Part shown: positions 1-64,000 of the stretch, piece after piece
Layout of the letters: every line of letters begins with the position of its first letter
Numbering within the stretch: the stretch's first letter is position 1
From: a virus
Taxonomy: Duplodnaviria > Caudoviricetes
Direction: 5' to 3' (one strand)
DNA: 64,000 nt
IMG/VR virus record: IMGVR_UViG_3300028048_000066
Coordinates: 32,001 to 96,000 of that record
The notes under the pieces: model-generated
What the model was told of the DNA's origin: nothing
Database searches by the model: none
The model's input: the letters and a program-made list of their open reading frames with translations, nothing else
Program-made: the position numbers and the translations under genes

Positions 1-2
1 TA

Positions 3-2717
3 GTTAAAAATATCAACTCATCTATAAATGGTATGAACCCAGAATCAATAGATGCTGCATATTCTAACTTCAAGAAGACCATTGGAACATTTGATACATT
101 GATTACTTGCAGAGATTATATGAATTATATTTACAAACTTTTGGATGATGATGATATTTATCCATTAGTAAGTAATATTCTTGTAGGTGACAGAAGGGTT
201 GATTATAACTATTCTAATAATATTGTAACCTATAATCAATATGGTCAATCGGTAGTAAATGCTATTTTAGTTGAAAGTGATGAACCAATTATAAGTGCAT
301 TTGATTTAGTTTTATATGCAATGAACCCAATTAAGATATTTGATACATCTTCTTATGAAAACTCATTCAGAAGACTATTTGATACAACCAGAATTGAAGG
401 TAAATTAGAGGAATCAAAGTGTGTATCACATAACTATAAAGAATTAGAATCAACAGATGTTTTTACATTTAAGAATTACTATAAACTTAATGCAAAGATT
501 TCAACAACATATAAAGTAAATGCTATTGAGAGAGCAGATATTCTTAACAACATCAATACAGCACTTGTAAAGAACTTCAATGCCAGAGAAGTAGATTTTG
601 GTTATGAGATTCCTTATGAAACATTGTTAAGTGTTATGGAAAATGCAGATGTAAGAATTAAATTAGTTTCATTAGCAGAACCTGAATTAGAAACAAAGAT
701 TATGTATGCAGACAATTCAGAAGAATCATTATTTGCAGTTGACACACACGGAAATCGTAGCAACTATATTAAATTACTTGCAAAGAATGTTCTTGCTGGT
801 AAGGTAGAATTGTTTGACTATAATGAATTATTTGATTATGACTTTGGTCAAGAGAAGTTAGTTGGTTCTGGTGATGAGATGCTCTATAAAGGTGTAGAAA
901 AGGTTACATCAGAAGTTACAATCAATCCAACACACGATGGATATACCTTAAAACAAAACGAAGTAGCACAATTCATTATGCCTTCACTTATTACAGACAT
1001 AACCTATCCATATGGAATTGGTTTATACTTACAACTAAACAGCGATAAATTAAATGCTGGTGAAGAATATAAATTACAAAGTGGAGAATATTGTGTGTTT
1101 ATCTACACAGATACAAATGGAAACCAAGTAGTAAATATCTATGAAAATGGTGATATTGTAAGAGCAAATGTAGATATTTATACAACAGAATATAAGAGAG
1201 ATACACTTTATTACACACCAAAAGAGGTTACAATTTATGATGTAGTTATCAGAAACAGACTTCAAAGTTTAGGGATTGCAGATGAACACGGTGTGGTTCA
1301 AGAGTTTATACTTGCAACACAAGAAACAGTAGAACATAGAGAACTAAATCAAGAAAAGATTGACTATCAAACATATATGTATTGGATGCTTAACAATGCA
1401 GACAATGAGTTAGTGTTTGATGAAGATGGTGAATATATGCTTGAAGAAGGTGAATATTTATTTAGAACAGATGCATCTTTCAGTGATTTAATTTCTTATG
1501 GTTCTGGTACAGTTATTAAATATGTTACACCAGAAGATAGTGATAGTTCTGATGATTCAGATGAAGACGAAGACTTATGGAAATGTGATAAAGTAAGTTT
1601 AGAGGAAATCAATGAGAATGGTTTACTTGGATTACAAGACAAGTTTAAGTATTTTGATTGTAATGACTCTACATATTTCTTAATGAGGGAACAAACAATT
1701 TACACAGCAATTGAAGGAGATAAATTAACATCTAATGATGATACATTAGCATTAGGAAACGACTTCATTAGTGTAGAAGGAAAAGAAGTCGCAATCAATG
1801 GAGAAAAGATTCCATCAGTAAGTATTGATGAAGGATATGTAAAAGGTAGAAGTAGACTAGATATTGCTGCTGGTCCAACAATACCACAAGTTCTTCAAGA
1901 AAATCAAACAATGACATTTAAGTGCTTAGATGCAAATGATGATGATATAGATGTTGTTCTTACACAAGGTGCTTCATTCCACTTAAGTACAATTAAACAA
2001 CTTGGTGGTGGGGTAGATGTTGATTTAAGAACTATAAACTATTTAGTAAGTGAAGATGATGCAAATAGATACATTCTCAATGATTTATATTGTTATAACT
2101 TAAATACAAACTATAGTATTAACAGAACATCCTCTAACTATTCTACAGTTGTTTTAGGTGCGGGGGAAGATATAGAATTGAAAATCCCAGCAATAACATA
2201 TAAAGATTCAATAGTTATGGTATATAGTGGTGGTGCAGATGTAAAAATCACTCCAATATTAAGATTAGGTCAAGTTTACTATACATTTAATAACTATTAC
2301 ACAGATGCTTCATTTACAGATGACAAGTTAAATGAAGGTATAAATATTGTTGATATTTATGATGTAAATCATTTTAAGATAAAGAATGAATCAGCAAACG
2401 ATGTTGCAATTATTATAAGCAAACCAAGAATCATCAACAAAGTACACAGTGGTGGTTCAGTAACATTGGGATATAACAAAGCATTCAAATTATCTAGTGA
2501 TGAAGAAGAAGCATTAAGAGAAGAGATTAAAGCAAATGACTCAACAAGCATCTTCTACTATACAAACTATGTAGAGAATGTTAAGGCAATTGAAACAGAT
2601 GATTTCACAGACCCAAGTATTTTCTATGATTACAATAATATAGCAAATAAGTGGACAATAGCAGAGATTGATTTCTCAAACAGCAGTATTGACATTATAA
2701 GGAGTTCAAGAGTATAA
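3..2717 (+). CDS. Baseplate wedge protein (T4 gp6 / P2 gpJ-like), 5'-truncated by window edge
   Basis: Frame is open from position 3. INGMNPESIDAAY..LITCRDY resembles the GGxDxES..D.Y signature of gpJ/gp6 baseplate proteins. Followed by gpI-like and fibre genes. Confidence 0.65.
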   Translation, partial: VKNINSSINGMNPESIDAAYSNFKKTIGTFDTLITCRDYMNYIYKLLDDDDIYPLVSNILVGDRRVDYNYSNNIVTYNQYGQSVVNAILVESDEPIISAFDLVLYAMNPIKIFDTSSYENSFRRLFDTTRIEGKLEESKCVSHNYKELESTDVFTFKNYYKLNAKISTTYKVNAIERADILNNINTALVKNFNAREVDFGYEIPYETLLSVMENADVRIKLVSLAEPELETKIMYADNSEESLFAVDTHGNRSNYIKLLAKNVLAGKVELFDYNELFDYDFGQEKLVGSGDEMLYKGVEKVTSEVTINPTHDGYTLKQNEVAQFIMPSLITDITYPYGIGLYLQLNSDKLNAGEEYKLQSGEYCVFIYTDTNGNQVVNIYENGDIVRANVDIYTTEYKRDTLYYTPKEVTIYDVVIRNRLQSLGIADEHGVVQEFILATQETVEHRELNQEKIDYQTYMYWMLNNADNELVFDEDGEYMLEEGEYLFRTDASFSDLISYGSGTVIKYVTPEDSDSSDDSDEDEDLWKCDKVSLEEINENGLLGLQDKFKYFDCNDSTYFLMREQTIYTAIEGDKLTSNDDTLALGNDFISVEGKEVAINGEKIPSVSIDEGYVKGRSRLDIAAGPTIPQVLQENQTMTFKCLDANDDDIDVVLTQGASFHLSTIKQLGGGVDVDLRTINYLVSEDDANRYILNDLYCYNLNTNYSINRTSSNYSTVVLGAGEDIELKIPAITYKDSIVMVYSGGADVKITPILRLGQVYYTFNNYYTDASFTDDKLNEGINIVDIYDVNHFKIKNESANDVAIIISKPRIINKVHSGGSVTLGYNKAFKLSSDEEEALREEIKANDSTSIFYYTNYVENVKAIETDDFTDPSIFYDYNNIANKWTIAEIDFSNSSIDIIRSSRV

Positions 2718-3361
2718 TGAGAGTTGAAAATTTAGTTCCAATAGTATACTATAAGGAATCAAGAGATTTCTCATATATCGGAAGATTGTTGGAGATTGCA
2801 TTTAACTATTTAAAAACAAATGTTGATTTAGTAGGTACAAGTGTAAATGTCCTTTCTTCTGGTAATCTCATCAACCTTTTAGTGTCATCTTTGGGATTTG
2901 AGTCTAAACACGAGTATACAAATGAGGACTTAATTAAGTTGTGTAGTTCTTTTGTATATCTTGTAAGAAATAAAGGTTCAATTAAAGCAATAGAAGATAC
3001 AATCAATATTCTATTAAGGTCACAAAATATTACTTATGATGTAGACCTAGATTTTGATGCAGAAGACAGACAATCAATCATAATTGAGATTCCTGAGGAA
3101 TTAGAAGATACAGTCTTATTAGATGATGTATTTGATTATATCTTACCTACTGGAATTTTATACAAATATGTGAGAGTATCAAAGACAAAACCACACTATA
3201 CATCTATGTTTGATACACAAGAAGTTGTTTCTATTGAAAGAGCAAACAATATAGAACTTGGACAAATTAGTGGTAATAATAATAGTGATGATAGTGTATA
3301 TCCAGATAGAAGTATGACATATACATCTACAACAGCAGAACAAGAAGAGATAGATGACTAA
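2717..3361 (+). CDS. Baseplate/tail protein, P2 gpI-like
   Basis: LVRNKGSIKAIE resembles the gpI (R.KGT..A) motif; C-terminal ILPTG; directly after the gpJ-like gene with TAATG overlap. Confidence 0.6.
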   Translation: MRVENLVPIVYYKESRDFSYIGRLLEIAFNYLKTNVDLVGTSVNVLSSGNLINLLVSSLGFESKHEYTNEDLIKLCSSFVYLVRNKGSIKAIEDTINILLRSQNITYDVDLDFDAEDRQSIIIEIPEELEDTVLLDDVFDYILPTGILYKYVRVSKTKPHYTSMFDTQEVVSIERANNIELGQISGNNNSDDSVYPDRSMTYTSTTAEQEEIDD

Positions 3362-3384
3362 TCAGGGGAATAAGGAGATATAAT

Positions 3385-3906
3385 ATGGCAAACGAAGTGA
3401 ATTCAATTAACTATATTGGAAATGTTACAATAAAGTATGTAACAAAGTCTGGAAGACCAGTTAAAAGCATTTACAGACACAATAAAGGTTGCAGACCATT
3501 ATTTAACTTTATAACAAGTTGTATGATGGGTAAATATAATGAGAACAATAGACCAGTATACTTAATGGTGTACAAAAAGGGTGAGGAAGTTACAAGTGAA
3601 AATCTTGGAACACCAGTACTCCCTAACTTACAATACATACTTAACACAGAAAGTAGTTATGATAGTGAAAATGATGCTGGTATTGTAAAGTATAAGTTTA
3701 TGTTCCCAGGAAGTGTGCTAACAAATGATGGAGATGTAATTGCACTATTTAATTATAATAATGCAAACACATATAAAATTGAAGGTGCAAATGTTCCTTC
3801 TAATTATGTTGAATTAACTGGTGCAGACATCATCAACCAAAGCGATGTAATAAATCAAAATGTAATAGTAATATGGGAATTACAATTCTCAAACAAAGCA
3901 GAATAA
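3385..3906 (+). CDS. Putative baseplate/tail-fibre attachment protein
   Basis: Position in tail module; AAGGAG RBS; beta-rich, ending VIWELQF. Confidence 0.4.
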   Translation: MANEVNSINYIGNVTIKYVTKSGRPVKSIYRHNKGCRPLFNFITSCMMGKYNENNRPVYLMVYKKGEEVTSENLGTPVLPNLQYILNTESSYDSENDAGIVKYKFMFPGSVLTNDGDVIALFNYNNANTYKIEGANVPSNYVELTGADIINQSDVINQNVIVIWELQFSNKAE

Positions 3907-3926
3907 TAAACAGGAGAAAATAGATT

Positions 3927-5516
3927 ATGGCAAAATATTATGTAAAAAGTGCAGACATTAAAGCATATCCTACAGCATTTAGAGATATAGAAAATTCTGG
4001 GGATACACAATCATACTTAAATACAGAGTTCAATGTAACGAATTTGAAGTTTTTAAGTGCTATCAAAGAGAACCAAACATTCTCATATGAAGATGGGGAT
4101 TATTTAATTCTATCTCTTCACGGTTATCTCTTTAAACTTTTAAAGTCAGATGTACCACAAGGCAGAAACTTATATGCATATATTTGTGTACAAGAGAAAG
4201 ATGTGCCAACAACTGGAACATCAATTTACAACAACTACATTCTAGTTGCAGACTCTGGTGGTGGATATTCAACAACACTTGATAATGAAGGATTAAATCA
4301 AGAGTATTATTTCTATGCTTTGGTATTCACAGATGATAGCATTGATACATTATTATCTTCTTCAACTCCTGGAACAAGATATTATGGATTAAAAGTCAGA
4401 GGAGATGATACAAACATAGTCTGTCAACCTCTAAAACTCTCTACAAGCGAGATTAGAAACGAAAGTGATAAATCTATTGATGAAGAGTTACCAATCAACC
4501 AAGAGTTTAATACTTACGAATTAAATGTTGGAGAAGGTGGTATTAACTGTTCTTCAAACATTACATCAAACACAATAAACACACATCAAATAGAGGTTGA
4601 AGGTCCTTTATTCTGTAGTGCTTTAGCAGCAGGTGAGCATAATGGAGAACTTAATATTGTATGTAAAACTATAAATAACACAGACAATATCACTTCAAAC
4701 ACAATTAAAGTTAATAATAAAATCACTGTAAAGAATGAGTATGATTTAGGTAAAGTAGATGCAAACATCGTTAATGCAAGTGTTTCTGTTGAAGCACCAA
4801 GCATTAAAGCAACACAACAATTCACTGGAAATTTATTAGGAAATGTTGTTGGTAATGTTACAGGCAACTTAAATGGTAATGCAACAACAGCATCTAAACT
4901 TTATGCACCAGTAACAATAAATAGCACACCATTTGATGGTTCAAGTGATATTATTGAAACAGATAAATGGGGTAAAGCAAGAAGTATTACAATTAAGGAT
5001 AATTCTGGAACAAATAGTTTTGTAACTTCTGGTGTTGATGGTGGAAGTGCAATCACATTAAAATTACCAGCAACAATTAACGCAGACATAGTTGGTAATG
5101 TAACTGGTAATATTATTGGTAATGTAACTGGTTCTGCATCAAAGGCACTATCATATACAACATCACAGATAAGTGCTGATAATGATACAACTAAAACTTA
5201 TATAATTGGTAAGCAAACAACCAGTGAGAATACAGAAACAAAATATAATGCTAATGTTTATTTCAAAGGCAGTGCACTTTATTGTGGTTCTTTAAATAGC
5301 GGAAATAATACATATACATTACCATCAGAAACTGGTACACTAGCATTAAAAGAAGATATTAACAATGGAAAATTAACAGTAAAAACAATCATTGGTAGTG
5401 ACACACCAACTTCAACTGAGTTTGAAGCAAACCAAAGTGAAAACACAACTGTTGATATTAAGATACCAAAAATAACCTGTGATGGAACAACATTAACAAT
5501 AGTAGTTCCAGTCTAA
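3927..5516 (+). CDS. Tail fibre protein
   Basis: GNLLGNVVGNVTGNLNGNATTASKL and GNVTGNIIGNVTG repeats, FDGSSDI and LPSETGTLA motifs typical of fibre shafts. Confidence 0.7.
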   Translation: MAKYYVKSADIKAYPTAFRDIENSGDTQSYLNTEFNVTNLKFLSAIKENQTFSYEDGDYLILSLHGYLFKLLKSDVPQGRNLYAYICVQEKDVPTTGTSIYNNYILVADSGGGYSTTLDNEGLNQEYYFYALVFTDDSIDTLLSSSTPGTRYYGLKVRGDDTNIVCQPLKLSTSEIRNESDKSIDEELPINQEFNTYELNVGEGGINCSSNITSNTINTHQIEVEGPLFCSALAAGEHNGELNIVCKTINNTDNITSNTIKVNNKITVKNEYDLGKVDANIVNASVSVEAPSIKATQQFTGNLLGNVVGNVTGNLNGNATTASKLYAPVTINSTPFDGSSDIIETDKWGKARSITIKDNSGTNSFVTSGVDGGSAITLKLPATINADIVGNVTGNIIGNVTGSASKALSYTTSQISADNDTTKTYIIGKQTTSENTETKYNANVYFKGSALYCGSLNSGNNTYTLPSETGTLALKEDINNGKLTVKTIIGSDTPTSTEFEANQSENTTVDIKIPKITCDGTTLTIVVPV

Positions 5517-5534
5517 TACACCTAAGAGGTAATT

Positions 5535-6716
5535 ATGAGTGTAAACGAAATTAAATTTAATGGTGAAACTATAGGTATCACTCAAGTTGATTATAAGATG
5601 GGCGATAGTGTAATGCACCCTAAGATAATAAAATATCAAGTGGGTGATGATGATGTGAATGCAAAAGTGGTTTGGAGAGAACCATATAATTTAAACATTA
5701 TCAAAGACGATAGTATAACAAGTATTAAATATAAAATTGATGGTGGTACTCCTGTTGAAACACTTACAAGTACAGATGTAATTATTGGATATGGTCAAAA
5801 ATATTCATATATTGTTACTTATGATGCCAACATTTATTCAAACATCTTAAAGGAAAATAGACCAGCAGAAACTTGGGAAGAAGCAAAAGAATATGAGATG
5901 ACAGAAAATGTAACAATCAACCCTAAAGTAGTTCCATATAAGACACTTACAATAAATTCAGAACCAAGTGGAAGTGCAAATAAATCAAGTGCAAAAGTTA
6001 CAAGAACATCACATATAAGTAATTATGATATTGCAGATGGTGAACTATCAAGTGGTGCTAAGGTTTATAAAGGTGATTCAATTAAAGTAGAAATATCCAT
6101 TGGAAGTGATTTATATGGAGAATATAAACTTGTAAATAATGATACTAAAGTAGAAGTAGGTTCTGATTTACAAGACTGTACAACATATTATGCTACAAAG
6201 GGTACACCAACAACTTGGAAAGCAACTAACGATTCTACAAAATCATCTGGACTAATTATAAGTAAAACAGCAACAGTTAAACTTAATGATGAGTTATTTA
6301 ACAACATCACTGTTTCAAGAAAGTCTAGTGCAACAACATATAGGACAGTATATTGGGGTGAAGGCAATGAACCACAAACAGGTTGGACTAGAGATGGTGA
6401 TGGTGAAATAAATGTATTAAATGGTGTTGAGAGTGCTGTAAATTATATACCTTTAACCAATATAAAAGTAAACGGATTTGTATATTATGGTAGTGCAGTT
6501 CAAGGCAATTCACATCAATTAGGGGGTAGTCCTTTAACTGTAGAAGGATTAAGTACTGGCGACTTTACAATCCCATATGGTGGATATAAGTGGACATTCT
6601 CTATATCACAAAAATCAAGTGGAAGTTCTACATTAGTATTAAGAAGAATACCACCAAAACCAAAGGGAGAGTATAAATCAATAGCAAAACTAACTGTTTA
6701 TCAGTATCCACAATAA
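5535..6716 (+). CDS. Putative tail fibre / receptor-binding protein
   Basis: Ser/Thr/Gly-rich beta-strand composition; last gene of the tail module. Confidence 0.45.
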   Translation: MSVNEIKFNGETIGITQVDYKMGDSVMHPKIIKYQVGDDDVNAKVVWREPYNLNIIKDDSITSIKYKIDGGTPVETLTSTDVIIGYGQKYSYIVTYDANIYSNILKENRPAETWEEAKEYEMTENVTINPKVVPYKTLTINSEPSGSANKSSAKVTRTSHISNYDIADGELSSGAKVYKGDSIKVEISIGSDLYGEYKLVNNDTKVEVGSDLQDCTTYYATKGTPTTWKATNDSTKSSGLIISKTATVKLNDELFNNITVSRKSSATTYRTVYWGEGNEPQTGWTRDGDGEINVLNGVESAVNYIPLTNIKVNGFVYYGSAVQGNSHQLGGSPLTVEGLSTGDFTIPYGGYKWTFSISQKSSGSSTLVLRRIPPKPKGEYKSIAKLTVYQYPQ

Positions 6717-6734
6717 AAAGTTTGTTGAAATATA

Positions 6735-6763
6735 TTAAGATTTTTGAAAAAATGTTGTATAAT
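6735..6763 (+). promoter_or_regulatory. sigmaA-like promoter (weak -35 TTAAGA, -10 TATAAT)
   Basis: TATAAT at 6758-6763 at the boundary between structural and replication modules. Confidence 0.5.
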
Positions 6764-6766
6764 ATA

Positions 6767-6794
6767 TGTAGACAAAAATATGTAGACAAAAATA
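6767..6794 (+). repeat. Perfect tandem 14-bp repeat TGTAGACAAAAATA x2
   Basis: Directly visible, immediately downstream of the -10 box. Confidence 0.9.
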
Positions 6795-6812
6795 AAACAA
6801 AGGAAAGGAATA

Positions 6813-7136
6813 ATGAATAGGTTTTATACAATCAAATGTCCAAAGTGTGGATGTGAATATCTACCAGAGGAAATATTTATACCAAATGCATTTTTTGGTA
6901 AACCAAAGAATATAGTTAAAGATGATAACGGAAAAATATTCAGTTTTGAAGGAGATTCTCTAACTACAAGTGAAGAGTATATTTGTGACAAGTGTGGATG
7001 TACTTTTACAATAGACTGCAAAATTGTGTTTGACACAAAAGTAAATGTAAAGCACGATTTTAGCGAGGATTACTCTACACCAATTTACAAAGATAGAATC
7101 ATATTAGATGAAGTAAATAATAACAAGTTATGGTAA
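6813..7136 (+). CDS. Zn-ribbon protein
   Basis: CPKC and CDKC pairs. Confidence 0.6.
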   Translation: MNRFYTIKCPKCGCEYLPEEIFIPNAFFGKPKNIVKDDNGKIFSFEGDSLTTSEEYICDKCGCTFTIDCKIVFDTKVNVKHDFSEDYSTPIYKDRIILDEVNNNKLW

Positions 7137-7137
7137 T

Positions 7138-8817
7138 ATGATAAAGATTGATGAAAGGAAGCACGACAGGTTGGGTGGTGTTAATTCATTATTTTTATCA
7201 TTTTCACCACAACCAGAAATCATAAGCATTATCAAATCGTGTAATGCTTATTATTATAATAATAAAAATTTTGAGTGGGAACTTCCTGTAAATAGTTTAG
7301 CATTCCTTTTAGACAACTTAACTTATTATGATGATATTGAACTTATACTGGATAATAGTGCTGTGACCTCGTGTAATGCCACACAGGCGATGATAACTAT
7401 TCCTAAGACAAAGTTATTCAAACATCAGCAAGAAGCAGTACAGTACGGATTAGAGGGTCACAACAAGTGGTTACTATTAGATGCACCAGGTCTAGGTAAG
7501 AGTTTATCTATGATTACTTTAGCAGAAGAACTCAAAGTACAGAGAGGAATTGAACATTGCTTAGTCATATGTGGTATCAATTCACTTAAAGGTAATTGGG
7601 AAAAAGAAATTAGTAAATATTCTCAGTATAACTCTGTAATTATCGGAAAGAGAGTAAACTCAAAAGGTAATGTGGTTTATGACACAATACCACAAAGAGC
7701 ATTACAGTTAAAGAATAAGATAGATGAGTTCTTTGTAATCTTAAATGTAGAGAGTTTAAGAGATGACAAGATTATAGATGCTATTAACAAATCTGAAAAC
7801 AAGTTTGATATGATAGTGTTAGATGAAGCACACTGTTGTAAAGGAACAAAAGCACAACAATCTAAGAATCTATTAAAACTTGATGCACCATATATGATTG
7901 CTATGACTGGTTCTTTGTTGATGAATAATCCAGTAGATTGTTATGTTCCACTTGCTTGGATAGGTGCAGAAAGAAAGAATAATGTAACAATGTTCAAGAA
8001 TACCTATTGTATCTTTGATGACTTGACAAAAGGTAGAATAGTTGGGTATAAGAATATGACATTGCTTAAAAATGAAATAGAAAATTGGTCTTTAAGAAGA
8101 ACAAAAGATTTACTTGACCTACCACCAAAGAACATAATTGAAGAATATGTTGAAATGGATGATAGTCATAGAAAGTTTTATGAAAATGTAAAACAGGGTG
8201 TAAAGGAAGAGTGTGATAAGATAGAGTTAAAACCTAATAATGTTTTATCACTTGTAACACGATTAAGACAGGCAACCAGTTGTCCTAGTGTGTTGACATC
8301 TTCAAAGATTTATAGCACAAAAGTAGAGAGGGCAAAGAGTCTAGTAGAGGAAATAGTATCACAGGGGGATAAAGTAGTTATATTCTCAACATTTAAAGAA
8401 CCAATCAATGAATTGTATGAAGAACTAAAAGAATACAACCCTCTAATTGGAACTGGTGATATTAAAGACTCCATTGTAAATGACAGTGTAACAAAATTCC
8501 AGAGTGATGATAAGTATAAAGTCTTCTTGGCAACATCACAGAAACTTGGAACAGGTCAAACACTAACAGCAGCATCTTATATGATTTTTATAGATGACCC
8601 TTGGACCGCTGCTTTAGTAGGACAGTGCGAAGACAGAATACATAGAATAGGAAGCACAGAACCAGTTTTCATTTATCATTTGATTTGTAAAGACACAATT
8701 GATGAGAGTATTAGGAAGATTGTAACACGAAAAGGACAGGTAGCAGACTATATTATTGATGATAAATTACCAGAAAATTTATGTGCAGAGTTGAGAGAAA
8801 TGTTGCATAATTTATAG
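7138..8817 (+). CDS. SNF2-family helicase/translocase
   Basis: LFKHQ, DAPGLGKS (Walker A), DEAH, MTGS, RRTK, QCEDRIHRIG motifs. Confidence 0.92.
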   Translation: MIKIDERKHDRLGGVNSLFLSFSPQPEIISIIKSCNAYYYNNKNFEWELPVNSLAFLLDNLTYYDDIELILDNSAVTSCNATQAMITIPKTKLFKHQQEAVQYGLEGHNKWLLLDAPGLGKSLSMITLAEELKVQRGIEHCLVICGINSLKGNWEKEISKYSQYNSVIIGKRVNSKGNVVYDTIPQRALQLKNKIDEFFVILNVESLRDDKIIDAINKSENKFDMIVLDEAHCCKGTKAQQSKNLLKLDAPYMIAMTGSLLMNNPVDCYVPLAWIGAERKNNVTMFKNTYCIFDDLTKGRIVGYKNMTLLKNEIENWSLRRTKDLLDLPPKNIIEEYVEMDDSHRKFYENVKQGVKEECDKIELKPNNVLSLVTRLRQATSCPSVLTSSKIYSTKVERAKSLVEEIVSQGDKVVIFSTFKEPINELYEELKEYNPLIGTGDIKDSIVNDSVTKFQSDDKYKVFLATSQKLGTGQTLTAASYMIFIDDPWTAALVGQCEDRIHRIGSTEPVFIYHLICKDTIDESIRKIVTRKGQVADYIIDDKLPENLCAELREMLHNL

Positions 8818-8830
8818 TCAATTTTTGGAG

Positions 8831-8841
8831 TGCTAAATTAA
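8831..8841 (+). promoter_or_regulatory. TGCTAAATTAA motif, putative phage late/middle promoter
   Basis: Identical 11-mer at 37724, 47495, 48322 and 63554; intergenic, upstream of an RBS. Confidence 0.55.
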
Positions 8842-8866
8842 GTAAAAATAGAAGGAGAGAAAGGTT

Positions 8867-9082
8867 ATGAGTAATGTTATTTTTTATCATACAGAAACTT
8901 GTCCTCAATGCAGAATGGTTGGACTATTATTAGATAAATATAAGATAGAACACGAGTCTTGCACTGATGTAGACGAGATGAAAAGTAAGGGAATAACTCA
9001 CACTCCAGCAATTGAAGTAGACGGAACTATACTTCAAGGTAAAGAGATGATGAATTGGGTAAATTCTTTTAAGACTTTATAA
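8867..9082 (+). CDS. nrdH: Glutaredoxin/NrdH-like redoxin
   Basis: CPQC active site, TP cis-Pro motif, 71 aa, near RNR genes. Confidence 0.8.
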   Translation: MSNVIFYHTETCPQCRMVGLLLDKYKIEHESCTDVDEMKSKGITHTPAIEVDGTILQGKEMMNWVNSFKTL

Positions 9083-9118
9083 AAACAAATTTATTAAAAA
9101 TGAAAGGAGAAATTTAAT

Positions 9119-9418
9119 ATGGCAACTTGTATTTGGCAACCAAAGTTTTCAACACAAGAAGTTTTAATAGCAACGAATAAGGTTAGGGAAGGTAAGAACT
9201 ATGTGTTTTTCGCAGGGGATAGAAACCACCCAGACCTTTATTCATATGATGGAAGTAAAGTAAAAACTCAATGTAAAATAACGAGTAATGGTAAGATTTA
9301 TTGCTATTGTATTCCTTTAAGTTGGTTGGAAAATGAGGGAGATTTACCAGATGACCTAAAAGAAATTAAGGAAAGGGAATATCAAAATTACAAGAAGAGG
9401 TTTAGTAAAAAAAGTTAA
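9119..9418 (+). CDS. Hypothetical protein
   Basis: ORF with GAAAGGAG RBS. Confidence 0.6.
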   Translation: MATCIWQPKFSTQEVLIATNKVREGKNYVFFAGDRNHPDLYSYDGSKVKTQCKITSNGKIYCYCIPLSWLENEGDLPDDLKEIKEREYQNYKKRFSKKS

Positions 9419-9420
9419 TT

Positions 9421-11340
9421 ATGGATTCAAGAACACTAGAAAAGAAATTAAAGTTTATAGATAATTATTGTGACACAAACAAGAACCCAGCAACACTTTC
9501 ACAAGTTGATGCAAATGCTAATGTAACTTCAAGAAATATTGCAACAATGTCAACAGAATTATCTAAACCAGACTTTATTGATATTAACAGAGCAATAACA
9601 AAAAAGTATTTATTAGCAAAATATGGTCAAGAATTGTGTGACCAGTTTGACAATGACTTAAAGAACCACATTATTTATAGTCACGATGAGACATCAATTA
9701 TGCCATATTGTGTGGCAATTACTTTATACCCATTCTTATTAGATGGATTAAAGAAGTTAGGTGGCACATCTGGTCCACCAAAACACGCAAGTAGTTTCAT
9801 TGGAGGATTATGCAATTTAATTTTCTTAATTGCTGGTCAATTCGCTGGAGCAGTAGCAGTCCCTGAATTTTTACCATATTTAGACCACTTTTTAAGAAAT
9901 GATTATGGTGATAATTATGTAGACCATTTAGATGAACCAGTATGGCATATTGGGAATAATAATTTCACATTAAGACATAATATTGAAGACTTATTTCAAG
10001 AATTTGTTTACTGTATTAATCAACCAGCAGCAGCGAGAGGTTATCAATCACCATTTATGAATATTGCATATTTTGATGAAGGGTATTTTAATTCTATTTT
10101 TAAAGATTTTATCTTCCCTGATGGAGATGAACCTAATTTAGAAACTACGAAACAACTTCAAAAGATGTATATGAAGTGGTTTAACAAAGAGAGAACAAAA
10201 GATGCTATTACATTCCCAGTTGAAACAATGAATTTATTATGGGATAAAGATACTCATAAATATGTTGATGAAGATATGGCAGATTTCACAGCAGAAATGT
10301 GGGCAGAAGGACATTCATTCTTTATGTATAATTCCGATTCAGCAGACGCTTTATCGTCTTGCTGTAGACTAAAGAATGCTATTGATGAAAATGTATTCTC
10401 ATATACACTTGGTGCAGGTGGTGTAGAAACAGGTTCAAAGAAAGTTATCACACTTAACATTAACAGAATTGTTCAAAATTGGTTTAATGAAGAAGTAAAC
10501 TTGAAATATAAGAGAAATAGAAAAACACTTGCAGAGTATATCACTATAATTGTAGATAGAGTGCATAAATATCTTGAAGCGTGGAATGACCACCTTTGGG
10601 CAATGTATGATGCAGGTTTATTAACAGTTTATTCAGCAGGATTTATTCACCTAGATAAACAATATCTAACTATTGGGTTTAATGGGTTTATAGAAGGTGC
10701 AGAGTTCCTTAAAACAATAGATGAATACATACCAAAAGAATATAGAGGTATGGAAATAAGACCAGATAATGAAGCATACAAACAATATGCAAAAGATATT
10801 TTAGGAACAATTAAAGCAAGAAATTTAGAGCATAGAACACAACATTTGAAGTTCAACACAGAACAAGTTCCAGCAGAAAATGCAGGTGCAAAACTTTATA
10901 ATTGGGACAAGAAAGCAGGTTATGTAGTTCCAGAAGGAAGAAACTTATATAATTCATATTTCTACCCAGTTGAAGATGAGAGTTATGACCCTATTACAAA
11001 GATGTATTTACAAGGAACAAACTTCATAGGAAACCTTGATGGTGGAAGTGCTTACCATTGTAATTTAGATAGTTATTTAAGTAAAGAGCAATATAGAAAG
11101 TTGATGGATATTGCAATAGAGTCTGGATGTTCATATTTCACATTTAACATTCCAAATACAATTTGTAATGATTGTGGAAACATTGACAAGAGATATTTGA
11201 AAGAATGTCCAGTATGTGGGTCTAATAATTTAGATTATGCTACTAGAATAATAGGTTATTTGAAACGAATTAGTAATTTTAGTGAGGTTAGACAAATAGA
11301 AGCATCAAAGAGATATTACGGAAATTTATTAGATGATTAA
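9421..11340 (+). CDS. nrdD: Anaerobic (class III) ribonucleoside-triphosphate reductase
   Basis: IYSHD, PYC, SSCCRL, PAE, C-terminal CxxC..CxxC and YATRIIGYL glycyl-radical motif; no ATP cone. Confidence 0.95.
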   Translation: MDSRTLEKKLKFIDNYCDTNKNPATLSQVDANANVTSRNIATMSTELSKPDFIDINRAITKKYLLAKYGQELCDQFDNDLKNHIIYSHDETSIMPYCVAITLYPFLLDGLKKLGGTSGPPKHASSFIGGLCNLIFLIAGQFAGAVAVPEFLPYLDHFLRNDYGDNYVDHLDEPVWHIGNNNFTLRHNIEDLFQEFVYCINQPAAARGYQSPFMNIAYFDEGYFNSIFKDFIFPDGDEPNLETTKQLQKMYMKWFNKERTKDAITFPVETMNLLWDKDTHKYVDEDMADFTAEMWAEGHSFFMYNSDSADALSSCCRLKNAIDENVFSYTLGAGGVETGSKKVITLNINRIVQNWFNEEVNLKYKRNRKTLAEYITIIVDRVHKYLEAWNDHLWAMYDAGLLTVYSAGFIHLDKQYLTIGFNGFIEGAEFLKTIDEYIPKEYRGMEIRPDNEAYKQYAKDILGTIKARNLEHRTQHLKFNTEQVPAENAGAKLYNWDKKAGYVVPEGRNLYNSYFYPVEDESYDPITKMYLQGTNFIGNLDGGSAYHCNLDSYLSKEQYRKLMDIAIESGCSYFTFNIPNTICNDCGNIDKRYLKECPVCGSNNLDYATRIIGYLKRISNFSEVRQIEASKRYYGNLLDD

Positions 11341-11797
11341 ATATTACGATAAAGCGATAGTGATGCAAGAGATACCAGATGAAATATCTCTTGCATTAAA
11401 TATAACTAATTGTCCTCATAGGTGTCATAATTGTCACTCGCCTTATTTAAGAGAAGATATTGGGACAAAATTGACACTTGAGGAATTAGATAAATTATTA
11501 ACAGACAAGATTAACAAGAATGTTACTTGTATTTTATTTATGGGTGGAGATGCTTCACATAAAGATATAATACATTTGACAAACTTTATTCATAACAATT
11601 ATAATTTTAAGGTTGCTATGTATAGTGGTGATGATATAGTTGATTATGAATTGTTGTCTTGTCTTGATTATTACAAATATGGTTCATACCAAGAAGACAA
11701 AGGACCACTAAATAGTCCAACAACAAATCAGGTGTTATTAAAGATTGAGAAAGGAGAAATAAAAGATATTACAAAAAAATTTCAATTATTTTCATAA
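11333..11797 (+). CDS. nrdG: Anaerobic RNR activating radical-SAM protein
   Basis: EIPDEISL, CPHRCHNCHS (CxxxCxxC), MGGD, TTNQ; adjacent to nrdD. Confidence 0.92.
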   Translation: MIKYYDKAIVMQEIPDEISLALNITNCPHRCHNCHSPYLREDIGTKLTLEELDKLLTDKINKNVTCILFMGGDASHKDIIHLTNFIHNNYNFKVAMYSGDDIVDYELLSCLDYYKYGSYQEDKGPLNSPTTNQVLLKIEKGEIKDITKKFQLFS

Positions 11798-11803
11798 ATT
11801 TAG

Positions 11804-11832
11804 TTGACAAATCATAAAAAAACCAGTATAAT
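11804..11832 (+). promoter_or_regulatory. sigmaA/sigma70 consensus promoter
   Basis: TTGACA-N17-TATAAT. Confidence 0.85.
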
Positions 11833-11861
11833 ATTATTAAAGTCAATAGAAAGGAGAATTT

Positions 11862-12428
11862 ATGAAGAATTTAATTATTCAGTTAATTGGTGATTTAGTC
11901 ACTTCAATTTGGTGTATGTGGTCTAATTATAGATTTAGAAACACCGAAAGATTTAGCAAAGAATTACAAGATGATGATAAGGTATCTACTTACAAAGATA
12001 TTCAAGAGTTAATCATTAGATTGTATAGTTGTTTTATTTGGACAGCAGATGACATCACACAGTTAGGTGATGCTATTACTCCACCACCACAAAACTATAA
12101 AACATATTTAACAAAACCATTGAAAGATGACTGTGATGGTTTTCACTCACTTGTATATCATTGTTTATATAACAGTGGTATTGAGTGTTATTTACTTACT
12201 GCAAATGAAATTGGTGGTGGTCATTGTGTATTAACATTTAATCTTAATGATTTGTGGTATGTAATTGATTATAATAAGATTTATGGTGGTTTCCACGACT
12301 TAAAGAGTACTGTTTATGATTATAATAAGCACTATACACAGGTATACAAGTGTAAAGAACCTATCTATAATGGATTTGTAAAGTATAATTATGATAGTGG
12401 AAAGTTTGTTAGAGTAGATTTAATTTGA
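11862..12428 (+). CDS. Transglutaminase-like cysteine protease
   Basis: DDCDGF...GGGHCVL...WYVID Cys-His-Asp triad spacing. Confidence 0.65.
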   Translation: MKNLIIQLIGDLVTSIWCMWSNYRFRNTERFSKELQDDDKVSTYKDIQELIIRLYSCFIWTADDITQLGDAITPPPQNYKTYLTKPLKDDCDGFHSLVYHCLYNSGIECYLLTANEIGGGHCVLTFNLNDLWYVIDYNKIYGGFHDLKSTVYDYNKHYTQVYKCKEPIYNGFVKYNYDSGKFVRVDLI

Positions 12429-12435
12429 GGTGTTT

Positions 12436-13320
12436 ATGACATATAATGATTTTTGTAATGATTATTTAAAACCACTTAACAGATATGCAAATATGATTCC
12501 TAATTGGACTTTTATGACAAAGACACAATTAGCAAATGGATATAGTGATGCAGAATCTAAAAATGATACAGAGGGTATGGCACAATATTTTTCTGCTATT
12601 GTATGTAAGTATTGGGGATTTATTCCATATTTTTGTAGTGCAAATAAAACACTCGCTTTTGATACTTGCTATAATTGGATTGTTGATGGTATTATGAAAG
12701 GCCTTAGATACAAGAGGTGGCAAGACCCAGAATCCGATTTAAGTAAAGAACCAGACGGTGCTAAGAAAGTATTTGATAGATGTATTTGGAGTGTTATGAA
12801 TCAATACTATGTAAACTTAAATAGAGTTAATAATAAAATTATTTCAAAGTCACTTTCACTTGATGCTTTAATAGAGATGAGAGATGTTCCTGAAGATGTT
12901 TTAACTTTATCAAAAGCAAGTTTATATGAAGAAGTGGATGAGTACGATAAACTAGAAAATGAATCTATCGTTGATGATATAATAAATACATACATCAGTA
13001 AGAAGGAAATATTTAAAGCAATGATTGTTGATACTATTTGTTATCAAAATGCTTTCATCAATGAGAATACAAAAGAAGAAACATTCTCTAAAAATTTAGT
13101 TGTAAGAAATATCAACAGTATAAAAAAAGAAGATTATTATATTAACTATTTTTGCTCTAAATATAAATTAAATAAGAATGAAACAAAAGAATCTGTATTA
13201 AGTAGATTAACAGACAGACACTATAATGTAGTTTGTAACTGGTTAAATAAACTTATTGACAGAACACTAGAAGAATTAAAAAGTAATAAAGGTTTAATGG
13301 AGAGTTGTTATGTTGGTTGA
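12436..13320 (+). CDS. Putative phage sigma-factor-like protein
   Basis: AIVCKYW..DGIMKGL..WQDP..FDRCI and SLSLD resemble sigma70 regions 2 and 3.2; GAGGTG RBS before ATG 12436. Confidence 0.45.
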   Translation: MTYNDFCNDYLKPLNRYANMIPNWTFMTKTQLANGYSDAESKNDTEGMAQYFSAIVCKYWGFIPYFCSANKTLAFDTCYNWIVDGIMKGLRYKRWQDPESDLSKEPDGAKKVFDRCIWSVMNQYYVNLNRVNNKIISKSLSLDALIEMRDVPEDVLTLSKASLYEEVDEYDKLENESIVDDIINTYISKKEIFKAMIVDTICYQNAFINENTKEETFSKNLVVRNINSIKKEDYYINYFCSKYKLNKNETKESVLSRLTDRHYNVVCNWLNKLIDRTLEELKSNKGLMESCYVG

Positions 13321-14065
13321 TATTATGGATATGAGTGATTATATAACATTTAATATAAGTCTAGCAAAGATATTTGGACTTAATGCTTCTGTCTATTGTA
13401 GTGAGTTAATTACCATATATAAGAAAGCAGTAAAGAAGAATAAGTTGGTTGATGATGGATTCTTCAAGTTAGATAGAAAATATGTAACAGACAGAACCAC
13501 ACTTACAGTTGAACAACAACTTGCGGTAGACCATTCCTGGATGCTTTGTGGTATTATGAAGAAACACCCAGAGAATCCTGATATTATTAAACTTGATATT
13601 GATTTAATAGTTAGCATTATTACAAGTGAAGACACTAACAAGTTAAGTAAATTATCAAAAGACTTTAAGGTAAGGTCAAAAGATGAAGAAAAACAATTAA
13701 AGAAGAATTTGGTTGTTAAGAGTTTACAAGATAGTATTGAATGTAAGAACTATGAATTACTCACAGCATTAAGGGGTTGGGTTGCATCAATTTATTCAAA
13801 ACCAAATACATATTTATCTAAAGCAATGATTAAAGACTTTCAGAAGACCTTAGATGACTTCGCAAAGGGAGATTTGGATTTGGCATTAAGAATAGTTGAA
13901 ATTGCTTCTACACAATGTTACAAGCAGTGTCAGTGGGCAATTGACCTCTATTTGAAGGATGAAAAACAGAGAAAAGCAAAACAGGAATATGCACAATCAA
14001 GAATAAGAGTTACTACTCAAAAAGTGGCAACAAATGATACAATTAAAAAAGATGTAAAATTTTAA
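13310..14065 (+). CDS. Putative replication initiator / replisome organiser
   Basis: N-terminal LAKIFGLNASVYCSELI..GFF..TTL resembles the winged-helix of phage replisome organisers; upstream of DnaC-like gene. Confidence 0.5.
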   Translation: MLVDIMDMSDYITFNISLAKIFGLNASVYCSELITIYKKAVKKNKLVDDGFFKLDRKYVTDRTTLTVEQQLAVDHSWMLCGIMKKHPENPDIIKLDIDLIVSIITSEDTNKLSKLSKDFKVRSKDEEKQLKKNLVVKSLQDSIECKNYELLTALRGWVASIYSKPNTYLSKAMIKDFQKTLDDFAKGDLDLALRIVEIASTQCYKQCQWAIDLYLKDEKQRKAKQEYAQSRIRVTTQKVATNDTIKKDVKF

Positions 14066-14074
14066 TAAAAGTTC

Positions 14075-14103
14075 TTGACTTTTGTTTTTGAAAGTAGTAT
14101 AAT
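14075..14103 (+). promoter_or_regulatory. Strong early sigmaA promoter
   Basis: TTGACT-N17-TATAAT; 28/30 identical to the promoter at 26656-26685. Confidence 0.85.
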
Positions 14104-14130
14104 AATAGTATCAATGAATGAGGTGTACTT

Positions 14131-14415
14131 ATGACAAGAACATTTAAAAGAGGATATGTAGAAAAAGGTTGGTTTAACTCAATTACTAATAAATGGGTTG
14201 ATGATGAATATGCAGCAACAGTATCCAAAATTAAACAAAACGATGATTTATATTATTGGGAAGACGAGGATGAAGATGAAATTGATGGTGTTGGTGGATT
14301 TGCTACAGAAGAAGAAGCAATTGAATGGATGGTAAGTGAACACCACATCAAAGAATTGTATAATGATGATGGTTTAGTTTGGACTAAATTGAATTACACA
14401 CCAAGTGATGATTAA
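14131..14415 (+). CDS. Hypothetical acidic early protein
   Basis: GAGGTG RBS; GFATEEEAIEW motif. Confidence 0.6.
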   Translation: MTRTFKRGYVEKGWFNSITNKWVDDEYAATVSKIKQNDDLYYWEDEDEDEIDGVGGFATEEEAIEWMVSEHHIKELYNDDGLVWTKLNYTPSDD

Positions 14416-14617
14416 GGAGAATCTGTTTATGAAGATGGATGAAATTTTACAAGAAATCTGGGGATTAGCACATTCACAAGGATTCTATGGAAGATTGTAT
14501 GAAGCAATTATGGAATTAAAAGAAGAAGACCAAGAAGGTTATGAAGAATATAAAAATACATTAGAAGAACAAAACTTCAAAGATGTATTAGATATGGTAT
14601 TATATTTTGAAGCATAA
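14405..14617 (+). CDS. Hypothetical protein (start may be 14429)
   Basis: AAGGAG at about 14414 favours a later start. Confidence 0.6.
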   Translation: MMIKENLFMKMDEILQEIWGLAHSQGFYGRLYEAIMELKEEDQEGYEEYKNTLEEQNFKDVLDMVLYFEA

Positions 14618-14627
14618 GGAGATTTAT

Positions 14628-15113
14628 ATGGAAACAAAATTATTTCATAAAGATGTATATATCCCAGAAGAGTGTTCATTAACCATAAAGCAAATGCAAG
14701 AACAATTCTTTGGTTATAAATTATCAAAGCATTTACAAGACCACATCAAAGATAATGAAACAACCTTTGATAGAAAACACAATTACACAAAAGAAGAAGT
14801 ATTAAGTAAACTTGATACAATTAAAGGCAACCCAAGAGAGGTCTTTGAGGTTGAGATGAGCAGGGATAAAAAAGCATTTAGAACAAAGGACTGGGTTTTA
14901 ACAAAGTTCTGTATTAGAATACCTTTTAATGATAATGATGATATGTGTGTGGCAATTAGACCAGACTATAGTGGTTCTGATGCCTTTTATAGATGGGGTT
15001 TTCTTATTGTGACAATTTGGATTAACTCAAACAGTGACTCACATACAACATTAGATGTTACAAAGTATTGCAGTGAAGAAGATTGGGAGAAAGCAAATGG
15101 AGAACAAAAATAA
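14628..15113 (+). CDS. Hypothetical protein, possible RelE/BECR-like nuclease fold
   Basis: AAGGAG RBS; SKHLQDH..IVTIWIN..DSHTTL pattern. Confidence 0.4.
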   Translation: METKLFHKDVYIPEECSLTIKQMQEQFFGYKLSKHLQDHIKDNETTFDRKHNYTKEEVLSKLDTIKGNPREVFEVEMSRDKKAFRTKDWVLTKFCIRIPFNDNDDMCVAIRPDYSGSDAFYRWGFLIVTIWINSNSDSHTTLDVTKYCSEEDWEKANGEQK

Positions 15114-15783
15114 TTGCTTTTTATTTAATGAGTGCAATCATAGAGATTGCAATAAAGATTTTTGTATGAGATTATACAAGTTGAATTACTTGTATGGTCT
15201 TGCACTATTATCACAACAGCAAAGAAAGCATATTTCTTTAGTTATTGATGATGATGAAACAGACAAAGAAGAGTTTCAAAATCTAAAATCAATTGAAAGT
15301 AATATTCTACGATTCGTAGAGAATGGAGAGAACTTATATCTACATTCAAGAATATGTGGTTGTGGAAAGACAAGTTGGGCATTGAGAATGATTCAAGCAT
15401 ACTTTAATAAAATCTGGCAAAAGAGTGGATTGGTGTGTAGAGCATTGTTTATAAATGTACCTAGATTTCTAATTGAATTAAAAGATAATATTTCAACTAA
15501 GAGTGGGTATATTACATATATAAAGGAAAATGTGTTAAATGCAGATTTGGTTGTTTGGGATGAGATAGGTAGTAAAGGTTTAACACAATATGAACACGAA
15601 AACATTTTGAATCTGCTTAATGCTAGATTAGATATGGGTAAAGCAAATATTTATACATCCAATTTATCAAATGAAGAACTTCACGATAGTGTTGGAGATA
15701 GATTATATAGTAGAATTGTAAACAATAGTATAGATATTCAATTAAATGGGGCAGATAAGAGGGGGATTAAGAATGAATTATAA
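15097..15783 (+). CDS. dnaC: DnaC/IstB-like helicase loader ATPase
   Basis: N-terminal Cys cluster, GCGKT, LVVWDEIG, R..IYTSN, DRLYSRI. Confidence 0.85.
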   Translation: MENKNNCFLFNECNHRDCNKDFCMRLYKLNYLYGLALLSQQQRKHISLVIDDDETDKEEFQNLKSIESNILRFVENGENLYLHSRICGCGKTSWALRMIQAYFNKIWQKSGLVCRALFINVPRFLIELKDNISTKSGYITYIKENVLNADLVVWDEIGSKGLTQYEHENILNLLNARLDMGKANIYTSNLSNEELHDSVGDRLYSRIVNNSIDIQLNGADKRGIKNEL

Positions 15784-16474
15784 TGTATATGAAATTTCAC
15801 CACATTATGCAATAGAGTATTTAAAGAAGAATCACCCAAAACACTCTTGTTGCTCTAATATATTTGTATGTTATGGACTATTTAAAGAAGAAGAGGGTGG
15901 ACTATTTGGAACTCAAGATAAACTTATTGGTGTAGTTGCATACAGAAAACCTTGGAATAAAGGTGTAGGTAAAAGAATATTTGAAAAAGAATATGCTAAT
16001 GGTGTTTTAGAGATACATAGATTATATGTAGAAACTAATGACCCTACAGATGAAATTGTATTGCTTGGACAATCTACAAGACAGTTAAGAGAAAAATATA
16101 AAAACATCTATGCCATTGTTGACTATGCAAAAGGGTATGATAGAATGGTCGTGTACACATTTACGGGTTTCTATGTTAGTGAAGACCACGACAGGTCAAT
16201 TAGACATATTAAGTTTTTGTATAGAACAGAAGAAGAAAAACAAGCACTATTATCTAAATGTAAAGTAGAAGCAATATTAAAGTATGAGGGCTACTTAAAA
16301 GAAACACAGAAGGAAACAGACATTGATTCATTTTTAATTAAATTGGGTCGCATTTGGCATAAAAATAAAAAGTTAAGGTTTGGTCAGTTAATAATGAATG
16401 TGTTTGATAAGCAAGACATCTATAATAAAAAAGATGAAAGTTTTTTAAACGAATTGATTGACTTTTATGAATAG
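15773..16474 (+). CDS. Mom-like GNAT-fold protein fused to a small C-terminal domain
   Basis: YGLF..LIGVVAY..P..LEIHRL..IVDYA..VY..TGF resembles the Mom family; C-terminal IW.K...LRFGQL domain. Confidence 0.5.
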   Translation: MNYNVYEISPHYAIEYLKKNHPKHSCCSNIFVCYGLFKEEEGGLFGTQDKLIGVVAYRKPWNKGVGKRIFEKEYANGVLEIHRLYVETNDPTDEIVLLGQSTRQLREKYKNIYAIVDYAKGYDRMVVYTFTGFYVSEDHDRSIRHIKFLYRTEEEKQALLSKCKVEAILKYEGYLKETQKETDIDSFLIKLGRIWHKNKKLRFGQLIMNVFDKQDIYNKKDESFLNELIDFYE

Positions 16475-16486
16475 AAGTTGTATAAT
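16458..16486 (+). promoter_or_regulatory. sigmaA promoter
   Basis: TTGACT-N17-TATAAT upstream of dnaB. Confidence 0.75.
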
Positions 16487-16504
16487 ATATAGAAAGGAGT
16501 TGAA

Positions 16505-17779
16505 ATGATACAATTACAGTTTCTTAATTATTTACTAGAAAAACAAGATTCATCATTGATTGTGTTAAACAATCTAAATGATGGGTTCTTTTCTGATTAT
16601 AAAAGTGAATTCAATTTTATTAAAAACCACTTAGACCAGTATGGAAATATTTGTGATTTATCAACATTCTTAAATGTATTCCCAGATTTTGAGGTAATTA
16701 AAGTAAATGAGAGTGAAGCGTATTTAATTAAAGCACTCTATGATGACTATAATACAAGAAATATTGCAAGTGTTTTCAATAAGATTAGAACATCTCTTAT
16801 GAGTGGTGATGTTGATAAAGCAATGCAAGACCTTAAGAATGCACAAGAGAATATGGTAGCAGGAGTTTCTATGACTTGTGTAGATATTGCTAAAGATACA
16901 AGTAGATACAATGACTATGTGGAGAGAACACAAGACTTTGGCAAATACTATATCTCAACAGGTTTTAAGGAATTAGATAAAGTTGTAGGTGGGTTTGATA
17001 GAGAAGAAGAATTAGCAACCATTGTAGCAAGAACAAATTATGGTAAATCTTGGATTCTATTAAAGTGTGCATTAGCATCTGCTCAACAAGGACTTAATGT
17101 TGGTATCTATTCTGGTGAAATGTCAGAGAGAAAGGTTGGATATAGAATTGATACTTTACTAGGACATATTAACAATGGTGCTATTATTCACGGTAATGTA
17201 TCTTATCAAAATGAATATAAGAAGTATATAGATGAATTACCACATATGCTTAAAGGCAGTATTAAGGTATTAACACCAAAAATGATTAGTGGTCCAGCAA
17301 CAGTAAACTCATTACAAGTGTTTATTGAGAAAGAGAAGTTAGACATCTTATTTGTAGACCAACTCTCACTATTAGAAGACCAAAGAAAAGGTAAGACACC
17401 TGTAGAAAAAGCATCTAATATTTCAAAAGACTTAAAGAATTTACAAGTAATGAAAAGAATACCTATCATTAGTGTATCACAACAAAACAGAACAAAAGCA
17501 GATGATGGTGTAGATACAACACAAATTGCTCAAAGTGATAGAATTGGTCAAGATAGTACAATGATTCTATTCTTGGAAAAGAAAGATGACATAATGAAGA
17601 TTACATTAGTCAAATCAAGAGATAGTGAAAATGGTAAAGTATTAACATATTGTGTTGACCTTAATCTTGGAAACTTTGTATATATTCCAGATGAGAATGA
17701 TGCAAATGGTGGAGAGGTTGAAGAGGATTATGAAACAAGATACACAGAAAAAGTAGAAGGAGAGGATGTTGATTTCTAA
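16505..17779 (+). CDS. dnaB: Replicative DNA helicase (DnaB family)
   Basis: STGFKELD, ARTNYGKS, SGEM, FVDQL, SQQNR, IGQDS, KSR. Confidence 0.92.
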   Translation: MIQLQFLNYLLEKQDSSLIVLNNLNDGFFSDYKSEFNFIKNHLDQYGNICDLSTFLNVFPDFEVIKVNESEAYLIKALYDDYNTRNIASVFNKIRTSLMSGDVDKAMQDLKNAQENMVAGVSMTCVDIAKDTSRYNDYVERTQDFGKYYISTGFKELDKVVGGFDREEELATIVARTNYGKSWILLKCALASAQQGLNVGIYSGEMSERKVGYRIDTLLGHINNGAIIHGNVSYQNEYKKYIDELPHMLKGSIKVLTPKMISGPATVNSLQVFIEKEKLDILFVDQLSLLEDQRKGKTPVEKASNISKDLKNLQVMKRIPIISVSQQNRTKADDGVDTTQIAQSDRIGQDSTMILFLEKKDDIMKITLVKSRDSENGKVLTYCVDLNLGNFVYIPDENDANGGEVEEDYETRYTEKVEGEDVDF

Positions 17780-18702
17780 TGATTTTAGTAGATGGTAAAG
17801 TATTTAAAGTAGACATTGAATCTATACTAGAAAGAATACAACAAGAACTCACTAATGGTAAGTTAAGAACCTTCAAGAGAAAAACTTCAGGCATTAGTGT
17901 TCCTTGTCCAGTTCATAGTGATGGTATGGAGAAGCATCCATCCTGCTATATCAATGATGATGGCATTTGGCATTGCTTTGCTTGTGGTTCAAGAGGGGGA
18001 ATAGATTCATTTGTAGCACATTGTTTTGAGATTGACCTTAAAGATGCTAGAAAGTGGTTGTATGATAGGTTTGAATTTAATGATAGTGATAAAGAAATTG
18101 ACCTACAACCAATAGTTATAAACAAAAAGAACGAAGTTAAGGTATTAGATGAGAGTATACTTGACACATATCAATCATTTCATCCATATATGACAAAAAG
18201 AAAGTTAAGTCAAGAGATATGTGAGAAGTTTAGTGTTAAATATGACAGCAAATCCGAATCACTTGTCTTTCCAGTATGGGATGAAAAAGGTAAACTTGTA
18301 TTACTAACTAGAAGAAGTGTCAAAAACAAGACATTTATGATAGATGCAAATGTAGAGAAACCTGTATATCTGTTGAATTTCATAGAAAAGGAAAACATAA
18401 AGGATGTAATAGTATGTGAGAGTCAAATAAATGCTTTATACTGCTGGACTTTGGGTTATCCTGCAATAGCACTATTTGGAACTGGTTCAGAACATCAATA
18501 CAAAGTGTTAAATAACTGTGGAATAAGACATTACACACTTGCATTTGATGGTGATGATGCTGGAAATAAGGGTAGAGAGAGGTTTTTGCATAAAATCAGA
18601 GATGATGTATTTGTAGACTGTGTAACTCTACCAAAAGGTATGGATTTAAACGATTTAGACAAAAATGAAATAAAATTTTTGCTCAATCATAGTGTATTTT
18701 GA
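17779..18702 (+). CDS. dnaG: DNA primase
   Basis: CPVH..HCFAC Zn finger; TOPRIM motifs VCES and FDGDDAG; DLND. Confidence 0.9.
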   Translation: MILVDGKVFKVDIESILERIQQELTNGKLRTFKRKTSGISVPCPVHSDGMEKHPSCYINDDGIWHCFACGSRGGIDSFVAHCFEIDLKDARKWLYDRFEFNDSDKEIDLQPIVINKKNEVKVLDESILDTYQSFHPYMTKRKLSQEICEKFSVKYDSKSESLVFPVWDEKGKLVLLTRRSVKNKTFMIDANVEKPVYLLNFIEKENIKDVIVCESQINALYCWTLGYPAIALFGTGSEHQYKVLNNCGIRHYTLAFDGDDAGNKGRERFLHKIRDDVFVDCVTLPKGMDLNDLDKNEIKFLLNHSVF

Positions 18703-18752
18703 GAAAAATTATTGTATAATATAAGTGAAATAAAAAGAAAGGAGAAAAAAGT

Positions 18753-19499
18753 ATGGCAACATTTAATTTTGAAGCGTACAAACAACAAGAAAAAGAAAGA
18801 AGCAACAAGTCAAGTTCTCAAAAAGAGTTTAAGAAAGTTGGGTATCTTAATACTTTAAAAGATGATGGAGATGAAGTTATTGTAAGATTTGCTTATGATT
18901 CACCTTCACAATTTGACACAGTTACAGTTCATAGAGAACAAATTGGTAATAGATATAGTTATGTATCTTGTTTAAGAGATGCTTATGCACCACTTACAGA
19001 TTGTCCTTTATGTGCTAGAGGTGATGCTGTTACAACAAGATTCTTTGTAAAGGTAATTGCATATGAATTAGATGAAAATGGTAATGTAGTTGCAAGTGGT
19101 AAAGTATGGGATAGACCAATTTCATTTGCATACAAACTTGCTGATTTCTGTAAAGAGTATCCAGACTTATCTGATTATATCTTCAAGATTAAGAGAAGGG
19201 GTGAAAAGGGTTCAATGAAAACAGAATATGACATTATTCCTACAAACCCAAATATTTACAAACAAGACATTTATGTAAAGGATTTCTCTTGCTTTGATAA
19301 CTTTGATTTATCACACCACTCTTACTATGACAAGAGTTTTGATGAGGTAGAAAACTTTGTAAGCACTGGAAACTTTGAATCTAAAGAAGAAGCAAAGGTA
19401 CAATATCAACAACCAGTAGCACAACCACAAGTTGTCAGAGAAGTACCAAAAGAAAGACCACAAATTGACCCAACAGATAGACCAAGAAGAACTTACTAA
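18753..19499 (+). CDS. Single-stranded DNA-binding protein (gp32-like)
   Basis: LKDDG..VRF, H..C..CPLC Zn site, KIKRRGEKG..TEY; between primase and polymerase. Confidence 0.7.
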   Translation: MATFNFEAYKQQEKERSNKSSSQKEFKKVGYLNTLKDDGDEVIVRFAYDSPSQFDTVTVHREQIGNRYSYVSCLRDAYAPLTDCPLCARGDAVTTRFFVKVIAYELDENGNVVASGKVWDRPISFAYKLADFCKEYPDLSDYIFKIKRRGEKGSMKTEYDIIPTNPNIYKQDIYVKDFSCFDNFDLSHHSYYDKSFDEVENFVSTGNFESKEEAKVQYQQPVAQPQVVREVPKERPQIDPTDRPRRTY

Positions 19500-19502
19500 T
19501 AT

Positions 19503-21956
19503 ATGGATATATTTGATTTACTTGGAATAGAATCAGAAAACGATAAAGAGAAAACATCCAAGATTGTTAAGAAAATAAAAGAACCTAAAGAACTTGCTGG
19601 GAATAAAGCAATTACCAGTAAGAAACTTTCTAAAAAAGAGAAAGTAGAATTGATTAAGCAAAATGTAATCAATATTTTAGGTAAACACTTGGATGATTCT
19701 TTTGTGGTTAAAACCAAAGAAGAGTTTGTTGACTATGTTGATACTTCCATTGAGAATAATCTAATAGTAATAGACACAGAAACAAATAACAGTCTTGACC
19801 CATTAACCTGCAAGATAATGGGTTTATGTCTTTATACTCCAGGCAAGAATCAATGTTATGTCCCAGTAAACCACAGAGATGTTGATACTGATTTAAGGTT
19901 AGAGTGGCAACTCACAGAAAATGACTTAAATGAACAATTACAAAGATTAGTTGATAATAATGTAAAGATAATCTACCACAATGCGAAATTTGACTATCAA
20001 GTTCTTAAATGTACTTGTGGTGTAGAGTTACCAATATATTGGGATACAATGATTGGTGCTAGGTTGTTGAATGAGAATGAAAGTGCTGGATTAAAAGAGC
20101 AATATGTACTTCATATAGATAGTGAACAAGAAAAATATTCAATTGAGAAACTATTTGAAAAGGAAGAGTATGCAATCTTTGCCCCAGAACTATTCTCACT
20201 TTATGCCTCTACAGATGCTCTAATGACATACAAGTTATATGAGTATCAAGTTAATTTATTTAATCAAGAAGAGAATAAAGGTGTTTACAAGTTGTTTAGG
20301 GATGTTGAGATGCCTTGTATAAAAGTGGTTGCTGAGATGGAACTTACAGGCATTGCTATTGATTTAGAGTATTGTGAGAGACTATCTAATAAGTATCATA
20401 ATCAATTAGATGAGTTAAATGAACAAATCAATAAAGAACTTGATGGATTAAAGGACAAGATAAACAAATGGAAACTTACACCAGAAGCAAACGAAAAGAA
20501 AATAAGTGGTGATAAGGTTTCTAAGTCAAAGGCAGAACAATTAGAAGACCCAATCAATCTTGGAAGTCCAACTCAATTAGCAATACTTCTTTATGATGTA
20601 TTAAAGATAGAACCTGTTGATAAGTTAAAACCAAGAGGAACAGGAAAGGAAGAATTAACAAAGATTTATGATAAGACAGGATTAGAATTGTGTAATCTTT
20701 TGTTAGAGCATAAGAAACTATCCAAACTCATTGAAGCATTCTTGGATACATTACCAAAGAAAGTAAATGAGAAGACAGGAAGAATCCATTGTACTTTTAG
20801 ACAAATAGGTGCAGATACAGGTAGATTTAGTTGTACAGAACCAAACCTTCAACAAATTCCATCAAAGAACAATGAAATTAGATTGATGTTCAAGGCACAA
20901 GATGGTTATGTTTTAGTTGGAAGTGACTTCTCTCAGCAAGAACCAAGACTATTATCAAACTATTCAAGAGATGATAATATGGTTAAAGCATACCAAGAAG
21001 GCAAGGACTTATACTCAATGATTGCTTCAAAGGTATATCACAATAAGTATGAAGATAATTTGGAACACTTTGAAGATGGTAGCATCAATGAAGATGGCAA
21101 GAAGAGAAGGTCTAGTGTTAAGAGTTTACTACTTGGAATTATGTATGGAATGGGAACTGCATCAATTGCAAAGAATATTAAAGGAACATATCAAGAAGCA
21201 AAAGACATCTTGGATGGTTTTTATACAGAGTTTCCAAAAGTTAAGAAGTGGATTGATAAGACAGAAGAAGATGGAAAGAAGGTCGGATATGTAGAAGATT
21301 GGTATGGAAGGAGAAGAAGATTACCAAACTTATTACTACAACCATATGTAATTCAATATAAGGATTCATCCAAAAATTCAACCTCATTTAACCCATTCTT
21401 ATATTGTAAAGATTTAGAGTTAGAAGATACAAAGATAAAGAAATATCGTAAACTTTGTGAGAACATTAAGACACCGAAGGATTATGATGAAATTAAACAA
21501 AAGGCAGATAGAGATGGAATTTCAATACATTCAAATACCACTTTGATTGCAGAAGCAGAAAGACAATGTGTTAATGCTAGAATACAAGGCGGTGCTGCAA
21601 CAATGACAAAAGTGGCAATGATTAAGTTGTATAATGATAAGGAATTAAATGACTTAGGATTTAAGATGCTTATAGGTGTTCACGATGAATTGATTGGAGA
21701 ATGCCCTAAAGAGAATGCAGATAAAGTAGCAGATAGGTTGACTTATATTATGATGACTTGTATTGAAGATTATTGTATTGTACCATTCAAGTGCGATGCT
21801 GAAATATCTGAACATTGGTATGAAGATGTTTACAGCAGTTCAATTAGAAAAGAGTACAGTAAATTAAAAGATAAATGTGATAACCCATTTGCTGAATTGT
21901 GTAAAAATCACAAAGAATCTAGTGAAAATTTCTTAGAAAGAGTGATAAATGAGTAA
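19503..21956 (+). CDS. polA: DNA polymerase family A with 3'-5' exonuclease
   Basis: DTET, HNAKFD, YA..D exonuclease motifs; TGRFS..PNLQQIP, DFSQQEPR, K..LGIMYG, VHDE; no 5'-3' exonuclease domain. Confidence 0.95.
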   Translation: MDIFDLLGIESENDKEKTSKIVKKIKEPKELAGNKAITSKKLSKKEKVELIKQNVINILGKHLDDSFVVKTKEEFVDYVDTSIENNLIVIDTETNNSLDPLTCKIMGLCLYTPGKNQCYVPVNHRDVDTDLRLEWQLTENDLNEQLQRLVDNNVKIIYHNAKFDYQVLKCTCGVELPIYWDTMIGARLLNENESAGLKEQYVLHIDSEQEKYSIEKLFEKEEYAIFAPELFSLYASTDALMTYKLYEYQVNLFNQEENKGVYKLFRDVEMPCIKVVAEMELTGIAIDLEYCERLSNKYHNQLDELNEQINKELDGLKDKINKWKLTPEANEKKISGDKVSKSKAEQLEDPINLGSPTQLAILLYDVLKIEPVDKLKPRGTGKEELTKIYDKTGLELCNLLLEHKKLSKLIEAFLDTLPKKVNEKTGRIHCTFRQIGADTGRFSCTEPNLQQIPSKNNEIRLMFKAQDGYVLVGSDFSQQEPRLLSNYSRDDNMVKAYQEGKDLYSMIASKVYHNKYEDNLEHFEDGSINEDGKKRRSSVKSLLLGIMYGMGTASIAKNIKGTYQEAKDILDGFYTEFPKVKKWIDKTEEDGKKVGYVEDWYGRRRRLPNLLLQPYVIQYKDSSKNSTSFNPFLYCKDLELEDTKIKKYRKLCENIKTPKDYDEIKQKADRDGISIHSNTTLIAEAERQCVNARIQGGAATMTKVAMIKLYNDKELNDLGFKMLIGVHDELIGECPKENADKVADRLTYIMMTCIEDYCIVPFKCDAEISEHWYEDVYSSSIRKEYSKLKDKCDNPFAELCKNHKESSENFLERVINE

Positions 21957-22001
21957 AAATGTGGTATAATATTATATAGGAAAATAGAAAGGAGAACATA
22001 A

Positions 22002-23093
22002 ATGATATTAAAAGCAAAAGATTTTAAGAATGCCTGTAAGAGCATTTTAGATGCATTAGACACAACACTTAAAATAGAGATTAGTGAAAAACTTGAGTTG
22101 TTGTGTGGTGATAACAAGTTAGTATTAAATGTTACTAATGGAGATTACTTTGTAAGTGTGATTCTTGATGTAGAAGATGATGAAGAGTTCAAGGCAACCA
22201 TTGATGCAAAGAAGTTCTTATCGCTTATTTCAAAGATTACAACAAATGAATTAGAATTAGGTGTTGAAGGCAACGCACTTATAGTTAAAGCAAATGGTAC
22301 ATATAAGTTACCTATGAGTTGTTCTGATGGAAAACTCATTGGATTAAAACCGATTGTAATCAATAATATTACATCTGAGTTTAATATTGACAGTGACATC
22401 TTATTAAGTATATTTAACTATAACTCAAAGATGATGGATACAAAAGGTGCTTCATTAGATTCAAAGAAGAGAATGTGTTATATTGATGAACAAGGTGCGA
22501 TTACTTTCAATGTTGGTGCTTGTGTAAACAACTTCACATTAGAACAACCGGTGAAAATCTTAATCACTAACAAAGTTGTAAAGTTATTCAAACTATTCAA
22601 AGACAACTCAAGCGTACAGTTTAGTATTGGATTTGATGAAGTTAATGGTGAGGTTAAGTCAAAGGTTAAGTTTGATTCTGGTAATATTTGTATCACATCA
22701 ATTTTACCAAGTGATAATTTAAAGGCAGGTATTCCTGTTAAGGCAATTAGAAACCTTGTTGAAAACATTTATGCATACTCAATCAATATGGATAGAGTAG
22801 AACTATCACAAGCAATTGACAGACTATTATTACTTGCAGAAGACAAGAAAGATTATAAGTTTAATTTTGAATGTGATAAGTTAATAATCTCTGATTTGGA
22901 TTCTAACAGCAGTGAAGTAATATCTTATACAAATACTTCAATTGATACTCCATATGCTGCTACACTTGATTTAGAGGTCTTAAAAGCAACTTTAGATGGT
23001 TGTCAAGAACAATATCTTACAATGTATTTTGGTGATGGCAGAGCAGTTATAGTGTCACGAGGCAATGTAAAGAATATTATTCCAGAGGACTAA
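22002..23093 (+). CDS. dnaN: DNA sliding clamp (bacterial beta type)
   Basis: 363 aa; three-domain beta-clamp-like pattern (LVLNVTNG, TIDAKKFLSLISK, ELSQAIDRL); adjacent to polA, clamp loader nearby. Confidence 0.75.
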   Translation: MILKAKDFKNACKSILDALDTTLKIEISEKLELLCGDNKLVLNVTNGDYFVSVILDVEDDEEFKATIDAKKFLSLISKITTNELELGVEGNALIVKANGTYKLPMSCSDGKLIGLKPIVINNITSEFNIDSDILLSIFNYNSKMMDTKGASLDSKKRMCYIDEQGAITFNVGACVNNFTLEQPVKILITNKVVKLFKLFKDNSSVQFSIGFDEVNGEVKSKVKFDSGNICITSILPSDNLKAGIPVKAIRNLVENIYAYSINMDRVELSQAIDRLLLLAEDKKDYKFNFECDKLIISDLDSNSSEVISYTNTSIDTPYAATLDLEVLKATLDGCQEQYLTMYFGDGRAVIVSRGNVKNIIPED

Positions 23094-23094
23094 T

Positions 23095-23565
23095 ATGGCA
23101 GACAATAAAGGTAAAAAGTGGGAAGAAAAATTTAGGGAAGACTTTTTAAGGTCTATCCCTAATTCCACTATTGACAGACTATATGACACAACAAATGGGT
23201 ATTATGGTATAAAAAACATTTGTGATTTTATAGGTTATTCATACCCAAACATATACTATTTGGAGTGTAAAGAACACAAAGGTGCATCTTTTCCATTTGC
23301 TAACCTAACTCAATATGAAGACCTAGTTGAGAAGGTTGGAATTAAAGGTGTCAGAGTAGGTGTAGTCTTGTGGTTAAGTGAGAAAGATTTGGTTATGTAT
23401 GTTCCAATATCAACCATTACAAAGATTATGGAAAGTGGTGTGAAATCTGTCGGAATTAAGCAAATCAAAGATGGTTATAACATTAAGATTATACCAGCAA
23501 TAAAAAAGAGAGTATATATGGAGTGTGATTTCAGTTGTTTATTAGAACTGGAAGAAGGAGAATAA
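23095..23565 (+). CDS. recU: RecU-like Holliday junction resolvase
   Basis: NKGKKWE..CDFI..LECK..Q motif set. Confidence 0.7.
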   Translation: MADNKGKKWEEKFREDFLRSIPNSTIDRLYDTTNGYYGIKNICDFIGYSYPNIYYLECKEHKGASFPFANLTQYEDLVEKVGIKGVRVGVVLWLSEKDLVMYVPISTITKIMESGVKSVGIKQIKDGYNIKIIPAIKKRVYMECDFSCLLELEEGE

Positions 23566-24144
23566 ATGAAAACTTTTTTAGAAAATGTTGATGAAATAAC
23601 ATTAAATCGTATTGTAAAAGATACAGAAGATAATGCTGAGTGTTTTAAGATAATGTATGAAGACCAAGTAAAAAAGTATAGTGAGGGTCTTGATAATTTG
23701 ATGAAAGACATTTATTTTGACTGTGTTCAAGTAGATAATCCATCAATGAGCATAATTCAAAAGTATTATCTTGAACTAACTAATATGATTTACTTTATGA
23801 TAGAGAAGATGGAGAAGTTAGGTATCTATTCGGACTTATCTTCAAGTGCAAGTAAGGAAGCATACTCAAATTCTTATCTTGCATATAGTGATGACAAAGA
23901 TGAGAAAGGTAAGACAAGATTAACAGTTGCAGAACTACAAGCAAAAGCAAGTAATGATGCACAATATCCAGAAGTTGTAAATGCAATATATGATAGAGCA
24001 TATAAGACATTGAAAGGCAAAGTTTCATCTGCACAAGATATGGCAGACACATTGAAGAGAATTTTATACACAATGACAACAGAAATGAGTTTATCTATGT
24101 CAAGTGCTAATTATCAAAACGAGTATTTTAAAGGAGATAGATAA
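23566..24144 (+). CDS. Putative recombination mediator (UvsY-like, helical)
   Basis: Helical protein with TVAEL motif, directly upstream of recA. Confidence 0.4.
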   Translation: MKTFLENVDEITLNRIVKDTEDNAECFKIMYEDQVKKYSEGLDNLMKDIYFDCVQVDNPSMSIIQKYYLELTNMIYFMIEKMEKLGIYSDLSSSASKEAYSNSYLAYSDDKDEKGKTRLTVAELQAKASNDAQYPEVVNAIYDRAYKTLKGKVSSAQDMADTLKRILYTMTTEMSLSMSSANYQNEYFKGDR

Positions 24145-25316
24145 TGGGATTAAGTGATGTATTGAAGAAAATACAAAAAGATTATGGCGATTCAGTAGTT
24201 AAGTTTGGAGTAGATGAACTATCAGCAGATGGTATATTATCTTTAGGTAGTCCATCTTTTGACTATTGTGTTTATGGTGGTGTTCCAGAAGGTAGAATAG
24301 TTGAGTTTAGTGGTCCAGAAGGTAGTGGTAAAACCACATCTGCTTTTAGGGTTGCTGCATCTTATCAAAGAAAAGAGATTGAAAGAAATCCAGATAATCC
24401 AAGAGCAATTATCCTTTTAGACAACGAAGGAACAGCCGACCCTATTTGGGCAAAGACATTAGGTTATGATATGAGTGAAAAAGCAAAAGTTCAAACTGTT
24501 ATTATCAGACCAGAAGCACAAAGTGCAGAACAAATCTTTGATATGGCAATAGATATGTTAAAGACAGGTGAAGTTGGTTTGCTTATCTTTGACAGTATTG
24601 CAACATTAGTTCCACAACAAATCATTGATGAATCACAAGAGAAAAAACAAATGGGTGGTATTTCAAATTCATTAACAAGATTTGCAAATACTGCTGTAGG
24701 TCTTTTAAGAAAGTATAAAGCAACACTTATTGGAATTAACCAAGTAAGAGAAAATCTTAGTGGTTATGGTGATTTTTTACAAACACCTGGTGGTCGTGCT
24801 TGGAAGCATCAATGCTCTATGAGGTTGATGTTCAAGAGAGGTGATTTCTTTGATGAGGAAGGAAATAAACTCACAACAAAAGCAGAAAGTCCAGCAGGAC
24901 ATACTATTGAAGTTGCAGTATTAAAGACAAAGGTTTGCAGATGGGATAGAAAGGTTGGCACAATGTCTTTGAACTATACAAAGGGTGTAGACATTGTTGC
25001 AGACACAGTTTTAGTTGCTATCCATCTTGGTTTGATTGACAATTCAGTCCAAGGATTCTTCAAACTTCTTGACCCTGATACTAAAGAGGTCTTAATTGGT
25101 GATGATGGTAAAGAAATTAAGATTCGTGGTAAAAAGAATATCTCAACATACTTCAATGACCATCCAGATGTATTTAAGAGATTATACAACAAAGTATATG
25201 AGTTATTAGAGCAAAGAGAAAGTTCAAACTTTGATACATTTGCTAGACTTGTATATGGTGATGAAGAAGATATGAGAGAGAAGTTTAATCTTACAGATAA
25301 AGACTTTGAAGACTAA
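24144..25316 (+). CDS. recA: RecA/UvsX recombinase
   Basis: GGVPEGRIVEFSGPEGSGKTT, IFDSIA, INQVR, TPGGRA. Confidence 0.95.
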   Translation: MGLSDVLKKIQKDYGDSVVKFGVDELSADGILSLGSPSFDYCVYGGVPEGRIVEFSGPEGSGKTTSAFRVAASYQRKEIERNPDNPRAIILLDNEGTADPIWAKTLGYDMSEKAKVQTVIIRPEAQSAEQIFDMAIDMLKTGEVGLLIFDSIATLVPQQIIDESQEKKQMGGISNSLTRFANTAVGLLRKYKATLIGINQVRENLSGYGDFLQTPGGRAWKHQCSMRLMFKRGDFFDEEGNKLTTKAESPAGHTIEVAVLKTKVCRWDRKVGTMSLNYTKGVDIVADTVLVAIHLGLIDNSVQGFFKLLDPDTKEVLIGDDGKEIKIRGKKNISTYFNDHPDVFKRLYNKVYELLEQRESSNFDTFARLVYGDEEDMREKFNLTDKDFED

Positions 25317-25456
25317 TGATTATACTATTAAGTAATGCAGCACAAGTATATGAAACAGTTAAACTCAACAATAGTGCATTCCTTTCAATAGCAATATTTT
25401 TAGGATTAGCATTTATTGTTGGTTTAATTATAACAATATTTAGGAGTGGGAAATGA
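25316..25456 (+). CDS. Small membrane protein (46 aa, not in ORF track)
   Basis: MIILLSNAAQ...FLSIAIFLGLAFIVGLIITIF; TAATG and ATGA overlaps with neighbours. Confidence 0.6.
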   Translation: MIILLSNAAQVYETVKLNNSAFLSIAIFLGLAFIVGLIITIFRSGK

Positions 25457-25662
25457 AACAATATAGTAGTTTAACATTTAATAACATAGCAGAGTTTTTA
25501 CCTTTCATAGAAGTTGTTTGGAATGGTAAGGTTGTTTATAGAGATGGAAGCACTAAGGAACTAGATGAATTTTATTATGAATATGGTGATAGAATAGTTT
25601 ATGAGATAAGTATGAGAGTTGTTGATGTTCATCATCTTATAATATATGTAACTGGAGAATAA
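25453..25662 (+). CDS. Hypothetical protein
   Basis: AGGAG RBS, coupled ORF. Confidence 0.6.
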   Translation: MKQYSSLTFNNIAEFLPFIEVVWNGKVVYRDGSTKELDEFYYEYGDRIVYEISMRVVDVHHLIIYVTGE

Positions 25663-25664
25663 GT

Positions 25665-26276
25665 ATGGATAAAGAATTCAAGAGAAAAATAGGAAGAGTA
25701 AAGATAAAAAACTTCTTTAAGTATACATTAGCAAAACCATTTATATGTTTATTTAATGTTTTTTATTTTATGCGTTATCCTTTCTTACAACCAAGAAATG
25801 TGTGGACAGGGAAGAAATATTGGGATTTCAATGAATTCTGTTGTTTGCCAAGAGGTTGGAAAAAAGCATTTGGAAGACAATTAAGAAATGATTTAAGAAA
25901 AGCATTGATTAAGGATGGAATATTAAAGACTTTTTACTTTACTCAGATTAAAGAAAAATATGGTGAATTATGCTTATATAATAATGGTACAGGTGAAGCA
26001 ACAGAATATGTAATTAGACACTATGAAGAATTATCCAAGTGTTATTGTATCAAATGTGGTAAACCAGTAAGGTATATGACAACAGGATGGATTATGTATC
26101 TTTGTGAAGATTGTTTTGATGAGGTTAGTAATAAAGATAGAGATAACTATGAAGAATATAAACTTTCTCATAGATTAACAAAAGATGATATATCACATTG
26201 GGTTAGAAATGAAAATGGAGTATCAACTCAATTAGATTATGGTGTAGATTTTGAAGAATTGTGGGGATTAAAATAA
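25665..26276 (+). CDS. Hypothetical phage protein with Zn finger
   Basis: GW..QIKEKYGELCLY..CIKCG..CEDC. Confidence 0.6.
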   Translation: MDKEFKRKIGRVKIKNFFKYTLAKPFICLFNVFYFMRYPFLQPRNVWTGKKYWDFNEFCCLPRGWKKAFGRQLRNDLRKALIKDGILKTFYFTQIKEKYGELCLYNNGTGEATEYVIRHYEELSKCYCIKCGKPVRYMTTGWIMYLCEDCFDEVSNKDRDNYEEYKLSHRLTKDDISHWVRNENGVSTQLDYGVDFEELWGLK

Positions 26277-26611
26277 TGGAAAGCACAAGATATTATAGTG
26301 ATAGACAAGAAAAACAAGTGTGTAAAGATTTAGGTGCAAGACAACAACCGTCATCAGGAAGTGGAAAGTTTAGAAAAGGTGATGTTCTTGTAGAAGGGTG
26401 TTGTTTAGTAGAGTGTAAGACTTGTGAAGCACCAAAGGAGTCATTTTCTATCAAAAAATCTTGGATAGCAAAGAATAAAGAAGAATGTTTGACTCAAAGA
26501 GTATCAAATGGTGTTATAGCATTCAACTTTGGACCAGACCAAGAGAATTATTATGTAATAGACACAAAATTGATGAAGTTTTTACTAGAAAAATTGCAAG
26601 AAGAAGACTAA
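26276..26611 (+). CDS. PD-(D/E)XK nuclease / Holliday junction resolvase-like
   Basis: QE..SGSG..KGDV..VECKT. Confidence 0.7.
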   Translation: MESTRYYSDRQEKQVCKDLGARQQPSSGSGKFRKGDVLVEGCCLVECKTCEAPKESFSIKKSWIAKNKEECLTQRVSNGVIAFNFGPDQENYYVIDTKLMKFLLEKLQEED

Positions 26612-26646
26612 AAAACAAAGACCAAGAAAAAATCTTGGTTTTTTTG
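26612..26646 (+). terminator. Rho-independent terminator
   Basis: AAAGACCAAGA / TCTTGGTTTTT stem followed by T run. Confidence 0.8.
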
Positions 26647-26656
26647 TATTTTTTAC

Positions 26657-26685
26657 TTGACTTTTGTCTTTGAAAGTCGTATAAT
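26657..26685 (+). promoter_or_regulatory. Strong early sigmaA promoter
   Basis: TTGACT-N17-TATAAT. Confidence 0.85.
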
Positions 26686-26715
26686 GTAGTCAGATAAAAC
26701 ATTTAGAGGTGAAAT

Positions 26716-27738
26716 ATGACATCACAAGAACTTAAAACAAAATTGGATGCAGCAAATGAGAAAGTAGAGAAGAGAAAGAACACAATTATCAAGATTTGTA
26801 ATAAACTTGGTATTGATGTTGATAAATTTTTCAATGGTTATTACGAAGTTTCAAGTAATTTCACAAACTATTTTCCATCAAGAGAAAGTAAAGAATATGT
26901 TACTTCAATCGCAAACTATAAAGAAACTCACGATGAGTATGGTCGTTGGAATGCAGATACAGCAACAGAAAAGTTCAATGACAATCTTTCTCAACTCATT
27001 GATAATCTTCCAAAGTTGTTTGAGGTTGAACAAGTTGCAAAGAATTGGCAAGAGAAATATGACATCCAAAAGAACAAAGAGAATGCACCAAAGATTGAAG
27101 TAATTTGGGAATTCTTGAACAATTGGGAAATCAAAGCAAGAGAATGGTACAAAGAAAATGCACAATATCTCGTAGACCAAATGAATGAGTTCCATACAAT
27201 TGCTAATGACTATCTTATTGAAATTGGTTATGACATCTCTAAATATTATAATCAAGAAGAAAGAAAAGAAATTGTAAATCAATTTAATGATTACTTCTAT
27301 GAAGAATATAGAATCTATCCAAGATATAGATGGAGTGAGGTAGATGAACAAGATTGGATTAGAAAGACAAACATTGACAACTTCACAAAAGAATTGTCAA
27401 GCGTAAGATTCAATCAAAGAGATAACTATTCTTATGACCAAGTATTTGGACACTCTGCACACAAAGGTGAGTTCTATCTTTACAAATTTGATGAAGAGAA
27501 ATTAAATAAGGTTTTGGCACAAGAAAAGTTAGCAAAGTATTATGACCTTTGTAATAGAATTAGTGCAGTTGTTGGTGAAATTCAAGATGCAAGTAATTTG
27601 AGTATTGGAAGACAACACGGCGAAATCAATGGTATTGTTGTTGGTTCAAAAGGAATGGCAAGAGTTGAAACAATTAGTGCAGGCGGATACAACATTCAAT
27701 GCTTCCATTATAGAGTTCTTGTTCATAAAGTAAAATAG
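26716..27738 (+). CDS. Hypothetical early protein
   Basis: Own promoter and GAGGTG RBS; C-terminal NGIVVG..VETISAGGYNIQCFHYR. Confidence 0.65.
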   Translation: MTSQELKTKLDAANEKVEKRKNTIIKICNKLGIDVDKFFNGYYEVSSNFTNYFPSRESKEYVTSIANYKETHDEYGRWNADTATEKFNDNLSQLIDNLPKLFEVEQVAKNWQEKYDIQKNKENAPKIEVIWEFLNNWEIKAREWYKENAQYLVDQMNEFHTIANDYLIEIGYDISKYYNQEERKEIVNQFNDYFYEEYRIYPRYRWSEVDEQDWIRKTNIDNFTKELSSVRFNQRDNYSYDQVFGHSAHKGEFYLYKFDEEKLNKVLAQEKLAKYYDLCNRISAVVGEIQDASNLSIGRQHGEINGIVVGSKGMARVETISAGGYNIQCFHYRVLVHKVK

Positions 27739-27741
27739 TTG

Positions 27742-27810
27742 TTGACAAAGCAATTAAAAAGTAGTATAATATAGACAAGCAGTGAAAAACTAAAAAAATT
27801 GTGGTATAAT
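27742..27810 (+). promoter_or_regulatory. Tandem sigmaA promoters
   Basis: TTGACA-N17-TATAAT (27742-27770) and extended -10 TGTGGTATAAT (ending 27810). Confidence 0.8.
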
Positions 27811-27824
27811 ATATAGAGGTAAAT

Positions 27825-28184
27825 ATGAACAAAGAAAATATTAAGAAGTATTTTGAATTACAAGCACAAGCAGATGCTATCAAAGAAGAGATGGCACAAC
27901 TCAAAGAATCTATCGTAAATGATATGGATTCAGAAGGTGTTTCTACATATGAAGTAGATGGCATCAAAGCACAAATTGTCTCAAAAGATACATTCAAGTG
28001 TGATGATGAACTTGGTATGATTACTTATTTGAAGAATAATGGATTTGATAAGTTTGTTGTTGAAAAGATTGATACAACATCCTTAAACAAAGAACTCAAA
28101 AAAGGTCTTTCATTAAGCGAATCATTAAGTGGAATGTATACAAAGACAACAGCACCTTCATTGACAATTAAGAAGGTACTATAA
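27825..28184 (+). CDS. Hypothetical coiled-coil phage protein
   Basis: GAGGT RBS; N-terminal coiled coil. Confidence 0.6.
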   Translation: MNKENIKKYFELQAQADAIKEEMAQLKESIVNDMDSEGVSTYEVDGIKAQIVSKDTFKCDDELGMITYLKNNGFDKFVVEKIDTTSLNKELKKGLSLSESLSGMYTKTTAPSLTIKKVL

Positions 28185-28194
28185 GGAGATTTAT

Positions 28195-28884
28195 ATGTTA
28201 CAAGAAGAAGAGATTCAATTTTACAGAGAGAAATTCATTGACATCTTAAACAGCATTGAGATTGAGTTTGACAAAGAGGGTCTTATTGCATATTTAGATG
28301 AAAAGGGATTCTTTACTGCACCTGCAACAGCAACACACTCATATGCTTATGATGGTGGTTTATGTCAACATTCAATAGATGTATATGAATCACTTTCTAC
28401 ATTGTGTTTATTGGATGCAGATGGCGACTTAGACCCTAACTCAATTAAGATTGTTGGTTTGTTCCACGACCTTTATAAGATGAACTACTATGAGAAGTAT
28501 ACACAAAACAAGAAAGTATACTTTGAACAGGGCACAAAAAGAGATAATTTAGGTAAGTTTGATTGGATAGCAAGTGAGGCATTTAAAGTTAAGGATGCAG
28601 CAGATAGAATAGTTTATGGTGATGGTGCATTCACTTCATATATGCTTTTGAGTAAATTCATTCCACTTACAGATTATGAATCAGTTGCAATAGTAAACCA
28701 TAATTGTGGTATGGATAATGGATACTCAAACAAGGATTTGGGTAGCATTCTATCCTCAAATAAACTTGCTATTTATCTCCATTGTGCTGATATGATTTGT
28801 ACATATAACAAACCTTTACAAGAGTATAGAACTGAATGTGTAGAGGAAGAAGATGAACAAGATAGTGGAACAACAACTGAATAA
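28195..28884 (+). CDS. HD-domain phosphohydrolase
   Basis: FFTAPA..GGLCQHS..FHDLYK..H..LHCAD. Confidence 0.85.
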   Translation: MLQEEEIQFYREKFIDILNSIEIEFDKEGLIAYLDEKGFFTAPATATHSYAYDGGLCQHSIDVYESLSTLCLLDADGDLDPNSIKIVGLFHDLYKMNYYEKYTQNKKVYFEQGTKRDNLGKFDWIASEAFKVKDAADRIVYGDGAFTSYMLLSKFIPLTDYESVAIVNHNCGMDNGYSNKDLGSILSSNKLAIYLHCADMICTYNKPLQEYRTECVEEEDEQDSGTTTE

Positions 28885-29218
28885 TGTTAAGATAGCAGAC
28901 CTCACAAACTATAATCCAGACACCAATACATATTACATACCTAGATATAACGAAACAAAGTTAGAAGTAGATTCTTGTTATATTATTTGTTTAGATGATG
29001 TTCTACTCAAGTATGATGAGGATTCTACTTTAATATCTAACTGGAACAGAGGAACATACCCAAAGTCAAAGTATATGAAAGTAGATATTAGCAAAAAGGT
29101 AGGAGATATGGTGTTGGTTAATGGGTTAGGTTATGACTATAATACAAAACAAGATACAAATGTTTTGTGGAATGGTTGGTTACCTATCAAGAAAATAAAA
29201 GTAATGGAGAAATTATAA
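28853..29218 (+). CDS. Hypothetical protein
   Basis: Coupled ORF. Confidence 0.6.
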   Translation: MNKIVEQQLNNVKIADLTNYNPDTNTYYIPRYNETKLEVDSCYIICLDDVLLKYDEDSTLISNWNRGTYPKSKYMKVDISKKVGDMVLVNGLGYDYNTKQDTNVLWNGWLPIKKIKVMEKL

Positions 29219-30228
29219 TGTCACTAGCAACAAAATACAGACCACAGAGATTTGAAGATGTTATAGGACAGGGTTCAACTATAAAGATATTGAAAAGACA
29301 ACTTGAACTTGGACAGTTCAAGAATTGCTATTTATTTACAGGTCCTTCTGGAACTGGTAAAACAACATTGGCAAGAATATTTGCTTATGAGATAAACAAT
29401 GGTTATGGAGAACCTATTGAAATTGATGGTGCATCTAATAATGGTGTAGATAATGTTAGAGCAATTATAGACAGTGCAAAGTATAGAAGTTTAGATGGTA
29501 AATATAAAATCTTTATCATTGATGAAGCACATATGATTACTATACAAGGATGGAATGCTTTTTTGAAGTGTTTAGAAGAACCACCTGTATATACTATTTT
29601 CATATTTTGTACAACAGACCCACAGAAGATTCCAGCAACTATTGCAAATCGTGTTATGAGATTCAATCTTAATAGAATTGGTGCAGATGATATATGTGCT
29701 AGACTTCGTGAAATCTGTTCTAACGAAAGTTATACTAATTTTGAAGAAAGTTGCGATTATATTGCTAAAATCGCTTGTGGTGGAGCAAGAGATGCGATAG
29801 CACTATTAGAAAAGTGTGCTGACTATTCAAACGACTTATCAATAGGCAATGTGTTAGATGCTATTGGTAATTTTTCACAGGAGATATATTTTGACTTAAC
29901 TAATGCTGTGTTAGATAAGGATGAAGGATTAGTAATAAAGATTGTAGAGTATTGCTACAATCAGGGGAATGATTTGAAGTTGTTTGTTAATCAGTATGTA
30001 GACTTTATGCTTGACTTAACAAAGTATTCAATATTCCAAGATGCAAATATGACAAAAGTTCCAAAGTACTTATTAACTGATTTAACAGGAACAACAGCAA
30101 AAGCAACAACAGAAACACTGAATGTGTTGTGTGACAGAGTGTTAGAATTATCAAATAAACTTAAAGTTGATACAATGCCAAAGACAACAATTGAAGTAGA
30201 GTTAATAAATGTATTAAGAAGTTTATGA
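29218..30228 (+). CDS. dnaX: Clamp loader ATPase, DNA Pol III gamma/tau-like
   Basis: SLATKYRPQRFEDVIGQ, GPSGTGKTT, EIDGASN, IIDEAH, LKCLEEPP, GGARDA. Confidence 0.92.
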   Translation: MSLATKYRPQRFEDVIGQGSTIKILKRQLELGQFKNCYLFTGPSGTGKTTLARIFAYEINNGYGEPIEIDGASNNGVDNVRAIIDSAKYRSLDGKYKIFIIDEAHMITIQGWNAFLKCLEEPPVYTIFIFCTTDPQKIPATIANRVMRFNLNRIGADDICARLREICSNESYTNFEESCDYIAKIACGGARDAIALLEKCADYSNDLSIGNVLDAIGNFSQEIYFDLTNAVLDKDEGLVIKIVEYCYNQGNDLKLFVNQYVDFMLDLTKYSIFQDANMTKVPKYLLTDLTGTTAKATTETLNVLCDRVLELSNKLKVDTMPKTTIEVELINVLRSL

Positions 30229-31025
30229 TAGGACAAGAAAGAATACTAAACAAACTAAAATCATTTACATTACAAACATTACCACATACAATTCTTTTTG
30301 TAGGAAAAAGAGGGTGTGGTAAACATACTATTGTAAAAGAACTTGCTTCTAACTTTGGTATAGATGTTGTAGATATTAGTGAAGATATAAACAACGACTT
30401 TCTAGTGGAAATCTATATGAGGTCGTTGCAGGTTTTCTATTTGATTGATATTGATAAGATTACAGAGAGAAATCAGAACACTTTATTGAAGATTTTAGAA
30501 GAACCACCTACAAGTGCTTATATGGTATTGATTAGTTCAAGCAAGAAGTTGTTATTAGACACGGTTTTGAATAGGTGTATGATATATGAGTTTGAGGATT
30601 ATACCAAAGAGCAACTAAAAGAGTTTGTAAGAGAAGATGTATATGGAGATAAAGCATTAGAGGTATGTACTACTCCAGGACAACTTCTAACATTAAACTA
30701 TAAGACATTAGATGATATTGAAGAGTCTATAAACAAGTTGTTAGAAAAACTCAATGTTGTATTATTACCTAGTTTACTCAATTTAGTTGATAGAGTAAAT
30801 TTTGGAGATGAATACGATAAGTATGATTTAGATGTGTTCTTAACTGTGCTTGAAAAGAGGATATATAGGTTAATTTTAGAGCAGAACAAGACAATAAACT
30901 ACTTTAAGATTTACAACATATTGTGCAAATACAAAACCCTATTTGAAGATAGTAGACTTAAAAAGAATCTATTGTTTGAGAATATGTTAATAGAAATGTG
31001 GCAGGAGTCACGAAAGGAGAAATAA
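30225..31025 (+). CDS. holB: Clamp loader delta-prime-like subunit
   Basis: IGQE, GKRGCGK, QNTLLKILEEPP, TVLNRC. Confidence 0.8.
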   Translation: MIGQERILNKLKSFTLQTLPHTILFVGKRGCGKHTIVKELASNFGIDVVDISEDINNDFLVEIYMRSLQVFYLIDIDKITERNQNTLLKILEEPPTSAYMVLISSSKKLLLDTVLNRCMIYEFEDYTKEQLKEFVREDVYGDKALEVCTTPGQLLTLNYKTLDDIEESINKLLEKLNVVLLPSLLNLVDRVNFGDEYDKYDLDVFLTVLEKRIYRLILEQNKTINYFKIYNILCKYKTLFEDSRLKKNLLFENMLIEMWQESRKEK

Positions 31026-31026
31026 A

Positions 31027-31308
31027 ATGAAAGACAAGACACAACTATTCAAGAAAATTACAGAGTCAATGGCAAATCTATATGCACAGAAAAACACTGC
31101 ATATGGGGATAGTTTTGGAATAAGTGTGGAAAAGTATGGATTGATTTCAGCATTAACAAGAATTAGTGATAAATTTAACAGACTTGAAAACCTAATCTTA
31201 CATCCAGATGTAGACCAAGATGATGAGAGAGTTACAGATACATTATTAGATTTGGCATCTTATGCCATTATGACTTATATTGAAATCACTACAAAGGATG
31301 AAAAATAA
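31027..31308 (+). CDS. Nucleotide-modification-associated (DUF1599/Nmad-like) protein
   Basis: KNTAYGDSF..RISDKFNRL..DTLLDLASYA. Confidence 0.75.
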   Translation: MKDKTQLFKKITESMANLYAQKNTAYGDSFGISVEKYGLISALTRISDKFNRLENLILHPDVDQDDERVTDTLLDLASYAIMTYIEITTKDEK

Positions 31309-31319
31309 AAACATATAGT

Positions 31320-32228
31320 ATGAAACTAAAAGACCTTAAATCATCTATAGAGAACAAAACCTATAAAGAGCACTTCCTAATATTAAAGTGGGAAGATGTT
31401 TCCTTTATTCCTTTTCAGTATGTAAATGCAATAGCACAGGGTTTTGATGGTATTGTGTATGCAGACACATTGGAAGATTGTAAAAAGGAAAGGGACATCT
31501 TTGAGATTGAAGATGCTAACTTATATGTTTACAATGTGCTTGAACTAACAGGAGAGATAGAACCTTCTGATTTGAAGACAACTGTAATCATCTGTAAGAC
31601 ATTTGGAAAGGGTTTTAATAAGGAAAAACTGGGCAGTTTTATTGTAGAAGTACCTAAACTTGAAAACTGGCAGATTTTGTCATATATGAAGTTTAAGTGT
31701 CCAAAAGTTAGAGAAGAAAAGTTGATTTGGTTACAAGAGATTGCTAACAATGACATCTATAGAATTGATAATGAATTATCAAAGATTTCAATGTTTGATG
31801 ACCAAGATTCTATGTTTGACTGTATTCTAAATGACAATGGATATGGTGACTTATCATCTTTTAATATTTACAACCTTTCTAACAACATAAGTAAGAATAA
31901 TGTAAATGAAGTTAGAAAGATTTTACTTGAAATTGATAATATAGATGTAGAACCGTATGGACTTGTAACAAATTTAATTAGGGAATTTAAGAACATTTTA
32001 AAGGTCCAAATGTTCCCTAATGCAACATATGAAAAACTACATATGACAGAGAAGCAATACAAAGCAGTAAGGTACTATTGTTGTGGTATATTTAATAATG
32101 AAACCTTAATCAAATGTTATAGGTTTTTACTTGACTTTGATAGAAGAATTAAAGAGGGTGAATATTCCAATATGTCAAACAATAGAATTATAGACCACAT
32201 TATAAATAATATAGTATTTAGGAAATAA
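31320..32228 (+). CDS. holA: Clamp loader delta-like subunit
   Basis: About 300 aa; NDIYRIDNELSKI and NIYNL resemble HolA; clustered with dnaX and holB. Confidence 0.65.
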   Translation: MKLKDLKSSIENKTYKEHFLILKWEDVSFIPFQYVNAIAQGFDGIVYADTLEDCKKERDIFEIEDANLYVYNVLELTGEIEPSDLKTTVIICKTFGKGFNKEKLGSFIVEVPKLENWQILSYMKFKCPKVREEKLIWLQEIANNDIYRIDNELSKISMFDDQDSMFDCILNDNGYGDLSSFNIYNLSNNISKNNVNEVRKILLEIDNIDVEPYGLVTNLIREFKNILKVQMFPNATYEKLHMTEKQYKAVRYYCCGIFNNETLIKCYRFLLDFDRRIKEGEYSNMSNNRIIDHIINNIVFRK

Positions 32229-32229
32229 T

Positions 32230-33249
32230 ATGAAGATAGCAGTTTGTGGAGATGTGCACTACTGTGTTAATAGTAGTGTTATAAGAAGTAGAGGTGAAAA
32301 GTACTCTACAAGAATTGAGAATTGTATTAAGTCAATCAACTGGTTTGAACAAGAGATTACAACAAAGTGTGACCTAGTTGTATATCTAGGTGACTTCTTT
32401 GATTCTCCTGTACTTAATGATGAAATTATTACATCCCTAAAAGATATTGAATGGAACAAGAGTTTAGTTCATTTCTTCTTGGTAGGTAATCACGAATCTA
32501 GTGTTGGTAGTTTAGAATACAATTCAGCAAAGGATTTAGAGAGTGACCAATTTAAGATTATCAGTGAACCGTTTTACTTTGGTATTTGTGGATTATTCTT
32601 TTTGCCATATATAACAGAAGATAATAGAAGGTCATTACAAGAGTATGTGAAAGATATAAGACCAAGAATTCTCTTTTCACACAATGATTTAAAGGGCGTT
32701 CAAATGGGTGCTATTACTTCAAAGACAGGATTTGACCTTGAGGATATTTTAAGTAATAGCGACTTATATGTAAATGGACACATACACAACGGTAGTTGGG
32801 TTATAAAGGATAGAATCTTAAATCTTGGTAATTTAACAGGACAAAATTTTGGTGAAGATGGTTATGTATATAATCATAATGTAGCAATAATAGATACAGA
32901 TACACTCAATGTTGAATTTATTAAGAATCCGTATGCTTTTAATTTTTATAAGTTTGAGGTAAACACAATAGATGAGTTCAATGCTTATATGAATAAGATT
33001 AAGAATAAACCAAGCAGTATTGTAAGTGTTAAGTGTAATGAGAACATTTTGAAGGATGTAAATCAAGAACTAAAGAAAAGCAACCTAGTTTGCAGTAAAG
33101 TTATATCATTCTCTAACAATAACTATACTACTACAGAGTGTGTTGATGATTTTACTGTGGACCATTTAGATGAGTTCAAGAAGTTCTGTTTAGTAAATAT
33201 TGGGAATAACGACACAGTAATTAGTGAGTTGAATGAGGTGTGTAGATGA
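32230..33249 (+). CDS. sbcD: SbcD/Mre11 (gp47-like) nuclease
   Basis: GDVH, LGDFFD, GNHE, SH, GHIH. Confidence 0.85.
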   Translation: MKIAVCGDVHYCVNSSVIRSRGEKYSTRIENCIKSINWFEQEITTKCDLVVYLGDFFDSPVLNDEIITSLKDIEWNKSLVHFFLVGNHESSVGSLEYNSAKDLESDQFKIISEPFYFGICGLFFLPYITEDNRRSLQEYVKDIRPRILFSHNDLKGVQMGAITSKTGFDLEDILSNSDLYVNGHIHNGSWVIKDRILNLGNLTGQNFGEDGYVYNHNVAIIDTDTLNVEFIKNPYAFNFYKFEVNTIDEFNAYMNKIKNKPSSIVSVKCNENILKDVNQELKKSNLVCSKVISFSNNNYTTTECVDDFTVDHLDEFKKFCLVNIGNNDTVISELNEVCR

Positions 33250-35108
33250 ATATAGAATTTGAGAAAATTATATTGCACAATTTTTTATCATTTGGGCACA
33301 GCGAGATAGAATTAAAAGATAAAGGTTATTGTGTTGTTAGGGGTATCAATGAATGTGAGAATGATAAAGCATTGAGTAATGGCAGTGGTAAGAGCAGCAT
33401 CTGGAGTGCTATTACTTTTGCTTTAACAGGGGAAACAATTCAAGGTGTAACAACAAACCTAAAAAATATTTATGTGGATGAAGATAGTTGTTATGTTACA
33501 CTTGACTTCAACTATGATGGTGTAGCATATGAAGTAACTAGAATAAAAGCACCTAAATCTGATTTAAAGGTAATTGTAAATGGTGAAGACAAGAGTGGTA
33601 AAGGTATTAGAGATGGTGAAGCAATATTAGAATCATATCTTCCTGAATTAACTAAGGATTTACTTGCATCTGTAATTATATTAGGTCAAGGAATGCCAAA
33701 TAAGTTTTCATCATTTAGTCCAAGTGGTAGAAAGGAACTCTTGGAAAAATTATCAAAATCAGATTTTATGGTGGATGATATAAAGGTAAGAGTGTCTAAT
33801 AGAATAGATAAGTTAAGAAATGATGTAAACCTTCTTAATATTGATGGTGCTAGATTACAATCCAAGTTAGAAGATGAAGAGACAAGACTCAATGGTTTGT
33901 TAGGCACAACCATTAAGGATGTGAAAGATATTGATGACAAGATTCACGGACTTGAAGTTTGGATTGATAAAGATAAGACAGCATTAGATGATTGCTATGC
34001 TTATGTAGATGATTGCAAGACCAAAGTTGACAAGTTAGATAAAGAGTATAAGCAAACACTTGAAGATGGTGTAGAGAGTGAAAATAAGGAAGAAGATGAT
34101 TTCAGAGTTAAGATTAAACCACTTACAGAATCTCAAGCACAACTAAAGAGTAAGATTGAGTTTACTAAGAGAGAACTTATCAAGATGCAAAACATTACAG
34201 ACATCTGTCCTACCTGTGGTCAAAAGATTCCTAATGTTGTTAAACCAGATACAAGTGGAATTGAGAAAGAACTTAAAGACCTAAACATTGAATTAACAGA
34301 GGTTGGAGAAAGCATAGATGCCTGTGAGCAAGAACATATATTAAAAAAGAACTCTATTAGAAATAAAAACAAAGCAGATAGGGATGCAGTTTCTTTGCAA
34401 ATCAGCGACTTAAAGAATGTAATTTCAACACAAGAAAAGTCCATTAAGGAACTTGAAGCAGAATTAAACTCTATGATAAAAGATAAGGAAGACCTTCAAA
34501 GAGAGAAGGAGTCATACGAGAACAGTGCCAAGACATTGAATGAAAACATTGAGTCTAGTAAGAAACTCATTGAGAAATACAATACAGAATTGACAACAAT
34601 AAGCAATAAGACAGAAGAAACTCAAAAGCATCTTGATGTAGTATCAAAGATGGAAACCCTAATCAAGAGAGATTTCAGAGGATTTTTACTAATCAATGTA
34701 ATAGAGTTCATCAATACAAAAGCAAAAGAATACTGCAAATATGTGTTAGGATATGACGACTTTACCTTTGCTCTTAATGGAAATAATATAAATATATCTT
34801 ATAATGGTAAAGAGTTTGAGAATCTGAGTGGTGGAGAGCAACAAAAGATAGACTTGATTTTACAATTAACTATCAGGGATATGTTGAAGACACATTTGAA
34901 CTTCTCAACAAACATTTTAGTATTAGATGAAATTACAGACTTTTTGGATAGACAAAGTTGTGATAATATAATAACAATGATAGCAAACAAGTGTAGTGAT
35001 GTGGAAAGTGTATTTATTATTAGTCACCATCCAGATGAACTACAGATACCAATGGACAGTGAACTTTTAGTTGTAAAAAATAATGAGGGAATAAGTGAGG
35101 TGAAATAA
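33246..35108 (+). CDS. sbcC: SbcC/Rad50 (gp46-like) ATPase
   Basis: NFLSF, NGSGKS, CPTCG hook, LSGGE, LDE, ISH. Confidence 0.92.
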   Translation: MNIEFEKIILHNFLSFGHSEIELKDKGYCVVRGINECENDKALSNGSGKSSIWSAITFALTGETIQGVTTNLKNIYVDEDSCYVTLDFNYDGVAYEVTRIKAPKSDLKVIVNGEDKSGKGIRDGEAILESYLPELTKDLLASVIILGQGMPNKFSSFSPSGRKELLEKLSKSDFMVDDIKVRVSNRIDKLRNDVNLLNIDGARLQSKLEDEETRLNGLLGTTIKDVKDIDDKIHGLEVWIDKDKTALDDCYAYVDDCKTKVDKLDKEYKQTLEDGVESENKEEDDFRVKIKPLTESQAQLKSKIEFTKRELIKMQNITDICPTCGQKIPNVVKPDTSGIEKELKDLNIELTEVGESIDACEQEHILKKNSIRNKNKADRDAVSLQISDLKNVISTQEKSIKELEAELNSMIKDKEDLQREKESYENSAKTLNENIESSKKLIEKYNTELTTISNKTEETQKHLDVVSKMETLIKRDFRGFLLINVIEFINTKAKEYCKYVLGYDDFTFALNGNNINISYNGKEFENLSGGEQQKIDLILQLTIRDMLKTHLNFSTNILVLDEITDFLDRQSCDNIITMIANKCSDVESVFIISHHPDELQIPMDSELLVVKNNEGISEVK

Positions 35109-35956
35109 TGCTATATTCAGCAAAAGGAAATGAAAGATATGTAGATTTAGCAAAATATTTTGATGACCATTTCAATACACCAGATAGAGATGATGAGAAA
35201 TGTTATCGTGCTATGTATTTAATTTATTATATGTTAGCGTGTAAGAAACAATATTTTAGAACATATGAAGATTATGATACTTTTGCACAATTTGCAGCAA
35301 CAACAATCTATATAAGATTTATGAAGAAACTAGAGAAAGGTGAGAAGATTAGGTCTTTACTCAATTATGCAAAAGCATCGGTTTATCCATTGAGTTTGAG
35401 TTATAAAAAACAAGAGTATAATGAAATGAACATTGCTAAAGAAGACCCAGCACTACTCTGGACATATCAAATCAAGATGAGAGAACAAGTTCAAGACCAA
35501 TGTAACGAAGGACTTCAGGAAGACACAATAGAGTCATTTAAATGCATCCCAGCAATGATTAGAGAGGTTATTGATGAAACACCTTATAGAGATGATAAGA
35601 TTGCTTATATGCGATTATATAAGTCTTGCTTGATAACTTTAATCAAGTCGTTCACATTGGGCAGTTATTCTGAATCTGTTGTAGAGAAGAGAAATGAAAG
35701 GGATATGAACATTAGTCCAGAGTTCTTACTCAAAATCTTCAAGAGAGAACAAGAAAATGCTTTAACATTGTGGAGATTAGAACCAGAGATTAAAGATTAT
35801 GTTGACTTATTAGTTAAGAAAGTAATGAAAAAAATGATGAATGAAATTTATGATGTTGAACAATCTTATGCATTATCAGTAGACACATTAGATAATATAT
35901 TGAAATCACAAGATTCAGCAACTCAACAACAAGATGATTATTACGAGGATATGTAA
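35108..35956 (+). CDS. Hypothetical protein, possible divergent late sigma factor
   Basis: EDYDTFAQ..IY.R..LLNY weakly resembles sigma region 2; lies next to gp46/47-like genes, as T4 gp55 does. Confidence 0.3.
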   Translation: MLYSAKGNERYVDLAKYFDDHFNTPDRDDEKCYRAMYLIYYMLACKKQYFRTYEDYDTFAQFAATTIYIRFMKKLEKGEKIRSLLNYAKASVYPLSLSYKKQEYNEMNIAKEDPALLWTYQIKMREQVQDQCNEGLQEDTIESFKCIPAMIREVIDETPYRDDKIAYMRLYKSCLITLIKSFTLGSYSESVVEKRNERDMNISPEFLLKIFKREQENALTLWRLEPEIKDYVDLLVKKVMKKMMNEIYDVEQSYALSVDTLDNILKSQDSATQQQDDYYEDM

Positions 35957-35957
35957 A

Positions 35958-36353
35958 ATGGGTGTAAGTAAAATTAGAACAAAATTAGAAGAATTAAATA
36001 AAACAGATGTATACTCACTAATGTTATTTGTATTATATAAAACAACAGATATTCCAGAGTATTCAACATTAAGCGAGTTGTGCTATCTATTAGACCAAAA
36101 GTGTTTATCAAATCTTTTAGAATATTATGGTGGAAAAACAATAACTATTCCTACAAAAGAAGAGATGAAAAATGTATTGAATGCACTATTGCTTTATCAG
36201 TTAATCAACATTGAAGGAAAAGAGTATAAAGATGCAGTAGAAGAAATCAACTCACCAGAATACAATGAGAGTAAAACTGTGGAAATATACAAAAAAGTGG
36301 TTGAAATTATGGAAAAATATACATTTATTAGCAGAGAGGGTGGAAATGTTTAA
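35958..36353 (+). CDS. Mor/C-like transcription activator candidate
   Basis: LLEYYGGKTITIP resembles the Mor-family GG..I.IP motif. Confidence 0.5.
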   Translation: MGVSKIRTKLEELNKTDVYSLMLFVLYKTTDIPEYSTLSELCYLLDQKCLSNLLEYYGGKTITIPTKEEMKNVLNALLLYQLINIEGKEYKDAVEEINSPEYNESKTVEIYKKVVEIMEKYTFISREGGNV

Positions 36354-36573
36354 AAAATTGTTGTATAATATATTAGATGACCTTGATACTTTTCTAAGTC
36401 CAGAAGATGCATTTGAGAGATGTGTTTTGTACAAATTAGACAATCAGTTCAATAATTATATGAAAGAAGTTGACCTGCTTTGTAATTATTTGTTGAAGAG
36501 GGACTCAAAGAAAGTATTAAGAAGAGTAGCACTTAACTACAAGGCGGAGAGCAAAAATGAAAAAGAAGAATAA
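36346..36573 (+). CDS. Hypothetical protein
   Basis: GAGGGTG RBS before ATG 36346. Confidence 0.5.
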   Translation: MFKKLLYNILDDLDTFLSPEDAFERCVLYKLDNQFNNYMKEVDLLCNYLLKRDSKKVLRRVALNYKAESKNEKEE

Positions 36574-37492
36574 AGAATTTAATTTAATAGAGATTGGTAA
36601 CAACTTTAAGAGATTAGCAGACAGCGTAATCAACTTTATTCAGGTTGCTAACAAGGTTCACATCTATGATATTAAATTCATTTCAACAAACATTTATAGT
36701 ACAGATGATTTTGAAAGGTGTGAAACACTTGAAAATGCTTTAGTTGAATTTAGAATTAAAGAACTAAAGGATTGGTTATTTGGAATATGGATTGACTATG
36801 ATAAAGGTTTGTGGTTAGATTATGATAACGATGATGGTAACTATAGAATATTTCTTTTTGCACAAGTGGAAGATTATATTGACAAGTTTAGACCATCATA
36901 CTCCTCTTTTGTAGAAGATGGGATTGTTCCAGGTGAAATGTTTGATGACATAGTTGCTAATGAAGATATAAATGTAAACAAATATCCAAGACTGGATTTT
37001 CCTACCGTTTACTATGAAATCTATGATATGATAAAGTATATGAAAGAGAACAAGAGTCTTGCTTGGTATAAAGACATTAGTTATTATGTAGATTACAACA
37101 GAACATACCTAACAAGATGTGGTGCTAGATTATTGAAGAATAAGATACTATTTAAGAAGTGGAGAGAAAAGAAGATTGGTGAATACATTGTAAGAAGAAA
37201 GATTAAGTTGGTTGAGAAGTATGTATTGCCACTATTCAATGGAAGTTATTTAAAGTATATTGGTGACTACTGCCACCCAAGTTATGAAATAAGAGTTCCA
37301 CTAACAGAAGCAAAAGAGCAATTCGGTATTATAATAAAAGGTACATATGAGATTATGCAAGAAGAATTAAGTGATGAGTATTTTATTAAGGTTGGTAGGT
37401 TAGAGAATCTTGAGTTTAAACTTATAGGTTCAACATATAATACCAACTCAGTAGAAGATTCAAGTTTTTATGTTTATAATGATAAAGGTTAA
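36557..37492 (+). CDS. Hypothetical protein, paralogue of 49797..50771
   Basis: FRIKELKDWLFGIW..LFAQVEDYIDKFRP motif shared with 49797..50771. Confidence 0.65.
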   Translation: MKKKNKEFNLIEIGNNFKRLADSVINFIQVANKVHIYDIKFISTNIYSTDDFERCETLENALVEFRIKELKDWLFGIWIDYDKGLWLDYDNDDGNYRIFLFAQVEDYIDKFRPSYSSFVEDGIVPGEMFDDIVANEDINVNKYPRLDFPTVYYEIYDMIKYMKENKSLAWYKDISYYVDYNRTYLTRCGARLLKNKILFKKWREKKIGEYIVRRKIKLVEKYVLPLFNGSYLKYIGDYCHPSYEIRVPLTEAKEQFGIIIKGTYEIMQEELSDEYFIKVGRLENLEFKLIGSTYNTNSVEDSSFYVYNDKG

Positions 37493-37511
37493 TATTTTTA
37501 GGAGATAAATA

Positions 37512-37841
37512 ATGAGTTATATTTTAATGGATGATGTATCTAATTTACTAAACATTAGTACAAAGTTATTAGGCAAAATGCAGGATGCAATTATGTATAG
37601 TATTAACGATGCAGTTAAGGAGACCGTAGTAAAGAACGATGGCATTTGTGAGATTGATGTAGGCATTGGAGACCTAGTTATTGGTCTATATGACAATGAT
37701 TTGAAGTTTAAGTTTATTCCTAATGCTAAATTAAGAGAAAGCATAATCTCCACGATTAAGAACGAAGAAAATATGCTTGAGATTAAGTTAGAAGAGAGTC
37801 TAGCAAACAAGTTAGAAAAAGTTTATAAGGAAATAATTTAA
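37512..37841 (+). CDS. Hypothetical protein
   Basis: AGGAG RBS; contains TGCTAAATTAA at 37724-37734. Confidence 0.6.
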   Translation: MSYILMDDVSNLLNISTKLLGKMQDAIMYSINDAVKETVVKNDGICEIDVGIGDLVIGLYDNDLKFKFIPNAKLRESIISTIKNEENMLEIKLEESLANKLEKVYKEII

Positions 37842-38353
37842 TGGAAGATATTGATAACAATTTACCAAGCACCACAACAGATAGTGTTATTGAAGATTCA
37901 TCTGCTAAGATAAAGGAAACAGATGAGAATCTATTAAACCAAATAGTGAAGTCTGAAAATGTTGATGAAATTAAGGACTTGACTAAGTTGTTTAATGTTA
38001 ATCAAAACAAGAAAAACTTGGTAAGAATAGCAAAGTTAAATGACCTTCTTGATAAGGTGAGTGACAAAGCAATAGAGAGAATAGATTTGTATGCAGATGA
38101 CATTAGTGATAAAGATTTACTTGGTTATATGCAAACAGTTCAAAATGTAATTGAAAAGTCACAAAAGAGTGTAGAAGCAATAGACAGTACACCTATGATA
38201 CAAATCAACCAACAAAACAACATCAATGTTGAAGGTGAATTGTCCAGAGAATCAAAAGAAAAAATTCTAAATATAATCAATGTGTTTAGAGAGATGACAA
38301 CATCTGTGGAACAAGCAGAAGTTGTTGAAGACAATGAGAAAGGAGAAGAATAA
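37841..38353 (+). CDS. Hypothetical helical protein (terminase small subunit-like, tentative)
   Basis: Helical core and QINQQNNINV beta segment; putative late motif about 110 bp upstream. Confidence 0.3.
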   Translation: MEDIDNNLPSTTTDSVIEDSSAKIKETDENLLNQIVKSENVDEIKDLTKLFNVNQNKKNLVRIAKLNDLLDKVSDKAIERIDLYADDISDKDLLGYMQTVQNVIEKSQKSVEAIDSTPMIQINQQNNINVEGELSRESKEKILNIINVFREMTTSVEQAEVVEDNEKGEE

Positions 38354-38580
38354 TGGAAAACAAAGTAGTAGATTTTAATATTGAAGATGAAGCACCAGTA
38401 ACAACAAATCCAAAGGAAGAATTAAAGGATTTATCAGAAGAACACAAAGCAATTATTGAAGACTTTAATAAGTTATCAAAAGAATACCAAACATTAGTAG
38501 TTGCTTTTAATAGATTGTTAGATGAATATAATCAACTTCATATTAGATTATTATTAACAAATCAAGAAGAAAACAAATAA
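38353..38580 (+). CDS. Small coiled-coil protein
   Basis: Coupled ORF with AAAGGAG RBS. Confidence 0.6.
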   Translation: MENKVVDFNIEDEAPVTTNPKEELKDLSEEHKAIIEDFNKLSKEYQTLVVAFNRLLDEYNQLHIRLLLTNQEENK

Positions 38581-38599
38581 TAAGGAGATAAGATAGCAA

Positions 38600-39859
38600 A
38601 TGACAAGAAAAGAGTTTTATGCTTATGTTGAAACATTTAGACAACCTGATGGAACATTTGACAAAGATGATATTTACACCATTGGTGTTACATTTAAAAC
38701 TAAACTATACAAACAAGATAGAAAGTGGCAAGAACTTGTAGATAAGATTGGTTGGCCTAGTTCAGCAGAGAGTTTAAGAGCATTTGTAAATCATAGAATG
38801 CAAACTGCAGGGGTCTTACCTAAAGACATTATGAGAATCAGTTATGATGGTATAATTGGTGGTGGAGTGTCTGAAGAGACCTTAAACAGTATGACAATAG
38901 AACTTGCTAAAGAAAGACAAAAGATTAGGGATGAAAGAACAGCATTTAATAGAGATATTAGAACAACAGCAAGAGAAGAAGTTTTTGTTGAAGCAATTAG
39001 AGACACTGTTTCTCAATTAAAAGAATTAGAACCATTAAAATATGTTCCTGTTCATACAGACCAAAAAAATCACGAAGCGGTTTTATTGTTGTCCGATTTA
39101 CATATAGGTGTAAAATGTGATAACTGGTATAATACTTATAATACAGAAATTGCAAAAGTTAGACTACAAATGTTAGTTGAAAGTGTTATTTCAACTTGTA
39201 GACTTTACAATGTTCAAGTACTAAATGTATGCAACCTTGGAGATATGGTTCACGGAATTATTCATACAAACGCAAGAGTTGAAGCAGAACTAAATGTTGT
39301 TGACCAAGTTTTAAAGGCAGCAGAACTTATTTCTGAAGTATTGAATCTATTACAAGAAGCAGCACCAAAGATTGTATATAGAAGTGTTATTGATAATCAC
39401 TCAAGAGTTATTGCAAACAAAGAAGAGGCATTAGATAGTGAACACTTTAGTAAACTTATTGATATGTTTTTAATGGAAAGATTAGGACACACATCAATTG
39501 TATTTGCTAATGACAATGTAGATGATGGTGTTGGTAAGTTTACTTTAATGAATGGTAAGAAAATTATGTTCTCTCACGGACATAATGACAGCATCAATAA
39601 AGTATATCAAAACTTTACTGGAATGATGAAGGAATATATAGACTACATTTTCTTAGGACATTATCATTCACCAAAAGCAAAGAGTTTCCAAGATACAATG
39701 GTGTTTGTAAATGGAAGTATTGTAGGAACAGAACAATATGCTTTTAATAAGAGATTATTTAGTAGTCCTTCACAAACATTATTAGTATTTGATACAGAGA
39801 AGGGTAAGAATAGTTTAATTAACCAAACAATTGACCTATCAACAGGTAAAGGAAAATAA
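38600..39859 (+). CDS. Calcineurin-like metallophosphoesterase
   Basis: SDLH, GDMVHG, DNH, SHGH, GHYH, NGS. Confidence 0.85.
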   Translation: MTRKEFYAYVETFRQPDGTFDKDDIYTIGVTFKTKLYKQDRKWQELVDKIGWPSSAESLRAFVNHRMQTAGVLPKDIMRISYDGIIGGGVSEETLNSMTIELAKERQKIRDERTAFNRDIRTTAREEVFVEAIRDTVSQLKELEPLKYVPVHTDQKNHEAVLLLSDLHIGVKCDNWYNTYNTEIAKVRLQMLVESVISTCRLYNVQVLNVCNLGDMVHGIIHTNARVEAELNVVDQVLKAAELISEVLNLLQEAAPKIVYRSVIDNHSRVIANKEEALDSEHFSKLIDMFLMERLGHTSIVFANDNVDDGVGKFTLMNGKKIMFSHGHNDSINKVYQNFTGMMKEYIDYIFLGHYHSPKAKSFQDTMVFVNGSIVGTEQYAFNKRLFSSPSQTLLVFDTEKGKNSLINQTIDLSTGKGK

Positions 39860-40225
39860 ATGTCAAAGAAAGATTTAGTTCAATATTATTTACAAGTCCA
39901 AAGTCAATATTTTGAAATGTTAAAAGATTTTAGGGATGTAAATGATGAGGTTAAGAAAGGATTGGTTGAGCAATCTGTGGTTGATAATTTAAAACAAGAA
40001 TTAGATGTAGTAAGAACAAACTACGAAAGATTATCATATGAATTATTCTTATTAAATCAACCAAACAAAGATTCAAAGAAACCACTTGATGAAAAAGTTA
40101 ATAAAGAGTGGTATGATTATTTAGAGGGTTCTTCAAAAGAAGCAATCCTTGATGAAAACAGAGATGCATTAGCAGACTTTAAGAAGTATGTAAGGGAGAT
40201 GAAAAAAGAAGATGGCAACGATTGA
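39860..40225 (+). CDS. Hypothetical protein
   Basis: Coupled ORF. Confidence 0.6.
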   Translation: MSKKDLVQYYLQVQSQYFEMLKDFRDVNDEVKKGLVEQSVVDNLKQELDVVRTNYERLSYELFLLNQPNKDSKKPLDEKVNKEWYDYLEGSSKEAILDENRDALADFKKYVREMKKEDGND

Positions 40226-40484
40226 TGAATTTTTAGATAAATTAGGAATTGCAGGAGAGTATACAACAACTGATGGTGAGTATACTTTATTACTTGAAAA
40301 CAGTGATGAGTTCCAACAAGTCTATTCAATTTTATCTTCATCAGATTTAGTTGATTTAGATGTAGATGATGTAATCGTAACAGAACACGCAAACATTTTA
40401 AAATATATTGCTGATGATTATGATTTAACATTAGAGTGTGATTTTGATAGCGATACATATAAGTTAATAGTAGAGGAAGCATAA
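40212..40484 (+). CDS. Small highly acidic protein
   Basis: Coupled ORF, D/E-rich. Confidence 0.6.
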   Translation: MATIDEFLDKLGIAGEYTTTDGEYTLLLENSDEFQQVYSILSSSDLVDLDVDDVIVTEHANILKYIADDYDLTLECDFDSDTYKLIVEEA

Positions 40485-41203
40485 TGGGAAGACATAAGAA
40501 GATTATAACAGATTTAGAGAAGTTAAGCACAAGAGCAAGTGAAACTATCTTACAAGATGAAGAAAATCTAAACCAAACAATTAAATGGATTAAAGACATC
40601 TTATATGCAGATGATAACTTAGTAGCATTAGCAGCACCACAAATTGGTGTTGATTCAAGATTATTCTGTATTAAGTTTAGTGGTGGGGATATTAGAACAT
40701 TTATTAACCCTATGATTAAAGGTAAAAAGGGGATGCACCTTTCAAGAGAGAAATGTATTAGCATTCCAGGTAAAGAGTTTATTATTCCAAGATATGATGA
40801 AATAGAAGTTATTTATCAAACACCAACAGCAAAGATAGAAGAAAATGTTATGAAGGAAGCAGTTGGGGAAGTATTTCAACAAATGATGCACCTTCTTGAT
40901 GGTGTTTTACTTTCAGACTTAGGTTTAGAGGTTATAGAAGGTTGGGATGAAGCATCTGAGGAAGAAAGAGAAGAAGTTATCAAAGTCTACTTAGATGGTC
41001 TTAAAGCAGCAAATGAAGGACTTAAAAAAGAGATTGAAGAAAATAAAGACACAAAGGCACTAAATGATGCTATTGAGTTTATGAAGGGTGTGGAACTTGG
41101 AACAGTTGAAACCTATGAAGAAAAACCTCAACTTAACAGGGAGCAAAGAAGACAACTAGAAAAACTTAAAAAGATAGAAAGAAGAAAATATTATAAGAGG
41201 TAA
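40484..41203 (+). CDS. def: Peptide deformylase homologue with degenerate active site
   Basis: LAAPQIG, FINP, EKCISIPG, R..I.V.YQ and LDG retained, but HExxH replaced by QMMHL. Confidence 0.8.
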   Translation: MGRHKKIITDLEKLSTRASETILQDEENLNQTIKWIKDILYADDNLVALAAPQIGVDSRLFCIKFSGGDIRTFINPMIKGKKGMHLSREKCISIPGKEFIIPRYDEIEVIYQTPTAKIEENVMKEAVGEVFQQMMHLLDGVLLSDLGLEVIEGWDEASEEEREEVIKVYLDGLKAANEGLKKEIEENKDTKALNDAIEFMKGVELGTVETYEEKPQLNREQRRQLEKLKKIERRKYYKR

Positions 41204-41207
41204 TATT

Positions 41208-41426
41208 ATGGCAGATAGTAAAGAAATGATTTATGACTTCTATGGTAAAATTATCGGAAGTATTGTAACAAAATCAGATGGAGATAGAATTGCATATGAT
41301 TTCTATGGAAAGATTTTAGGTAGATATAGCAAGACATATAACAGAACATATGACTTCTATGGAAAGATTGTATCAACAGGAGATACAACATCTGCATTAG
41401 TATGGGCAAATTATAATAAAAAGTAA
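41208..41426 (+). CDS. Small YDFYGK triple-repeat protein (beta-flower-like)
   Basis: Three YDFYGKI repeats. Confidence 0.7.
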   Translation: MADSKEMIYDFYGKIIGSIVTKSDGDRIAYDFYGKILGRYSKTYNRTYDFYGKIVSTGDTTSALVWANYNKK

Positions 41427-41441
41427 AGGAAAGGTGAAAAA

Positions 41442-41891
41442 ATGAAATTCTATGCTGTAGCAAATAAACCAAATGTATCAAAGTTAATATTGAATGATGA
41501 TATTGATGACCTTGTTATTTATACAATAGTAGGTAAATTAAAACATTGTAATGAATATGTAAATAAATTTATAAAGATGAAAAATTACTCTCATTTCTTA
41601 AATTGGTGTGATGCTCACTCAATTAACCCAGAAGATAGATATGCCTGGGGTAAATATTGTAGTGTTGTAGTTAAAAACCAATTTAGAGGATTTTATGTTT
41701 CTCCATTAAAGTTAAATAAATATTCACTTGCAGCGGTTTTGAGATTCTCAAATAGTTGCGTTCCTGTTGGGTGTAGTTATGAATCACCATCAGAAATTAG
41801 AACATTTATTACTGTTCATTGTAAAGATGAAAACTCAAAAGAACTTGTAGAAAAATTAAAAGAGATTGAGGATTGTTTACATAGTATTTAA
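41442..41891 (+). CDS. Hypothetical protein
   Basis: GAAAGGTG RBS. Confidence 0.6.
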   Translation: MKFYAVANKPNVSKLILNDDIDDLVIYTIVGKLKHCNEYVNKFIKMKNYSHFLNWCDAHSINPEDRYAWGKYCSVVVKNQFRGFYVSPLKLNKYSLAAVLRFSNSCVPVGCSYESPSEIRTFITVHCKDENSKELVEKLKEIEDCLHSI

Positions 41892-41892
41892 T

Positions 41893-43752
41893 ATGATAGA
41901 CCAAGAGCATAAAATCTTAATCATCGTGGAATCGCCAAATAAGGTGCAAACCATTAAATCTTTCTTGCCAAAGAACTATGTTGTAATGGCAAGTGTTGGG
42001 CATATTATGGAAATAAAGAATGGTGGTTCTTATTTTAATACTGGCATTGACCCTAAAAACAAATTTAAGACAGATTATGCAGTGTCACCAGAGAAGAAAG
42101 AGGTTGTAGATAAGTTAAAGGAACAATTAAAGAATTCAGATTTTGTTTATCTTGCAACCGACCCAGATAGAGAGGGTGAGGCAATTGCTTGGTCATTGAA
42201 AAAGTTCTTGAGCATACCAAAAACAAAGTATAAGAGAATAACTTTTCACGAAATTACCAAAAAAGCAGTATTAAAAGCACTGGAAAATCCGTCAGACATT
42301 GATGATGACCTTGTAAGTGCAGCACAGGCAAGACAAAAACTTGATAAATTGCTTGGATATAGACTTTCAAGCATCTCAAGAAAAGAAATCAATGCTAAAA
42401 GTGTTGGTAGATGTCAAAGTGCTGGTCTTAAACTCATTTGTGATAGAGAAAATGAGATATTAAACTTCAAACCTGAGACTTATTATGACTTATATCTTAA
42501 TTTTTCTAAGAGTGGTGAGGAATATAAGGCAAAATATGTTGGAACAAGAGAAAAGTTAGTAAAAAAACTTAAATCTAAAGATGAAGTTGCAAAAATTGTT
42601 GAAGATTGCAATAAATTGAATAAATATACAGTTGAAGACATTATAAGAAAGGAAAAATTAGAAAATCCTAAAGCACCATTCACAACAAGCACATTTCAAC
42701 AGGAAGTATCCAATAAATTGGGCATTGGTGTAAATGATGCGATGTCTTATGCACAAAAATTGTTTGAAGGTATTGAAGTAAACCATCAACACATCGCTTT
42801 AATCACCTATATTAGAACTGATAGCAATGAATTTGCACCAGAGTTCTTACCAATACTTGAAAACTATGTTAAAAAACACTTTGGATTAGAATACTATGCT
42901 CCAATGAGGAAGTATAAGAAGAGTGATTTAGCACAAGAAGGTCACGAAGCAATAAGACCAGTTGATTTAGATATGACTCCAAGTATGTTAAAGAATTTTG
43001 TTAAAGATGAAAAATTATTAAAGATTTATACAATCATATACAACAGAACAATAGCAACAATGATGGCAAGTGCTGTTAAGAGTGAAACAACATATTCAAT
43101 ATTCAATGGTGACCACAATTTCAATTTAGTTTCTACTGAATTAGTTTTTGATGGGTTCAAAAAGATTTACACATATAAGGAAGATGATGAAGAAGATGGT
43201 GTAACACTTGTAACATTTGATAAGGGTGAAACATTACAAAACACTAAATTGGATTGTGCAGAAAAACAAACAAAACCACCTGCGAGATATAAAGAATCAA
43301 CATTTGTAAATGTATTAGAATCTACTGGTATCGGTAGACCATCTACTTATGGAAAAATAATAAAAACATTATTAGACACAGAAAGGGGTTACTGTGAAAC
43401 AAAAGACAAGTGTATAGTACCAACAGAAAAGGGTATGGAATTATCAAAGTGGTTAGATAAATCATTCTCAAGTTTAATTAACATTGACTATACAAGTGAA
43501 TTAGAAAAAGATTTAGACCTTATTGCAAAAGGCAAATTAAATGACCAAAAGTTCTTAGAGGATTTCTATAACAATATGGAATCTTCAGTAAAAGAGATGA
43601 ACAAGACAAAAATGGTACAAGATAAAAAATATATAATAGGAGAAGTTAAATGCCCAATCTGTGGTAGTGATATGTATCTAAGGTCAGGCAAATTTGGAGA
43701 GTTTTGGGGATGTTCTCAATATCCAAGATGTACAGGAATAGTTAAAAAATAA
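41893..43752 (+). CDS. topA: DNA topoisomerase IA
   Basis: IVESPNK, ASVGH, ATDPDREGE, SVGRCQ, ITYIRTD (catalytic Y), QEGHEAIRP, GIGRPSTY, C-terminal Zn ribbon. Confidence 0.95.
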   Translation: MIDQEHKILIIVESPNKVQTIKSFLPKNYVVMASVGHIMEIKNGGSYFNTGIDPKNKFKTDYAVSPEKKEVVDKLKEQLKNSDFVYLATDPDREGEAIAWSLKKFLSIPKTKYKRITFHEITKKAVLKALENPSDIDDDLVSAAQARQKLDKLLGYRLSSISRKEINAKSVGRCQSAGLKLICDRENEILNFKPETYYDLYLNFSKSGEEYKAKYVGTREKLVKKLKSKDEVAKIVEDCNKLNKYTVEDIIRKEKLENPKAPFTTSTFQQEVSNKLGIGVNDAMSYAQKLFEGIEVNHQHIALITYIRTDSNEFAPEFLPILENYVKKHFGLEYYAPMRKYKKSDLAQEGHEAIRPVDLDMTPSMLKNFVKDEKLLKIYTIIYNRTIATMMASAVKSETTYSIFNGDHNFNLVSTELVFDGFKKIYTYKEDDEEDGVTLVTFDKGETLQNTKLDCAEKQTKPPARYKESTFVNVLESTGIGRPSTYGKIIKTLLDTERGYCETKDKCIVPTEKGMELSKWLDKSFSSLINIDYTSELEKDLDLIAKGKLNDQKFLEDFYNNMESSVKEMNKTKMVQDKKYIIGEVKCPICGSDMYLRSGKFGEFWGCSQYPRCTGIVKK

Positions 43753-43780
43753 AAATTTTCAAAAAAGTTTTAAAAAACAG

Positions 43781-43809
43781 TTGACAATTTAAGTTCAAAG
43801 TAGTATAAT
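43781..43809 (+). promoter_or_regulatory. Strong early sigmaA promoter
   Basis: TTGACA-N17-TATAAT with A-rich UP region. Confidence 0.85.
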
Positions 43810-43842
43810 GTAACCAGAATTAAATGAAAGGAGATTTAGTAT

Positions 43843-44148
43843 ATGGCGGAAAATACCTTATATGAACAATTGATTACAGAATTTACACAGGGATGTAAAG
43901 AAAGAGCAGAGTTTGCAAAACAAATTACATTTAACAACAACCCATCAGCATTAGTACTTGAATTAAGTAAAATATTAGGTTCTTATACAATAGGATTTAT
44001 TAGTGCCTGTAAGATTTTTGCTCGTCAAAAAATACTTACAGTAGAAGAGTTTAGTAATTTATGTGATGAAGTTAGTAGAATTTGGAATTGGGAATTAGCG
44101 AGAGCAAAAGAAGAAAGAGATAGCGAGGTTCAAAATGATGAGCAATAA
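43843..44148 (+). CDS. Hypothetical protein
   Basis: GAAAGGAG RBS. Confidence 0.6.
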   Translation: MAENTLYEQLITEFTQGCKERAEFAKQITFNNNPSALVLELSKILGSYTIGFISACKIFARQKILTVEEFSNLCDEVSRIWNWELARAKEERDSEVQNDEQ

Positions 44149-44488
44149 CGCAGTGGATTATATTTTTGAAAAAGAATTAAAATTAGCAGACCTCATAATG
44201 TCTTTATCTGATGATGTTGAGGGTTATGTATCAAATGACATCAAAGCAAACAATTTCTTCATAATTACTAGAGAGAAGAATGATGGAAGATATTACTTTG
44301 TTATACTTGAACCAACAAAGAAGCATATGAAGATTATTTACAATGAGTTCACAAAGTTCGCAAGATATTTTAACTTTATTGGTGAACCAGAAGTAGATGA
44401 CATATACGATATTACAAGTCTAACAAGTGCAGATACAATGGAAGAACTATACAAGAAATTTCTATTTGTATACAAGATGTTTAAATAG
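44135..44488 (+). CDS. Hypothetical protein
   Basis: GAGGT RBS. Confidence 0.6.
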   Translation: MMSNNAVDYIFEKELKLADLIMSLSDDVEGYVSNDIKANNFFIITREKNDGRYYFVILEPTKKHMKIIYNEFTKFARYFNFIGEPEVDDIYDITSLTSADTMEELYKKFLFVYKMFK

Positions 44489-44499
44489 GGAGAAAATAA

Positions 44500-44715
44500 A
44501 TGAGATATAGTTTTTATTTTTTGATTATGCATATTGGTTTAATGCTTTTATGGTTAGTATGTATATTATCGTATGTGCTTAACTATGATGTTTGTGTACA
44601 ATATTATGGTTATGAGACAGTTGTTGTTTGTATAGTATTTAATTCAATATGTTTTATAGCAAATGGAGTAAGTGCAGCAACAAATATAATTTCAATTAAA
44701 AAGAATCAAATGTAA
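44500..44715 (+). CDS. Small two-TM membrane protein
   Basis: Two hydrophobic stretches; GGGAG RBS. Confidence 0.6.
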   Translation: MRYSFYFLIMHIGLMLLWLVCILSYVLNYDVCVQYYGYETVVVCIVFNSICFIANGVSAATNIISIKKNQM

Positions 44716-44726
44716 AGGAGATAGAT

Positions 44727-44957
44727 ATGAACAAATTTTTATATGTAGGTAAAAAGATTCAATTATATCCAGGTGATGAAGATTATAAAGAAGGCATCAT
44801 AGAAGATGTAGATGATTTAGGTTGGGTAATTAAGATTACAAAAGTTATCAATAGAACTTCTTTCAGATGTGGATATGTAGCAGGTGATACAATATTTATT
44901 AGTATTAGCACACCATTCAAGTTTAAATATCTTGATGACACAGATGAAACAGAATAA
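44727..44957 (+). CDS. Hypothetical protein (small beta-barrel-like)
   Basis: AAGGAG RBS. Confidence 0.6.
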   Translation: MNKFLYVGKKIQLYPGDEDYKEGIIEDVDDLGWVIKITKVINRTSFRCGYVAGDTIFISISTPFKFKYLDDTDETE

Positions 44958-44968
44958 GGAGATTTATT

Positions 44969-45190
44969 ATGGGTGACATTAAGGTGTGGTATTTTAATAA
45001 TGTGGTAATTGAAGATATTGACAAAGTAATTGAGAAAGGACTTTGGGAAAAGTGTAAGAAAACAATTCTTTCTGTAACTAATCTTACAAAGGTAGACAGA
45101 GAGTTTGTATCAGCACAAGATGCAGACGATGATTATTTTATAGATGATGTTAATATTGCCTGTAAAATAATTGCAGAGATGAGCATATAA
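44969..45190 (+). CDS. Hypothetical protein
   Basis: AAGGAG RBS. Confidence 0.6.
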   Translation: MGDIKVWYFNNVVIEDIDKVIEKGLWEKCKKTILSVTNLTKVDREFVSAQDADDDYFIDDVNIACKIIAEMSI

Positions 45191-45191
45191 A

Positions 45192-45209
45192 TAGTTTACA
45201 AGTAAACTA
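45192..45209. promoter_or_regulatory. Palindrome TAGTTTAC-AA-GTAAACTA, operator-like
   Basis: Perfect 8-bp inverted repeat; degenerate copy at 47477-47495. Confidence 0.4.
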
Positions 45210-45223
45210 ATTTAGGAGATATT

Positions 45224-45403
45224 ATGAGAGAAAGAGAAGATATAATAACAAAGATTATTGGAATATTCTTTATAGTGATGATAGTATTGTTAGCACTTGC
45301 TATGATAGGGATAGAGATTTACATTTGGGTAACCTATGCTAACACACCAGTAGAAGAACTTCCAAGTTGGGTATTATTCTTTATGTTTGGGGGTAAGAGA
45401 TGA
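45224..45403 (+). CDS. Small membrane protein (59 aa, not in ORF track)
   Basis: AGGAG RBS; IIGIFFIVMIVLLALAMIGIEIYIWV; ATGA overlap with the next gene. Confidence 0.65.
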   Translation: MREREDIITKIIGIFFIVMIVLLALAMIGIEIYIWVTYANTPVEELPSWVLFFMFGGKR

Positions 45404-45651
45404 CAACACACATATTAAAAATTAAAAATGAATATTGGGCAGAAGTCTATGAAGGTGCAAAAACATTTGAGTTAAGAAAGAATGACAGAGATTTTAAGGT
45501 TGGAGATATTATACAATTCAAACTTGTAGATTCAGATATAGACATTAGTGAGTTCAAGTATAGAATCACATACATACTCAAAGATGTTCCAGAGTATGGA
45601 CTTGACAAAGATTACTGTATTTTAGCAATAAAGGAGATAATAAAAAAATGA
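45400..45651 (+). CDS. ASCH/DUF3850 domain protein
   Basis: HILKI..GAKTFELRKNDRDFKVGD..ITYI..YGL. Confidence 0.85.
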   Translation: MTTHILKIKNEYWAEVYEGAKTFELRKNDRDFKVGDIIQFKLVDSDIDISEFKYRITYILKDVPEYGLDKDYCILAIKEIIKK

Positions 45652-46022
45652 CAAGTGAACAAATATTAGAAGAATTAGAAAGAAAATATAACGAAGCAAT
45701 AGAAGAAGGAAGAAAAGCATTTTCGGAATGGTTTTATATGTCACCAGAAGAACTGAAAAGAGAAAAAGAAGTATGGAATGATGTAATGAGATTAAAAGGA
45801 CAAAGAGATGCTTATTTGTATATGATAGACTATATAAAACAAAAAGAAGGTGTAAAAAATAAGATAAAAACAAGTAAAGATTTCGTTGAGTTAGTAAACA
45901 AACTATTAGAAGAATCAAATTCACTAACAGAGATAAAACTACCTAATGGTTCAATATGTAGTACCGATGTAGGATATGTAGAATCATTTTGGCATCAATT
46001 ATTAGAAAGTTTAGATGATTGA
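45648..46022 (+). CDS. Hypothetical protein
   Basis: AAGGAG RBS. Confidence 0.6.
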   Translation: MTSEQILEELERKYNEAIEEGRKAFSEWFYMSPEELKREKEVWNDVMRLKGQRDAYLYMIDYIKQKEGVKNKIKTSKDFVELVNKLLEESNSLTEIKLPNGSICSTDVGYVESFWHQLLESLDD

Positions 46023-46051
46023 TGAATGGAAATAAGACAAGGAGAATAAAA

Positions 46052-46228
46052 ATGGCAGATAGATTTAAGAATATAGAAGAAGTAGAAAATGAAAATGAAT
46101 GGGTAAGGGAAGTTATTGGGAATTTTATTTATGATTATTCTGATTACGATTGGGCTAATAATACTCAAATGCCTATGTTAGTAAAGTTAGCAAATTATTG
46201 GTATGAACTTGGAAGAAAGGGCGAATAA
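46052..46228 (+). CDS. Hypothetical protein
   Basis: AAGGAGAATAAAAATG junction. Confidence 0.55.
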   Translation: MADRFKNIEEVENENEWVREVIGNFIYDYSDYDWANNTQMPMLVKLANYWYELGRKGE

Positions 46229-46254
46229 TAAAAAGATAGAGAAGGAGAAGGAAA

Positions 46255-46899
46255 ATGGAAAAGGAATATCAAAAAATTGGAAATGTATTTAAGTTTGATG
46301 AAAAGTTCAGAACAATCGTAGGATTAAATGAACCATTTGAAACACTAAAAAATATTATCTGGCAAGGCACAGAGAAAATTGATGGTACTAACATTAGAGT
46401 TCATTGGGATGGACACGATATAGAAATTGCAGGTCATACAGATAAAGCACAAATACCAACAAAACTAAAAGAATATTTAGAGAACTTATTTTTAACAAAA
46501 GAAATGGAATATGTCTTTGAACAAATCTTTGCAGAGAAAGAAGCATATATCTTTGGTGAAGGTTATGGTACTGGTATTCAAAAATATGGTGAAGATTATA
46601 TTGGAGATGGTAAAGTAGGTTTCATTATTTTTGATATTAACATTGGTGGGTTTGACTTAAAGAGGGAAAGTGTAGATGACATTGCTGGTAGATTAGGAAT
46701 ACCTTCTGTACCAGTAGTATTTGAAGGAACACTAGACCAAGCAAAAGAATATGTATTAGAACATCATATGTCAACTCTAAATAATGGTAAGCACGAAATG
46801 GAAGGTTTGGTATTAGTTCCAAAGGGTATTCAATTATATGATAGTAAAAGACATCTTATTAAATGTAAATGTAAATATAGAGATATTATAAAAGGATAA
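46255..46899 (+). CDS. RNA ligase (Rnl2-like nucleotidyltransferase domain)
   Basis: TEKIDGTN (motif I), FGEG, FDI, EGLV, KCK. Confidence 0.8.
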   Translation: MEKEYQKIGNVFKFDEKFRTIVGLNEPFETLKNIIWQGTEKIDGTNIRVHWDGHDIEIAGHTDKAQIPTKLKEYLENLFLTKEMEYVFEQIFAEKEAYIFGEGYGTGIQKYGEDYIGDGKVGFIIFDINIGGFDLKRESVDDIAGRLGIPSVPVVFEGTLDQAKEYVLEHHMSTLNNGKHEMEGLVLVPKGIQLYDSKRHLIKCKCKYRDIIKG

Positions 46900-46917
46900 A
46901 GTAAAGGTGAAAAAAAA

Positions 46918-47148
46918 ATGAAAGCGTATAGAGTAGCATACAGAGACCACGATGATGGATATTATAAAATTACGGAAAATGGCGAAGAATATTATGATAG
47001 TGAAGAAAAAGTTCTTGCAAGTCATCCAGATGCTAAAATACAAGTCTATAAACCTTACATTACTGATAAGGGGAAGTATAGAAAAGAACTAATAGCAGGT
47101 GAAAAGGTGTGGCGTGGTTGGATATATGAAGAAATAGAAATAAAATAA
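46918..47148 (+). CDS. Hypothetical protein
   Basis: AAAGGTG RBS. Confidence 0.6.
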   Translation: MKAYRVAYRDHDDGYYKITENGEEYYDSEEKVLASHPDAKIQVYKPYITDKGKYRKELIAGEKVWRGWIYEEIEIK

Positions 47149-47171
47149 GAATATAAGGATGGAGAAGTAAT

Positions 47172-47456
47172 ATGAAAAGAAATAAGATTAAGGTTTTAGA
47201 TAGAAAAGAGTTTTACGAGATGGAAGATAATTTTTGTGAATGGTACACAGAGTTTACATTAAGAGAAATAGAAGATAAAGACAAAAACAAAACATATGAT
47301 GTAAGAAAATATGCCTATTGGACAGACCAAGCAAATGAAAGTAAGTACTATGACTATAAATGCTTTAACACATTGGAAGAAGCAAGTACATTGTTTAGTA
47401 GCATAAAGAAAGAGAATGATAAGAGATTTAGAACAGAGTTTGACCCTTTATGGTAG
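47172..47456 (+). CDS. Hypothetical protein
   Basis: GGAG RBS. Confidence 0.6.
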   Translation: MKRNKIKVLDRKEFYEMEDNFCEWYTEFTLREIEDKDKNKTYDVRKYAYWTDQANESKYYDYKCFNTLEEASTLFSSIKKENDKRFRTEFDPLW

Positions 47457-47494
47457 TAAGGTTGAAAAAATCAGACAGTTTACAATTGAACTAA

Positions 47495-47505
47495 TGCTAA
47501 ATTAA
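47495..47505 (+). promoter_or_regulatory. TGCTAAATTAA motif, putative late promoter
   Basis: Recurrent 11-mer, intergenic. Confidence 0.55.
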
Positions 47506-47616
47506 GTGAAACATAAAAGGCAAGATATACACAAGGTTTAGAATACTAACACAAAGTCACCCAAAGAGATAGGACTCAAAGGGTGATTAAAACTATTAGG
47601 ATAGGAGATGAGAGAT

Positions 47617-48021
47617 ATGTCAAACCAAAAAGATTATGGATATTATTCCAAGAAGTTAAACAAACCTTTTGATTCTCTTGATGAGTTGAGAGAAGCAGAA
47701 GAGGAAGAAGAAAGAAAGGAAGCACTAAAGCAACAAGAGATTGAAGATAAGAAATCCCTTGCAAAGAAAGTTGAGGATTCTTATAAGTCCTATATTGAAG
47801 TTCTTAATGCAAGTAAGGAAGAACTCAAGAAGGTTCAAGAAGAATTGGACAAGAAGGTTTCAGACTCTTACAATGAGTATGTAGAAGCAAAGAATGAGTT
47901 TATAGATAAGTATGGTTCTTTCCATATGACCTATAAAGACAAAGAACCTAAAGTAGATACAAGTTATTCAAATCTTCCAAGTGTATTCTCAACTATATTT
48001 GAAGATTTCTTTAAGTTCTAA
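47617..48021 (+). CDS. Coiled-coil phage protein (monocistronic; start 47608 or 47617)
   Basis: YYSKKLNKPFDS..FIDKYGSFH; flanked by an 18-bp imperfect inverted repeat. Confidence 0.7.
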   Translation: MSNQKDYGYYSKKLNKPFDSLDELREAEEEEERKEALKQQEIEDKKSLAKKVEDSYKSYIEVLNASKEELKKVQEELDKKVSDSYNEYVEAKNEFIDKYGSFHMTYKDKEPKVDTSYSNLPSVFSTIFEDFFKF

Positions 48022-48055
48022 AATAAAGTAGCAAATCTAAATCTTGTATATATAG

Positions 48056-48088
48056 AAGTGGTGAAAATAAAAATTTCATCACTTTTTT
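48056..48088 (+). terminator. Rho-independent terminator
   Basis: AAGTGGTGAAA / TTTCATCACTT plus T run. Confidence 0.8.
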
Positions 48089-48098
48089 ATTTTACCCA

Positions 48099-48127
48099 TT
48101 GAAATTATAAAAATATTGTGGTATAAT
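48099..48127 (+). promoter_or_regulatory. sigmaA promoter with extended -10, no downstream ORF
   Basis: TTGAAA-N17-TATAAT, TGn at 48119. Confidence 0.75.
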
Positions 48128-48133
48128 ATATGT

Positions 48134-48318
48134 GACAGGTGTGTGAGTAAAACCTCCGATTTTGTGTGATTATTATGTGATTATTAAATGGTAAGCATAA
48201 ACAAACTACTTACACACCCTTGCTTACCTCAACAATGAATAATAAATAAGACGGTTATAGTCATTTAAATGCTCCAGAGAAAAGGATACTTTGATTTAAT
48301 ATCAGGTGTCCTTTTTTC
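48134..48318 (+). ncRNA. Candidate ~185-nt structured small RNA (pseudoknot-type pairing)
   Basis: Own promoter and terminator (48277-48318); 12-bp helix 48138-48149/48207-48218; 8-bp helix 48190-48197/48221-48228; no RBS-led ORF. Confidence 0.65.
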
Positions 48319-48321
48319 ATA

Positions 48322-48332
48322 TGCTAAATTAA
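48322..48332 (+). promoter_or_regulatory. TGCTAAATTAA motif, putative late promoter
   Basis: 17-bp identity (TGCTAAATTAAATGATT) with 63554. Confidence 0.55.
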
Positions 48333-48334
48333 AT

Positions 48335-48442
48335 GATTGAATGTTGATGGGGAAGTCCTTATCCTTTCAACTTCTTCATTTAACATACATATATAAAGGT
48401 TCTATCTATGTTGAGTAATCCATAGGTAGAACTTTTATTTTT
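48335..48442 (+). ncRNA. Candidate ~105-nt two-hairpin small RNA with CU-rich loop
   Basis: Hairpin 48341-48386 with loop CCUUAUCCUUUCA; 18-bp terminator stem 48393-48438; no RBS-led ORF. Confidence 0.6.
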
Positions 48443-48462
48443 AGAAACTTATTAAAAAGTGC

Positions 48463-48491
48463 TTGACATTTCTATTTAAAAGTAGTATAAT
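48463..48491 (+). promoter_or_regulatory. Strong early sigmaA promoter
   Basis: TTGACA-N17-TATAAT. Confidence 0.85.
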
Positions 48492-48520
48492 AGTATAAGA
48501 AATAGATAGTGAGGTGTACT

Positions 48521-48751
48521 ATGAATCAAAACGAGATTAGAGAAAAGTATTTGGATATGTTGAGTGCAAAATACAATGGAGTTGGCGATTTAGTATTCAG
48601 CGATTTTGATGATATTTTGAATTTAACAGAAGGATATGTAAATGCAGTTATTGATGTTAAATCTGCATTAGGTATTAAAGATAGAATTGATGTTGAATCT
48701 TTCTATAGAGATGCTAGAAAGTTTTTTGTGAGTAAACAAAAGCAATACTAG
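48521..48751 (+). CDS. Hypothetical early protein
   Basis: GAGGTG RBS before ATG 48521. Confidence 0.6.
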   Translation: MNQNEIREKYLDMLSAKYNGVGDLVFSDFDDILNLTEGYVNAVIDVKSALGIKDRIDVESFYRDARKFFVSKQKQY

Positions 48752-48760
48752 AGGTGAATT

Positions 48761-49123
48761 ATGAACAAAGAAATTATTGAAGTAACAACTTATGAGCAAC
48801 TTGGAGAACTTTACGACCATAATGCAATGACTTGGGAAGGTCTTGTTGAAGAAGATTTTCAAGAAGCAATTGATAGGTGTGGTGATGAAGGTGCGAAAGG
48901 ATATTTAACGAAGGGAAAAGTTATGAACGAGATTTGTCATCTTGAAGGTAAATATGCTTATCCAGATGACTTGAATATTTTTTCAGTCTATCCATTTAAG
49001 GGCATTGCTTCTAACTATTGTGCGAGATGGATGGATAACATTATTGATGGTATTGCATATGATGTAGGAGACTACCACCCATTTTATTATCCAGCATCTG
49101 TTATTGAGGTTAGCAATGAGTGA
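48761..49123 (+). CDS. Hypothetical early protein
   Basis: GAGGTG RBS. Confidence 0.6.
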   Translation: MNKEIIEVTTYEQLGELYDHNAMTWEGLVEEDFQEAIDRCGDEGAKGYLTKGKVMNEICHLEGKYAYPDDLNIFSVYPFKGIASNYCARWMDNIIDGIAYDVGDYHPFYYPASVIEVSNE

Positions 49124-49499
49124 TAAAGATATTGTAGAGAAATACGACAGACAATTAAAAGCAAGGATTATAGCAGTTGATTTTGACAATACTATAACCT
49201 TGCCTTGTCCTTATCCATACACAGGTGAGTTAAATAAGACAGCAAAGAAGTATTTAGACAAGTTGCACAATAAAGGTTATAGATTGGTTCTGTGGTCTGC
49301 TAGAATAGAAAAAGACTATGAGGAAGCATATAACTTATGTGTGAATGAATTTGGTATGCCTTATATTGAAAAAGACACAAATGATTTAGTTCACGGTGTA
49401 TCTGGAAAGTTAATAGCATCCTTCTATATTGATGACTTAGCACATCCAGGAAAACTTAACTGGAGAAAATTATACAAATATATTACAAAAAATATTTAA
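49116..49499 (+). CDS. Capless HAD-superfamily phosphatase
   Basis: IAVDFDNTI, LWSAR, K..YIDD. Confidence 0.85.
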   Translation: MSDKDIVEKYDRQLKARIIAVDFDNTITLPCPYPYTGELNKTAKKYLDKLHNKGYRLVLWSARIEKDYEEAYNLCVNEFGMPYIEKDTNDLVHGVSGKLIASFYIDDLAHPGKLNWRKLYKYITKNI

Positions 49500-49505
49500 A
49501 ACACA

Positions 49506-49534
49506 TTGAATTTCTTTGGTTTTAATTGTATAAT
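49506..49534 (+). promoter_or_regulatory. sigmaA promoter
   Basis: TTGAAT-N17-TATAAT. Confidence 0.65.
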
Positions 49535-49565
49535 ATAGTATAAAAATAAATGGAAGGTAGATTAG

Positions 49566-49793
49566 ATGGTTAAGGTTGAAATAATTAACAATGGAGAAGG
49601 ACACCATAACAACATTACTTGTATATCCTGTATGTCACAAGATAATGAAATATCCTATGGGTTAAGAATTTTCAATCCGTATGGTGAGAGTAAGATTTTG
49701 TTGTGTAAAGAATGTTTAGACCAATTAAAAACAGAGTTGGAATTTTTAGAAGTTGTTAAAGAAGATTCAGAAGATTTAAATGAGGAAAAATAG
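49566..49793 (+). CDS. Small Zn-finger protein
   Basis: CISC..CKEC. Confidence 0.6.
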   Translation: MVKVEIINNGEGHHNNITCISCMSQDNEISYGLRIFNPYGESKILLCKECLDQLKTELEFLEVVKEDSEDLNEEK

Positions 49794-49796
49794 TCT

Positions 49797-50771
49797 ATGG
49801 CAAATTTAGTTGAAGCATTTGATAAACTTGGAAAGATTTATAATGATGGTGTGGAAGAGAATGATAATAAATATCCTTTCCTTCCAGAAGCATACAAGAC
49901 ATTAACAGAGAAGTTTGTAGCAAAAGTTGAAGATGAATTAAAAGTTCACATTATAGATTTAGAATATCTTGATGGGTATTATATTTTTGGTTATGGCACA
50001 AACTCTGTTATTCATTTTAGAATCAAAGAGTGTAAAGGTTGGAAGTTTGGTATTTGGTGGGATTATAATGAAGAAGAACACTTCAAATATAGTGGTGAAC
50101 TTTTTGCACAATATGAAAAAGCAATAGACAAGTTCAAACCAGAAGATTCAGAACTTGTTGAAAACATCCAAGTAAGTGAAGTAGAAAACTTTGAAAAGGA
50201 TAGTGCTTGGACTACAATGCCAATTAAGATGATTAAATATATCAAAGATTATCCTGCATTTGCTTTCTGCACTCATTGGTCTGGTTGGAGTGGTAAGTAT
50301 GATTATATGCCATATCGTAAAGCAAAGAAAGAATTAAAGTGGTTCAATAGAAGTGATTATCTTTGTGAGTTAGCAAACAAATGGTTGACTAATAGAGTTA
50401 TAAGATTTATTAAGTGGAACTTCTTAAGATACTTACCAAAGAAATGGGAGATTGTTGATAGAGGCGATGCTTGGTATCCTAGATATGAAATAGTGATGCC
50501 AATGAGTGCATTTGAAGATGCAACTGAAAAAGATTGTGGGATTTGGAGATTTGATGAGACAAATATTCCTAATGCTGAAAGAAAACTAAAGAGATTAAAG
50601 AAGTTTGATAAGTTAGAAAAAAAGTTAAGCAAGATGAAAATATTTAAGGGTGGTATGTCTTATATCAATGGTACAAGAAACATTAGGGCGTGTATAAATG
50701 TTTATAATGACAAAAAATTAAAAGAGATGGTAAAAACAAAATTAAAAGAGATGATAGAAGAGGAAGAATAA
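49797..50771 (+). CDS. Hypothetical protein, paralogue of 36557..37492
   Basis: FRIKECKGWKFGIW..LFAQYEKAIDKFKP. Confidence 0.65.
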   Translation: MANLVEAFDKLGKIYNDGVEENDNKYPFLPEAYKTLTEKFVAKVEDELKVHIIDLEYLDGYYIFGYGTNSVIHFRIKECKGWKFGIWWDYNEEEHFKYSGELFAQYEKAIDKFKPEDSELVENIQVSEVENFEKDSAWTTMPIKMIKYIKDYPAFAFCTHWSGWSGKYDYMPYRKAKKELKWFNRSDYLCELANKWLTNRVIRFIKWNFLRYLPKKWEIVDRGDAWYPRYEIVMPMSAFEDATEKDCGIWRFDETNIPNAERKLKRLKKFDKLEKKLSKMKIFKGGMSYINGTRNIRACINVYNDKKLKEMVKTKLKEMIEEEE

Positions 50772-50772
50772 G

Positions 50773-51027
50773 ATGAAAGATTTGGTGAAAGGAAAGAGAA
50801 GAAGCAAAATTTATTTTAGACCAATTGTAGTCACCACAAACTTAGACGAGTTCAAAGACTTAACAGAAAGATACAGAAGATATAGAAGAGTGTTTCTAGT
50901 AAGTGAACATAGATATAATAGTTTCACAGGTGAGCAAGTTAAATATTCTTATTTGGAATTAAGGACTATCAATAAAGTATTTAGATATATGAGTTATACA
51001 TTACCACATTTTGAGGAATTCAATTAA
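50773..51027 (+). CDS. Hypothetical basic protein
   Basis: Coupled ORF. Confidence 0.55.
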   Translation: MKDLVKGKRRSKIYFRPIVVTTNLDEFKDLTERYRRYRRVFLVSEHRYNSFTGEQVKYSYLELRTINKVFRYMSYTLPHFEEFN

Positions 51028-51078
51028 AGCGATGACTTCGTGTAATCGTATATATGCAAAAATAAGACGAGATTGAAT

Positions 51079-51120
51079 AATGTGTCTACAATGTTTCTAA
51101 AATTCATTGTAGAGCATTTT
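51079..51120 (+). terminator. Hairpin: terminator or processing stem
   Basis: Perfect TCTACAATG/CATTGTAGA inverted repeat, extendable, followed by a short T run. Confidence 0.5.
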
Positions 51121-51143
51121 AATAAGCGAGAGAGGTATAATAT

Positions 51144-52136
51144 ATGAAATATTTCGTAACAAGTGATGTACACAGTTTCTATACACCTTTTATAGAGGCA
51201 TTAGAGAGTTCTGGATTTGATGTAAACAACCCAGAGCATATTCTAGTAGTTAATGGTGATTTATTTGATAGAGGTGAAGAAACAATTAAGTTGCTTAACT
51301 ACATTAAAGCATTGCCAAAAGAAAGAAGGGTTTTAATTAGAGGTAACCACGAATATCTTTTAATGGATTTACTAAATAAAACATATCCAGAAAGACACGA
51401 CTGGTCTAATGGAACTGTATTTACTTGCTATCATTTATATACAAACTTATATCCAAAATCAGAATTAGCGAGAAGATACAAAGATGTGAGAGCATTAGAA
51501 AAGAATTGGATTGCATTGATGGGTTGGAAAGAAGTTCAAGCATTTAACTATGTGATGGAGATGATACTTACAGAACCAATGTGGACTAGAATGTGCAATG
51601 AAATAAAGAAGTCTGGCATTATAGAGTGGGTAAAAAGCGATGAATGGGTTGACTATTTTGAGGTTGATGATTACATTATTACACATAGTTTCATTCCAAC
51701 AGAGAAAAGAGTCTCAACATATTTTGATGATAGATATGATATAATTGAAAACTGGAGAGAATTGAAAGGAAATGCTTGGATTGATGCTACTTGGGGTTGT
51801 CCTTATAGATTGTTTGATTTGGGATTATTTAATAGAGAGATAGAAAAAGGTAAGACATTAGTTTGTGGTCATTGGCATTGTTCTGCTTTTCATTTACATT
51901 ATGAATCTAAATATAGCACACAAGATAGAAATAACTATGAAAATTGCTTAAATGAAATATACTGTGGAGATAATCTTATAGCAATAGATGGTTGTACAGT
52001 ATTAAGTGGAATAGTAAATGTGTTAGTTATAGATAATGGTAAACTCTATGACCAGCACCAACAAGAACTTACAAAAGAGTTAAGTGAATCCAGAGTACAA
52101 TTAAAGCATCCTATAATAGAAACAGTTACAGTATAA
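51144..52136 (+). CDS. Metallophosphoesterase (Ser/Thr phosphatase-like)
   Basis: SDVH, GDLFDRG, RGNHE, TH, GHWH, ID. Confidence 0.88.
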   Translation: MKYFVTSDVHSFYTPFIEALESSGFDVNNPEHILVVNGDLFDRGEETIKLLNYIKALPKERRVLIRGNHEYLLMDLLNKTYPERHDWSNGTVFTCYHLYTNLYPKSELARRYKDVRALEKNWIALMGWKEVQAFNYVMEMILTEPMWTRMCNEIKKSGIIEWVKSDEWVDYFEVDDYIITHSFIPTEKRVSTYFDDRYDIIENWRELKGNAWIDATWGCPYRLFDLGLFNREIEKGKTLVCGHWHCSAFHLHYESKYSTQDRNNYENCLNEIYCGDNLIAIDGCTVLSGIVNVLVIDNGKLYDQHQQELTKELSESRVQLKHPIIETVTV

Positions 52137-52277
52137 AATTTTCCCCTTTACAATCCCTTTATTATACTACTATATATCTCTATTATAGTACTAGGTAAAG
52201 TAATTTTTCCAAAAGAAAAATTACAATAAAAAGAAAAGGTAAGGGCATTAAAGAAATAAATAAAAAGTAATTAAGGA

Positions 52278-52306
52278 TTGAAATTATTTAAAAAAAGTGG
52301 TATAAT
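52278..52306 (+). promoter_or_regulatory. sigmaA promoter (extended -10)
   Basis: TTGAAA-N17-TATAAT with TGG. Confidence 0.7.
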
Positions 52307-52376
52307 ATTATTAGTAACCTCAGCAACTTCAAAAGAGTTGGAAGTATAAAATAAAGTTTTAGAAGGAGAATGAAAT

Positions 52377-53234
52377 ATGTCAATTTATAGTGGCAAGTAT
52401 GATTTAGCAGACCACATTGCAGGTCAAGGTGGTTGGTTTAACAAAGAAGGTAAACCAGTAGAGTTTGGTGATAAAGATACTTATGTGTTTTGTTCAGATG
52501 AGTATAGAGACTTTTTAGCATTTAAGAAAAAGACAGGTGGAGTTATTCATCAACACATTAAAGTTGAGGTAACCCCTTGGAATTTAGATTTTATTAAAGA
52601 GCATTGTAAAGATTTTGACTATATCAAGAATGTTGAGAAAGTTCCAGACAATAGAACAAAAGAAGGTTATAGAGAAAAGACAACCTTTACTTATTACTAT
52701 TGGAAACAAGAACACAATGACTTAAAGAAATTAAACAAGCAAGGTGTATATATTACTCTTGATATTCATTTCAATACAATTTTAGATTTGATTCCATACT
52801 ATCCTTATTTAGTTGGTGTTTGTTATACTGATAATGATGGTAGACAGGTTGTTTATATTTCAAATCAAAGTTTCGTTATTAAAGAAAGAAATGAAATGTT
52901 ACGAGGTGGATTTGAAGACCTATGGGAATATTACAATAAGAAATTACAAGACCATTATAGAGAAGTTGTTTTAAGATATTTTAATCCAGAAGGTAGGGAA
53001 CATATAGAAGAATTAACCTTTGATGAAAATAGACAATCAAAAGTATCTAAACCTATTGATGAAAACTTTGATGTTGAGTGGGATACTAATAAACCACATT
53101 GGACATCACCAAAAGTAATAGATTATGATAAAGGTATTATTGAAATGTCAGAAGAAGATTATAATTACTATTTAGGTAAGACAATGAAAGTTAAATATGT
53201 AGAAAAGAAAGAACACGAGGTGCATTTATGGTAA
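52377..53234 (+). CDS. Hypothetical protein
   Basis: GAAGGAG RBS; MSIYSGKYDLADH and DLIPYYPY motifs. Confidence 0.65.
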   Translation: MSIYSGKYDLADHIAGQGGWFNKEGKPVEFGDKDTYVFCSDEYRDFLAFKKKTGGVIHQHIKVEVTPWNLDFIKEHCKDFDYIKNVEKVPDNRTKEGYREKTTFTYYYWKQEHNDLKKLNKQGVYITLDIHFNTILDLIPYYPYLVGVCYTDNDGRQVVYISNQSFVIKERNEMLRGGFEDLWEYYNKKLQDHYREVVLRYFNPEGREHIEELTFDENRQSKVSKPIDENFDVEWDTNKPHWTSPKVIDYDKGIIEMSEEDYNYYLGKTMKVKYVEKKEHEVHLW

Positions 53235-53473
53235 GTAAAGACAGAATAAAATTAAGAGAAATTACTGAACAAGTTAGCGATTTTATATGGATGCTAATAG
53301 AAGTAAGTGGTGACTTGAAAGATATAGAAGATAACAATGAAGATACTGAAGAAATTAAATGTGAATTGGATAATGCAGATGAGTATTTGAATATGGCAGT
53401 AAGACATTTAAGCACTTTCTGTGAATCTATTGATAAAGCATACAATATAGTTAAGGGGCAAGAGAACAAATGA
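53228..53473 (+). CDS. Hypothetical acidic helical protein
   Basis: GAGGTG RBS. Confidence 0.6.
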   Translation: MVSKDRIKLREITEQVSDFIWMLIEVSGDLKDIEDNNEDTEEIKCELDNADEYLNMAVRHLSTFCESIDKAYNIVKGQENK

Positions 53474-54105
53474 GAGAAATTAAGTTTAGAGGAAAAAGAA
53501 TAGATACTGGTGAGTGGGTATATGGATACCTTGTCAATAGTGGGCATCAAATAAATCCATATGAAGAGTTTTGGTGGATTGCTAAAAATCGTTATGATAT
53601 TGGAACAGTATTTAATGAAGAAAGTTGTGATGATACATTTATCTGGAATAGAGTAGAACCAGATACAATAGGTCAATATACAGGTTTAAAAGACAAGAAT
53701 GGTATAGAGATTTACGAAGGAGATATTATTAAACTTTCAGCCATTAGAAAAGATTCTCGCACAGGAAAGGTTGAATACGACATTAGTTCTTGTAGTTATA
53801 GAATTACTGGAGATAAATTTAATTATTCACTAGTTATTTCAAAAGAAGATACTGAAGTTATAGGCAACATTTACGATAATCCAGAACTTTTTGAAGATAA
53901 TAAAATGGAAGAAGATATAATTACAGAACAATTCGGAGCAAACCAAACAATTATTGACACAGATGAGGAAAAATGTGTTGGAGATGTTAGACCAGAAGAT
54001 ATTCCTTATGATGAATATATGCAGGTTGTTAGAGAGAATGAAGAACTAAAAGAAACCATTGTTAAATTAGTAAAGAAATTAAATGGATGTTTATTTTTTG
54101 ATTAA
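53470..54105 (+). CDS. YopX-family protein with fused C-terminal extension
   Basis: MREIKFRGKR..WVYG..TIGQYTGLKDKNG.EIYEGDI..EVIGNIYDNPEL. Confidence 0.9.
   Translation: MREIKFRGKRIDTGEWVYGYLVNSGHQINPYEEFWWIAKNRYDIGTVFNEESCDDTFIWNRVEPDTIGQYTGLKDKNGIEIYEGDIIKLSAIRKDSRTGKVEYDISSCSYRITGDKFNYSLVISKEDTEVIGNIYDNPELFEDNKMEEDIITEQFGANQTIIDTDEEKCVGDVRPEDIPYDEYMQVVRENEELKETIVKLVKKLNGCLFFD
53960..54104 (+). repeat. ~145-bp duplicated segment, copy 1
   Basis: First 62 bp identical to 59923-59984; the rest is highly similar. Confidence 0.92.
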
Positions 54106-54116
54106 GGAGAATAAAA

Positions 54117-54743
54117 ATGAAACCAATGATAATACCATATAATGAAAAAACATTCACACCAGAAGAAGTTAAAGCGGGAATGGTGATAGAATTTATAGAC
54201 TTTTTAATGAAACAAGATGCAAAGTCAAATGAAATTAAAGATAAAAAAAGAAGTTCAAATTATGGTTATACGAATATTAACATAATAAGTAGTGATGGTT
54301 ATTATGTGACTGTTCAATGGTGTGAGGTGTTATTTAATGATGATTCACCAAAGTTTGAGTTTGTAAATGAAGGTGAAACAGTCGCAACAGTATTAGAACT
54401 TCCAGATAATTCTACTATACTTTGTTGGGATGAAGATGATGCAAAAGAAACATTAGATGAATTCCTTAAAGAACATCCATATTACAAAAAGAATGAATAT
54501 GGACACTGGTATAACGAGAATGAGCAAAAAGAGTGGGAAGAATGGGTAAAGAAAAATAATCCAGAATATGCAGAAGTGTTTGATATAAAGGATGATTTAA
54601 GCAATTTACATATAGGTGACCATACAGACCATACAGAAGATGGGTATGATATAGTGGAGTGTATTGCTAATGATGAACAAGGTGAAAATTGTGATAATGA
54701 TTGTGATACTTGTAAATATAATTTAAATAAGAAAGGTGAATAA
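54117..54743 (+). CDS. Hypothetical protein
   Basis: AAGGAG RBS; C-terminal Cys cluster. Confidence 0.6.
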   Translation: MKPMIIPYNEKTFTPEEVKAGMVIEFIDFLMKQDAKSNEIKDKKRSSNYGYTNINIISSDGYYVTVQWCEVLFNDDSPKFEFVNEGETVATVLELPDNSTILCWDEDDAKETLDEFLKEHPYYKKNEYGHWYNENEQKEWEEWVKKNNPEYAEVFDIKDDLSNLHIGDHTDHTEDGYDIVECIANDEQGENCDNDCDTCKYNLNKKGE

Positions 54744-54745
54744 TT

Positions 54746-55258
54746 ATGAGTGATAAAAATAAAAAACAATATAAACAAGATATTAAAAGACATCAAAAAG
54801 AATTAGTTAAGATTGCAAAGTCTACATACCCTTGGGACTATTTTTATTCATTTGATTTTATCATTGAGCATCTTAAAATGATGAAAGATTATTATAATGT
54901 TGGTTATAATGTTTGGAGTATTGAAGAGGATGTGTTGGAAAGAAAAGAAATTATAGATAAATTACTTTATGAGTATGATTCTTATCTTGACTTACCAAGA
55001 ATTGAAAGAGAAAAAATTGCAAAAAAGTTGGGTGTAGAAGTAGATAAAGTAGAGGACAACTTTAATCGTATTGAAACAGAAGAAATAATCAAATTAGATG
55101 GTAAAGAAACTAAATGCACTGGTATGAAGTTTGAAGAAAAATATTATCCATATGAAGTGTGGACAAATTATATTAGAATGGTAAGCAAAACAGAAGAAAA
55201 ACACTTTGATAATTTTATAGAGTTAATGAAAAGTGGATTTAGAAAATTATGTGATTAA
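54746..55258 (+). CDS. Hypothetical protein
   Basis: PWDY motif; GAAAGGTG RBS. Confidence 0.6.
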   Translation: MSDKNKKQYKQDIKRHQKELVKIAKSTYPWDYFYSFDFIIEHLKMMKDYYNVGYNVWSIEEDVLERKEIIDKLLYEYDSYLDLPRIEREKIAKKLGVEVDKVEDNFNRIETEEIIKLDGKETKCTGMKFEEKYYPYEVWTNYIRMVSKTEEKHFDNFIELMKSGFRKLCD

Positions 55259-55268
55259 GGAGTATACT

Positions 55269-55754
55269 ATGGGATGTAATTATTATTTAGAACATAAAAA
55301 CGGAGATTATTGGAATTTACCTAAGTCAGATAAACTTGGTGAAAAGGTAAACAGATTAGTAGTAAGTTCTAAAAACTATGGTTGGAGAACACAAACTTTA
55401 TACATTGATGATTTAACTGAAAAGACTTATAAATTACATATTGGTAAAAAGTCTGCTGGTTGGAGATTTTCTTTATGTATGTATCCTTTCTTAAATATTT
55501 ACACATTAGATGATTGGAAGATAAAACTAAATAAGAAAGATTCATATGTAGTTGTAGATGAATATGGGGATGAGGTTAGTGTTGAAGATTTGCTGAAAGA
55601 AATTGAAGATAAAGATGAAACATTATTAGCACACACAACAAGTTTTTATGACACAAGAGATAAAAGTGGTTTTGATGACTTCTTACCAACAATCTCAACA
55701 TATATCAACACTTCAGGTGGATATGATTTAACACCTGATTGGGATTTTTGTTAA
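55269..55754 (+). CDS. Hypothetical phage protein
   Basis: MGCNYY..LHIGKKSAGWRF..DEYG; AAGGAG RBS. Confidence 0.65.
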   Translation: MGCNYYLEHKNGDYWNLPKSDKLGEKVNRLVVSSKNYGWRTQTLYIDDLTEKTYKLHIGKKSAGWRFSLCMYPFLNIYTLDDWKIKLNKKDSYVVVDEYGDEVSVEDLLKEIEDKDETLLAHTTSFYDTRDKSGFDDFLPTISTYINTSGGYDLTPDWDFC

Positions 55755-55810
55755 TTTAATGGTGGTATTTTTCTATGTCACTGTAGATGGAGAGGAAAGG
55801 AGAAAGAATT

Positions 55811-56110
55811 ATGAAATTAAAAAAGTATCAAGTAGTATTTGTAGATGAGTATAACAATTGGTATCTTATTGGTTTCTTTGATAATTTATTAGATGCCGAA
55901 CCAGAAGTAAATAGTATGTTAAAAGACTATAAGATGATAGATGATGATGGTGAAGAAGTAGAGTGTCAATTTGGTAATGATACACTATTAGGACATTTAG
56001 AAGAATATCCTAGCACTTTCTCTATGTGCTTTGATAGAATTATTGAAGTAAGTGAGGGGTGTGTAGAAGTTAGAGGATTTATATTTAATGAGGTAGAAGA
56101 TGAAGATTAG
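55811..56110 (+). CDS. Hypothetical protein
   Basis: GAAAGGAG RBS. Confidence 0.6.
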   Translation: MKLKKYQVVFVDEYNNWYLIGFFDNLLDAEPEVNSMLKDYKMIDDDGEEVECQFGNDTLLGHLEEYPSTFSMCFDRIIEVSEGCVEVRGFIFNEVEDED

Positions 56111-56594
56111 AAAGTGGGAAGAATTTTATAGAATCTGCAAAGAGTATTTAGATTTAATTATAGAAGCAGCACAAGATTCCGTAGTATTAAGTAAAGATTC
56201 ACAAGATAAATTTAAGTTCTATTCAGAGTGTATTAAGAATTTGTTTGCACTTATATATGATAACTGGGACTATGTTGAATGCACACCTGATTTCTTTAAT
56301 ATTGAAACAACAAGTGAAGATAGAGAGAAGTGGAAAGATGACAATGAGGTTTGCACATTTGAAGGTATGTGGGAATTCTTTGGATATAGGATTCCAGTAT
56401 ATGTAGATGATAATGGTCAACAAATGTACATCAAGTTTGAGATGTGTGATGGAGATGTTGTAGAATTATATAATGGTGCATATAATATTTCCAGTGATGG
56501 TTGTGCCTATCAAGTATTAGAATTCATTGAGAGAGACATTATAAATCAACTCAAAATCTATATTAAAAAAGTATCTGGAATTGATTTTGATTAA
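56100..56594 (+). CDS. Hypothetical protein
   Basis: GAGGT RBS. Confidence 0.6.
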   Translation: MKIRKWEEFYRICKEYLDLIIEAAQDSVVLSKDSQDKFKFYSECIKNLFALIYDNWDYVECTPDFFNIETTSEDREKWKDDNEVCTFEGMWEFFGYRIPVYVDDNGQQMYIKFEMCDGDVVELYNGAYNISSDGCAYQVLEFIERDIINQLKIYIKKVSGIDFD

Positions 56595-56610
56595 AAGTTT
56601 TAAAAAGTTC

Positions 56611-56639
56611 TTGACATTTGTGATTAAAAGTTGTATAAT
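56611..56639 (+). promoter_or_regulatory. Strong early sigmaA promoter
   Basis: TTGACA-N17-TATAAT. Confidence 0.85.
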
Positions 56640-56666
56640 ATATATAGTGAGAAAAAGGACATCAGT

Positions 56667-56873
56667 ATGAGAAAGGAAGATATTGATATTTATTTGAATA
56701 AAGATGTTTTAGTGACCACATTTAGTGAATCTTTGCTTTGTGGTCATTTAGAATATAATACAAGTGAGATGTTTAGAAACAATAATTATATGCTCACTAA
56801 TACAGGTAGTGATTATACATACTACTTTAATGAAGATGTAGTAGAGAATATAAAAGAAAAGAAAGGAGAATAA
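56667..56873 (+). CDS. Small Sm/LSm-like beta protein (tentative)
   Basis: YLNKDVLVT..LCGHL..NYML pattern. Confidence 0.4.
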   Translation: MRKEDIDIYLNKDVLVTTFSESLLCGHLEYNTSEMFRNNNYMLTNTGSDYTYYFNEDVVENIKEKKGE

Positions 56874-56875
56874 AA

Positions 56876-57055
56876 ATGGCAAAAAAGAGTTTAGAAACAA
56901 GATTATTAGAGGATGCAAACAGTTTACTCAAAGAAGAGTATGATATTTCCAATGACAATGACAATGCAGAAGTTCTTGTTAAAGAAATGGCACTTTTGAG
57001 AAAACTCATTGAACAAGTTGTATTTATGCTTAAGAAGTATAAGAGTGGTAAATAA
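56876..57055 (+). CDS. Hypothetical protein (59 aa, not in ORF track)
   Basis: GAAAGGAG RBS; MAKKSLETRLL...KSGK*. Confidence 0.6.
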   Translation: MAKKSLETRLLEDANSLLKEEYDISNDNDNAEVLVKEMALLRKLIEQVVFMLKKYKSGK

Positions 57056-57111
57056 TATAAATGACATCTCATACTGTAAAGATGTTATATTATATTAAAG
57101 GATGATGAGAA

Positions 57112-57309
57112 ATGAAAAAGAAATTAAAACCGATGAAGGACTACAAATTAAGTGAAGTCAAAGACATTTGTATTAAACAAAAACAATCAGCACATAGTTG
57201 TGTAGGATGTATGCTAGAAGAGTATTGCGATAAATACTTTGGTTTTTCTTATTCACCATCTATGTGGGATATTGAAGAGGGTAAAAAGGATGGAATTAAC
57301 AACAAATAA
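57112..57309 (+). CDS. Small Cys-rich protein, paralogue of 57588..57842
   Basis: MKDYKLSEVKDIC..C..C....C..P..WD. Confidence 0.65.
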   Translation: MKKKLKPMKDYKLSEVKDICIKQKQSAHSCVGCMLEEYCDKYFGFSYSPSMWDIEEGKKDGINNK

Positions 57310-57601
57310 ATGTAATGGTTGTATATATTACACAAAAATAAATACTTACACAACATCTCCATCTACAACACGAGATGAGTTAGTTGAAAAATATGGTGAA
57401 TATTATACCTGCTCTAAACCTTATACTGTAAGGTGTCCAAGAGAAAGTGGTTGTGTTGTAGAAATACCATCTACATCAATAATCGTAAATAGATGTATTA
57501 TATGTGATAAAACTACTTCTAATGCGGAAGAAATGATTTGTGATGAATGTAAGAATGCAATAAAGAAATTAAAGGAAATGTTAGAGAATGAAAGATTATA
57601 A
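57290..57601 (+). CDS. Cys-rich Zn-binding protein
   Basis: CNGC, CIIC, CDEC. Confidence 0.6.
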   Translation: MELTTNKCNGCIYYTKINTYTTSPSTTRDELVEKYGEYYTCSKPYTVRCPRESGCVVEIPSTSIIVNRCIICDKTTSNAEEMICDECKNAIKKLKEMLENERL

Positions 57602-57842
57602 GTTAAGTGAAATTAAACAAATTTGTACAGACCAGGTAAGTTGCGAAATGTGTCCTATTAGTAAATTATGTGATGGTTGTTTTTATGATACGATAAGACT
57701 TCCTTGGCAGTGGGATTTAACTGAATTAGATAGAGAAGAAGAAACTTTTTATACAACATCAGCATCAACATCGGATGAACCATTAGTAGTAGAAGTAAAA
57801 ACTCCAGATGAATTTATTATCTATAATGAGAAAGGAGAATAA
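57588..57842 (+). CDS. Small Cys-rich protein, paralogue of 57112..57309
   Basis: MKDYKLSEIKQIC..C..C....C..PWQWD. Confidence 0.65.
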   Translation: MKDYKLSEIKQICTDQVSCEMCPISKLCDGCFYDTIRLPWQWDLTELDREEETFYTTSASTSDEPLVVEVKTPDEFIIYNEKGE

Positions 57843-57844
57843 AT

Positions 57845-58165
57845 ATGGATATTAAACAAAAAAGAATAGCAGTTAGTTATGATGATATATTAAAGTTTAA
57901 AGCAAATGTAACAGTAGAACAAGTTACAGAAGGACTTATATCTCAACTTGCTCGTCAGTTTGACAATGCTATTTTCTATACCAGTTTTGAGTATATTAAG
58001 AATCAAATAACAAAACTAGAAAAGAAAAAACCAATTACTAAAAAAGGAAAAATAAAAAAAGAGACTGCTTTGGTAGGTTTAAACACAGCCAGATTTACAA
58101 TGGAGTACTATATTAGCGTAAACAAGGATTATTTTGAACTAATAAATAGTAACGAGAAACTTTAA
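57845..58165 (+). CDS. Hypothetical protein
   Basis: GAAAGGAG RBS. Confidence 0.6.
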   Translation: MDIKQKRIAVSYDDILKFKANVTVEQVTEGLISQLARQFDNAIFYTSFEYIKNQITKLEKKKPITKKGKIKKETALVGLNTARFTMEYYISVNKDYFELINSNEKL

Positions 58166-58190
58166 TAAGAATAAGTGAGGTGGAATAAAT

Positions 58191-58322
58191 ATGGATAAGA
58201 TATTATATATTTGTTTAGGTATTCTTGCTATATCAACTATTTTAATGACAATCATTGACCTTGCTATATATAAAGTTAAACTAAAAATTAAGATGGAGAA
58301 AGAAAATGATAACAATAACTAA
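58191..58322 (+). CDS. Small membrane protein (43 aa, not in ORF track)
   Basis: GAGGTG RBS; ILYICLGILAISTILMTII. Confidence 0.55.
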   Translation: MDKILYICLGILAISTILMTIIDLAIYKVKLKIKMEKENDNNN

Positions 58323-58578
58323 TAAAGAATTAGGTGAAGAAATTAGATATATAATTTTAGAGTTTGTAAACAAAGCAGGTGGACAAACAAAATATGTTGA
58401 AGAACTTTGTGATATATTAGATGAAAGATTGGTAGAATTAGACATATTAAAAGAAAAAGTTTTATTAGATTTCGTAAATTATTTAAACAAATCATTGAAA
58501 GGAAACATTGATGAGACAGTAAATATTATGTGGATAAGTTCACAATTAACTAATTATTTAAGGGAGAATGATTTATGA
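58306..58578 (+). CDS. Hypothetical protein
   Basis: Coupled ORF. Confidence 0.55.
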   Translation: MITITNKELGEEIRYIILEFVNKAGGQTKYVEELCDILDERLVELDILKEKVLLDFVNYLNKSLKGNIDETVNIMWISSQLTNYLRENDL

Positions 58579-58862
58579 TAAGTAAAGAAGCAATGAATGA
58601 ATTAGGAATAACTATAAATAAAAAATATAAATATAGAAAAATTCCAAGTAATATCCATAAAATGTATAGCACTATCTGTAGAAGATTGATAGCATTCAAT
58701 TATATAAAGAAATTAACTGATGTAAGTTTTGTAGAAACGCCTGATGGTGAATATATTATGTTGATAAACAATATGGATAGTCCAATTACAATTAAGACTA
58801 AGTTTGAATATGAATTGTTAAAAGAAGCATTTGAAGAAGAGGATAAAGAAGATGACAAATAG
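58575..58862 (+). CDS. MxSKEA-family small protein
   Basis: MISKEAM..IKK..EYELLKEAF. Confidence 0.6.
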   Translation: MISKEAMNELGITINKKYKYRKIPSNIHKMYSTICRRLIAFNYIKKLTDVSFVETPDGEYIMLINNMDSPITIKTKFEYELLKEAFEEEDKEDDK

Positions 58863-59133
58863 AGAAAATAAAAGACCATTAACTAAAACAGAAGATAAAA
58901 AACTTAAGCAATTTGAGATGGAAAAGGAAAAAATTGAGTTTTCAATTAAAAGAGCATTAGAAATAATTAGAGAAACAGATAGTGAAAACCAAATGGATGA
59001 AGCAGCATCATTTATAATGTCAAAATTACCAGAGTTTGTGAAAGTAAGTAAACAAGCAAATGTATTACAACTTAAGGTAGATAAATTTTTAAGAGAAAAA
59101 CACAATGAATGGTTAAGAAAAATAGGAGAATAA
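58852..59133 (+). CDS. Hypothetical protein
   Basis: Starts MTNRE, overlapping the upstream stop. Confidence 0.55.
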   Translation: MTNRENKRPLTKTEDKKLKQFEMEKEKIEFSIKRALEIIRETDSENQMDEAASFIMSKLPEFVKVSKQANVLQLKVDKFLREKHNEWLRKIGE

Positions 59134-59135
59134 AA

Positions 59136-59357
59136 ATGACAAATAGAGAATGGTTAAACACTTTAACAGATGAAGAATTTGCAGAATGGTGTATAGTAGA
59201 CCACTTCTACAGATTTAAGCAAATAGAGGGAACACTAGAATCTGGTGAAAAAGTTATTATTGATGTTCCAGAGCAAGAAACATTAAGAGAAATCGCATCA
59301 AGTAATACATCTTCTCTAGGTGGTGTATTAACTTGGTTAAAGAAGGAGAGATATTAA
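59136..59357 (+). CDS. Hypothetical protein
   Basis: MTNREWLNTLTDEEFAEW..WLK; AGGAG RBS. Confidence 0.6.
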   Translation: MTNREWLNTLTDEEFAEWCIVDHFYRFKQIEGTLESGEKVIIDVPEQETLREIASSNTSSLGGVLTWLKKERY

Positions 59358-59358
59358 A

Positions 59359-59670
59359 ATGACAGATAAAGAAGCGTTTGATAATATAGTATTTCAAAGA
59401 AGAGGTAGTAATATGCATCTAGGGGATATTTATAAAGATGATATTGCTCAAGTATACAATGCTCTGGAGATATTACAAATTATAAAGGAACATTTGCATA
59501 TTTATGAAAACGATGCTTTTGCTTTTGCCGATGCTTTTGCAATGTATTGGGGTGCGGGTAGTAGTGATTCTGAATATAAAAAATATAATGAAGAAGAGTA
59601 TAGGAAAAAAGAAAGAGTAAAAGAATGGTGGAAAGGATGGTATTATCCTAATTACAGAAAAGGAGAATAA
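59359..59670 (+). CDS. MxSKEA-family small protein
   Basis: MTDKEAF..LEILQIIKEH..VKEW. Confidence 0.6.
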   Translation: MTDKEAFDNIVFQRRGSNMHLGDIYKDDIAQVYNALEILQIIKEHLHIYENDAFAFADAFAMYWGAGSSDSEYKKYNEEEYRKKERVKEWWKGWYYPNYRKGE

Positions 59671-59672
59671 AA

Positions 59673-60065
59673 ATGAAGTACATTAAGAAACCAGTAGAAA
59701 TAGAAGCAATACAATACAATGGAGATAACCTACAAGAATGTATTAACTTTCTTGATTATGCCAACTATTATACAGCGTGGAATGGAGATGGCGAAAGAAC
59801 ATTATTTATTAAAACTCTTGAAGGAGATATGAAGGTATCTTTAGGTGATTATATTATCAAAGGTGTTAAAGGAGAATACTATCCTTGTAAACCTGATATT
59901 TTTGAAGAATCATATAATAATGCAGATGAGGAAAAATGTGTTGGAGATGTTAGACCAGAAGATATTCCTTATGATGAATATATGAAAATTGTTAGAGAGA
60001 ACGCTGAATTAAAAGAAACTATTATTAAATTAGTTAAAAAAATTAAATGGGTGTTTATTTTTTGA
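59673..60065 (+). CDS. PGDYG-like phage protein with fused duplicated tail
   Basis: KKPVEIEAIQ..IKTLEG..GDYIIKGVKGEYYPCKPDIFE. Confidence 0.75.
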   Translation: MKYIKKPVEIEAIQYNGDNLQECINFLDYANYYTAWNGDGERTLFIKTLEGDMKVSLGDYIIKGVKGEYYPCKPDIFEESYNNADEEKCVGDVRPEDIPYDEYMKIVRENAELKETIIKLVKKIKWVFIF

Positions 60066-60068
60066 TTA
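59923..60068 (+). repeat. ~145-bp duplicated segment, copy 2
   Basis: Copy of 53960-54104 with a 1-nt insertion near the end. Confidence 0.92.
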
Positions 60069-60080
60069 GGGAGTTTGAAT

Positions 60081-60224
60081 ATGAAAAAGGGTAAGAAACT
60101 AATTAGGACAAATATGAATATCCATAATAATATGTTTCGTATTACTGTAAAATATGGTAAGCAAATATTTAAGTGTTTTTTTGATAGAGAAGTATTTAAC
60201 TGCTATAAAATGGTGAGAAAATAA
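60081..60224 (+). CDS. Small basic ORF (47 aa), possibly truncated
   Basis: GGGAG RBS; frame stays open for 18 codons after the TAA. Confidence 0.4.
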   Translation: MKKGKKLIRTNMNIHNNMFRITVKYGKQIFKCFFDREVFNCYKMVRK

Positions 60225-60277
60225 AATAGAAACTTTAATAAGATAGATGTTTATTTTTTGATTAAGGAGAAAGAGAT

Positions 60278-60862
60278 ATGAAAATTGATAAAACAAAATT
60301 AAAAATAGGATTGTGGTATGAAGACAAAGATGGAAATGTTGTGAACTATCCAGAGGATGAAGTTACATCTGAAAGAATTAAAGAATTAGGAATAGATACT
60401 TACCACACAAGTTATCCATTAGAAATTACACATACAATAAACAAGTTTTATGATAACAAAGATACTTGCAAACACCCATTAAAATATCGTAAAAGAACAG
60501 GTGGGTGGATTAAAGGCATTAAAGGTTGTAAATGCACTAAATGTGGTAAAGAGAAAGTAGGTAAATCTTATGTACCATTTGTGTTTATGAAATGGGAAGA
60601 TGGTGCTGATAGTTTTAAATTGTTGACAGGACATACTCATCTTGGTAAGGGTAGTGAAGAGTTGATACTAGCAATGGTAAATAGTGGAGATTATACATTA
60701 AGTGAAGCAATGTGTATTCTTGGCAATTGCTGTGAAAGATGTCTAAATGTTTTGTCATATAAATATTTAGATGGAAAAGATGGGTATCCTGAATATTCAG
60801 AAGAGTGGAAGAAAACAAATACATCTTGTGAATTTTGTGAAGGAGAAGAAAATGACAAGTAA
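60278..60862 (+). CDS. Cys-rich hypothetical protein
   Basis: CKH..CTKCG, CERC, CEFC; AAGGAG RBS. Confidence 0.65.
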   Translation: MKIDKTKLKIGLWYEDKDGNVVNYPEDEVTSERIKELGIDTYHTSYPLEITHTINKFYDNKDTCKHPLKYRKRTGGWIKGIKGCKCTKCGKEKVGKSYVPFVFMKWEDGADSFKLLTGHTHLGKGSEELILAMVNSGDYTLSEAMCILGNCCERCLNVLSYKYLDGKDGYPEYSEEWKKTNTSCEFCEGEENDK

Positions 60863-61154
60863 AGAAGCATTATGCGAAATATTAAAAAGAACAGATAAAA
60901 AAGAAAGCGAATACACAACTAAATGTGCAGAGATTATTGTTAGAGATTTAGAAATATTAGATATTATTAAATCACACATTATCAATAAAACTTTTATTAT
61001 GGGTAGCGATTATGATGATTATAATATAATTCAATTTGAAGTGGCTATAAAAGAATTAAAACCATATATTAAAGAAGATATAAAATGTGTGCCTATAACA
61101 GTTGCTAATAATTCTTTTACTTTGATAAAGGAATGGTTGGATAATGACAAGTAA
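60852..61154 (+). CDS. MxSKEA-family small protein
   Basis: MTSKEAL..DLEILDIIKSH..LIKEWL. Confidence 0.6.
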   Translation: MTSKEALCEILKRTDKKESEYTTKCAEIIVRDLEILDIIKSHIINKTFIMGSDYDDYNIIQFEVAIKELKPYIKEDIKCVPITVANNSFTLIKEWLDNDK

Positions 61155-61422
61155 AGAATATTTATTTAAAGTAGGAGATAAAGTAGTATTAAAAGAAAAT
61201 TTGCTTATAGTTGAAATTGTAAAACTAGGTAAGAAAAATGAATATGAAGTACTTTATCCGCATCTTAGAGAAAAAAATACCTTTTGGGTTAAAGAAAATG
61301 AATTACAAGAAAAGCCATATGATTATAATGAAAAAATATTTATGGCATATATAGAATATCGTGTTAAATATTATGATTTATTAAAAAGATTGTATAGTCC
61401 AAGTGTAAGAGATAGATATTAA
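61144..61422 (+). CDS. SH3/KOW-like small protein
   Basis: FKVGDKV..YEV..WVKENEL. Confidence 0.55.
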   Translation: MTSKEYLFKVGDKVVLKENLLIVEIVKLGKKNEYEVLYPHLREKNTFWVKENELQEKPYDYNEKIFMAYIEYRVKYYDLLKRLYSPSVRDRY

Positions 61423-61432
61423 GGAGAGAAAA

Positions 61433-61621
61433 ATGGCAACTAATTTAACATTAATTAATAAAGATTTACAAGAATCAAAGAACACAATTTTTATTAAAGT
61501 TGATAAAACAGACTTCCAATCATTAGGAAGAATATTAAATGAAATAGGATGGGAAAACATATTACAAATAATTCCATCGGTTGAATTCAATACTACTTTA
61601 TATACAATTATTCACACATAG
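61433..61621 (+). CDS. Hypothetical protein
   Basis: AAGGAG RBS. Confidence 0.55.
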   Translation: MATNLTLINKDLQESKNTIFIKVDKTDFQSLGRILNEIGWENILQIIPSVEFNTTLYTIIHT

Positions 61622-61667
61622 ATAAATAGTAAATTAAAAATAGATAATAACATAAGGAGAAATAAAA

Positions 61668-61904
61668 ATGTTAAGAATAGATAATTATATATTGATTGGA
61701 AAAGATGATATGCCTGATGAATTAAGAGAAAAGCAATCATTTACAATAATGATAGATGAAAATATGTTTAGAACAGCGTATTCTTTTGGTGAAGAGTGTT
61801 GTAAAGATATGTTTGGAGAAAAAATAAAAAGAGAGATAATCAAACGAGTTAATGAAGCACTTGAAAATAGTGAGTATATTAGAGATTTAATGAAGGAGGA
61901 ATAA
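61668..61904 (+). CDS. Hypothetical protein
   Basis: AAGGAG RBS. Confidence 0.55.
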   Translation: MLRIDNYILIGKDDMPDELREKQSFTIMIDENMFRTAYSFGEECCKDMFGEKIKREIIKRVNEALENSEYIRDLMKEE

Positions 61905-61906
61905 AA

Positions 61907-62206
61907 ATGAATAGTAAAGACAGATTACAAAAGGTGACTAACCTATTACTAGAAAACAACTTATATGATTTAAGAGTTGAAAGTTCATTAACATCTATAA
62001 GAGAAGATTTAGAAGTATTAAACATTATAAAAAAGTTCTTCTTTGTTGAAGCATATTCAAACAAAAGACTAAATGCAGACTTTTGTAAGATAACTTCAAT
62101 AGAAGATAAAGAAGCAAATATAGACAACTCTGCATTATCTTTTATTGATGGAGATTCATTAAAAATATTAAAGAAGTGGTTAAGGAGAGTAAAGAATGAC
62201 AAGTAA
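61907..62206 (+). CDS. MxSKEA-family small protein
   Basis: MNSKDRL..DLEVLNIIKK..ILKKWL. Confidence 0.6.
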   Translation: MNSKDRLQKVTNLLLENNLYDLRVESSLTSIREDLEVLNIIKKFFFVEAYSNKRLNADFCKITSIEDKEANIDNSALSFIDGDSLKILKKWLRRVKNDK

Positions 62207-62369
62207 AGAATACGAAAACATTATAGAACAACAAAAGGAAATAATTAAACAGCAGAAATGGATAATTGATATTCTTACAACTAAAATTATTGTGGTAAAC
62301 AATGTAAAAATACCAGATGAATTGATTAAAGATACATTAGAAAACCCAATTAAGTTTAATATAGGTTAA
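62196..62369 (+). CDS. Hypothetical protein (57 aa, not in ORF track)
   Basis: AAGGAG RBS; starts MTSKEY. Confidence 0.55.
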   Translation: MTSKEYENIIEQQKEIIKQQKWIIDILTTKIIVVNNVKIPDELIKDTLENPIKFNIG

Positions 62370-62382
62370 AAAGGAGAATAAA

Positions 62383-62604
62383 ATGAAACCAATATTAGTA
62401 GTAGTTAAAGAAAATAATAAGAAAATAGAATTAACACCTGTGGAATTAAAAAATATGCTTGATAAAGCATATGAGCAGGGGTATAATGATGGTGCTAATG
62501 AAAATCGTATAGTAATTTCAAATGCACCACATACACCAACTCCACAAGTATTTTATGATAGTTCTGGAAATCCTTATCAATATTGTGCTACACCAACAAT
62601 TTAA
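62383..62604 (+). CDS. Hypothetical protein
   Basis: AAGGAG RBS; AYEQGYNDG. Confidence 0.6.
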   Translation: MKPILVVVKENNKKIELTPVELKNMLDKAYEQGYNDGANENRIVISNAPHTPTPQVFYDSSGNPYQYCATPTI

Positions 62605-62626
62605 GATGAGAAAAAGTAAAAAACCA

Positions 62627-62655
62627 TTGACTTTCTTTTAAAAAAGTTGTATAAT
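62627..62655 (+). promoter_or_regulatory. sigmaA promoter
   Basis: TTGACT-N17-TATAAT. Confidence 0.8.
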
Positions 62656-62686
62656 ATTAAGTGGTAGTAAAAATAAGGAGATTTAT

Positions 62687-62962
62687 ATGGTAGGATATTT
62701 AATTTTATCGGTTTATGATGGTGGATACAATTGGACAATAAAAAGTTCATTAGGTGATTATACTGCTGATACATATGATAGCACCAAAGTTCCACCTGTA
62801 ATCAAAGATATTGTAGATGAAGTTGTATTGGGTAGAAACTATGTTCCAATCGGTAGTTCTGCAAAAGATATTTTAGAAGTATTTGGAATCTATTTTGATT
62901 TGATTATGCTTTGTGAAGATGGTGATATTAAAATTATCAAAGATGAGATGGGGGTATTCTAA
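62687..62962 (+). CDS. Hypothetical protein
   Basis: AAGGAG RBS. Confidence 0.6.
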   Translation: MVGYLILSVYDGGYNWTIKSSLGDYTADTYDSTKVPPVIKDIVDEVVLGRNYVPIGSSAKDILEVFGIYFDLIMLCEDGDIKIIKDEMGVF

Positions 62963-63210
62963 TGGTAGACATAGATAAAGTAAGATGTAAAATTAGAACA
63001 ATGCAGGAAATCACAAGACAAAACTATGTTGCAAAGAGAAAAGAGTTTGAAGAATATAAAGTAAATCAAGAAGATAAAGATGACTTTGTAAAGTATGTTC
63101 AAATTGGTTGTGATGCAGCAGCACTTTGTGGTGAAGTATTAGCATATGAAGAAGTGCTAAGAGAGATTAACTTATTTATATTAGGAGATATGACAGCAAA
63201 TGAACAATAA
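62962..63210 (+). CDS. Hypothetical protein
   Basis: TAATG coupling. Confidence 0.55.
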   Translation: MVDIDKVRCKIRTMQEITRQNYVAKRKEFEEYKVNQEDKDDFVKYVQIGCDAAALCGEVLAYEEVLREINLFILGDMTANEQ

Positions 63211-63490
63211 ATTTATAAGATTACGCATATTAAAACTTCCTGAGATTGAAGAAGAAATAGAAGAAGAAGAATCTGTAGTAGGTTTTAGTGATAAACAAAA
63301 GAGCAAACCAAAGAAGAAAAGGAAACATAAGAAGGCAGAAGCAGAGGTCATACCAATTATTTTACCGATAGATTGCATCACAGGTGTAGCATTGGTAGAT
63401 AATAAAGTGTGGTTAGATACATTAGATAATAAAACTTTTCAATTAGTAGATGATTTCAATTACATAGCAAAAAGATTAAAAGCAAAATAA
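63200..63490 (+). CDS. Hypothetical protein with acidic/basic insert
   Basis: AGGAG RBS. Confidence 0.55.
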   Translation: MNNKFIRLRILKLPEIEEEIEEEESVVGFSDKQKSKPKKKRKHKKAEAEVIPIILPIDCITGVALVDNKVWLDTLDNKTFQLVDDFNYIAKRLKAK

Positions 63491-63514
63491 GATGGACCAC
63501 AAATCCATCTTTTT
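63489..63514 (+). terminator. Rho-independent terminator
   Basis: AAGATGGA / TCCATCTT plus T run. Confidence 0.8.
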
Positions 63515-63553
63515 CAATTTTTGCAATTTCTTGTATACAAGGTTTAAATATAT

Positions 63554-63564
63554 TGCTAAATTAA
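63554..63564 (+). promoter_or_regulatory. TGCTAAATTAA motif, putative late promoter
   Basis: Lies after a terminator and before a probable virion gene; followed by a TGAGTT/AACTCA leader hairpin. Confidence 0.6.
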
Positions 63565-63628
63565 ATGATTAAGTGAGTTATACTTAAACTCATTAAAAAC
63601 AAAGTATAAAAGGAGAATAAAAATCGTA

Positions 63629-64000
63629 ATGGGTAAAATCAAAAGTATTTTAAATGAAGATTGTGACAATGGACAAGAAGAAGTCCTAGAACAAGCATTA
63701 GAGCAAGAAGAAAAATCCAAGAAAGAAATGGAAAAGGTTATGAAGGACAGAAGTAAAGATGCTGACCAAAAAGAACCTAAAGCACCAAAGACAAACGAGA
63801 TGGGATTAGTAGAGAGTTTATTAGAAGGAACTCAATATGAACTCAAGGAAGATGTTTATAGTTTGGATGTTAAAGACAGAAAAGAACTTGGTGGAATCAT
63901 TTCTAAATTAAAAGAGAATAAAATCAATTTCAAGATTTCAAGAAGTGTTAAAGAAGGTTTTAGATATACATTAAGTGTTAAGAAGTTAAATGAATCACAA
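63629..64000 (+). CDS. Probable internal head (virion) protein, 3'-truncated
   Basis: Open to window end; multiple LxE/VxE motifs (LNE, LVE, LLE, LKE, VKE, LNES) like T4-type prohead protease sites. Confidence 0.5.
   Translation, partial: MGKIKSILNEDCDNGQEEVLEQALEQEEKSKKEMEKVMKDRSKDADQKEPKAPKTNEMGLVESLLEGTQYELKEDVYSLDVKDRKELGGIISKLKENKINFKISRSVKEGFRYTLSVKKLNESQ

Follow-up and report, generated by a model that had tools for sequence, protein, structure and literature searches.

What does a phage keep in the longest stretch of its genome that holds no genes? The genome in question is complete, 148 kb long and from the cattle rumen, and its longest gap without genes lies at 48022-48508 of the 64,000-nucleotide stretch of DNA analysed here (the window). 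The first-pass annotation had placed in this gap a structured unit that stands alone, codes for no protein and follows a promoter of host type, presumably early, and both the anatomy of the locus and its folding support this view. The unit, here called RNA1, is very probably a real structured RNA gene. Our main reading goes further and states that RNA1 is a stand-alone small RNA gene whose product pairs in trans with GGAGG-type ribosome-binding sites; we infer transcription, timing, pairing and targets, and give the statement as a whole, mechanism included, a tentative probability of about 0.4.

Anatomy of the locus

Homologous units occur in the same gene context in three lineages, which we call W-type (the window, L001 and L242), and in one distant lineage (L014), so that the comparative set comprises four diverged lineages in total. 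The elements of the locus in the window are the following.

48054-48093, plus strand: terminator T0 of the upstream 137-aa gene, a 13-bp stem with a T-run found by terminator scan; 5' boundary of the RNA cassette
48099-48127, plus strand: promoter P1 of host sigma-A type, with TTGAAA (48099-48104), a 17-nt spacer, TATAAT (48122-48127) and an extended -10 TG (48119-48120)
48134-48318, plus strand: predicted RNA1 transcript of ~185 nt, the whole folding with a minimum free energy of -43.4 kcal/mol (z = -3.0); no ORF, no Rfam or tRNA match
48138-48149, plus strand: 5' arm of helix 1, pairing with 48207-48218 (12 bp, one G-U)
48150-48189, plus strand: loop 1, hypervariable, with CCUCC at 48153-48157 and an 11-nt tandem repeat at 48165-48186
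48190-48197, plus strand: 5' arm of helix 2 (pseudoknot), pairing with 48221-48228 (8 Watson-Crick pairs)
48198-48206, plus strand: loop 2, 9 nt; 48198-48205 is identical in the window, L001 and L242, and 48206 differs in L242
48207-48218, plus strand: 3' arm of helix 1, partner of 48138-48149
48221-48228, plus strand: 3' arm of helix 2, beginning 2 nt past helix 1, a spacing also found in L014
48229-48276, plus strand: A-rich tail between pseudoknot and terminator
48277-48318, plus strand: intrinsic terminator T1 of RNA1, folding into an 18-bp stem with U6 behind it
48322-48337, plus strand: 16-nt phage-specific promoter-like motif, presumed middle or late
48341-48386, plus strand: RNA2 hairpin, with an invariant 13-nt pyrimidine-rich loop (48357-48369) ending in UCCUUUC
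48393-48445, plus strand: intrinsic terminator T2 of RNA2, in which 98.3% of cells are paired and 3 pairs differ on both sides
48463-48491, plus strand: promoter P2 of the downstream operon, a perfect TTGACA, a 17-nt spacer and TATAAT; 3' boundary of the cassette

The 5' end of RNA1 was inferred at 7 nt past the -10 element and its 3' end was set at the U-run of T1. The promoter, the terminator and the intervening region devoid of an ORF led by a ribosome-binding site, all described in the first-pass annotation, are indeed there: P1 scores 11 of 12 consensus matches with the TG present, T1 ends the unit, and no plus-strand ORF of at least 20 aa lies within 48134-48268. Promoters of the P1 class (TTGA[AC]A-N16-18-TATAAT) number 13 genome-wide, all on the plus strand and none on the minus strand, and the -10 region and initial transcribed sequence of P1 are conserved in L001, L242 and L014. 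The simple terminator scan did not pick up T1, probably because its bulged stem exceeds the scan's stem and loop rules. A small peptide encoded by a 16-codon ATG frame within RNA1 was considered and rejected, as the frame lacks a ribosome-binding site and L242 does not preserve its ATG. With its own promoter, no ORF and an intrinsic terminator, RNA1 has the general make-up of a trans-acting small RNA gene.

RNA1 matches no Rfam family, in line with the earlier impression that it belongs to none that is known. Rfam 15 gave 0 matches at the gathering threshold over the 64-kb window, and the best matches of a permissive search of 47950-48550 reached 13-22 bits, the thresholds being 56-100, had E of at least 1 and lay mostly over terminators; neither a tRNA nor a ROOL RNA was found in the window. 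In distant relatives, tRNA arrays and a ROOL RNA (Rfam model match 233-334 bits) adjoin the homologue of the 137-aa gene, and the locus is thus an RNA-gene island. ROOL (RF03087; PMC5737381, PMC12286853) shares the neighbourhood of RNA1 in these relatives, but it is ~580 nt long and has neither sequence nor fold detectably in common with RNA1.

Metatranscriptome contigs (X2, X10, X14 and X17) extend over the gene upstream and the operon downstream; these are assembled contigs with 48033-48519 uncovered, and small RNAs are commonly lost from such libraries. An RNA-run contig from the same phage begins at 48520, and one from a 97%-identical relative continues beyond 48057 into that relative's own terminator sequence.

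Directly downstream of T1, the 16-nt motif recurs in ~20 copies within 2 mismatches, all on the plus strand, and the majority precede a ribosome-binding site and start codon by 10-60 nt. The RNA2 hairpin that follows has a fold z of -5.1 in the window and -5.9 in L001; two pairs of its stem are changed on both sides and four on one side, and its loop is identical in the three W-type lineages. RNA1 and this neighbouring late unit are best explained as a two-gene RNA cassette.

Fold and conservation of RNA1

The two non-nested helices proposed in the first-pass annotation are present in the window, and the interleaved fold recurs with different sequences in L014. Upon shuffling, a 5'-anchored stem of at least 12 bp, as in helix 1, arose in ~0.1% of cases (p ~0.001), and an 8-bp loop-to-tail helix beginning at most 5 nt past helix 1, as in helix 2, arose in 1.4% of loop shuffles (p = 0.014). 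The helices of L014 comprise 14 and 15 bp in the same interleaved order and with the same 2-nt junction; the first was equalled in 0 of 2000 shuffles and the second in 0 of 5000. Two interleaved helices beyond chance in both the window and L014 assign the fold to the H-type pseudoknots, an assignment to be read together with the invariance of the W-type helices and the ambiguous homology of the L014 helices.

T1 carries compensatory changes across three lineages (of its 18 pairs, 3 are changed on both sides and 6 on one side, with 92.5% of cells paired) and L014 keeps the topology, but helices 1 and 2 do not covary among the three W-type lineages, because they do not vary there. Helix 1 is invariant apart from a loop-side pair lost in L242, and in helix 2 of L242 the terminal G-C is replaced by A-U when the sequence is read directly, a position at which the automatic count gives a gap. 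The stem of T0 is likewise compensated in L242, and the A-rich tail is dispensable, since ~45 nt of it are deleted in that lineage. The G-U of helix 1 is found in all W-type copies and would be an A-C mismatch on the opposite strand, and hence the pairing is specific to the RNA1 strand.

Which helix of the window corresponds to which helix of L014 is ambiguous: MAFFT, the covariance model and pairwise alignment all placed the 5' arm of window helix 1 on the second helix of L014. The covariance model (R1) was built from 2 near-identical sequences and recovered L014 at E = 0.16 with filters off, missing it with filters on, and when MAFFT/RNAalifold was applied to the window, L001 and L014, the helix arms were set out of register. 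In L014 the unit stands after the homologous gene, with a flanking protein 49% identical, and T1 is followed by a late-type motif and a gene. Among the W-type lineages, identity is arranged in blocks.

Four further related genomes (G001-G004) were found via their DNA polymerase, of which the sequence of G003 and G004 was screened solely for 16S-tail 8-mers. In the three records that have the homologous gene (G001, G002 and G004), no RNA1-like unit follows it, and the late motif is absent from all four genomes. A DNA search of the phage collection with the locus, in near and distant modes, gave no match, nor did a scan of genome contigs for the conserved block or locus searches with single proteins of the flanking genes. 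Among viral contigs, exact-pattern scans (a 20-mer of helix 1 with CCUCC, the conserved 3' block and the repeat motif) returned nothing or unrelated coding matches, and the 16-nt late motif, used as a handle in IMG/VR, returned mostly single chance matches.

CCUCC in RNA1 and GGAGG in phage messages

CCUCC is the core of the 16S anti-Shine-Dalgarno sequence, with which the ribosome docks on mRNA. The exposed ACCUCC of the first-pass annotation is found at 48152-48157 (ACCTCC in the DNA), and CCUCC is kept in all four lineages (window, L001, L242 and L014), with a predicted unpaired probability of 0.45-0.90 across variants and a mean of 0.73 in the window. In the window, L001 and L014, the minimum-free-energy fold offers it no Shine-Dalgarno-like partner; that of L242 pairs it with the GGUG at which helix 1 starts. 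Loop 1 itself varies in sequence and in length (40, 52 and 53 nt in the W-type lineages). The position homologous to the window CCUCC reads ACUCC in L242 and UCUCC in L014, which have their own CCUCC elsewhere in the RNA; CUCC-type motifs number one in RNA1 (the CCUCC) and two in L242 and L014. The plus strand of the 148-kb genome contains 3 copies of CCTCC, of which two lie inside genes and the RNA1 copy is the sole non-coding one, and in the contig of each relative the only plus-strand CCTCC is that in the RNA1 homologue. The tandem 11-mer, also pointed out earlier, is present at 48165-48186 but is lineage-specific: neither L001 nor L242 has it.

That the phage rarely uses GGAGG had been claimed as well, and the depletion is stronger than claimed: GGAGG is the most depleted plus-strand pentamer, with 8 copies against 51.2 expected under a third-order model, and AGGAG on this strand is followed by A 125 times versus 4 times by G. 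In the pooled contigs of RNA-carrying relatives (17 kb), GGAGG occurs 0 times against 4.7 expected (P = 0.009), AGGAGA 14 times and AGGAGG 0 times. The depletion is much milder in G003 and G004. In G002, the coding strand has 8 GGAGG against 56 expected and 3 CCTCC against 19 expected, a double loss that, judged by these counts, looks like restriction avoidance. Because this relative loses the motif on both strands, the loss of GGAGG may have another cause than RNA1, and restriction avoidance could be that cause. The window genome also shows two-strand avoidance at CTNAG and GTCTC/GAGAC; its CCTCC count (3 against 5.6 expected) is too low to separate self-avoidance from restriction avoidance.

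Related phages carry other displays that resemble the 16S tail. In G002, a tRNA-Gln is followed by a hairpin, 17 unpaired nucleotides with ACCUCCUUUCU and a terminator; a hairpin ahead of the tail is also the arrangement of 16S helix 45 and its tail. L151 has a hairpin loop with CCCUCCUUUC and then a terminator directly after the homologous gene, L010 has an orphan unit that ends in ACCUCCUU and a terminator, and L136 has 13 nt identical to the 16S tail immediately upstream of a tRNA; the identities to the 16S tail in G002 and L136 thus span 11-13 nt. Across the phage set, CCTCCTT ranks first in frequency among its 35 permutations in non-coding DNA of the sense strand (9 versus a mean of 2.8), and in coding DNA it is one of the rarest (3 versus 8.1).

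We propose a mechanism in which transcription from the host-type promoter would begin ~4 nt ahead of the 12-bp helix, and the 8-bp helix 2 would tie the 3' part of loop 1 to the sequence past helix 1, giving a pseudoknotted scaffold. The scaffold may keep the long, fast-evolving, CCUCC-bearing loop open, and the intrinsic terminator would end the RNA at ~185 nt. CCUCC and the flanking bases of the variable loop would then pair in trans with GGAGG-type sites and block translation initiation. RNA1 probably acts on ribosome-binding sites, since phage messages are nearly without GGAGG; the likeliest targets would be host messages, and those of the phage would escape because they use AAGGAGA or GAGGUG sites and have been purged of GGAGG. 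The earlier proposal of an early RNA that pairs with GGAGG sites is partly supported, by the fold, the retention of CCUCC and the scarcity of GGAGG, but the position of CCUCC is not fixed, and specific repression would need more than 5-6 paired bases, either further pairing or the help of a protein, the more so as abundant ribosomes would compete.

Targets within the phage did not emerge: loop 1, loop 2, the tail and the RNA2 loop, compared with 166 phage translation starts, gave no outlier (best z ~ -3 to -3.7). An antisense loop 1 18-mer has 3 matches in 596 Gb of genomes, which is chance level. One of these lies on a ribosome-binding site in a Clostridia MAG, as a 19-nt match in the start region of a gene for a 634-aa LRR surface protein; it is within chance expectation, and it was rejected because the pairing ends at 19 nt and the match count is at chance level.

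A wider proposal is that the phage discriminates self from non-self in translation. GGAGG would have been purged from its own messages, and early RNA1 (with CCUCC) and late RNA2 (with UCCUUUC) would silence GGAGG-led host messages, or retune ribosomes via a tail-binding protein, such that AAGGAGA and GAGGUG messages pass; related rumen phages would do likewise with unrelated scaffolds. We regard this as improbable in its full extent.

Alternative readings and known systems

Since a short motif is enough for a protein, the objection of a weak seed does not apply to a reading in which CCUCC mimics the 16S 3' tail and titrates or recruits a tail-binding protein (bS21, Era or a host nuclease acting at the 16S 3' end), whereby translation would be retuned or protected. 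We hold this to be unlikely. Its precedent is the anti-Shine-Dalgarno mimic in P6 of OLE RNA, which binds bS21 (PMC12054373); the 16S-tail identities in G002 and L136, the former with a hairpin before the tail, fit it as well, and invariant W-type helices beside freely compensating terminators suit sequence-specific recognition by a protein. Against this, the window matches the 16S tail at ACCUCC only and its flanks differ, CCUCC is predicted to be mostly unpaired rather than paired as in OLE P6, a bS21 gene was sought in the phage and none was found, and a decoy alone does not explain the loss of GGAGG from phage messages. No more likely is that RNA1 is a structured RNA which does something else, for instance acting as an anti-defence decoy, serving a phage protein as scaffold or guide, or oligomerising through helix 2, with loop 1 as the specificity element and CCUCC incidental or structural. 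A conserved scaffold with a hypervariable internal segment is typical of guide and decoy RNAs under diversifying selection, the island holds tRNAs and ROOL in relatives, the window, L001 and L014 share a short motif, GUGUGAUUA, that is independent of CCUCC, and the position of CCUCC varies among lineages. Yet CCUCC is kept in 4 of 4 lineages despite being among the rarest sense-strand motifs, related phages show independent anti-Shine-Dalgarno-like displays, and no neighbouring protein gene has a recognisable RNA-guided function. The antitoxin option of the first-pass annotation found no support: a type III (ToxI-like) antitoxin RNA was rejected, there being two 11-nt repeats only, and these without conservation. 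Among the nine flanking ORFs, Pfam and ORF screens found no toxin-like gene and no toxin family.

Two readings do without an RNA acting in trans. That the locus is a DNA-level boundary between late and early regions, made of stacked terminators and promoters and possibly a replication or packaging signal, with fortuitous helices and no functional RNA, is very improbable. The gap is the largest non-coding one of the genome, 3 terminators and 3 promoter-like elements stand within 490 bp, and the block-wise identity of the W-type could reflect recent recombination. However, interleaved inverted repeats are mutually exclusive in duplex DNA, L014 preserves the topology with other sequences, and both T1 and the stem of RNA2 show the covariation of RNA helices. 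A replication origin was rejected because the cumulative GC skew climbs monotonically and shows no inflection at the locus. Still less credible, and in our judgement hardly to be entertained, is a cis-acting leader in which the pseudoknot senses a ligand or protein and controls read-through of T1 in the manner of an attenuator, riboswitch or put-like antitermination RNA. The order of promoter, structured RNA and terminator does resemble a transcription-attenuation leader, but in the window at least 48 nt separate T1 from the pseudoknot, no alternative antiterminator pairing was found when the sequence was read directly, and no Rfam riboswitch matches. Moreover, the downstream genes have their own promoters, given that T1 is followed by a promoter, terminator T2 and the perfect P2, and in L014 by the late-type motif and a gene.

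Among known systems, the streptococcal csRNAs (CcnA-E, cia-dependent) present an anti-Shine-Dalgarno sequence in an unpaired segment and are proposed to block translation initiation (PMC3091779). Like RNA1, these small RNAs of Firmicutes stand alone, bounded by a promoter and a terminator, and have structured parts on either side of an unpaired segment complementary to the Shine-Dalgarno sequence. They consist of two simple stem-loops with the anti-Shine-Dalgarno and an anti-AUG (CAU) in one unpaired linker, are driven by CiaR and reside on Streptococcus chromosomes or plasmids, whereas RNA1 has a 12-bp helix with a pseudoknot and a phage promoter of sigma-A type, is phage-encoded and ~2x longer, and matches no Rfam model. 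Direct reading of the window, L001, L242 and L014 found no anti-start codon (CAU, CAC or CAA) at csRNA-like spacing 5' of CCUCC. The RoxS/RsaE small RNAs of Bacillus and Staphylococcus pair C-rich unpaired motifs with the G-rich ribosome-binding sites of several mRNAs. They have several CCCC/UCCC regions and are chromosomal and stress-regulated, whereas the single CCUCC of RNA1 lies in a hypervariable loop; the Rfam scan of RNA1 gave no match to them.

The P6 element of OLE RNA in Bacillota contains an exact copy of the 16S anti-Shine-Dalgarno core, CCUCCU, which is functionally important and binds bS21 (PMC12054373). There the mimic is paired with a Shine-Dalgarno-like strand inside a 600-nt RNA, whereas RNA1 is small and phage-borne with a motif predicted to be mostly unpaired, and the OLE-type duplex that forms the bS21 site is lacking in the predicted folds of RNA1. 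RegB of T4 is an early phage endoribonuclease that discriminates messages by a GGAG Shine-Dalgarno and spares other ribosome-binding sites. RegB is a protein nuclease, whereas in the case of RNA1 the discriminating agent would be RNA; a Pfam search for RegB returned no homologue, but its control was likewise without a match, which makes the search uninformative on RegB.

In summary, a function is known for few small RNAs of virulent phages, and to our knowledge none has been described from rumen phages of Firmicutes. RNA1 is a compact candidate that lends itself to experiment, since its promoter and terminator are defined, its scaffold is pseudoknotted and its motif of 5 nt can be mutated, and the near-absence of GGAGG from phage messages gives a falsifiable prediction on how a phage could keep its translation apart from that of the host. 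Should the loss of GGAGG turn out to be restriction avoidance, RNA1 would still be a new conserved structured family. If the link between RNA1 and GGAGG is true, it would be a new route to host shut-off or ribosome retuning and could account for the recurring anti-Shine-Dalgarno-like displays in phage RNA islands.

Anatomy of the RNA cassette

The phage genome is complete (148,163 bp with direct terminal repeats, G+C 30.6%; the window comprises its bases 32001-96000), and sequencing runs assign the phage to cattle rumen or gut samples. Judging by a strand-asymmetric promoter set and a GC skew that is positive throughout, nearly all of its genes are on the + strand. The longest gene-free gap in the genome, 48022-48508, contains a cassette whose order we built from reading of the sequence, a promoter and terminator scan, and folding.

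Elements of the gap, in order
First element: terminator T0, closing the upstream 137-aa gene
After T0: promoter P1 (TTGAAA, 17-nt spacer, TATAAT, with TG)
Between P1 and T1: structured region with the RNA1 helices
48277-48318: terminator T1
48322-48337, +: copy of a 16-nt phage-specific motif
To 48445: second hairpin (RNA2) and terminator T2
After T2: promoter P2, perfect consensus, serving the next operon

RNA1 is the predicted RNA of ~185 nt between P1 and T1 (48134-48318, +). Its helix 1 (48138-48149 with 48207-48218) and helix 2 (48190-48197 with 48221-48228) interleave as a pseudoknot, and loop 1 (48150-48189) carries CCUCC at 48153-48157. The coordinates and pairings of the first-pass annotation were all correct on re-reading, and the Rfam search it had proposed returned no family near its threshold. 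An ORF screen of RNA1 found none of at least 20 aa, and a tRNA search found none. P1 is one of 13 TTGA[AC]A-N16-18-TATAAT promoters, 13 on the + strand and 0 on the - strand. The transcript folds better than its own shuffles (z = -3.0); a 5'-anchored 12-bp stem like helix 1 arises in ~0.1% of shuffles, and an 8-bp pairing like helix 2, of the loop with the first bases past helix 1, in 1.4% of loop shuffles.

The 16-nt motif (consensus TGCTAAATTAAATGA followed by A, G or T) has ~20 copies within 2 mismatches in the whole genome, on the + strand only, most of them 10-60 nt 5' of a ribosome-binding site and start codon; it also precedes a gene in the distant lineage L014. The motif defines a class of phage-specific promoters, presumably middle or late. 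Copies in the window include the following.

8831, +: 16-nt motif
47495, +: 16-nt motif
48322, +: 16-nt motif, at RNA2
63554, +: 16-nt motif

Farther relatives carry the upstream gene's homologue amid tRNA arrays and ROOL RNA, which marks the position as an island of RNA genes; in the window phage, which has neither tRNA nor ROOL, small units stand there instead. The 137-aa protein itself (47608-48021; relatives L132-L163) matches no Pfam family and contains an invariant stretch, YGS-HMTY; it is common among large phages of rumen and gut, usually within tRNA arrays and adjoining ROOL RNA. In a 131-kb IMG/VR phage, ~450 nt of relatively G+C-rich sequence directly 3' of the homologous gene (L144:3340-3790), with ROOL RNA 2.6 kb upstream, no Rfam match at gathering threshold and, in a rough screen, the next ORF of at least 50 aa starting only at 3778, may be another large unclassified RNA. 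The window phage, which has no tRNA genes, carries a 214-aa RNA ligase domain protein (46255-46899; PF09414, E = 1.6e-15) 1.2 kb upstream of the cassette. The downstream 120-aa protein (48761-49123) has >150 homologues of ~65% identity, some on contigs >200 kb and some labelled Intestinibacter sp., which may hint at a Clostridia host range.

Assembled contigs from two rumen metatranscriptome studies represent this phage or a relative 97% identical to it. On one side of the cassette they span the upstream 137-aa gene, a discrete contig with word depths of 9-68 that continues into the gene's terminator; on the other side, coverage of the downstream operon begins at 48520. The RNA cassette is uncovered, which counts neither way, since these are assembled contigs only and such libraries commonly lose small RNAs.

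Conservation of RNA1 and RNA2

Further versions of RNA1 were obtained by fetching contigs that encode homologues of the flanking proteins, which in metagenome assemblies are few for the upstream and many for the downstream protein. Three additional versions were found, in unchanged gene context.

L001 group: upstream protein 79% identical
L242: reached via the downstream protein, 82% identical
L014: upstream protein 49% identical

The window, L001 and L242 are identical in the -10 region, helix 1, helix 2 and 8 of the 9 bases of loop 2 (48198-48206), while their loops 1 (40, 52 and 53 nt) are wholly different in sequence. The tandem 11-nt repeat (48165-48186) that had drawn attention in the first reading occurs only in the window among these three, and is thus no conserved feature. 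In L242 the tail between the pseudoknot and T1 is shorter by ~45 nt.

Across the same lineages, T1, the RNA2 stem and T2 have 8 pairs changed on both sides, pairing holds in 96% of cells, and neither shuffles nor slid registers approach this; as the substitutions are compensatory, these elements are kept as RNA helices. RNA2 (48322-48445) combines the late-type motif, a hairpin and its own terminator. One pair of its stem is G-C, G-U or C-G, and its 13-nt pyrimidine loop, ending in UCCUUUC, is identical across the three lineages. L014 is without RNA2.

Because helices 1 and 2 are invariant within these lineages, no covariation can come from them, with one exception: the outer pair of helix 2 is A-U in L242 versus G-C in the others by direct, alignment-dependent reading, and the automatic count scores it as a gap. 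The topology recurs in L014, where helices of 14 and 15 bp, of sequences unlike the window's, lie directly 3' of TATAAT in the same interleaved order, the second 3' arm again beginning 2 nt past the first; in shuffles the first occurred in 0/2000 and the second in 0/5000. Sequence alignment, covariance model and pairwise scoring agree in aligning the 5' arm of window helix 1, together with the CUCC and GUGUGAUUA motifs behind it, to the second L014 helix, not the first. The topology is conserved; one-to-one helix homology is ambiguous.

CCUCC retention and GGAGG depletion

All four RNA1 versions contain one CCUCC, the anti-Shine-Dalgarno (anti-SD) core of the 16S rRNA 3' tail, predicted to be unpaired with a probability of 0.45-0.90. 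The site is not strictly homologous: the window's position reads ACUCC or UCUCC in L242 and L014, which have CCUCC elsewhere in RNA1. Sense-strand CCTCC occurs 3 times in 148 kb, twice within genes, and on each relative's contig the sole copy is that of RNA1.

The matching GGAGG, which the phage had been said to use rarely, is indeed its most depleted sense-strand pentamer (8 seen versus 51.2 by third-order expectation); the base after AGGAG on the + strand of the genome is A in 125 cases and G in 4, and RNA1-carrying relatives (17 kb) have 0 GGAGG versus 4.7 expected (P = 0.009). The phage's own ribosome-binding sites, AAGGAGA or GAGGUG, flank the anti-SD core and do not span it. From direct reading and a nearest-neighbour estimate rather than a tool result, we infer that they form just 4-5 bp with ACCUCC of the window, versus 6 bp for GGAGGU.

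Four relatives by DNA polymerase (G001-G004, 45-54% identical) differ in this depletion, which is much weaker in G003 and G004, moderate in G001 and equal to the window's in G002. G002 has also lost CCTCC from its coding strand (3 versus 19), a pattern predicted by restriction avoidance. Given this, the window genome's avoidance of CTNAG and GTCTC/GAGAC on both strands, and a CCTCC count (3 versus 5.6 expected) too small to decide between causes, either self-avoidance or restriction avoidance may be at work. Apart from GGAGG, the depleted + strand words, the complementary pairs CTTAG/CTAAG and GAGAC/GTCTC and the singles GGACC and CCTGG, look like restriction avoidance. Retention of CCUCC in RNA1 is notable under either cause.

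Units that show sequence like the 16S tail also occur in related phages. G002 has few sense-strand CCTCC, with one non-coding copy, downstream of tRNA-Gln; its 70-kb contig L231 has 13 tRNAs, one with a CUA anticodon, and has lost GGAGG and CCTCC on both strands.

L231:6965-7046, -: G002 unit; 8-bp hairpin, 17 unpaired nt including 11 nt of identity with the 16S tail, terminator (z = -4.3)
L136:1121-1133: identity of 13 nt with the 16S tail; a tRNA follows after 15 nt
L010:5880-6016: orphan promoter-terminator unit ending in ACCUCCUU and a terminator
L151:3277-3310: directly 3' of the homologous gene; hairpin, 15-nt loop with CCCUCCUUUC, then terminator; built like RNA2

When its 35 permutations are compared, CCTCCTT ranks first in frequency in the sense-strand non-coding DNA of the phage set (~92 kb) and among the rarest in coding DNA; the non-coding excess is suggestive only, because some matches may be opposite-strand ribosome-binding sites (two cases, G003).

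A putative anti-SD RNA and its alternatives

The best-supported reading is that RNA1 is a stand-alone small RNA that blocks initiation at GGAGG-type ribosome-binding sites, its predicted targets. A host-type promoter would produce it, the pseudoknotted scaffold would present a variable loop with the anti-SD core, and this core would meet GGAGG-type sites, most likely the host's, whose initiation would be blocked. Against base pairing speak the very short seed, the missing anti-start codon and the lack of an outstanding phage target. A serious rival is a protein decoy: OLE RNA binds bS21 through an ASD mimic (PMC12054373), and recognition by a protein would suit the unchanging helix sequences as well as the long stretches of 16S-tail identity in G002 and L136. 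Less likely are a different function of RNA1 with CCUCC incidental, to be set beside its recurrence in each version; a DNA-level boundary, beside the compensatory changes in T1, RNA2 and T2; and a cis-acting leader, beside downstream genes that have promoters of their own.

One candidate target was rejected. In the start region of a gene from a Clostridia MAG (L249:823-850), which encodes a 634-aa LRR surface protein, 19 nt are perfectly complementary to loop 1 and span the gene's GGAGG site; 3 matches in 596 Gb are within chance expectation.

No catalogued family matches RNA1. The C-rich-loop RNAs of Bacillus and Staphylococcus resemble it in principle, but RNA1 is not a member of their family; likewise, it is similar in principle to the streptococcal csRNAs (PMC3091779) without belonging to them. 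Small RNAs that display an anti-SD sequence are already known from bacteria; new here are a predicted phage scaffold that combines a pseudoknot with a hypervariable loop, a predicted late companion RNA, and a genome that is nearly free of GGAGG.

Follow-up and report, generated by a model that had tools for sequence, protein, structure and literature searches.

To our knowledge, virulent phages that infect Gram-positive-type hosts have yielded few regulatory RNAs. Promoter-proximal RNA elements of phages include the nut/boxB sites of lambda, which act with N, and the put RNA of HK022, and these lead to the read-through of terminators in the units that contain them. They combine a conserved loop with a free stem, the boxB hairpin having 5 bp and a loop of 5 nt. 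A second relevant arrangement is the 6S RNA of lambda, a short RNA from the late promoter PR', which is followed approximately 100-200 nt further on by the strong terminator tR', with the late genes located behind tR'.

In Firmicutes, the C-rich-loop sRNAs (RsaE, other Rsa RNAs and the hairpins of RNAIII) have their own promoter and terminator, and carry in a hairpin loop an unpaired pyrimidine motif, UCCC, which is complementary to ribosome-binding sites and pairs through a short seed (PMC2790875). The streptococcal csRNAs (CcnA-E), which have CiaR promoters, display a sequence resembling the 16S rRNA tail, including CCUCC, together with an anti-AUG, and are thought to mask ribosome-binding sites (PMC3091779).

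The RNA unit studied here was located in a window of 64,000 nt, the whole stretch of DNA analysed, which corresponds to bases 32,001-96,000 of a complete phage genome of 148,163 bp with direct terminal repeats (G000). The base composition of this genome is approximately 30% G+C, and every long reading frame is on the + strand. The unit sits inside a gene-free stretch of 500 nt (48022-48521), in which the order is a terminator, a sigma-70-type promoter with an RNA of approximately 185 nt (RNA1), the RNA1 terminator, the late motif, the hairpin, its terminator, a further promoter and the gene at 48521. No tRNA was found there. The features are listed below in window coordinates.

48278 to 48318, + strand: terminator of RNA1, a hairpin and U-run read from the sequence
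48322 to 48336, + strand: late-type promoter motif TGCTAAATTAAATGA, 15 bases, an exact copy, with an extended -10-like TGnTAAATT
48338 to 48389, + strand: conserved hairpin, from folding, covariance model R1 and covariation
48357 to 48369, + strand: 13-nt loop CCUUAUCCUUUCA, the last 12 nt being the family-invariant CUUA(U/G)CCUUUCA
48393 to 48442, + strand: intrinsic terminator, with a stem-loop at 48393-48438 (18 bp plus 2 in a small apical extension) and a U-run to 48442
48463 to 48491, + strand: sigma-70-type promoter (TTGACA, 17 nt, TATAAT; 12/12 consensus matches) serving the gene at 48521

The motif behind the RNA1 terminator, the hairpin (48341-48386), the 13-nt loop and the 18-bp terminator stem (48393-48438) were all found where the initial annotation had placed them, and the unit has no conserved ORF, in line with the small RNA that had been proposed.

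At the sequence level, this locus resembles the RsaE and RNAIII RNAs in being an independent transcription unit with a promoter, no ORF and a terminator, and in presenting an unpaired pyrimidine loop. The phage loop (CUUAKCCUUUCA) differs in lacking the UCCC motif and any Rfam match, and its invariance extends over all 12 bases, further than pairing through a seed would demand. The hairpin is also phage-encoded, behind a phage-specific late motif, and is an mRNA leader in most relatives. It shares with the csRNAs the display of a 16S-tail-like sequence, but it has no CCUCC and matches only the distal CCUUUC of the tail. Its promoter-proximal position, conserved loop, free stem and terminator-containing units recall nut/boxB and put, although the phage hairpin is larger (a 17-bp stem and a 13-nt loop), has neither a boxA nor a known partner protein, is present once per genome despite some 17 late promoters, and in some copies lacks downstream genes on the same strand. 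The short distance from late promoter to strong terminator is reminiscent of the 6S RNA unit, but in this phage the structural genes lie elsewhere with late-motif copies of their own.

The late motif at 48322 begins 4 nt past the U-run of the RNA1 terminator. The 148-kb genome has 17 exact copies of TGCTAAATTAAATGA, none of them on the - strand. Sixteen are closely followed by a purine-rich ribosome-binding site with its start codon, several of them in front of virion or packaging genes (including portal), and only at 48322 does G000 lack a gene behind the motif. The motif is called late because of the genes it precedes, and this is the basis on which late expression is predicted. Its core, TGCTAAATTA, was strand-biased in distant relatives as well, with 19 forward and 3 reverse copies in G002 and 15 and 0 in G003. 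A literature search with the motif string returned unrelated primers only, and searching for late motifs with TTGACA behind a gap of 100-130 gave chance matches within genes only. As one motif copy has a ribosome-binding site immediately after it, transcription probably starts at about the last bases of the motif. The start site of the unit would then lie at approximately 48336-48338, with an RNA of approximately 105 nt, and the RNA1 terminator (48278-48318) should shield this unit from sigma-A-driven transcription upstream.

The main stem of the hairpin is formed by the arms 48341-48356 and 48370-48386 (16 bp, three of them G-U, with a single bulge), beneath which two additional pairs are present (48338-39 with 48388-89). 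The folding energy of the 121-nt stretch was -37.1 kcal/mol (z = -6.05), and none of 200 shuffles equalled it. In folded RNAs starting at or after approximately 48334, as the late motif predicts, the probability of the loop being unpaired was approximately 1.0. When upstream sequence was attached, the best fold paired UCCUUUCA with the upstream GGGGA and GUUGA, and a loop of 8 nt was left. Two mutually exclusive folds are therefore available to 48322-48390, one in which RNA from the late motif shows the loop fully and one in which UCCUUUCA is paired with upstream sequence, so that read-through from RNA1 would yield the hidden form. The loop has the 7-mer UCCUUUC in common with the Bacillus-type (Firmicute-type) 16S rRNA tail. 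The element at 48393-48442 consists of a stable stem-loop directly followed by a U-run, which is the form of an intrinsic (Rho-independent) terminator; a simple terminator scan missed it because the stem has too few G-C pairs for its rule. A 9-nt complement of the loop, AAAGGAUAA (window 46889-46917), overlaps the stop of an RNA ligase-like gene ahead of the ribosome-binding site of the gene at 46918, and is probably a chance occurrence, as the genome holds eight such 9-mers.

A DNA search of the 500-nt intergenic region and of a 10-kb stretch against 50,697 phage records gave no match, and the proteins flanking the unit, searched singly in IMG/VR, had none. The family of the 120-aa neighbour comprised 7 distant IMG/VR loci, and an RNA homologue was nearby in none of them. 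The nearest relatives, at 83% and 82% identity, are present in ENA/Logan only. In both G002 and G003, one copy of the late motif is followed by a hairpin with a wholly different stem and a nearly identical loop (CUUAUCCUUUCA in G002 and CUUAGCCUUUCA in G003), which was found without imposing the loop. A search pattern of motif core, gap and loop matched 30 loci in IMG/VR and 88 in metagenomes, representing 86 distinct hairpins on rumen phage contigs. As the loop pattern was imposed in both of these large searches, loop invariance was checked independently through W, a conserved protein gene upstream; this loop-blind search yielded 9 IMG/VR loci, with the exact loop in 9/9. The loop-unbiased support consists of these nine loci together with G002, G003 and G005, the last having a variant loop (CUUUUCCUUUCA) in which CCUUUCA is retained and the 5' half is changed.

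Covariation of the stem with a conserved loop in relatives was one of the checks that the initial annotation had named, and it was borne out. In a loop-anchored alignment of 22 sequences to which no structure was fitted, 80.5% of the cells were paired and 17/17 pairs had double changes, with the loop fixed; 0 of 500 shuffles reached this level of pairing, and slid controls gave 34-57%. A covariance-model alignment of 76 distinct sequences, which is biased towards the model it was fitted to, was 90.2% paired, with 435 double-change cells compared with 110 in shuffles. G-U and U-G pairs are common in the stem, so the structure is confined to the transcribed strand, which suggests that it acts as RNA. 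The covariance model R1 detected a single copy per genome in G000, G002 and G003. Its match in the window (42.8 bits, E = 1.3e-7) was the only one below E = 1 in the 148-kb genome, and is partly circular since the seed of 22 members includes the window. In 45 of 82 members, the first base of the stem coincides with motif position 13-14, where transcription is presumed to begin.

Rfam 15, searched at E up to 10 over window positions 47500-49000, produced nothing on the hairpin and terminator beyond microRNA-type noise below threshold, a scan of eight relatives' loci at the Rfam gathering threshold gave no match on the hairpin, and no RNA of matching shape was found in Rfam or in the literature searched. 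The hairpin belongs to a well-supported, large and uncatalogued phage RNA family with at least 86 variants and clean covariation, in which a fixed loop like the mRNA-docking tail of the ribosome is found at a set position relative to a phage-specific late promoter. The RNA structure that had been annotated from one sequence is real, conserved and specific to one strand, and the promoter motif ahead of it is genuine. The family also pins down the late promoter motif of the phage and its likely start site.

Two forms of the hairpin were distinguished: it either forms part of an mRNA leader or makes up a small RNA gene by itself. The first form predominates, with the loop preceding a ribosome-binding site and start codon by 40-70 nt. 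The first gene of this leader form is an orphan belonging to one of two or more families, and the operon continues to a gene designated X, the large terminase (TerL) and portal. The genes after the leader, X, and a gene after portal designated Z had no convincing Pfam or PHROG match. About ten members are stand-alone units with a terminator of their own, in at least three architectures.

Separate terminator after the hairpin: the window and L117/L166
Hairpin itself with a U-run, followed by a sigma-70-type promoter and a NADAR-domain gene: L088, L126 and G005
Hairpin nested in an outer terminator stem, with the flanking genes on the other strand: L128, L134, L152 and L115

The proposal of a separate small RNA fits about ten members, the window included, but in most relatives the hairpin is the 5' leader of a late operon. 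In some of the nested units, a -35-like TTGTCA is present 17 nt upstream of TGCTAAATT. The units with hairpin and U-run (L088 2875-3339, L126, and L096, which is G005) always have a metallophosphatase-like gene before them and the promoter and NADAR-domain gene after them. In G000 itself, the packaging operon begins at an ordinary late motif without a hairpin. The stand-alone units and this hairpin-free packaging operon indicate that no downstream gene is needed, and favour a role of the RNA itself. A terminator-like U-tract (at least 6 U in the nine bases after the stem) was present in 17/82 members, and the leader-form hairpin might possibly be released through early termination there.

The initial annotation had proposed that the loop faces GAAAGGA and TAAGG sites, described as dominant in early genes, and shuts down translation of early/middle or host mRNAs late in infection. 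The six ribosome-binding sites quoted in its support do read GAAAGGAG. Among 176 crude gene calls in G000 (98 early/middle and 78 late), on which all of these counts rest, the dominant site was AAGGAG(A). GAAAGG (13/98 early/middle and 12/78 late) and TAAGG (17/98 and 11/78) were minority sites, equally common in late genes. GGAGG was present in 1 of the 176 ribosome-binding sites and in 8 copies on the entire + strand. The complementarity of the loop to GAAAGG sites is real and is accompanied by some covariation, but over all G000 start regions the pairing was no better than that of shuffled loops. An extended antisense target was ruled out, as no complement of the loop of 10 nt or more was present in G000 and long complements in relatives' loci showed no excess (35 compared with 33 in the reversed-pattern control). 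The gene W, directly upstream of the hairpin, is not a conserved target, and the phage bS21 genes, with sites of the ordinary GAGGUGA type, do not stand out as targets.

Conservation of unusual sites drew attention to a small number of late genes. The orthologues of X, Y and Z (Z of approximately 155 aa, Y in the lineage with G in the loop) retain (U)GAAAGG sites without GGAG across phages with 40-47% protein identity; TerL and portal retain AAGGAG throughout. The two candidates in G000 both lie outside the window.

131,726 to 133,720 of the G000 genome: gene X, 664 aa, before the terminase block, site UUGAAAGGAG
Right after portal in G000, start region at 139,220 of the genome: gene Z, 153 aa, site AAUGAAAGGAG

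The loop pairs with these two sites over 8-9 bp, ranking 5th (X) and 4th (Z) of 176 by duplex energy in G000, and with each relative's own loop X was in the top 2 of the local genes in 14/17 loci and Z in 5/5; these rank statistics are post hoc, as the motif had drawn attention to both genes. The site of Z in G003 (GAGAGGCUAA) pairs over 10 bp with UUAGCCUUUC, extending into the half of the loop that is unlike 16S; the site of Z in G002 is of the ordinary AGGAG type. The base after GAAAGG tends to follow the variable base of the loop (C 14, A 11 and U 5 in phages with G in the loop; A 10, G 2, U 3 and C 1 in those with U), which rests on three or four independent sites rather than 30, since the G-loop phages are one lineage. 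A C in this position is not a partner of the true 16S tail. Among the X sites of G-loop phages, 7/12 carry A opposite the loop G. Pairing between loop and target is short, mostly 7-9 bp, and GAAAGG sites also pair with the real 16S tail, so their conservation may be unrelated to the hairpin.

X orthologues have an invariant C-x-C...C-K-H pattern, a SWIM-like zinc finger with a weak Pfam match, and X of G000 is fused to, or extended by, approximately 360 N-terminal residues. The predicted structure of X was poor (pLDDT 56), and that of Z (pLDDT 89) had no structural match.

The best reading of these data, to which we assign a probability of roughly 0.4, is that the unit is transcribed late and that, in the resulting RNA, the open loop pairs with ribosome-binding sites of the GAAAGG type. 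This short RNA, of approximately 105 nt, would run from the foot of the hairpin to its own terminator. The function of the hairpin would be to display the fixed 12-nt pyrimidine loop, which resembles the last bases of 16S rRNA, and the loop would most likely base-pair with the unusual (U)GAAAGG sites that lack the usual GGAG core. This pairing might tune, and probably damp, the translation of a few late genes, with X and Z as the best candidate targets in G000. In most relatives, where the mRNA of the late packaging operon begins with it, the hairpin may act from the leader or after release by early termination. The best conserved candidate targets are late genes beside terminase and portal, and a shut-off of early/middle or host translation is therefore not indicated. 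The mechanism originally put forward was partly supported: a pyrimidine loop facing GAAAGG sites appears plausible in kind, and the details were unsupported. Pairing of the loop with such sites leaves its invariant 5' half (CUUA) unexplained. The family lends itself to a direct test of whether a phage can tune the choice of translation start sites by RNA.

The strongest alternative, possible though on balance unlikely, is that the loop is a protein-binding site and that the element acts in cis on its own transcript, by antitermination or by control of first-gene translation. Invariance of 12/12 loop bases above a free stem is typical of protein operators, and the hairpin lies exactly at the transcript start and in most phages heads the long operon to TerL and portal. 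In G000, a bound protein would let late transcription past the 48393-48442 terminator into the genes from 48521. The consensus promoter at 48463-48491 means, however, that these genes have a promoter of their own. A terminator followed by same-strand genes is found after the hairpin in G000, L117, L088, L126 and G005, and the U-tract right after the stem in 17/82 members would fit such a role, but the nested hairpins of L128, L134, L152 and L115 have only opposite-strand genes downstream and thus nothing to read into. Also against such a role, the hairpin accompanies just one of the approximately 17 late promoters in each genome. No co-varying candidate binding protein and no boxA-like partner was seen, and no boxA-like conserved flank was present in the hairpin alignments A2 and A3.

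A rather improbable explanation is that the hairpin mimics the 16S rRNA 3' tail and binds a tail-binding factor such as bS21, of host or phage, thereby shifting the choice of late ribosome-binding sites. It draws on UCCUUUC being common to the loop and the Firmicute-type 16S tail, although the CCUCC core of the true tail is missing from the loop. Genes for bS21 (PF01165) were identified as follows.

L128:4367-4603, + strand: bS21 gene
L134:1709-1942, - strand: bS21 gene
L152:2961-3197, - strand: bS21 gene
G002:C1:223164-223322: bS21 gene
G006:C1:141290-141421: bS21 gene

In L128, L134 and L152, the stand-alone hairpin is tail-to-tail with the phage bS21 gene (E = 1.8e-12 to 9.4e-9), and an S21-like gene is located 0.9 kb upstream in L117/L166. 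bS21 contacts the 16S tail and helps to hold it (PMC9976891), and a late role has been proposed for the phage protein (PMC9723584). This adjacency and the contact with the tail keep a protein-bound tail mimic open as a reading. The adjacency is limited to one or two lineages; the bS21 gene is absent from G000, none was found in G003, G004 or G005, and in G002 the gene and the hairpin are far apart. It is similarly doubtful that the mimic captures a small-subunit component such as bS21 late in infection, or competes with the tail for GAAAGG-type sites. If tail mimicry were true, a group of rumen phages would reprogramme the reading of ribosome-binding sites by means of one 50-nt RNA, either free-standing or in the leader of the packaging operon. 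The bS21 genes' own sites are strong GAGGUGA types, unlike those of most phage genes here.

It is very improbable that the hairpin is only a 5'-terminal stabiliser, in which a stem at the first transcribed base blocks 5'-end-dependent decay and the stand-alone copies are rearrangement leftovers. The stem does begin at the presumed start site in most members and most copies are mRNA leaders, but a stabiliser has no need of a fixed 12-nt loop, the stand-alone copies keep stem and loop intact in several lineages and architectures, and a single late transcript per genome has the hairpin. A small protein-coding gene (29 codons, 48341-48430) or two chance hairpins is extremely improbable, as the ATG-led frame open across the window hairpin, which the ATG near the 5' end of relatives mostly shares relative to the loop, has no upstream ribosome-binding site, the best frame is open in only 52/84 members, the changes are compensatory pairs and not codon-like, and chance is excluded by the fold z of -6 and the model E of 1.3e-7. 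A leader peptide was likewise rejected, since no reading frame is conserved across the hairpin. The probability left after the readings named here belongs to other roles.

Several further features were observed on the relatives' contigs. In L117 (approximately 4810-5420, from -600 to 0 relative to the late motif), and likewise in L166, an RNA island is located upstream of the stand-alone hairpin. Its components are a TATAAT promoter, a structured segment in which CCUCC occurs twice, a tRNA-Met (5236-5310) and a terminator. The terminator loop reads CCUCC in L117 and CCUUC in L166. The arrangement is reminiscent of RNA1 and the hairpin unit in tandem in the window. The contig of L128, which is phage-like and also has a stand-alone hairpin and a bS21 gene, includes a c-di-GMP-I riboswitch at 9583-9657 (57.6 bits, above threshold). 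The TerL orthologues of L063, L071, L084, L104 and others start with TTG ATG, and in place of the late motif a conserved promoter of the extended -10 type, TTGTATAATATATAG, lies just ahead of them. In-frame TGA codons were present in conserved genes of G002 (IMGVR_UViG_3300033463_000007; for example G002:C1:13884-14651), L075 and L082, with 4 in the X orthologue, which suggests that some of these phages, or their hosts, may decode TGA as a sense codon.
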